Origin: Candidatus Thorarchaeota archaeon
GTDB taxonomy: Archaea > Asgardarchaeota > Thorarchaeia > Thorarchaeales > Thorarchaeaceae
Length of the DNA: 20,856 nt
Assembly: GCA_011364905.1 (NCBI GenBank)
Contig: RDNZ01000011.1
Span: forward strand, 50,465-71,320
Direction of reading: 5' to 3'
The notes under the pieces: model-generated
The model's database searches: none
Told to the model about the DNA's origin: nothing
The model's input: the letters and a program-made list of their open reading frames with translations, nothing else
In this document: positions 1 to 20,856 of the stretch, one piece after another
Numbering within the stretch: position 1 is the first letter of the stretch
How the letters are laid out: each line of letters opens with the position of its first letter
Program-made: the position numbers and the translations under genes

Positions 1-316
1 CATGATCAATGTTGGTGGCCTCAAGGCATATCCGAGAGAGATTGAGGATATCTTCTTCGAACACCCAAAGGTAGCAATGGCGGCTGTCATTGGTCTGCCG
101 AGAGAGGAGGACCCATCTAATGAGTACGTCAAAGCATTTATCGTCCTAAAGAAGGGTGAAACGGCTACAGAAGAAGAGTTCATCGCATGGGCAAAGGAAC
201 ACATGGCGGGCTATAAGCGACCGAGAGAAGTGGAGTTTGTGGACTCGTTACCCATGACCCAAGTAGGAAAAGTCCTCAGAAGAGAGCTTCGTGAAGCAGA
301 ACTCGCTAAGAAGTAA
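1..316 (+). CDS. Long-chain fatty acid--CoA ligase (AMP-binding family), C-terminal part; 5' end lies outside the window
   Basis: Contains INVGG.KAYPREIED, HPKV..AAVIG, MAGYKRPREVEFVDSLP..VGKVLRR (A10 catalytic Lys). 70 of 94 residues are identical by manual alignment to the C-terminus of the next gene. Confidence 0.93.
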   Translation, partial: MINVGGLKAYPREIEDIFFEHPKVAMAAVIGLPREEDPSNEYVKAFIVLKKGETATEEEFIAWAKEHMAGYKRPREVEFVDSLPMTQVGKVLRRELREAELAKK

Positions 317-330
317 ACCTTTGAAACTCT

Positions 331-366
331 GGGGAAGTGATTACTTCCCCTTTCGCTTTCTTTTTC
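331..366 (+). terminator. Stem-loop plus T-rich tract after the first CoA ligase
   Basis: GGGGAAGT-gatt-ACTTCCCC (331-350) followed by tttcgctttctttttc. Confidence 0.65.
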
Positions 367-474
367 ATACATTTTCGTGCATATTTTGTCTTCCTTAACA
401 AATATCAGGAGGCAAGACTATAGGAATCAGCTAAGAAATTCTTGATTGTTTAGAAAGAGCGTGAGCTGAGAGAG

Positions 475-2232
475 ATGGACGAACTATATTGGCAGAAGAA
501 AGAAGCGTGGCCGGAAACCGCTTCTCCAGCATTGGACTACCCAGAAGAACCATTGTTTGCGATGTTGGACAGGGCGGCAAGCAAAAGCGGAGACTTACCG
601 TATACAGTGTTTATGGACAAGTCTCAGACTTATAGAGAAGTCAAGGAACATTCGGATAGAATTGCCAATTTTCTAGCAAGCAAAGGTATTGGAGCAAGTA
701 ATACTGTGGCAATTTTCTTGCCTAATGTGCCTCAGTTCCCAGCTGTCTTCTTTGGGGCTCTAAAGACAGGAGCAAAAGTTGTTACCTGTAATCCATTGTA
801 CAAACCAAATGAACTGAACTTCCAGCTAAAGGACACCGATGCTGAGATTGTTTTCGTTCTGGACCATCCTACCTTCACCCCTACATGCTATGAGGCGATT
901 AAGGGAACAAAGGTTCATACTGTTGTTGTATGCAGCGTCAAGCCGTTCCTCTCAAAACCAAAGGCGATTCTTGGAGGTCTTTTGGGGAAGATTCCAAAGA
1001 GTCCGTACTATGAGGCTGACAAGACCTTATTCTATGATGATATCCTCAAGAGGTACGAGCCGAAAGCACCGGATGTCACAATTGATCCCAAGAGCACTGC
1101 TGTGATAATCTATACTGGTGGAACAACGGGAACACCGAAGGGAGCAGAACTCTCCCACTATAATCTAGTATCTAATGTCCTTCAGATTCTAGAGTGGGTC
1201 TATCTGAGAGAGGAAGACGGAGGGGGAGTTGGAGGGGTCCGATATGGTGAGGAGGTGAATGTTGGAGCCATTCCATGGTACCATAGCTATGGCCTCACAC
1301 TCTGCCTATTGAATGCAACTTGGTCTGCCGGAAAACTTGTCTGTATTCCTGATCCACGTTCCGGAAATCCACCGCTCACAGATTTACTAAAAGAACTCGA
1401 GAGGACCAAGTGTACGGTATTCAATTGTGTGCCCGCGCTCTATGCCGGAATTGCCAATCATCCAGATGTCGGCAAATATGATTTGTCAACAATAAGAATT
1501 TGCGGTTCTGGAGCAGCTCCTCTGCCGCCTGAGGTGGCGAAGGGATTTGAAAATGTGACAGGAGCATTGGTGTATGAGGGTTATGGTCTTACTGAAACCT
1601 CGCCAACAACTCATAGTAATCCAACCAACAAGAAGTATAGGAAGTTTGGTTCCATAGGACTTCCATTACCAGACACTAGTTGCAAGATTCTTGATATTGA
1701 AACCGGGACTAAGGAGATGCCAATTGGCGAGAAGGGTGAGATCGCTATCAATGGGCCGCAAGTTTTCTCGGGATATTGGAGAAAGCCAGAAGAAACCGCC
1801 AACGTGATGCGGGAGATTGGTGGAAAGCGGTACTTCCTCACGGGAGACGTTGGTTACATGGATGAGCTTGGCTACACCTACATCAGTGACAGAAAGAAGC
1901 AGATGATCAATGTAGGCGGGATGAAAGCGTACCCCCGAGAGATTGAGGACATACTATTCACCCATCCGAAGGTGAAGATGGCCGCCGCTGTAGGTATTCC
2001 ACGTGATAATGATCCTTCCAACGAGTTTGTGAAGGCCTACATTCAGTTGAAGGATGGCGAAACAGCCTCTCCAGAGGAGTTCGTTGAGTGGGCAAAGGAC
2101 AAGATGGCAGGCTACAAGCGGCCCAGAGAGGTCAAGATTGTAGATTCTCTTCCGCTAAGCAATGTTGGTAAAGTCTTGAGACGCGTGCTTCTCGAGGAGG
2201 AACTCAAAGAGAGAGGAAAGCAGCCTTCCTGA
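475..2232 (+). CDS. fadD: Long-chain fatty acid--CoA ligase (FadD/LcfB-like)
   Basis: P-loop YTGGTTGTPKG, SGAAPLP, EGYGLTETSP, TGDVGYMD, DRKKQMINVGG, GKVLRR; 585 aa. Confidence 0.93.
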   Translation: MDELYWQKKEAWPETASPALDYPEEPLFAMLDRAASKSGDLPYTVFMDKSQTYREVKEHSDRIANFLASKGIGASNTVAIFLPNVPQFPAVFFGALKTGAKVVTCNPLYKPNELNFQLKDTDAEIVFVLDHPTFTPTCYEAIKGTKVHTVVVCSVKPFLSKPKAILGGLLGKIPKSPYYEADKTLFYDDILKRYEPKAPDVTIDPKSTAVIIYTGGTTGTPKGAELSHYNLVSNVLQILEWVYLREEDGGGVGGVRYGEEVNVGAIPWYHSYGLTLCLLNATWSAGKLVCIPDPRSGNPPLTDLLKELERTKCTVFNCVPALYAGIANHPDVGKYDLSTIRICGSGAAPLPPEVAKGFENVTGALVYEGYGLTETSPTTHSNPTNKKYRKFGSIGLPLPDTSCKILDIETGTKEMPIGEKGEIAINGPQVFSGYWRKPEETANVMREIGGKRYFLTGDVGYMDELGYTYISDRKKQMINVGGMKAYPREIEDILFTHPKVKMAAAVGIPRDNDPSNEFVKAYIQLKDGETASPEEFVEWAKDKMAGYKRPREVKIVDSLPLSNVGKVLRRVLLEEELKERGKQPS

Positions 2233-2298
2233 TTGGTTTATTAGGGAGTACGGATATAATGGTTGATTTGTAACATTCGTTAATTAGAGGTGGTTGGA

Positions 2299-2931
2299 TT
2301 GTCGCCTTCTTGGAAAAGAATCGGAGCATATTTGGGAATACTTGGTGGAATTATCTTCGTTGTTGTCACATTCATTGCAATGTTGACATATCCAGGTGGA
2401 TATAACTTCATTGAATACTCCTTCAGTTCGCTTGGACAGACAGTAATCAATAGCACACCATCAATGCTGAACTACTATTTGTTCGTGACTGCCTGTTCGG
2501 GCGCAGCTGTTTGTCTGATACCATTCTTGTTTGCAATGAGGACATACTTCACAGAAACAACAAGTTTCAAGGTTTTGAGCTGGCTCGGAACTCTCTTGGG
2601 ACTTGGAGCAGCGGTTAATCTCTCAGCCCTATCAATATTCGCAGGGAATCTCTATGGTGAGATACACGGGAATACGACTAGGCTTTTCTTCATACTAATC
2701 ATGTTGGGAATTCTTTGCTACTCAATTGCGATACTGAAGAAGAGTGAATATGAGAACATCTATGCAGTGATTGGACTTGTTGTCGTGGTCATTTGTTTCC
2801 TATATATCATGGGGCTCTTTGGAATCATGTCGGACATTATTGGTTCTAATCTTTGGCAGAAAATATCAGTCTACGCATTGGTGCTCTGGTCAGTCTTCCA
2901 GGGCTACAAGCTCCTAAAGGTCTTTGACTAG
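2299..2931 (+). CDS. DUF998-like multi-pass membrane protein (about 6 TM)
   Basis: TM1 followed by YPGGYNF..YSFSSLG, then five more hydrophobic segments with a conserved-looking His (GEIHG). TTG start placed 6 nt after GAGGTG; the ORF track starts at GTG 2290. Confidence 0.7.
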   Translation: MSPSWKRIGAYLGILGGIIFVVVTFIAMLTYPGGYNFIEYSFSSLGQTVINSTPSMLNYYLFVTACSGAAVCLIPFLFAMRTYFTETTSFKVLSWLGTLLGLGAAVNLSALSIFAGNLYGEIHGNTTRLFFILIMLGILCYSIAILKKSEYENIYAVIGLVVVVICFLYIMGLFGIMSDIIGSNLWQKISVYALVLWSVFQGYKLLKVFD

Positions 2932-2948
2932 TAATAAGTCTAGAAACG

Positions 2949-2967
2949 GGGGAGGTATTGCCTCCCC
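2949..2967. terminator. Hairpin between convergent genes (possibly bidirectional terminator)
   Basis: GGGGAGGT-att-GCCTCCCC in the 45-bp gap between the convergent stops at 2931 and 2977. Confidence 0.55.
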
Positions 2968-2976
2968 GCTTATTTC

Positions 2977-3735
2977 TTAGATGTTCTCAAGAGATGCGTG
3001 TATGGTTGCTCCACAGTAGTTACATTGAGCCTCCAGAGGACCAACCCAATCAACGCTTTCATGAGAGATTTGAGCACCACATGATGGACACTCTACAGGT
3101 AGCCGGACCGTAGTAGTTCTACTTCCATGTGTTTGAACGCTACCTCTGGAATCCTCAGGGATGGCATGGATTGGAGCATCAACCAATATGGTGTCCGATC
3201 TCCTAGGAGATTGTCCCTTCCGTCGCCAACGTCTTGCACCCACGATGCAGATAATCAAGGGAAGGAGAAACGCTAGTACCATTAACAAAATAATCAGATC
3301 GAAGAAGGAAAGCGACTGGAAAAATCCAGGAATATGAGAATCATCGTACACTCCAATCCGGTAGAACCCGCTTGTGTCAGAGTAAACGGAGTTCTCAGAC
3401 ACACGAACATAGACTGTGCTTGCTGAAGTCAAATCGAAATCCACACGAGGATAGTTCCCATAATCCGTTCCACTCTCAGCAATCACATTGGTGTATGCAC
3501 TGTCATAGGCCACCGTGATCTTCACCTGTAAGTCCCAGAAGGAATCTGGATTTACAATCACTGTCCAATGACCCGACTCCAAGTCAGCCACATAGCTATT
3601 GGTGCTGAAACTCGAAACATATTCGTCATTCCTCGTGATATTAGCAACCAGATTGGATTGGGCATTAACAGTCCCTAGTAGGAAGAACAGTGATACTATA
3701 AAGGCCACAAGCAGGATTGATCGTCTTTGGTACAC
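2977..3735 (-). CDS. Single-pass membrane protein: signal peptide, extracellular beta-rich (PPC-like) domain, TM helix, cytoplasmic zinc ribbon
   Basis: Signal peptide ending VNA; TM FFDLIILLMVLAFLLPLIICIVGA followed by RRWRRK; C-terminal CPSC-x20-CNYC; GAGGTG upstream of the GTG start. Confidence 0.75.
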   Translation of the reverse strand: MYQRRSILLVAFIVSLFFLLGTVNAQSNLVANITRNDEYVSSFSTNSYVADLESGHWTVIVNPDSFWDLQVKITVAYDSAYTNVIAESGTDYGNYPRVDFDLTSASTVYVRVSENSVYSDTSGFYRIGVYDDSHIPGFFQSLSFFDLIILLMVLAFLLPLIICIVGARRWRRKGQSPRRSDTILVDAPIHAIPEDSRGSVQTHGSRTTTVRLPVECPSCGAQISHESVDWVGPLEAQCNYCGATIHASLENI

Positions 3736-3794
3736 CTGTCGTCCACCTCAAACTGGTGTACACACCTCATGATATTAGACTTGTCAGCAGATAT

Positions 3795-4322
3795 TCATTC
3801 TGACTTTCCGGATCCAGAGGTCTTATGCTGCTTTCCAAGTTCAATGTATAACTGAGCACCGGCCATGAATGCCTCTTTCATTGATTCTGAAACTTCCTTG
3901 ACCACCTTTCCAGGAATGCCAAGGACCAGACTTCCATCAGGAACTACTGTCCCTTCAGTCACAACTGACCCAGCTCCAATCACACAATCATTACCGACCT
4001 TTGCACCATCGAGGACAATTGCTCCCATTCCGATGACCGTCCTATCACCGATCTCACAAGCATGAAGAACACAGTTGTGACCCGCAGTAACGTAGTCACC
4101 AATGATAGTTGCATGCATGAACGTAGTGTGCACGGAACAATTGTCTTGGATCGATGATCCTTTTCCAACGCGTATAGAGTTCAAATCAGCTCGGATGACT
4201 GCAGACTCCCAAATGCTAGAATCAGGTCCGACCTCGACATCTCCAATCAGATTTGCACGAGGTGATACGTAGGCATTAGGGTCGACTCTGGGCTTTTTGC
4301 CATCGAATTCGTAAAGTCCCAT
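3795..4322 (-). CDS. Gamma carbonic anhydrase family protein (YrdA/CaiE/PaaY-like, left-handed beta helix)
   Basis: LIGDVEVG..SSIW..AVIRADLNSI.VG..S.IQDNCSVH, GHNCVLHACEIG (three Zn-binding His), IGMGAIVLDGA, G.PGK. Start reassigned to ATG 4322 (MGLYEF) with GGTG upstream. Confidence 0.92.
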   Translation of the reverse strand: MGLYEFDGKKPRVDPNAYVSPRANLIGDVEVGPDSSIWESAVIRADLNSIRVGKGSSIQDNCSVHTTFMHATIIGDYVTAGHNCVLHACEIGDRTVIGMGAIVLDGAKVGNDCVIGAGSVVTEGTVVPDGSLVLGIPGKVVKEVSESMKEAFMAGAQLYIELGKQHKTSGSGKSE

Positions 4323-4410
4323 TCTATGCACCTTGAAAAATGAGTACAAGGTTTCTTCTTTAAGCATATTGAAATATGACAACACAGAGGCAGTTGGGAG
4401 ATTGGTTCTG

Positions 4411-4995
4411 ATGCCGATTACTCCGCTTCATTATCCTCTTGCATTTGCCTTATCCAAAGCGAACAAGAAACTCATACTACCTGGACTGGTTGTTGGAGCG
4501 GTGATTCCGGACATCGAAGTCCCAATAATGTGGGTCTTCTTTAGCGATTTGCCAGACCATCTTTTCCTCCATAGTCTAGTAGGAGCTGCTACTGTGGGGA
4601 CCGCCCTTGCAGTCTTCAGTACATGGTTGCTTTACTCTCCCCTGATCTCTACAATATTCAGAGTGGATAAAGGCAATCTGAAGCAGGCATGCAGTCTATC
4701 AGGTATGCTTGTTCTCTCCTGTCTAATTGGTGTCCTATCGCATCTTCTACTAGACTTTCCCATGCATTGGTTCAATCCGATTCTGTGGCCATGGGTGAAT
4801 CCCTATGACATTGTAGGACCACTTGTTCTCTTCTTTGCACCATATGGCCCCATCAATGGGACTGCCTATTGGATGGCAAATCGACTTACAAATGCAGCCA
4901 TGATTGTTGCTTGGATTCCAATTCTGCTCTATTATCGCGACAAAGACCTTTGGAGCAATCACTGGCTTGGAAAATCTCATACAGAGAAGTTTTAG
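4411..4995 (+). CDS. DUF4184 / YdjM-like membrane-bound metal-dependent hydrolase family protein
   Basis: MPITPLH start, GAVIPDIE, H.FLHS, SHLLLDFPMH motifs; ATG at 4411 preferred over the upstream TTG. Confidence 0.78.
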   Translation: MPITPLHYPLAFALSKANKKLILPGLVVGAVIPDIEVPIMWVFFSDLPDHLFLHSLVGAATVGTALAVFSTWLLYSPLISTIFRVDKGNLKQACSLSGMLVLSCLIGVLSHLLLDFPMHWFNPILWPWVNPYDIVGPLVLFFAPYGPINGTAYWMANRLTNAAMIVAWIPILLYYRDKDLWSNHWLGKSHTEKF

Positions 4996-5930
4996 TAACT
5001 TGGGACGTACCACTCTTCAAGAGATACGTATGACTGCGTATCAACGACACTCTCATCTTCATACAACTCTCGAAGGAATCCATTGAATGACTCAATACTT
5101 TCCGTCCGAACGGTAGCAAGCAGTGTGTAGTCCTCACTGGTTCGATAGAGATCCCATATTGTATCCATGTCAGCAAGTCTTTGTGCGACTTCACTTGCAG
5201 TGCCTGGTGACACTTTGACTCTGACAAAGAATTTTACCGGTAGACCGATGAGACTGAAATCGATATCAATCGAATAACCGACTATTGCTCTTTTTATGAC
5301 AAGTCTATCAATTGCCTTCGACACTGCAGATTGCGCCATGCGGGGATTCATTAGTTTCCCTATTGCCGCTTGCGTGAGCGGAAACGGTCTCTCTATGGTC
5401 GGTCGTTGATGCCTTATAATTCTGAGAAGAGATAGGTCCTTTGACGAGAGTTGTGATTCAGATGATTCTGTGTGTGAAATCTTGCATCGATTCTTCTTGT
5501 ATGTTGTGAGAATCTGAACAAGGTTATACTTCCCCGTTCCTGAACTTGCCACTACGCTATCTACTCTATCGAGTAGACCTTCAAATGGTCCTTGACTATC
5601 GAACCTGAAGAATCCTATTAGTGAGAACTCACCTGCGATACCATCTAGTGACTCGAGTTCTTCCATTTGCAGTATCTTTTTGCTGACATTTTGTTCTCTG
5701 GGATTGGTTTTTACGAACAGAATAGTATCCCTCGCTGATTTGACTTGGGCAGGATTAACAATCGTCGTGTAGCTTCGAATCGCACCTTTCTTCACGAGAC
5801 CTTTGATGGAACGCGATACCCAGTTTCGACTCTTTCCAAGTGTTGTTCCTATGATTGCAGGTGTGTTGTGGGAATTCTGTACGAGTACTTCTAGGAGCTG
5901 CTTTTCTAATTCTGATAATATCATTCGCAT
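4992..5930 (-). CDS. Lrp/AsnC family transcriptional regulator with two HTH-RAM units
   Basis: N-terminal HTH (IGTTLGKSRNWVSRSIKGLVKKGAIRSYT), second HTH (QSAVSKAIDRLVIKRAIVGYSIDIDFSLIG), C-terminal RAM domain (LYRTSEDYTLLATV); divergent from ahcY. Confidence 0.85.
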   Translation of the reverse strand: MRMILSELEKQLLEVLVQNSHNTPAIIGTTLGKSRNWVSRSIKGLVKKGAIRSYTTIVNPAQVKSARDTILFVKTNPREQNVSKKILQMEELESLDGIAGEFSLIGFFRFDSQGPFEGLLDRVDSVVASSGTGKYNLVQILTTYKKNRCKISHTESSESQLSSKDLSLLRIIRHQRPTIERPFPLTQAAIGKLMNPRMAQSAVSKAIDRLVIKRAIVGYSIDIDFSLIGLPVKFFVRVKVSPGTASEVAQRLADMDTIWDLYRTSEDYTLLATVRTESIESFNGFLRELYEDESVVDTQSYVSLEEWYVPSY

Positions 5931-6017
5931 TATTTCCCCTCACTGGTTGTGCATTTCATTCCAATTTACTATGTAGTATTCATATAGTTAATAGTTTTTT
6001 CATAGCATGTGATCCAC

Positions 6018-7277
6018 ATGACTGAGTATAAGGTCAAAGACATTGATCTTGCTGAAGAAGGCAGAATGCTAATCGACTATGCCGAGAAGCACATGCCTGT
6101 TCTTATGCATTTGAGAAAGAAATATGCTGAAAAGAAGCCTCTCAAGGGGATGAGGATTGCTGGCTGTCTGCATGTGACAAAGGAAACGGCTGTGCTTGTG
6201 GAAACCTTGCGAGCTGTAGGAGCAGATGTCGCCTGGTCTGGTTGTAACCCTCTCTCCACAAATGACAAGGTCGCTGCAGGGCTTGCTGCAAATGATGTTC
6301 CAATTTACGCTTGGCACGACCTGAGCAAAGAGGAGTATTACTGGTGTATTGAGCAGACGCTCAAGTCTGAGCCGACGCTGACACTTGATGATGGGGCGGA
6401 TCTAATCTTCACCCTTCACAACAAACACCAAGAACTTATTCATAATCTCTATGGCGGATCTGAAGAAACCACGACTGGTGTGATTCGAGTCCGTGCAATG
6501 GCCGCAGATGGTGCCTTAAAGTACCCAATCATGGCGGTGAATGATGCTGATACCAAGCACCTGTTCGATAATGTATATGGAACAGGACAAAGTGTGTTTG
6601 ATGGAGTCATGAGAGCCTCAGCTATCCTGATTGCAGGAAAGACTGTGGTCATTGGAGGATATGGTTACTGTGGTCGTGGAATGGCTGACCGTGCAAGAGG
6701 TCTTGGTGCTAGTGTGATTGTCACTGAAGTGGATCCAGTCCGTGCTCTTCAGGCCAGAATGGATGGTTTCAGAGTCATGCCGATGAATGATGCTGCTAGT
6801 GAGGGAGACTTATTCATCACAGCCACAGGGATGAAAGATGTCATCACTGGTGACCACTTCAAGGTCATGAAGGATGGAGCAATGTTTGGCAATGCAGGGC
6901 ACTACAATGTTGAGGTCAATGAGCCAGATCTGATTGCACTCAGTAAGGGTCCAAAGAAACGTGTACGTCATGCGCTTGATGAGTACGAAATGAAGGATGG
7001 ACGTCGACTGTATCTACTGGGCGAGGGTCGGTTAGTCAATCTGGCGGCTGCTGAAGGACACCCAAGTGAAGTCATGGACCTCAGTTTCTCGAGCCAGTTG
7101 AACGCCATGATTTGGATGACAAAGAATGGTAAGGACCTCAAGCCTGCGGTATACGAGTTCCCCAAAGAACTTGACAAGGAAACCGCACTAGCCAAGCTTG
7201 AAACCATGGGTATCTCCATAGACAAGTGGACTGAGGAGCAAGAGCGTTACGCCAAGGCATATGCAGAAGGAACATAG
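6018..7277 (+). CDS. ahcY: Adenosylhomocysteinase (SAH hydrolase)
   Basis: GCLHVTKET, CNPLST, DDGADL, EETTTG, TKHLFDNVYGTGQS, GYGYCGRG, NAGHYNVE, GEGRLVNLAAAEGHPSEVMD; C-terminal EGT. Start ATG 6018 (alternative GTG 6009). Confidence 0.98.
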   Translation: MTEYKVKDIDLAEEGRMLIDYAEKHMPVLMHLRKKYAEKKPLKGMRIAGCLHVTKETAVLVETLRAVGADVAWSGCNPLSTNDKVAAGLAANDVPIYAWHDLSKEEYYWCIEQTLKSEPTLTLDDGADLIFTLHNKHQELIHNLYGGSEETTTGVIRVRAMAADGALKYPIMAVNDADTKHLFDNVYGTGQSVFDGVMRASAILIAGKTVVIGGYGYCGRGMADRARGLGASVIVTEVDPVRALQARMDGFRVMPMNDAASEGDLFITATGMKDVITGDHFKVMKDGAMFGNAGHYNVEVNEPDLIALSKGPKKRVRHALDEYEMKDGRRLYLLGEGRLVNLAAAEGHPSEVMDLSFSSQLNAMIWMTKNGKDLKPAVYEFPKELDKETALAKLETMGISIDKWTEEQERYAKAYAEGT

Positions 7278-7286
7278 ATCAAATAT

Positions 7287-7329
7287 CGAAGAGAGTTCAT
7301 TGACCTCTTCGCTCTCTCTTTTTGAGAGC
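7287..7329. terminator. Hairpin(s) with T tract downstream of ahcY, between convergent genes
   Basis: CGAAGAG...CTCTTCG (7287-7311), then GCTCTC-tcttttt-GAGAGC. Confidence 0.5.
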
Positions 7330-7392
7330 AAATGAAGTAATGGTAGATGATAGAATGAGTATTAATAGCGTAGCGAAATCTGAGAGCGATTT

Positions 7393-8418
7393 TCAGAGCC
7401 CATTTTTTGCAGAGTCTTGTGGTTTTGCGTCGATGAGTATGGGAGTCTTTCTGATTATTTCGGGCTCTGTTAGTAAGCCAGCTTCAATCAGTATCTCTTC
7501 TAGTCTTCGCCTAAGAGGGCTGATATTGCCAATAACTCTAGGATAAGACACAAAATCCTCAATCGACTTTATGAATGGAGATTCTTTAAGATCCTGTATG
7601 ATAGGCATCCCTTTGCCGGGACGGTCAATGAGCAGCCCCACATCAATGATTGGCTGATTGGTCGTTATGGTTGCCCACCAGAATGCTTCAGGATATTTCT
7701 CATACAACGCCATTATGATGTCTGGACCAGTTGTCTGAGCATCGTCGTAACAGATCTTCAACCTATATTCCATATCTCCCAAAGCAAATGCATCGAAACC
7801 AACAACGAAGTGGATGCCACCCCCTTCTTCTAACTCGCGTAGGATTTTCCGCACCCGTCGATGAGTAAAACCTGTTTGTTGTGCAATCTGGGAAACGGGC
7901 AGTCGAGCATCTTGATACAAACACCTGAGCACTTGTAGCTGATGCTGAGTGAAAACAACTTTCTTTCCCCTCGTATTCATAATAGAGTTGGGAGGCATAT
8001 TAGGAGAGAGATAAACAACAGGTCTCATTTCTACGTCAGTCACTCCATTAAGCCCTTCAAGATACATCTTGAGACCCAATGTTTCAGAGGCACCTGACAC
8101 CCTAGCCCAATACTCATAGCGTCTGTCACTAGTGCGATAGCAACAATTTACTATAGGCCATCTAGCAATAATTTGTTTGATGAATTCCATCGCTTTCTCA
8201 GTACCATCTGTAACGATTACACCTAGTACATCTTCTGCGCCGAGCATTTCCATGCTCACCAAAACTCCAAAGCCCACAATCACCTTCTGTTTGTGAAGTC
8301 TATTGATTCGATGCTTGACTGTGTTAGGTGAAATGCTGAGTTTTCGTGCGAGTACCTGGTACGACATCCTTGCATTGCCACATAATTCACAGATCAAAGC
8401 CCAATCTAATGGATCCAA
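7393..8418 (-). CDS. Double-HTH Lrp/AsnC-like transcriptional regulator, paralog A
   Basis: DPLDWALICELCGNARMSYQVLARKLSISPNTVKHRINRL and a second HTH DARLPVSQIAQQTGFTHRRVRKIL; TTG start with GGTGA 5 nt upstream. Confidence 0.88.
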   Translation of the reverse strand: MDPLDWALICELCGNARMSYQVLARKLSISPNTVKHRINRLHKQKVIVGFGVLVSMEMLGAEDVLGVIVTDGTEKAMEFIKQIIARWPIVNCCYRTSDRRYEYWARVSGASETLGLKMYLEGLNGVTDVEMRPVVYLSPNMPPNSIMNTRGKKVVFTQHQLQVLRCLYQDARLPVSQIAQQTGFTHRRVRKILRELEEGGGIHFVVGFDAFALGDMEYRLKICYDDAQTTGPDIIMALYEKYPEAFWWATITTNQPIIDVGLLIDRPGKGMPIIQDLKESPFIKSIEDFVSYPRVIGNISPLRRRLEEILIEAGLLTEPEIIRKTPILIDAKPQDSAKNGL

Positions 8419-8630
8419 TCAATTCACCACGCTTCGGCTGACTAGGGAAACGATTCTTGGCTGGAAGATTGGTTGGAAATTTGGGGGCTACCACGTTCCC
8501 CACAGCTAATGCAATTATATGCAACAGTTTGTTAATAAAACTGGCTCTTAAGTGAAAAATTCGAAGAGTATGAAGCAAGATAGAGCTCCTGAACAATGCT
8601 TTTGCAGTTTCTGATTCTAATTGATACCTC
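8419..8630 (-). repeat. Upstream/promoter region of paralog A, homologous to 9600-9826
   Basis: Colinear shared blocks: agattg.tt.gaaat, ggctac, atatgca, aaaact, agagt, CTAATTGATA (8617-8626). Confidence 0.65.
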
Positions 8631-8654
8631 TATTGTTCATTCCAATGTTGAAAA

Positions 8655-9608
8655 TCAAAGTCCAGCTTCTTTCAGTAGGGCCCATAGATGAGTATTGAGT
8701 CTGTTTGTACCATATATAACCCTAGGATAAGTTACAAAGTCTTCCACCGACCGGATATAAGCGGTTGCCTTGATCTCAGCTGCGATTGGTGGACCTTTGC
8801 CCGGACTGCCAATAATCAGACCGACATCAACGATTGGTTCATTGGTAGTAATAGTTGACCACATGAATACTTCTGGATGCTTCTTATATAACGACACAGC
8901 AACATCTTGACCAGTTACTTGAGCATCGTCATAGCGAATCCTCAACCTGTACTCCAAATCACCCAATTCAAATAGATTGTAGATAACATAGGTATGAATA
9001 CCACCACCTTCCTGTAAATCGTGAAGAATCCTTCTGACTCGTCTGGGAGTGAATCCTGTTTCTTGAGAGATCTGAGAAACTGGCTTTCTAGAGTCCAAAA
9101 TCAAAGTCTTTAGTACATGTAGCTGGTCACGAGAAAAAATGACCTTCTTCCCCCTGGTATTTCCAACGTAGCTGGGTGGTTTATTGGGATAAAAGAGTTC
9201 AATGGGTTGCATCTGTACATTCGTCGCGCAATCAAGTCCTGTCAGAAAGCGTCTCAGTCCTAGTGTTTCACTCGCCCCTTTCACCATGGCCCAGTACTCA
9301 TAGCGCCTATCAGCGTTGCGACAGATATCACAAACCATGGGCTGGTCGGCTATCATTTTCATAAGCTCTATCACATCCTCAGACCCATCGGTAGTGACAA
9401 AACCAGATACCATTTCAGCACCAAGCGTTTCAAAGCTCACACAAATGCCAAACTTCGTAATCACTCCTTTCTCGCGAAGTCTGTTTAAACGGTTCTTGAC
9501 GGTGTTTGTTGAAATATTGAACTTCTTCGCGAGTGCTTTGTAAGGCATCCTTACATTGCCGCATAATTCACATATCAAGGCCCAGTCTAATGGATCCAAA
9601 CTACTCAT
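8655..9608 (-). CDS. Double-HTH Lrp/AsnC-like transcriptional regulator, paralog B
   Basis: Same architecture as 7393-8418, with shared blocks DPLDWALICELCGN, DRRYEYWA, GASETLGL, NTRGKKV, EGGGIH, TITTN.PI.DVGL, EDFV.YPRVI. Confidence 0.88.
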   Translation of the reverse strand: MSSLDPLDWALICELCGNVRMPYKALAKKFNISTNTVKNRLNRLREKGVITKFGICVSFETLGAEMVSGFVTTDGSEDVIELMKMIADQPMVCDICRNADRRYEYWAMVKGASETLGLRRFLTGLDCATNVQMQPIELFYPNKPPSYVGNTRGKKVIFSRDQLHVLKTLILDSRKPVSQISQETGFTPRRVRRILHDLQEGGGIHTYVIYNLFELGDLEYRLRIRYDDAQVTGQDVAVSLYKKHPEVFMWSTITTNEPIVDVGLIIGSPGKGPPIAAEIKATAYIRSVEDFVTYPRVIYGTNRLNTHLWALLKEAGL

Positions 9609-9826
9609 CCCGATTCTGCTGGTCCGGAGATGGTTGTTGGTTATCAGATTGATTTGAAATCCTACAGGCTACGTCCTTCCTTCCAGCGATATTAGTCATA
9701 TGCATCAATTTCTAAAAAAACTTCGCAATTGAGGGCACATTTTGCAGAGTCCTGATGCGGATTATGCAATCAAGTTGTATTTCTAGCAAGTTTTGGCCTT
9801 ATCCCTCTCCCGCTAATTGATATTCT
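9600..9826 (-). repeat. Upstream/promoter region of paralog B, homologous to 8419-8630
   Basis: Same colinear blocks; CTAATTGATA at 9813-9822. Confidence 0.65.
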
Positions 9827-9950
9827 AGGAAAAGCCAATGCTAGATACAATATGCTAGTTGCATGGAGCAACCTAGTGTGTTGTACAACAACGAAATATC
9901 AGTTTCCGTTTTAATCAGTGCGAAGAACTGATTGGGAGGTGAGAAAGAAG

Positions 9951-10448
9951 ATGAATAGAGCAAGTGTGATAAAACGAGTTGGAGTGGTTTTTGTTGCATT
10001 GGCGTTTATCATAGCTTTGGTGCCAAGTGCCAATGCTTCACCACAGTATTGTAGTACAATGAATGTATCCTTCAACCCGGATGTTTTCACAGATCCTGCC
10101 AATCCCATATGGATTGGAACTATTAGTGGAGATATCGATGGAACAATGATATTCTGGGCAACAGGACCAATCCCATCTAAAGATCTGGGCCACCCCCCTG
10201 GGTTCCCATGGCAAGTGCATTTCTTCACCGAATATTGGGAGATTACAACTGAGGATGGGTGGATTTATGGAATTGACAAAGGCAATACCGATTATTCCAA
10301 CTGGCAGTTCCGAATGAATGGTGAAGTAGTGGATGCGGGTGGAGTATATGCGGATCTAGTTGGTCATCAAGTGCACATGAATGGTCAAATAGAATGGACA
10401 GAAGTGTTTGTTAGCGGTATTGCGATTGGCCCAGTCATAATAACGTGA
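9951..10448 (+). CDS. Secreted beta-rich protein (possible dirigent/AOC/DUF3224-like barrel)
   Basis: GGAGGTGA SD before ATG 9951; signal peptide ending ANA; alternating beta strands; NGEVVDAGGVYADLVG resembles the GGTG.F.G motif (fold assignment is inference). Confidence 0.8.
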   Translation: MNRASVIKRVGVVFVALAFIIALVPSANASPQYCSTMNVSFNPDVFTDPANPIWIGTISGDIDGTMIFWATGPIPSKDLGHPPGFPWQVHFFTEYWEITTEDGWIYGIDKGNTDYSNWQFRMNGEVVDAGGVYADLVGHQVHMNGQIEWTEVFVSGIAIGPVIIT

Positions 10449-10469
10449 AGCAGGAGCATTGAACTAGAG

Positions 10470-10511
10470 AAGGGAGGCTACAAATTTCACTTCAAAGTCT
10501 CCCTTTTTTTC
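10470..10511 (+). terminator. Stem-loop plus T8 terminator
   Basis: AAGGGAGGCT...AGTCTCCCTT followed by a T run. Confidence 0.65.
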
Positions 10512-10624
10512 AACTGTCATTGTCCTTGTATCCAAGTTTATGGTAGCAAGACGGGTAAGATATCGGATATTCATCCAAAAAGAGGGATAACCAAAGCTAT
10601 GTTTCCTGTTGTTAGGGAGATGAT

Positions 10625-11629
10625 ATGATGGCTGTCGTGTCCATTGTTCAAAGCGAAAGCATCAGGACTACTGTTGAAGAATCAATTAGATTGCTTGGTG
10701 GGATTGATAGATTCGTGCAGCCAGAAAGTAAAGTGGTAATAAAGCCAAACTTGGTCTTTGGTCTACCTCCTTATACTGGCTTTACGACAGACTATCCGAT
10801 TGTTCAAGCCATAATCGAGCTTTGCCAAGACATGGGCAAGCTGAATATTAGCATAGCCGAGGGTTCAGGTGGTATTGACACAAACCTTGCCTTTAGAGTC
10901 AGTGGGTATGTAGAGTTAGCCGAGAAATACAATTTAAAATTGGTGGATCTAAATGGAAGTCCAAATGTGAGCGTACCAGTTCCAAGCGGTCAGGCAATCC
11001 AAGAGTTGCGAGTTCCAAAAATCATTCTTGATTGTGACGTATTGATCAACATGCCAAAGCTGAAGTTGTATAGAATAGTGCAAGGAAAAAACCAATGGGC
11101 AAGCTTAGCGGTCAAGAATCTTATGGGGGCCATTCCTGGAAAAGGTGATTACTCAGACAATCGTCCTTCTGGCTTTTGCCTCGAACTCTCCCAAGAATTC
11201 CTAACTACTAAGGGCAAATACTATCATTCCGCATATCGTAGATGGTGGAGCCCTAGCGGGGAGAAAAGACGGATTCACAAGGATTTGGTTCATGGATTAG
11301 CAGACATCAATACCGTAATCAGACCAACCCTCAATATTATCGATGGAATAGTTGTTAGCAACGACATTGATATGACAAATACGAGAGGTCAGGACCCATT
11401 CAACCTTAATACAATCCTCGCCAGTCAAGACCCTCTTGCCATTGATTTTATCGCAGCAAGAATAGGAGGACTGAGTCCTTTCAAGATACCATATCTCGAA
11501 CATGCTGCAGAAAGAGGAATAGGCGAATCAGACTACAACAAAATTCAGACACTCGGGATTTCATTGGATGAGATAATTGAAACTTGGGAAAAGGAACTAT
11601 CTAAACGACAAAGATCAAATTCATCATGA
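10625..11629 (+). CDS. DUF362 domain protein (no C-terminal ferredoxin)
   Basis: LGGIDRFV...KVVIKPNLV, TTD, IAEGSG, DVLINMPKLK, KNLMG, LNIIDGI, ASQDPLAID, IPYL. Confidence 0.85.
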   Translation: MMAVVSIVQSESIRTTVEESIRLLGGIDRFVQPESKVVIKPNLVFGLPPYTGFTTDYPIVQAIIELCQDMGKLNISIAEGSGGIDTNLAFRVSGYVELAEKYNLKLVDLNGSPNVSVPVPSGQAIQELRVPKIILDCDVLINMPKLKLYRIVQGKNQWASLAVKNLMGAIPGKGDYSDNRPSGFCLELSQEFLTTKGKYYHSAYRRWWSPSGEKRRIHKDLVHGLADINTVIRPTLNIIDGIVVSNDIDMTNTRGQDPFNLNTILASQDPLAIDFIAARIGGLSPFKIPYLEHAAERGIGESDYNKIQTLGISLDEIIETWEKELSKRQRSNSS

Positions 11630-11722
11630 CCTGTTGGGGCATAATGCCAATCATCTTGTGCTACTTATTATTCTGAGATGATGACTCAGGCCTTTGTTTC
11701 ATTGTCCTTGCACAAGTCACTA

Positions 11723-13465
11723 TTATTTGTCAGCACACGCCAAATGCGATTGTAGCTCTTGGATAACTTTCTGTTTCAACGTATCGATGTTTCCCCCATG
11801 ACTCTCAATCACAACATCCTGAAGAACTCCATTCAGCCGGTCATAGCTCAACGTTATCATAGCAGTGTCGATACCATCAGGTTCCGAGAAAATGTAGTGT
11901 GTTCGAACAGACTCTCGATCTTCCTGCACCACCTCATCAATCGATGTGATGACTTTCGTGGAGAGATACTGCTCGATATCTTCTGGATTACATTTCTGAT
12001 TCAGTTCATGTTGGATAACATGGTCCTTCTCGACTCTGCCGCCCATCCAATCCATCGCCTTCTTCAGACCTACTACAATTGCGACCCATAGGATGACCGA
12101 GGAAACAAAGAATAGCAGCGGGTAATCACTGGCTAGTGAAGCGTAAGGTGTGATGTATTCTCCAGTAATTGCCAATATGATGTCAAAGGCAATGGTACCT
12201 GACAGAACGAGTTGTATGACATTCAATACGTCCCCGGTTCGTTCATTGGCTTTGATGACCTCACTCGTACTTCGGGTGTTATCACGTAATGCACCATATA
12301 CGCGTCTCATTTGTTGCTCGATTTGAGTTGAAAGAAGTGTTTGAAGACCTTCAACTTCATTCTCAATACTCTTCAGCACTAGATCGATGTCACTTATCCT
12401 CTCGATAATAGAAGTGAATCTACGATCTATCTCAAGCATCTTTCGAAGCTTTTGATCAACAGATGCTGCTGCTTGTTTCCAACGTTCTGCGATTAGCGGA
12501 AATCCTCGATGCAAATAACCTTCCGTTGATGTAAGAATTGTATAGTTTGCCGTGGCTTCTGTTAAGATGTTCTGTGCCTTAGTAATAGCTGAGTAGTCAC
12601 CTTCTGTGGTTTTTTCGATTAGGTCTACAACCTGAGTAAGCTCATCCTCCAATAGTGACATCCTGTTAAATAAGCCATCAACAAAAATCTCTGCGCTTCT
12701 CAACAGAGAGTAGAAGGTGATCAAGGTTTCATAATCCTTCCAATTCGGAGAAACAATCAACATGCCACCATCCCCCATGAATACTCTGGCTTTCTTTGTA
12801 GAAATGAAATGGACCAGCTGCATGTTATCAAGGACTTGCTCCAATTCATTCTGATATTCCTCTCCATCCATATAGAATGACATATCATCTTTCTGAGGCG
12901 TGATTGACGAAGCAAGAAGCCCCAGGAATTTGTATCTGCTATTTGGCGTACCTTTGAAGATACAGTCCAATATTGCGCGTTGATGATGTGTCAGAAGTGT
13001 GTCCATCAGGAGGGAGGAGTCATTCATGAGATCTGTGACAACTCTGGCAATGTGATCAATCGAGGCAGTTGGTTCATCAGACAAGCCATCCTCCCCGATT
13101 CTGTTCAGCTCACAGCCATAAATGACATGTCCTTCGTGACTCAAGAACATCCCGACAATCTCTTCTTGCTCTACCACATCATCAGGATCCTGCATGCTTG
13201 CTTCGCATGCGATATATTCAGACCCTCTCGAATCAATCACACGTACAGAGTTGCATCTCTTCTCGGAGGTGAAAGTTGTGCTTTCGGGCCACTCGTCCAT
13301 TAGCATAGTGACGAACTCACCATGCAGTGTTCGCTTTGACATGAGCTTCTGTGCAATGGCCTCGAGTGTATTCCTATCTGTTGGAAGAAACTCACTGAGA
13401 ATCAGCTTGACTCCACCGAGTTTTATTGATTCAAGAAGTTTATCCTTAATGAGTTCTTCAACCAT
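11723..13465 (-). CDS. Uncharacterised membrane protein with CorA/ZntB-like topology (large soluble domain, coiled-coil stalk, two TM helices, extra C-terminal domain), lacking GMN
   Basis: 580 aa; stalk ISDIDLVLKSIENEVEGLQTLLSTQIEQQMRRV; TM1 VLNVIQLVLSGTIAFDIILAITGEY; TM2 YPLLFFVSSVILWVAIVVGL; start overlaps the upstream stop (TAATG). Confidence 0.8.
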   Translation of the reverse strand: MVEELIKDKLLESIKLGGVKLILSEFLPTDRNTLEAIAQKLMSKRTLHGEFVTMLMDEWPESTTFTSEKRCNSVRVIDSRGSEYIACEASMQDPDDVVEQEEIVGMFLSHEGHVIYGCELNRIGEDGLSDEPTASIDHIARVVTDLMNDSSLLMDTLLTHHQRAILDCIFKGTPNSRYKFLGLLASSITPQKDDMSFYMDGEEYQNELEQVLDNMQLVHFISTKKARVFMGDGGMLIVSPNWKDYETLITFYSLLRSAEIFVDGLFNRMSLLEDELTQVVDLIEKTTEGDYSAITKAQNILTEATANYTILTSTEGYLHRGFPLIAERWKQAAASVDQKLRKMLEIDRRFTSIIERISDIDLVLKSIENEVEGLQTLLSTQIEQQMRRVYGALRDNTRSTSEVIKANERTGDVLNVIQLVLSGTIAFDIILAITGEYITPYASLASDYPLLFFVSSVILWVAIVVGLKKAMDWMGGRVEKDHVIQHELNQKCNPEDIEQYLSTKVITSIDEVVQEDRESVRTHYIFSEPDGIDTAMITLSYDRLNGVLQDVVIESHGGNIDTLKQKVIQELQSHLACADK

Positions 13466-14061
13466 TATTCTTCCTCCCGGTCTTTATTGGAGTATTTTTC
13501 CTTGTCCGCTCCAAACCATCCAAAATTGAACGATGGCAGGTATGCTTTAGTTGCGTAAGGGATGTCTTCGATATCACCAATGAGCACTTTCTCATTGAAG
13601 TCGCATGGATCGCATCTAAAGGAAAAGTCTGAACCATTCATGGCTACTGTGTACAAACCACCACACGAATGATAAATCAGTGATGAAATCTCTTGCCTAA
13701 TTGATTCAGTTGCCTCGTTGACTTTTTGCTGCCCCAATTCTGTAAGTCGATACGCTGTAACAAACCCATATTGAGATGTGCTGACTCTTAGAATTGATAT
13801 CATCCTTAGGTTCAAGAGATCTTCGAGGTCATCCTTCCCTTCTCTACTTATATTCAACCACTCGCGCGTTCCATCAAGCATTGCCACACTCCAAGGCGCG
13901 TAATCGTAATCTCGAAAGACTTCTTTTACAATTCCCTGATATATAATGGCCATCAACGGAAGTTCCTTGACCCAAATCGGATTTTCTTCATGTCCCTCTT
14001 GTGTATATGCTGCGATGACCATTAGTAGCCTCATCATATCGTCTGTGAATTCCTCATCCAT
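13465..14061 (-). CDS. Uncharacterised winged-helix plus zinc-ribbon protein
   Basis: 198 aa; DDLEDLLNLRMI...AYRLTELGQQKV (wHTH helix 3 and wing); HSC-x16-CDPC; GGGAG SD. Confidence 0.8.
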   Translation of the reverse strand: MDEEFTDDMMRLLMVIAAYTQEGHEENPIWVKELPLMAIIYQGIVKEVFRDYDYAPWSVAMLDGTREWLNISREGKDDLEDLLNLRMISILRVSTSQYGFVTAYRLTELGQQKVNEATESIRQEISSLIYHSCGGLYTVAMNGSDFSFRCDPCDFNEKVLIGDIEDIPYATKAYLPSFNFGWFGADKEKYSNKDREEE

Positions 14062-14363
14062 TGACTCCCGACTCCTGCGTCGAATTCAGTAGGGTTTCCT
14101 TTTTGCAAAGATACCTAATACATTTTCGGGGATTGCATCTCACGATTCAAAATGCAATTGAAAGCCCATTGAAGCAAAATCTAGACTTTTTCGTGCCAAA
14201 GAAGTAAATTTTTGATGTAGTTCTAACGCTTCTACTTCTCTGAACATTGTCAGAAACTGGTTGGCTCATCTGGTATGTCTTTCAAGCATTTTCCAAAGAC
14301 TTGATATAATTAGGACTATAAAATAGATTAAAAGATGTATGAATTCCGGGGAATTTGCACAAA

Positions 14364-14792
14364 ATGAAAGAGCCCTCGATAGGATGTTATCTCATAGTTG
14401 GCATTGTTCTCGTGGTCATATTCAATTCAATCCCTGTAAGCCAGATAGTTGAAGGCACTAACTCTACAGAATATACATCCAGTGACCAAAATCACATTGA
14501 AGTCGGTTTTGGCGGAACAAGAGTCACGTGGGTCACTGTGATATGCAACCGAACCTCGGAGATACGATTCATGTACCAAGACGGTGTATGGACTTCGACA
14601 AGCAATACTCTTGTGGCTTCATTCGAATCGACTCTTGCTAGCTACAGTTTTGAAGCTGAACATTCAGTCTATATAATTGAAGTAACTTCCAGTGGACCAT
14701 TTCTGGTAAGTGTGACTTACACATATCAGATCGAGATTAAAACCAGCTATTTTGGAGCTTTTCTCTACTCGCTTGGGATATACAGAGTGTGA
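14364..14792 (+). CDS. Hypothetical membrane-anchored protein (N-terminal TM, beta-sandwich-like middle, hydrophobic C-terminus)
   Basis: ORF fills the gap between neighbours; IGCYLIVGIVLVVIF TM; Ser/Thr/beta-rich body. Confidence 0.65.
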   Translation: MKEPSIGCYLIVGIVLVVIFNSIPVSQIVEGTNSTEYTSSDQNHIEVGFGGTRVTWVTVICNRTSEIRFMYQDGVWTSTSNTLVASFESTLASYSFEAEHSVYIIEVTSSGPFLVSVTYTYQIEIKTSYFGAFLYSLGIYRV

Positions 14793-14812
14793 TGCTGAAG
14801 ATTCACAGCTCA

Positions 14813-15628
14813 TTAAGAGAGATTCACGCGAGATGCAACATCAATTCCATCATTTTCAGCAATTCTGAGAAGCATTGGAATGAGCGAAAGATCAATGGAA
14901 ACAAGATACGCCAGCTTCTTTGGTGTATAGACTCTAGCACCAGCAGTGAGTAGTTCCCATAGACGCCTGTAAGAATATTTCAATTTGCGATAATCGTTTC
15001 TTAACATGCTAAATCCATTTGGACTATCAAGTGCATCTTTGATAATCCGTTCAAAGTGGGATGTGTCAATTGCGATACCTTCAGAGATGAAGCTTCCATA
15101 TTGCAGATCATAGATTGTAGGTCTCATGCCAGTGACATAGTCAATCTCATCGAAAGTTATCACAAATGACGCTGGCGTTTCATCTGTGAATAGAGAGTCA
15201 ATCTGGTCCTTCACAACCCTACCAATACTCTTGTTCTTGTGAATGAGATACAAAGAGTTGCCTGCAATGAGTTGAGCAGATATATGGGCGAATGTTTTCA
15301 CCGCTTCCTCTTGCTTGTCGCCGAATGAACTGATAATGGAATTGAGGTCAATTGTGTCTTCCTTAACAGTCTTGGCGGGTTCATCCTCCAGTGTCGAGCT
15401 ATCAGCGACCTGCAGAAGTGAAGGATATTCAACGCCTCGTGCTTTGAGATTCATATCAAGATAAACTAGTATTGCATGTTGAGGCGTTCCGTGAACGGAG
15501 ATGACAGAGATAAGCCCAGTTTTTGCCTTCTCCATATCTTCCTCTGTAATCTCTAGAGGTACATTTTCCTTGCATATGTTGCAGAAAGCGTACACATCAG
15601 ATGGTTCGTTTTCAGCCACGGTGCACAA
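14813..15628 (-). CDS. Hypothetical protein with an N-terminal CxxC..H..H metal-binding domain of a type I associate with Asgard archaea
   Basis: CNIC...VHGTPQHAILVYLDMNLKARGVE; C-terminal HTH-like segment YTPKKLAYLVSIDLSLIPMLL; alternative start GTG 15619. Confidence 0.75.
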   Translation of the reverse strand: MCTVAENEPSDVYAFCNICKENVPLEITEEDMEKAKTGLISVISVHGTPQHAILVYLDMNLKARGVEYPSLLQVADSSTLEDEPAKTVKEDTIDLNSIISSFGDKQEEAVKTFAHISAQLIAGNSLYLIHKNKSIGRVVKDQIDSLFTDETPASFVITFDEIDYVTGMRPTIYDLQYGSFISEGIAIDTSHFERIIKDALDSPNGFSMLRNDYRKLKYSYRRLWELLTAGARVYTPKKLAYLVSIDLSLIPMLLRIAENDGIDVASRVNLS

Positions 15629-15728
15629 CCCGAGTAGTTACTTGTTATGTATTCCAAACCACTCGTTATCAACGATTCTAGTATTATTTCAGTTGGAATA
15701 TTATCCTCTCAGGTTAGTTTCCGGTCGA

Positions 15729-16265
15729 CTAACTCCCAATCTTCAGTTTGAAGACCTTTTCGAATTTGTCTAGTTTTGGCGCAATCACCAATCTGCAATA
15801 GCCCTCACCGGGATTGTTGCGATAGTAGTTCTGATGATGGTCTTCTGCCTTGTAGAAGTTTTCAAAGGGAACAATCTCTGTGACAATAGGATTTTTCCGA
15901 GTCCCGCTCTTATCAAGTTCCGCCTTGACCTTTTCAGCTTTTTTCCTCTGTTCCTCATCATGATAGAAGATAACCGACCTGTACTGCGATCCAACATCAT
16001 TGCCTTGCCGATTCAATGTGGTTGGATCATGTGTATTGAAGAAGACCTCAAGTAATTCTTCGAATGAGATTTGCTCTGGATCAAATTGAATCTGGCATAC
16101 CTCTGCATGGCCCGTCCGGCCAGTGCAAACCTGTTGATATGTAGGGTTCTCAACATGACCACCAGCGTATCCAGAAACAACGGAGGACACGCCTTTTAGT
16201 TGCTGAAACACAGCTTCTGTACACCAGAAGCATCCAGAACCGAATGTTGCAGTTTCCATATTCAT
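15729..16265 (-). CDS. msrA: Peptide-methionine (S)-S-oxide reductase
   Basis: [61 protein letters not shown]. Confidence 0.97.
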
Positions 16266-16401
16266 TCATTGTCTTTAACATTAATCAATTAGTGGAAAGG
16301 GGAAATTATTCGACCATAAGCTTGTCTTCGGGTTCTCAGTCGCAATTCAAACGTATCCTAAAGGAGTAAGAATTTCACATCGTTTGTACAAAGGTTTGAC
16401 C

Positions 16402-16842
16402 ATGAATCTCAACTTCGATACCATGCGGCGCCTAGTTGAAGACCTGAATGTTGGAATCTGCGTCTTAGACAAGGAAGACAGGATTGTTATATTCAATCGA
16501 AAGGTTGCGGAACAACTCCAACAGGATGTGGAAAGACTGAACTCGTCCATCCTTCGATGCCATCCTGAACGTGCAGAACCGGGTGTTCTAAAGATGATTG
16601 GAGATCTGAAGAGTGGTGAGCTAGATAAGTATGAAGGATGGGTTCACTTCATTGGAGGCTACTTTTACGAGTATATCTACGCAGTTCGTGATGATGCTGG
16701 AAATCATTTAGCAACAGTGATGGAACTACATGATGCCGCAGATAGAGCCAAGTATCTCAGAATGACGGAAAATTGGGAACCTCCACCAGAGCATGGCAGA
16801 GGGGAGAGCTCACCAAGAAGCCCGTTCCCAAAGATTAACTGA
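16402..16842 (+). CDS. Stand-alone PAS domain protein (PAS_10/DUF438-C-like, CHP motif)
   Basis: LVEDLNVGICVLDKEDRIVIFN, SILRCHP, AVRDDAGNHLATVMELHD. Confidence 0.85.
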   Translation: MNLNFDTMRRLVEDLNVGICVLDKEDRIVIFNRKVAEQLQQDVERLNSSILRCHPERAEPGVLKMIGDLKSGELDKYEGWVHFIGGYFYEYIYAVRDDAGNHLATVMELHDAADRAKYLRMTENWEPPPEHGRGESSPRSPFPKIN

Positions 16843-17353
16843 TTCCATCGCCGTCGATCCTTCCCACTCCGAGGTTTAGAATGACTCGGAGAAGGTAGAT
16901 GAAGAATCCAGCAACTCCAAGAACAACACAGAGATTGTACACAAAGCCAAATCCCAGAAGTCCAACAAATGGATTACCAAGGAGTGGAAAGAACGGATTC
17001 ATTTCCGAATAAAGGAACGAGTCCAGTAGAACATGAGAATAGGTGCCAATGAAGCTGGCTGAAATAATATGTCGCATAGAAGACTCCTGCTTAAGACCAA
17101 AGAATGACACAATCTCGTTGAGGTATTTCCTAAAGGGGTATAACGAAACTGAGAGACCACAAGCAACAATTGTGGCTCCTAAGTAGGTATGGAAAAACGC
17201 ATGAAGTGGCATTTGCAAATCGAAGAGTATCACGGCAAGAGGTTCAAGATCTAGTATGACACTAGCAACCATAATCGTTGCAAGGTCGATGAAGGGAAAG
17301 AGTAGGATCCCAATGAACAACGCAGGTCCGAAATGGTAAGGCGTGAAAGGCAT
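16835..17353 (-). CDS. DUF4184 / YdjM-like membrane-bound metal-dependent hydrolase family protein
   Basis: MPFTPYHFGP, ASVILDLEP, LHAFFHTYLGA, SHVLLDS..YSEMNPFFPLLGNP. Confidence 0.8.
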   Translation of the reverse strand: MPFTPYHFGPALFIGILLFPFIDLATIMVASVILDLEPLAVILFDLQMPLHAFFHTYLGATIVACGLSVSLYPFRKYLNEIVSFFGLKQESSMRHIISASFIGTYSHVLLDSFLYSEMNPFFPLLGNPFVGLLGFGFVYNLCVVLGVAGFFIYLLRVILNLGVGRIDGDGIS

Positions 17354-17432
17354 TTCTCATTCCCAGAGATTATTACAGATTGAATCATATAAGTGACTTG
17401 AACTACAAGGATTCGTACCAAGAGTGATAAAC

Positions 17433-17867
17433 ATGAAGAAGCTGTATGTCGGAATGGGGGCTGCTTTAGAGAAAGATGGAAAATACCTAATACTCAAGAG
17501 GTCAGATTCAAAGGATTTTGCTCCAAATGCATGGGAAGTTGTGACAGGACGAATAGAGGAGGATGAGAGTCCAGAAGATGGCATTCTTCGTGAGATTGTG
17601 GAGGAAACTGGTCTCAGAGCTGAGATTGTGATGCCAGTTGAAACAGGTTTCTTCTATAGAGGTGGAAAGGAGTTCCCTATGGTCTTCATCTCATATTGGT
17701 GTAGGTGCAAAGAAGAAGATGTCAGACTCAATTGGGAACACAGCGAGTTCAAATGGGCCTCTATAGAGGAGGCGCTGGAAGAACCAACTATGAGTCACTT
17801 CTATGGATTGTTTAGAAGGATAGAGCTGCTCAAACAACACTTGCCCAACGAATTCACGCTCCCCTAA
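17433..17867 (+). CDS. NUDIX hydrolase
   Basis: Nudix box GRIEEDESPEDGILREIVEETGL; LKRS...F.PNAWE; EHSEFKW. Confidence 0.92.
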   Translation: MKKLYVGMGAALEKDGKYLILKRSDSKDFAPNAWEVVTGRIEEDESPEDGILREIVEETGLRAEIVMPVETGFFYRGGKEFPMVFISYWCRCKEEDVRLNWEHSEFKWASIEEALEEPTMSHFYGLFRRIELLKQHLPNEFTLP

Positions 17868-18208
17868 TCCATATCGCGCTCATCCACAAGGCTGACTAAA
17901 TCACATGCTTCTTCACTATTACAAATCCGTATCATCGAAATCCATCCCATTGGTATCACGCTGGAATGAACTGGTCGTCTAGGCCCAACGATGAAGTAAT
18001 CATCACCTACGTAGATAATTCTCACACCATGGGTTTCAGATACCATCTCCTCTCGATCATCAGAATGGCCATAGGCGCTAGCGCATAGATATACATCGAC
18101 CAAGCTTTCCGAATCTGCGAGATATTCTAACATCCCTTTCCAATCTTTACCGAATTCTAGCGTGCTTCCTGCGACATCCATCTTCTGTGGCTCCGTTTGT
18201 ATCATCAT
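17864..18208 (-). CDS. Small hypothetical protein, probable Sm/Hfq-like beta-barrel
   Basis: Start reassigned to ATG 18208 (GAGG SD, TTATAT about 25 nt upstream); pattern WKGMLEYL....LVDVYL...GVRIIYVGDDYFIV...VIPMGWISMIRI. Confidence 0.65.
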   Translation of the reverse strand: MMIQTEPQKMDVAGSTLEFGKDWKGMLEYLADSESLVDVYLCASAYGHSDDREEMVSETHGVRIIYVGDDYFIVGPRRPVHSSVIPMGWISMIRICNSEEACDLVSLVDERDMD

Positions 18209-18377
18209 GTTTCTCTTCCTCAGGAACATATAAGCCACCAACGAAATAGGGAAGCCTTTCCCCTGGGTACCGCAGACTGGCAAGTTTTGCCATTGTTGCA
18301 GAAAGAAACCCCCTAATCCGACCCGTTGAGAACAGAAATAAAATGAAAATTCCCGAACTAGAGGGTCTCGAATCACC

Positions 18378-18453
18378 TATTACATTATCACGTAATATAC
18401 TTTTCTATATTGAATATGTAATCGAAAGTTTTATTACATGTAATATGTATTAC
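18378..18453. promoter_or_regulatory. Cluster of TATTAC/GTAATA half-sites (candidate operator array)
   Basis: TATTAC 18378, GTAATA 18392, GTAAT 18418, perfect palindrome TATTACATGTAATA 18432-18445, TATTAC 18448. Confidence 0.7.
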
Positions 18454-18576
18454 TATTTCAAGGTATTCGCGTGAATTCGGGAAAACTGGAGCGTCAACAA
18501 ACTTCTCGAAAACGGCTCTGGCGACTCCTGTTTTTCTCAATGATCCCGGAAACCCTGAGTATAGAGAGGAGATAGA

Positions 18577-18891
18577 ATGAAAAACAAGAAATCTGCAAGA
18601 ATCGGATTGGCAATAGGTGTCTGGCTTGTCCTTTCAGTCGTTGTATTTGGATCACTGATTGCAGTTGCATGGATGAGTATGAGTGCACAGGCAGATGATT
18701 CGGCTGATGCGTTCATAAGCTATGCAGCGGATGGCAAGGCCACGACCAGTGAAGACACGAGTAACGCATATTCAACTCCAATGGGAGATGCTATTGGAAA
18801 TCAGCGTGCCAGGGGAGCTGTATCCCAGCCATTCTGTTATATTGGCCCGGGAGAGAATCCCGTTGCACCAGGACATCTTCGAGATTCCTGA
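18577..18891 (+). CDS. Small secreted or membrane-anchored protein
   Basis: GGAG SD; MKNKK, hydrophobic core and AQA cleavage site; about 65-aa mature part; the 3' end may be frameshifted (see findings). Confidence 0.65.
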   Translation: MKNKKSARIGLAIGVWLVLSVVVFGSLIAVAWMSMSAQADDSADAFISYAADGKATTSEDTSNAYSTPMGDAIGNQRARGAVSQPFCYIGPGENPVAPGHLRDS

Positions 18892-18931
18892 TCCTGACCA
18901 TTTCATCTATGTTGGATGATTGGACTCACAA

Positions 18932-18965
18932 GGGGAGCTGTGTATCTCCCCACCCCCTTTTTTTT
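18932..18965 (+). terminator. Stem-loop plus T8 terminator
   Basis: GGGGAG-ctgtgtat-CTCCCC, then acccccc and a T run at 18958-18965. Confidence 0.6.
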
Positions 18966-19024
18966 CTTGTAGCAATTCTGCTTAGAATAGAAATCGGTTC
19001 TTAAAATGGATGATTCGGGTTGGT

Positions 19025-19363
19025 CTATTTACTCTCTTCTTGAAAAGCCTTGTATGCATGTTTCTTTGCTGAGTCTCGCAGCTGACGTATATCAGTAGCT
19101 TGTGACTTTATCTCCTCAAACAGGGACATTCGAGCTGATATTGCTTGTTCAACAAATGCAGACACAGCCTCTGAGCGACTCTTGAAAATCTCAAGCTCCA
19201 CAAGAGCATCCAGAATCTCAACAATGTCATTGCTCATTCTAGTCATTACAGATACTTCACGCTTCTTGGATCCGAGATCTTCATCTGACAAACGGCCAAG
19301 TAGCTGTTCTCTAAGACTAAGTTGCACACCCGCTCCACCTGATGATTCTTTCTTTTCTGACAT
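19025..19363 (-). CDS. Ribbon-helix-helix (CopG/Arc/MetJ-type) regulator with a C-terminal coiled coil
   Basis: VSVMTRMSNDIVEILDALVELEIFKSRSEAVSAFVEQAI; GAGGTGA SD before ATG 19363. Confidence 0.85.
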   Translation of the reverse strand: MSEKKESSGGAGVQLSLREQLLGRLSDEDLGSKKREVSVMTRMSNDIVEILDALVELEIFKSRSEAVSAFVEQAISARMSLFEEIKSQATDIRQLRDSAKKHAYKAFQEESK

Positions 19364-19420
19364 CTCTTTCACCTCATACTTATCAAGTTCTAATAGGGAA
19401 CCAGTCCTTATATCTCTTTT

Positions 19421-19437
19421 TCACGTAATAGTATTAC
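19421..19437. promoter_or_regulatory. GTAATA-G-TATTAC inverted repeat between the divergent RHH and hydrogenase genes
   Basis: TCACGTAATAGTATTAC; TCACGTAATA is identical to 18388-18397; flanked by TATA-like elements on both strands. Confidence 0.65.
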
Positions 19438-19652
19438 ATAATTCACAATATAAATTCCACTGTTAGGGATGTTTGAATGACGGAATTATGCGCCATTCAT
19501 CAAATGTTGAATTTGTGTCGATATCAATATGGATGATGAGGAAAGAAGTCGAATAATAGACCATATCCGAGAGTTTATGCATGAAATAAAAATGAAAACA
19601 ATCATAACCAAAAGAATCGGCGCACTCGGCGTTCAGAAAAGTGGTGCTATAC

Positions 19653-20684
19653 ATGCGCACGTTGAAGATGCAGTCAAAGTTTCTCGAAGTGTTTCTGGAG
19701 AGTCTGGACAAGTTTGGTCATCTTTATGGGCCCAAACAGAAGAATGGAGTACTCGCCTATGACCGTCTTGAGAATATATCAGAGTTGGTCATTACTGATG
19801 ATTATCCCATGATTCCTATCAAGAAGCTGTTTAATCCGATGCAATTCACAATGATGCATTTCAATGAGAAAGGCTTCTATCCTGACTATTCAGTAATCGA
19901 AAAGAGGGTAGTGTTGGGCGTGCATCCTTGTGAGATTCATAGTCTTCTCAGACTGGATGAAGTCTTCCTGAGAGAACCTATAGATCCATACTATGCAGGT
20001 CTAAGAGAGAACACAGCCATCATTGGATTCTCATGTCTGCCTCTGGAGAACCATCTTTGCCATTCCACAGATACTGATATTGTGAGTGAGGGGTTTGATC
20101 TTTTCTTTGTCAAGCTGGATGGATTTTACCTAGTGTGGGTGGGCTCAAGTCTAGGCTATGATATGATCCATGAGAGAGAGGAGTTCTTTGACGAAAACGT
20201 TTCGCATGATGACATACAGATGTACGTTGAATGGCGTCAGAAACGGAATAAGATGTTTCAGAGAAGCTTCGATTTCGATAGCATGCCAGATCTCATGGAC
20301 TTAAGTCATGACAGTGAAATATGGGACTACTTCGGCGACAAGTGCCTTTCATGTGGTCAATGCTCCATGGTGTGCCCGACATGCAACTGCTACAACGTGA
20401 CTGATGTCTTTGACGTGACAAACCAGACAGTGGGGCGTCGAAACCGATTCTGGGATAGCTGCATGTATGTGGATTATAGTCTTGTGGCAGGAGGCCATAA
20501 CTTCCGAGCCGCTCGTGCAGATCGGTTGAGGCTGTGGTATGTTCACAAGCTGAAGACCTTCGGTGTCGATTACGGTCGTCCCGGATGCATCGGTTGTGGG
20601 AGGTGCGTGGACACCTGTCCAGTGGACATCAATGTGTTAACAATCTCTGAAGCTCTTACAACAGAGGAGGTTCCAAAGAAATGA
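19653..20684 (+). CDS. hydB: Group 3b [NiFe] sulfhydrogenase beta subunit (AsrA/HydB-like 4Fe-4S protein)
   Basis: GVHPCEI, DPYY, CLSCGQCSMVCPTCNC, RFWDSC, VAGGHNFR, HK, CIGCGRCVDTCPVDI; start MRTLKM follows GGTG. Confidence 0.9.
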   Translation: MRTLKMQSKFLEVFLESLDKFGHLYGPKQKNGVLAYDRLENISELVITDDYPMIPIKKLFNPMQFTMMHFNEKGFYPDYSVIEKRVVLGVHPCEIHSLLRLDEVFLREPIDPYYAGLRENTAIIGFSCLPLENHLCHSTDTDIVSEGFDLFFVKLDGFYLVWVGSSLGYDMIHEREEFFDENVSHDDIQMYVEWRQKRNKMFQRSFDFDSMPDLMDLSHDSEIWDYFGDKCLSCGQCSMVCPTCNCYNVTDVFDVTNQTVGRRNRFWDSCMYVDYSLVAGGHNFRAARADRLRLWYVHKLKTFGVDYGRPGCIGCGRCVDTCPVDINVLTISEALTTEEVPKK

Positions 20685-20856
20685 TTGTGACTGATGAAAT
20701 TGAGAATCCTTTCAAACCCAAGGCTGCAAGAATTGTAAGGCAGTATGATTTGATCAAGGACCACAGATTCCTTCAGATCAGACATATTGACATGAAGAAA
20801 GCGATGTCATTCACATATAATCCAGGGCAGTTCATCATGCTATCAATACCAGGAGT
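20681..20856 (+). CDS. hydG: Sulfhydrogenase gamma subunit (AsrB/HydG-like FAD/NAD(P)-binding), N-terminal part; runs off the window
   Basis: Not in the ORF track. My translation is MIVTDEIENPFKPKAARIVRQYDLIKDHRFLQIRHIDMKKAMSFTYNPGQFIMLSIPG; NP. and PGQF.ML.IPG motifs; ATGA overlap with the hydB stop and a GGAGGT SD. Confidence 0.88.
   Translation, partial: MIVTDEIENPFKPKAARIVRQYDLIKDHRFLQIRHIDMKKAMSFTYNPGQFIMLSIPG

Follow-up and report, generated by a model that had tools for sequence, protein, structure and literature searches.

Two adjacent genes in a 20,856-nucleotide stretch of a Thorarchaeota contig (RDNZ01000011.1; hereafter the window) encode a small protein of 198 residues, here called A, and a membrane protein of 580 residues, here called B. 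Throughout the genomes compared, the two are always adjacent in the order A-B, or fused in that same order. In its predicted structure B has the layout of the CorA/Mrs2/ZntB channels. The most likely reading of the pair is a partner-regulated cation channel of the CorA superfamily, a putative function. That A and B form a single machine, in which a divergent protein of the CorA/Mrs2/ZntB structural superfamily depends obligatorily on a cytosolic partner, is put forward here tentatively, with slightly more doubt than belief. A well-conserved sister family of CorA that lacks the GMN motif and has a winged-helix partner would broaden the known roles of this fold, and a function would follow for hundreds of 'hypothetical transmembrane proteins' of protists, the oomycete group included.

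A coupled gene pair, split or fused in the same order

The features of the locus are collected in Table 1. Both open reading frames and their one-nucleotide TAATG overlap, reported in a preliminary description of this DNA, were confirmed, and all of the motifs quoted there were located in the two proteins. A and B are translationally coupled: the junction reads ...GGGAGGAAGAATAATGGTT..., the TAA stop codon ends in the A with which the ATG of gene B begins, and a GGAGG lies 7 nt 5' of this ATG. The genes overlap, or are separated by less than 60 nt, in all 18 loci compared. With 42 close homologs each, in Thorarchaeota and other Asgard MAGs, A and B are real genes, and a HMMER search for gene B gave 365 representatives at E ≤ 0.001.

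Table 1. Features of the A/B locus, in window coordinates
Feature	Position	Strand	Basis
Gene A, 198 aa, MJ1567-family (PF27231) acidic winged-helix/zinc-ribbon protein (predicted fold)	13465..14061	minus	ORF; 42 homologs, all PF27231-tagged
Gene B, 580 aa, MJ1566_N-family (PF27230) membrane protein (predicted CorA fold)	11723..13465	minus	ORF; homologs PF27230-tagged
A/B coupling junction: GGAGG, 7 nt spacer, TAATG stop/start overlap	13463..13482	minus	direct sequence reading
Upstream intergenic region, part of inserted cassette	14062..14354	minus	similarity breakpoints against five congeners
A 1-125, winged-helix domain with inserted beta-hairpin (invariant DYDYAP, NISxEG) and acidic third helix	13687..14061	minus	model, structural alignment, conservation
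A 131-159, three-stranded zinc ribbon, HxC...CxxC	13585..13671	minus	model strands 136-142, 145-150, 155-159
A 164-169, IEDxPY motif, near-invariant in split and fused forms	13555..13572	minus	alignment
B 1-345, cytosolic alpha/beta and helical-bundle domain	12431..13465	minus	model, structural match to 5n77_A
B 346-435, continuous 90-residue helix, stalk into TM1 (412-435)	12161..12430	minus	DSSP on model; hydropathy
B 434-437, T-G-E-Y, outer TM1 end (CorA: Y-G-M-N)	12155..12166	minus	sequence position; hhalign
B 444-471, TM2, P449 and W460 conserved, then KK/R-rich cytosolic exit	12053..12136	minus	hydropathy, model, conservation
B 478-580, additional cytosolic alpha/beta domain of ~100 aa, not in canonical CorA	11726..12034	minus	model pLDDT 88-96

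Of 201 Asgard genomes surveyed, 28 bear A, and in every one of them B follows A immediately on the same strand; the two B genes found without A are both at contig ends. The pair also occurs in Undinarchaeales, in Lokiarchaeota and in an archaeal contig adjoining the SecY operon; a search with a single protein found only one Thorarchaeota contig. Fused forms are present in oomycetes, green algae and an ichthyosporean, where the clusters bear both PF27230 and PF27231 and some versions have added ubiquitin-like or SprT-like modules. Among bacteria they occur in Wallbacteria, Riflebacteria and one further bacterium, with the zinc ligands kept. The linker of the fused forms is the counterpart of a low-confidence tail in A. 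The family as a whole ranges from Asgard and DPANN archaea to oomycetes and green algae. Adjacency, or fusion with the small part first, was found without exception (28/28 Asgard genomes, 18/18 coupled loci and 90/90 fused proteins), and this split-versus-fused pattern is a ready prediction of a physical A:B complex.

The preliminary description had expected the gene pair to be co-conserved in other archaea and to occur as a single protein, in the same N-to-C order, in protists. The synteny survey agrees with the former and the 90 fused homologs, among them oomycete, ichthyosporean and green algal proteins, with the latter. The archaea-to-eukaryote fusion history that it had also suggested was not supported: in a tree that is not CorA-rooted (B-CorA identity is about 10%), the fused clade has the bacterial forms at its base, and the protein of the window is nested well inside a Thorarchaeota clade of split forms. 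Because bacteria are also fused and are basal in the fused clade, there is no clean archaea-to-eukaryote, or Asgard-to-eukaryote, signature. Nor is the unit 'undescribed', as had been thought, both parts being already in Pfam 38.1, though as families without assigned function.

The pair is catalogued but unstudied. PF27230 (MJ1566_N) and PF27231 (MJ1567) are named after two adjacent uncharacterised genes of Methanocaldococcus jannaschii, and a search of a literature collection found nothing that mentions MJ1566 or MJ1567 and no experimental data for any family member. In Pfam 38.1, close homologs (50-98% identity) are all tagged PF27230 for B and PF27231 for A, and loci with proteins of 25-36% identity carry the same tags; the membership of A and B themselves denotes homology to these tagged members, not a direct profile score. 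Scans with NCBIfam and with a Pfam copy predating both families gave no significant match for either protein. A and B do not differ in kind from the tagged members, the clade of the window having HxC instead of CxxC. The label 'WD repeat-containing protein 35' on several homologs was rejected, as it had been carried over from the annotation of a chimeric oomycete gene model.

The pair sits in a variable slot of the window: five congeneric genomes carry another cassette there, and similarity to them ends at about 11600 and returns at about 14364-14464. Neither flanking repeats nor mobility genes were found at this slot. The pair is patchily distributed: it occurs in 30 of the 201 Asgard genomes, and a search of 19 congeneric genomes found no copy. 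The 18 neighbourhoods compared have just A and B in common, with no third conserved gene, and the 271-aa upstream gene is kept in this genus whether or not the pair is present. Two canonical CorA genes (PF01544 profile) are found elsewhere in the source genome. Patchiness and the variable slot are more in keeping with an accessory function than with core ion homeostasis, and in this genome the pair is probably an accessory cassette rather than a housekeeping Mg2+ channel. A complementary distribution with canonical CorA was also considered and gave no signal (CorA in 6 of 11 sampled pair-bearing genomes versus 34 of 50 pair-less ones).

The small protein

The AF2 monomer model of A (pLDDT 90.5) consists of a winged helix and a zinc ribbon, the composition proposed in the preliminary description and now supported by structural alignment as well. 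Along the chain are found WVKELPLMAIIYQGIV (residues 30-45), YDYAP (52-56), NISREGKDDLEDL (70-82) and AYRLTELG (103-110), followed by the putative zinc-ligand motifs HSC (131-133) and CDPC (150-153). Residues D53, Y54, P56, N70, S72 and E74 are each conserved in at least 92% of sequences, and in the IEDxPY motif E165, D166 and Y169 reach 96%, 92% and 100%, respectively, among 50 sequences. The first zinc-ligand pair is HxC in the clade of the window, and most other archaea have CxxC...CxxC; the cysteine ligands are retained in archaeal and bacterial members and are gone from the eukaryote-type clade.

Aligned with VIA-align, the winged helix matches those of MarR, PadR and VanR with Z 9.8-9.9 and rmsd 2.0-2.8 over 74-87 residues. 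A thus resembles MarR/PadR-type winged-helix and TFIIE-alpha-like proteins in having this winged helix and then a small zinc ribbon. It differs from them in its acidic surface and acidic third helix, in a beta-hairpin insert that bears the invariant motifs, in being always tied to a membrane protein and in belonging to a family that can do without the zinc ligands, as its eukaryote-type clade does. The pI of A is 4.46 (family median 4.78), and helix 73-84, in the position of a 'recognition' helix, carries five D/E against two K/R; the basic DNA-contacting recognition helix or wing of MarR/PadR proteins is, by these two measures, absent from A. Owing to the acidic pI and third helix, A is unlikely to bind DNA, and its inferred role is not that of a DNA-binding regulator. 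The top Foldseek match for A, DarTG chain 7yk3_D (E 3.6e-4, TM 0.47-0.49), was too weak for interpretation.

The large protein and the CorA/Mrs2/ZntB superfamily

The main Mg2+ gate in both prokaryotes and mitochondria is formed by CorA/Mrs2 channels, whose GMN motif is regarded as defining. The AF2 monomer model of B (pLDDT 88.4, pTM 0.70) has the CorA layout, with a cytosolic alpha/beta and helical domain, a stalk helix that runs unbroken into TM1, a short outer loop and TM2, and it places both termini in the cytosol (N-in/C-in). A hydropathy scan found two transmembrane segments, 412-435 and 444-471, followed by about 105 residues; the model sets TM2 at 449-476. Invariant polar motifs mark the N-terminal domain (EWIPFGxN-like at 25-32, SxDxxxRxxxDxxxDSS at 135-151, QR at 162-163 and ENELxQ at 205-210), and STQIEQQMRRV occupies positions 379-389 of the stalk. 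TM1 is the best-conserved membrane segment, with acidic and polar residues along one face (conserved positions Q/E418, G423, D/E428 and G435). At its outer end the family consensus is T-G-E-[YW] (G435 80%, E436 45%, Y/W437 68%). The C-terminal domain can be aligned in many split and fused homologs; its best matches are generic alpha+beta platforms, such as the beta2-adaptin appendage (Z 9.1-9.5) and Bet v 1-like proteins (Z 8.5).

Foldseek searches with the model returned CorA structures as all of the top matches (E 2.5e-6 to 3e-4, about 350 aligned columns). The cytosolic domain of E. coli CorA, 5n77_A, ranked first both there and in a Foldseek-independent search of 48,161 chains; residues 12-391 of B align to it with Z 11.1 and rmsd 4.3 over 188 residues; the second-ranked of the 48,161 chains, a generic helical-bundle match, follows at Z 10.8, only 0.3 lower. 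The soluble domain of ZntB and MRS2 give Z 8.7 and 8.9, respectively, and these matches together point to the CorA-type cytosolic alpha/beta/alpha and helical domain in B. Full-length superpositions on CorA-type structures have an rmsd of 13-15 A, since the model is of a monomer only. At the profile level, hhalign of the B family against 26 Asgard CorA sequences gave a local P of 4.4e-5 over 307 columns (probability 69%) and a global P of 1.8e-7, compared with 0.18 and 0.51 for a reversed control, and it set the TGEY stretch against the IYGMNF segment of CorA. The similarity of these sequence profiles is weak but specific. A sequence profile search of the PDB gave coiled-coil noise only, hmmscan found no PF01544 match in B at E ≤ 1, and no GMN or GxN stands at the outer end of TM1, where the B family has no conserved Asn. 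The CorA/Mrs2/ZntB layout with TGEY in place of GMN, as first described from the letters alone, is supported by the model, by hhalign and by the Foldseek comparison with CorA and ZntB that had been suggested then, in which CorA comes top for the monomer model.

Compared with CorA, Mrs2 and ZntB (the 2-TM-GxN or MIT superfamily, PF01544; PDB 5n77, 4i0u, 5n9y, 8ip4), the modelled B shares the cytosolic alpha/beta and helical domain, the very long stalk helix running into TM1, two C-terminal transmembrane helices in an N-in/C-in arrangement, a glycine close to the outer end of TM1 and the whole-length profile similarity. In contrast, it has T-G-E-[YW] for GMN, about 100 extra cytosolic residues, a 100-aa domain C-terminal to TM2, far more strongly conserved cytosolic polar motifs and an obligatory winged-helix/zinc-ribbon partner, either separate or as an N-terminal fusion.

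Possible functions of the pair

As a partner-regulated channel, B would form an oligomer as CorA does, probably of five subunits, around a central pore lined by TM1. The polar face of TM1 (Q/E418, D/E428) and a ring of T-G-E-[YW] at the outer mouth may stand in for the GMN filter, and the cation selectivity of this putative filter, whether it passes or binds the ions, would differ from Mg2+/Co2+. A would dock 1:1 onto the N-terminal cytosolic domain of B through DYDYAP, NISxEG and IEDxxY, and may gate the pore or complete a ligand- or metal-sensing site; the extra C-terminal domain of B would lie at the cytosolic face, beside the membrane. Several observations speak against a CorA channel: the defining selectivity element of that family is missing and PF01544 is not matched, the structural Z is barely above that of generic helical bundles, two canonical CorA genes are already in the genome, and the pair is patchy and sits in a variable slot. 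Furthermore, the invariant polar residues of the cytosolic domain, unusual for CorA, could instead mean ligand binding or catalysis. It is possible, if rather doubtful, that MJ1567/MJ1566 represent a new class of two-subunit CorA-fold channel, with an acidic T-G-E-[YW] filter and a gate worked by the winged-helix subunit, which became a single chain once and in that form passed among a few bacterial phyla and the ancestors of several groups of protists.

B may alternatively be a signal-gated membrane effector, with a pore of CorA fold that a small-molecule ligand, or A itself, would open so as to depolarise or permeabilise the membrane in stress or infection. CRISPR type III-associated CorA effectors, which are SAM-AMP-activated, provide a precedent for a CorA-family membrane effector with cytosolic-ligand gating (PMC10600005), and B would resemble them as a CorA-fold protein outside Mg2+ homeostasis that is presumably gated by its cytosolic domain. 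A self-contained two-gene cassette that is swapped for another in a variable slot, its patchy occurrence (30/201 Asgard genomes, 0/19 congeners) and cytosolic polar residues compatible with a ligand pocket all suit such a role. Unlike those effectors (PMC10600005), however, A and B have no CRISPR or signal-synthesis genes nearby (cas, cyclase and other signal-generating genes are not conserved in the 18 neighbourhoods), occur in eukaryotes and involve a winged-helix partner. PADLOC-DB 2.0 held no match for A, B or two neighbour genes at E ≤ 1, a viral-contig scan found no relatives, the slot is without flanking repeats or mobility genes, and a widespread single-copy fused gene in protists would be unusual for a prokaryotic abortive-infection effector. 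We consider this role unlikely.

It is likewise improbable that B conducts nothing and serves as a membrane sensor or scaffold, its CorA-like body being an oligomeric anchor that holds or releases the winged-helix partner, or that recruits proteins via this partner and the C-terminal domain. Winged helices often serve protein-protein contacts, and such a role would agree with the loss of GMN, with the resemblance of the C-terminal domain to adaptor platforms such as the beta2-adaptin appendage and with the ubiquitin-like or SprT-like modules of some eukaryotic versions. However, the conservation of TM1, the highest of the membrane segments, and its acidic and polar face are hard to square with a mere anchor, release of A is impossible in the fused forms, and an acidic A is unlikely to act on DNA. 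That A and B are incidental neighbours, or decaying relics without joint function, is barely credible; nothing positive favours it, and it was considered only for the absence of the pair from all congeners searched. Co-occurrence and fusion (28/28 adjacency and 90/90 fusion order) already contradict it, and the frames are intact throughout, the predicted folds are of high confidence and the motifs are under strong purifying conservation from archaea to eukaryotes.

Gene pair and family membership

The preliminary description had proposed two coupled genes, encoding proteins of 198 and 580 aa (here A and B), and both open reading frames, their TAATG overlap and all the motifs then quoted are present in their places. 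At the junction (GGGAGGAAGAATAATGG) the last base of the TAA stop of A doubles as the first base of the B start codon ATG, which is preceded at 7 nt by GGAGG. A hydropathy scan of B places transmembrane (TM) segments at 412-435 and 444-471, followed by about 105 residues, in agreement with the two TM segments and C-terminal domain described.

Features of the A-B locus and of its two products
Feature	Position	Strand	Source
A ORF, 198 aa	window 13465-14061	minus	ORF call
B ORF, 580 aa	window 11723-13465	minus	ORF call
Variable slot between DUF362 gene and 145-aa membrane-protein gene	window 11600-14360		comparison with five congeners (L051-L055)
Winged helix	A 1-125		model
Beta-hairpin insert with invariant DYDYAP and NISxEG motifs	within A winged helix		model
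HSC	A 131-133		motif check
Three-stranded ribbon with HxC...CxxC ligands	A 136-159		model
CDPC	A 150-153		motif check
IEDxPY motif, nearly invariant	A 164-169		conservation/alignment
Mixed alpha/beta region	B 15-240		AlphaFold2 model
Long helices	B 242-287 and 292-335		AlphaFold2 model
Single unbroken helix, cytosol through TM1	B 346-435		AlphaFold2 model
STQIEQQMRRV	B 379-389		motif check
TGEY	B 434-437		motif check
Short loop, then TM2	after B 435		AlphaFold2 model
Compact alpha/beta domain	B 478-580		AlphaFold2 model

Scans of A and B against NCBIfam and a Pfam release predating PF27230 and PF27231 returned no significant match. Searches of large databases retrieved 42 close homologs of each protein from Thorarchaeota and other Asgard MAGs; since all those of B carry the PF27230 tag (MJ1566_N in database annotation) and all those of A carry PF27231 (MJ1567), both proteins can be assigned, by homology to tagged members, to catalogued Pfam 38.1 families. 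The family names are taken from two adjacent uncharacterised Methanocaldococcus genes, and no paper naming MJ1566 or MJ1567 was found in the literature searched. What had been proposed as an undescribed two-subunit channel or sensor is one more split member of a family already catalogued in both its parts and functionally unstudied.

Among 201 Asgard genomes, B occurs in 30 and A in 28; every A immediately precedes a co-oriented B (28 of 28 genomes with A), in line with the gene pairs proposed earlier for other archaea, and both A-less B genes sit at contig ends. The two genes overlap or lie less than 60 nt apart in the 18 loci compared, and are the sole gene families common to these neighbourhoods. 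The pair also occurs in Undinarchaeales, in Lokiarchaeota and on an archaeal contig where it neighbours the SecY ribosomal operon. In one Asgard genome (G084, C74:108-2827) the A gene is present in two tandem copies ahead of one B, and on a metagenomic contig (L050, 671-1840) the A-family gene upstream of B encodes 389 aa, roughly double the normal size.

Predicted folds and relation to CorA

The model of A, built from 50 sequences (pLDDT 90.5), contains both the winged helix and the HxC..CxxC zinc site that had been read from the sequence, the former with MarR, VanR and PadR as best matches (Z 9.8-9.9). Since A is acidic (pI 4.46; family median 4.78) and its third helix carries five acidic and two basic residues, DNA binding by this protein appears unlikely. 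The sole Foldseek match of the model (m64c4b60f11d2) below E 1e-3 is a chain of PDB 7yk3 (chains B/D), the M. tuberculosis DarTG toxin-antitoxin complex; the match (E 3.6e-4, 135 columns; VIA Z 9.8, 133 residues) covers the winged helix as well as the ribbon.

B was modelled with AlphaFold2 from a 93-sequence alignment (pLDDT 88.4, pTM 0.70). A Foldseek search of the PDB with this monomer returned only CorA among the top matches (E 2.5e-6 to 3e-4, about 350 aligned columns), and VIA-align placed the cytosolic domain of E. coli CorA (5n77_A) first (Z 11.1, rmsd 4.3 A, 188 residues, model 12-391), with human MRS2 at Z 8.9 and ZntB at Z 8.7. A Foldseek-independent search of 48,161 representatives again ranked 5n77_A first, by only 0.3 Z over generic helical bundles, which match B residues 260-400 alone. 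When the B family was compared by hhalign with an alignment of 26 canonical CorA proteins from Asgard genomes, P was 4.4e-5 locally (307 colinear columns, B 59-453 and CorA 15-331) and 1.8e-7 globally, against 0.18 and 0.51 for a control with the CorA alignment reversed. On the combined evidence of these models and alignments, B is remotely related to the CorA/Mrs2/ZntB superfamily or, failing that, closely analogous to it in structure, and the layout first proposed, a CorA-like protein without GMN, is supported. Two defining sequence features of the superfamily, a PF01544 match and GMN, are absent from B: TM1 ends in T-G-E-Y instead, the family consensus being T-G-E-[YW], and 80% of members have G435.

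Of the membrane segments of B, TM1 is the best conserved (Q/E418, G423 in 90%, A426-F427, D/E428); in the fused clade D431-R432 is almost invariant besides these family-wide positions. Conserved charges along one face of a TM helix are easier to reconcile with a pore or the core of an oligomer than with a plain anchor.

Fused forms and phylogeny

An exhaustive HMMER search with B yielded 365 representatives at E<=0.001, many of them 750-1200 aa long with the B part starting near residue 210-250. When A was searched against all proteins retrieved up to this step, both parts were found in 90, with A N-terminal to B in every one. The single-protein fusion proposed for protists, oomycetes among them, is real, and A and B match the same eukaryotic polypeptides in the same order. 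Named eukaryotes with the fused form are Chromosphaera perkinsii, Prasinoderma coloniale and Globisporangium splendens. Of the all-eukaryote ESM Atlas clusters with both families, two come from Oomycota (118 and 92 members) and one from Chlorophyta, where 63% of its 71 members carry a ubiquitin-like tail; in a further 59-member cluster of unrecorded taxon, 42% have a SprT-like domain. Bacterial fused forms come from Candidatus Wallbacteria (PKK90968.1, on an 841-kb contig), Candidatus Riflebacteria (MFC1744622.1) and another bacterium (MCK5686855.1).

Two trees of B domains, one by FastTree (149 domains) and one by IQ-TREE in quick mode (65 domains; LG+C20+F+G4), both place nearly all fused forms to one side of a single branch (29 rows, SH-aLRT 97), with bacterial cysteine-retaining fused forms at the base of that side and all three named eukaryotes within a 22-row clade (support 100). 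In both, one further fusion (P0125) has a separate origin inside an Asgard-type clade, and the B of the window lies deep within a split Thorarchaeota clade. Of the archaea-to-eukaryote fusion history proposed earlier, the fused eukaryotic homologs stand; with bacterial forms at the base of the fused side in these unrooted trees, a single archaea-to-eukaryote inheritance is possible, and a transfer involving bacteria equally so. The zinc ligands of the A part are retained in archaeal and bacterial members and gone in the eukaryote-type clade, so that their loss can serve as a marker telling eukaryote-type from bacterial fused forms.

Several prokaryotic and metagenomic homologs (P0037, P0086, P0088, P0096, P0125) bear the JGI name 'WD repeat-containing protein 35'. 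The 1507-aa model KAF1331198.1 of G. splendens (P0202) carries true WDR35/IFT121 domains over residues 1-766, then the A part (833-1012) and after it the B part. This gene model is probably chimeric, and the name was likely carried over from it.

Candidate function and local context

Beyond the observed coupling, adjacency, fusion, folds and topology of A and B, the best-supported reading, which we hold tentatively and at somewhat below even chances, is a partner-regulated cation channel of the CorA superfamily with a non-GMN mouth. B would assemble as an oligomer with a pore conducting cations, and A would dock 1:1 onto its N-terminal domain. By analogy with the CRISPR CorA activated by SAM-AMP (PMC10600005), the pair might instead be a signal-gated membrane effector; its patchy, cassette-like distribution would suit such a role, but A-B has no PADLOC match, no viral relatives were found, and the compared neighbourhoods hold no associated signalling genes, and we consider this unlikely. 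A non-conducting sensor or scaffold seems similarly improbable.

The source genome carries two canonical CorA genes elsewhere. The pair is absent from all 14 congeners that the phylum sample contains, and B from five further ones (L051-L055) that share the flanking DUF362, 145-aa and 271-aa genes; there the slot is filled by dodecin, methyltransferase and alpha/beta hydrolase genes, joined in two of the five by genes for an M24 peptidase and for SCP2. Similarity of the window to these congeners ends at about 11600 and returns at about 14364-14464; the cassette therefore comprises exactly B, A and the upstream spacer. A search for flanking repeats at the slot found none. The slot is variable, and the pair within it an accessory cassette.

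The 271-aa protein (14813-15628, minus), which has a CxxC at its N-terminal end and matches no family, is conserved (70-86% identity) in 12 of 20 congeneric genomes, irrespective of the presence of the pair; its gene lies outside the A-B module. Elsewhere in the window, two paralogous proteins of 317-341 aa are encoded in tandem (7393-8418 and 8655-9608, both minus), each with two winged-helix/HTH modules, an AsnC-type one at the N terminus and a second HTH near residues 160-200.
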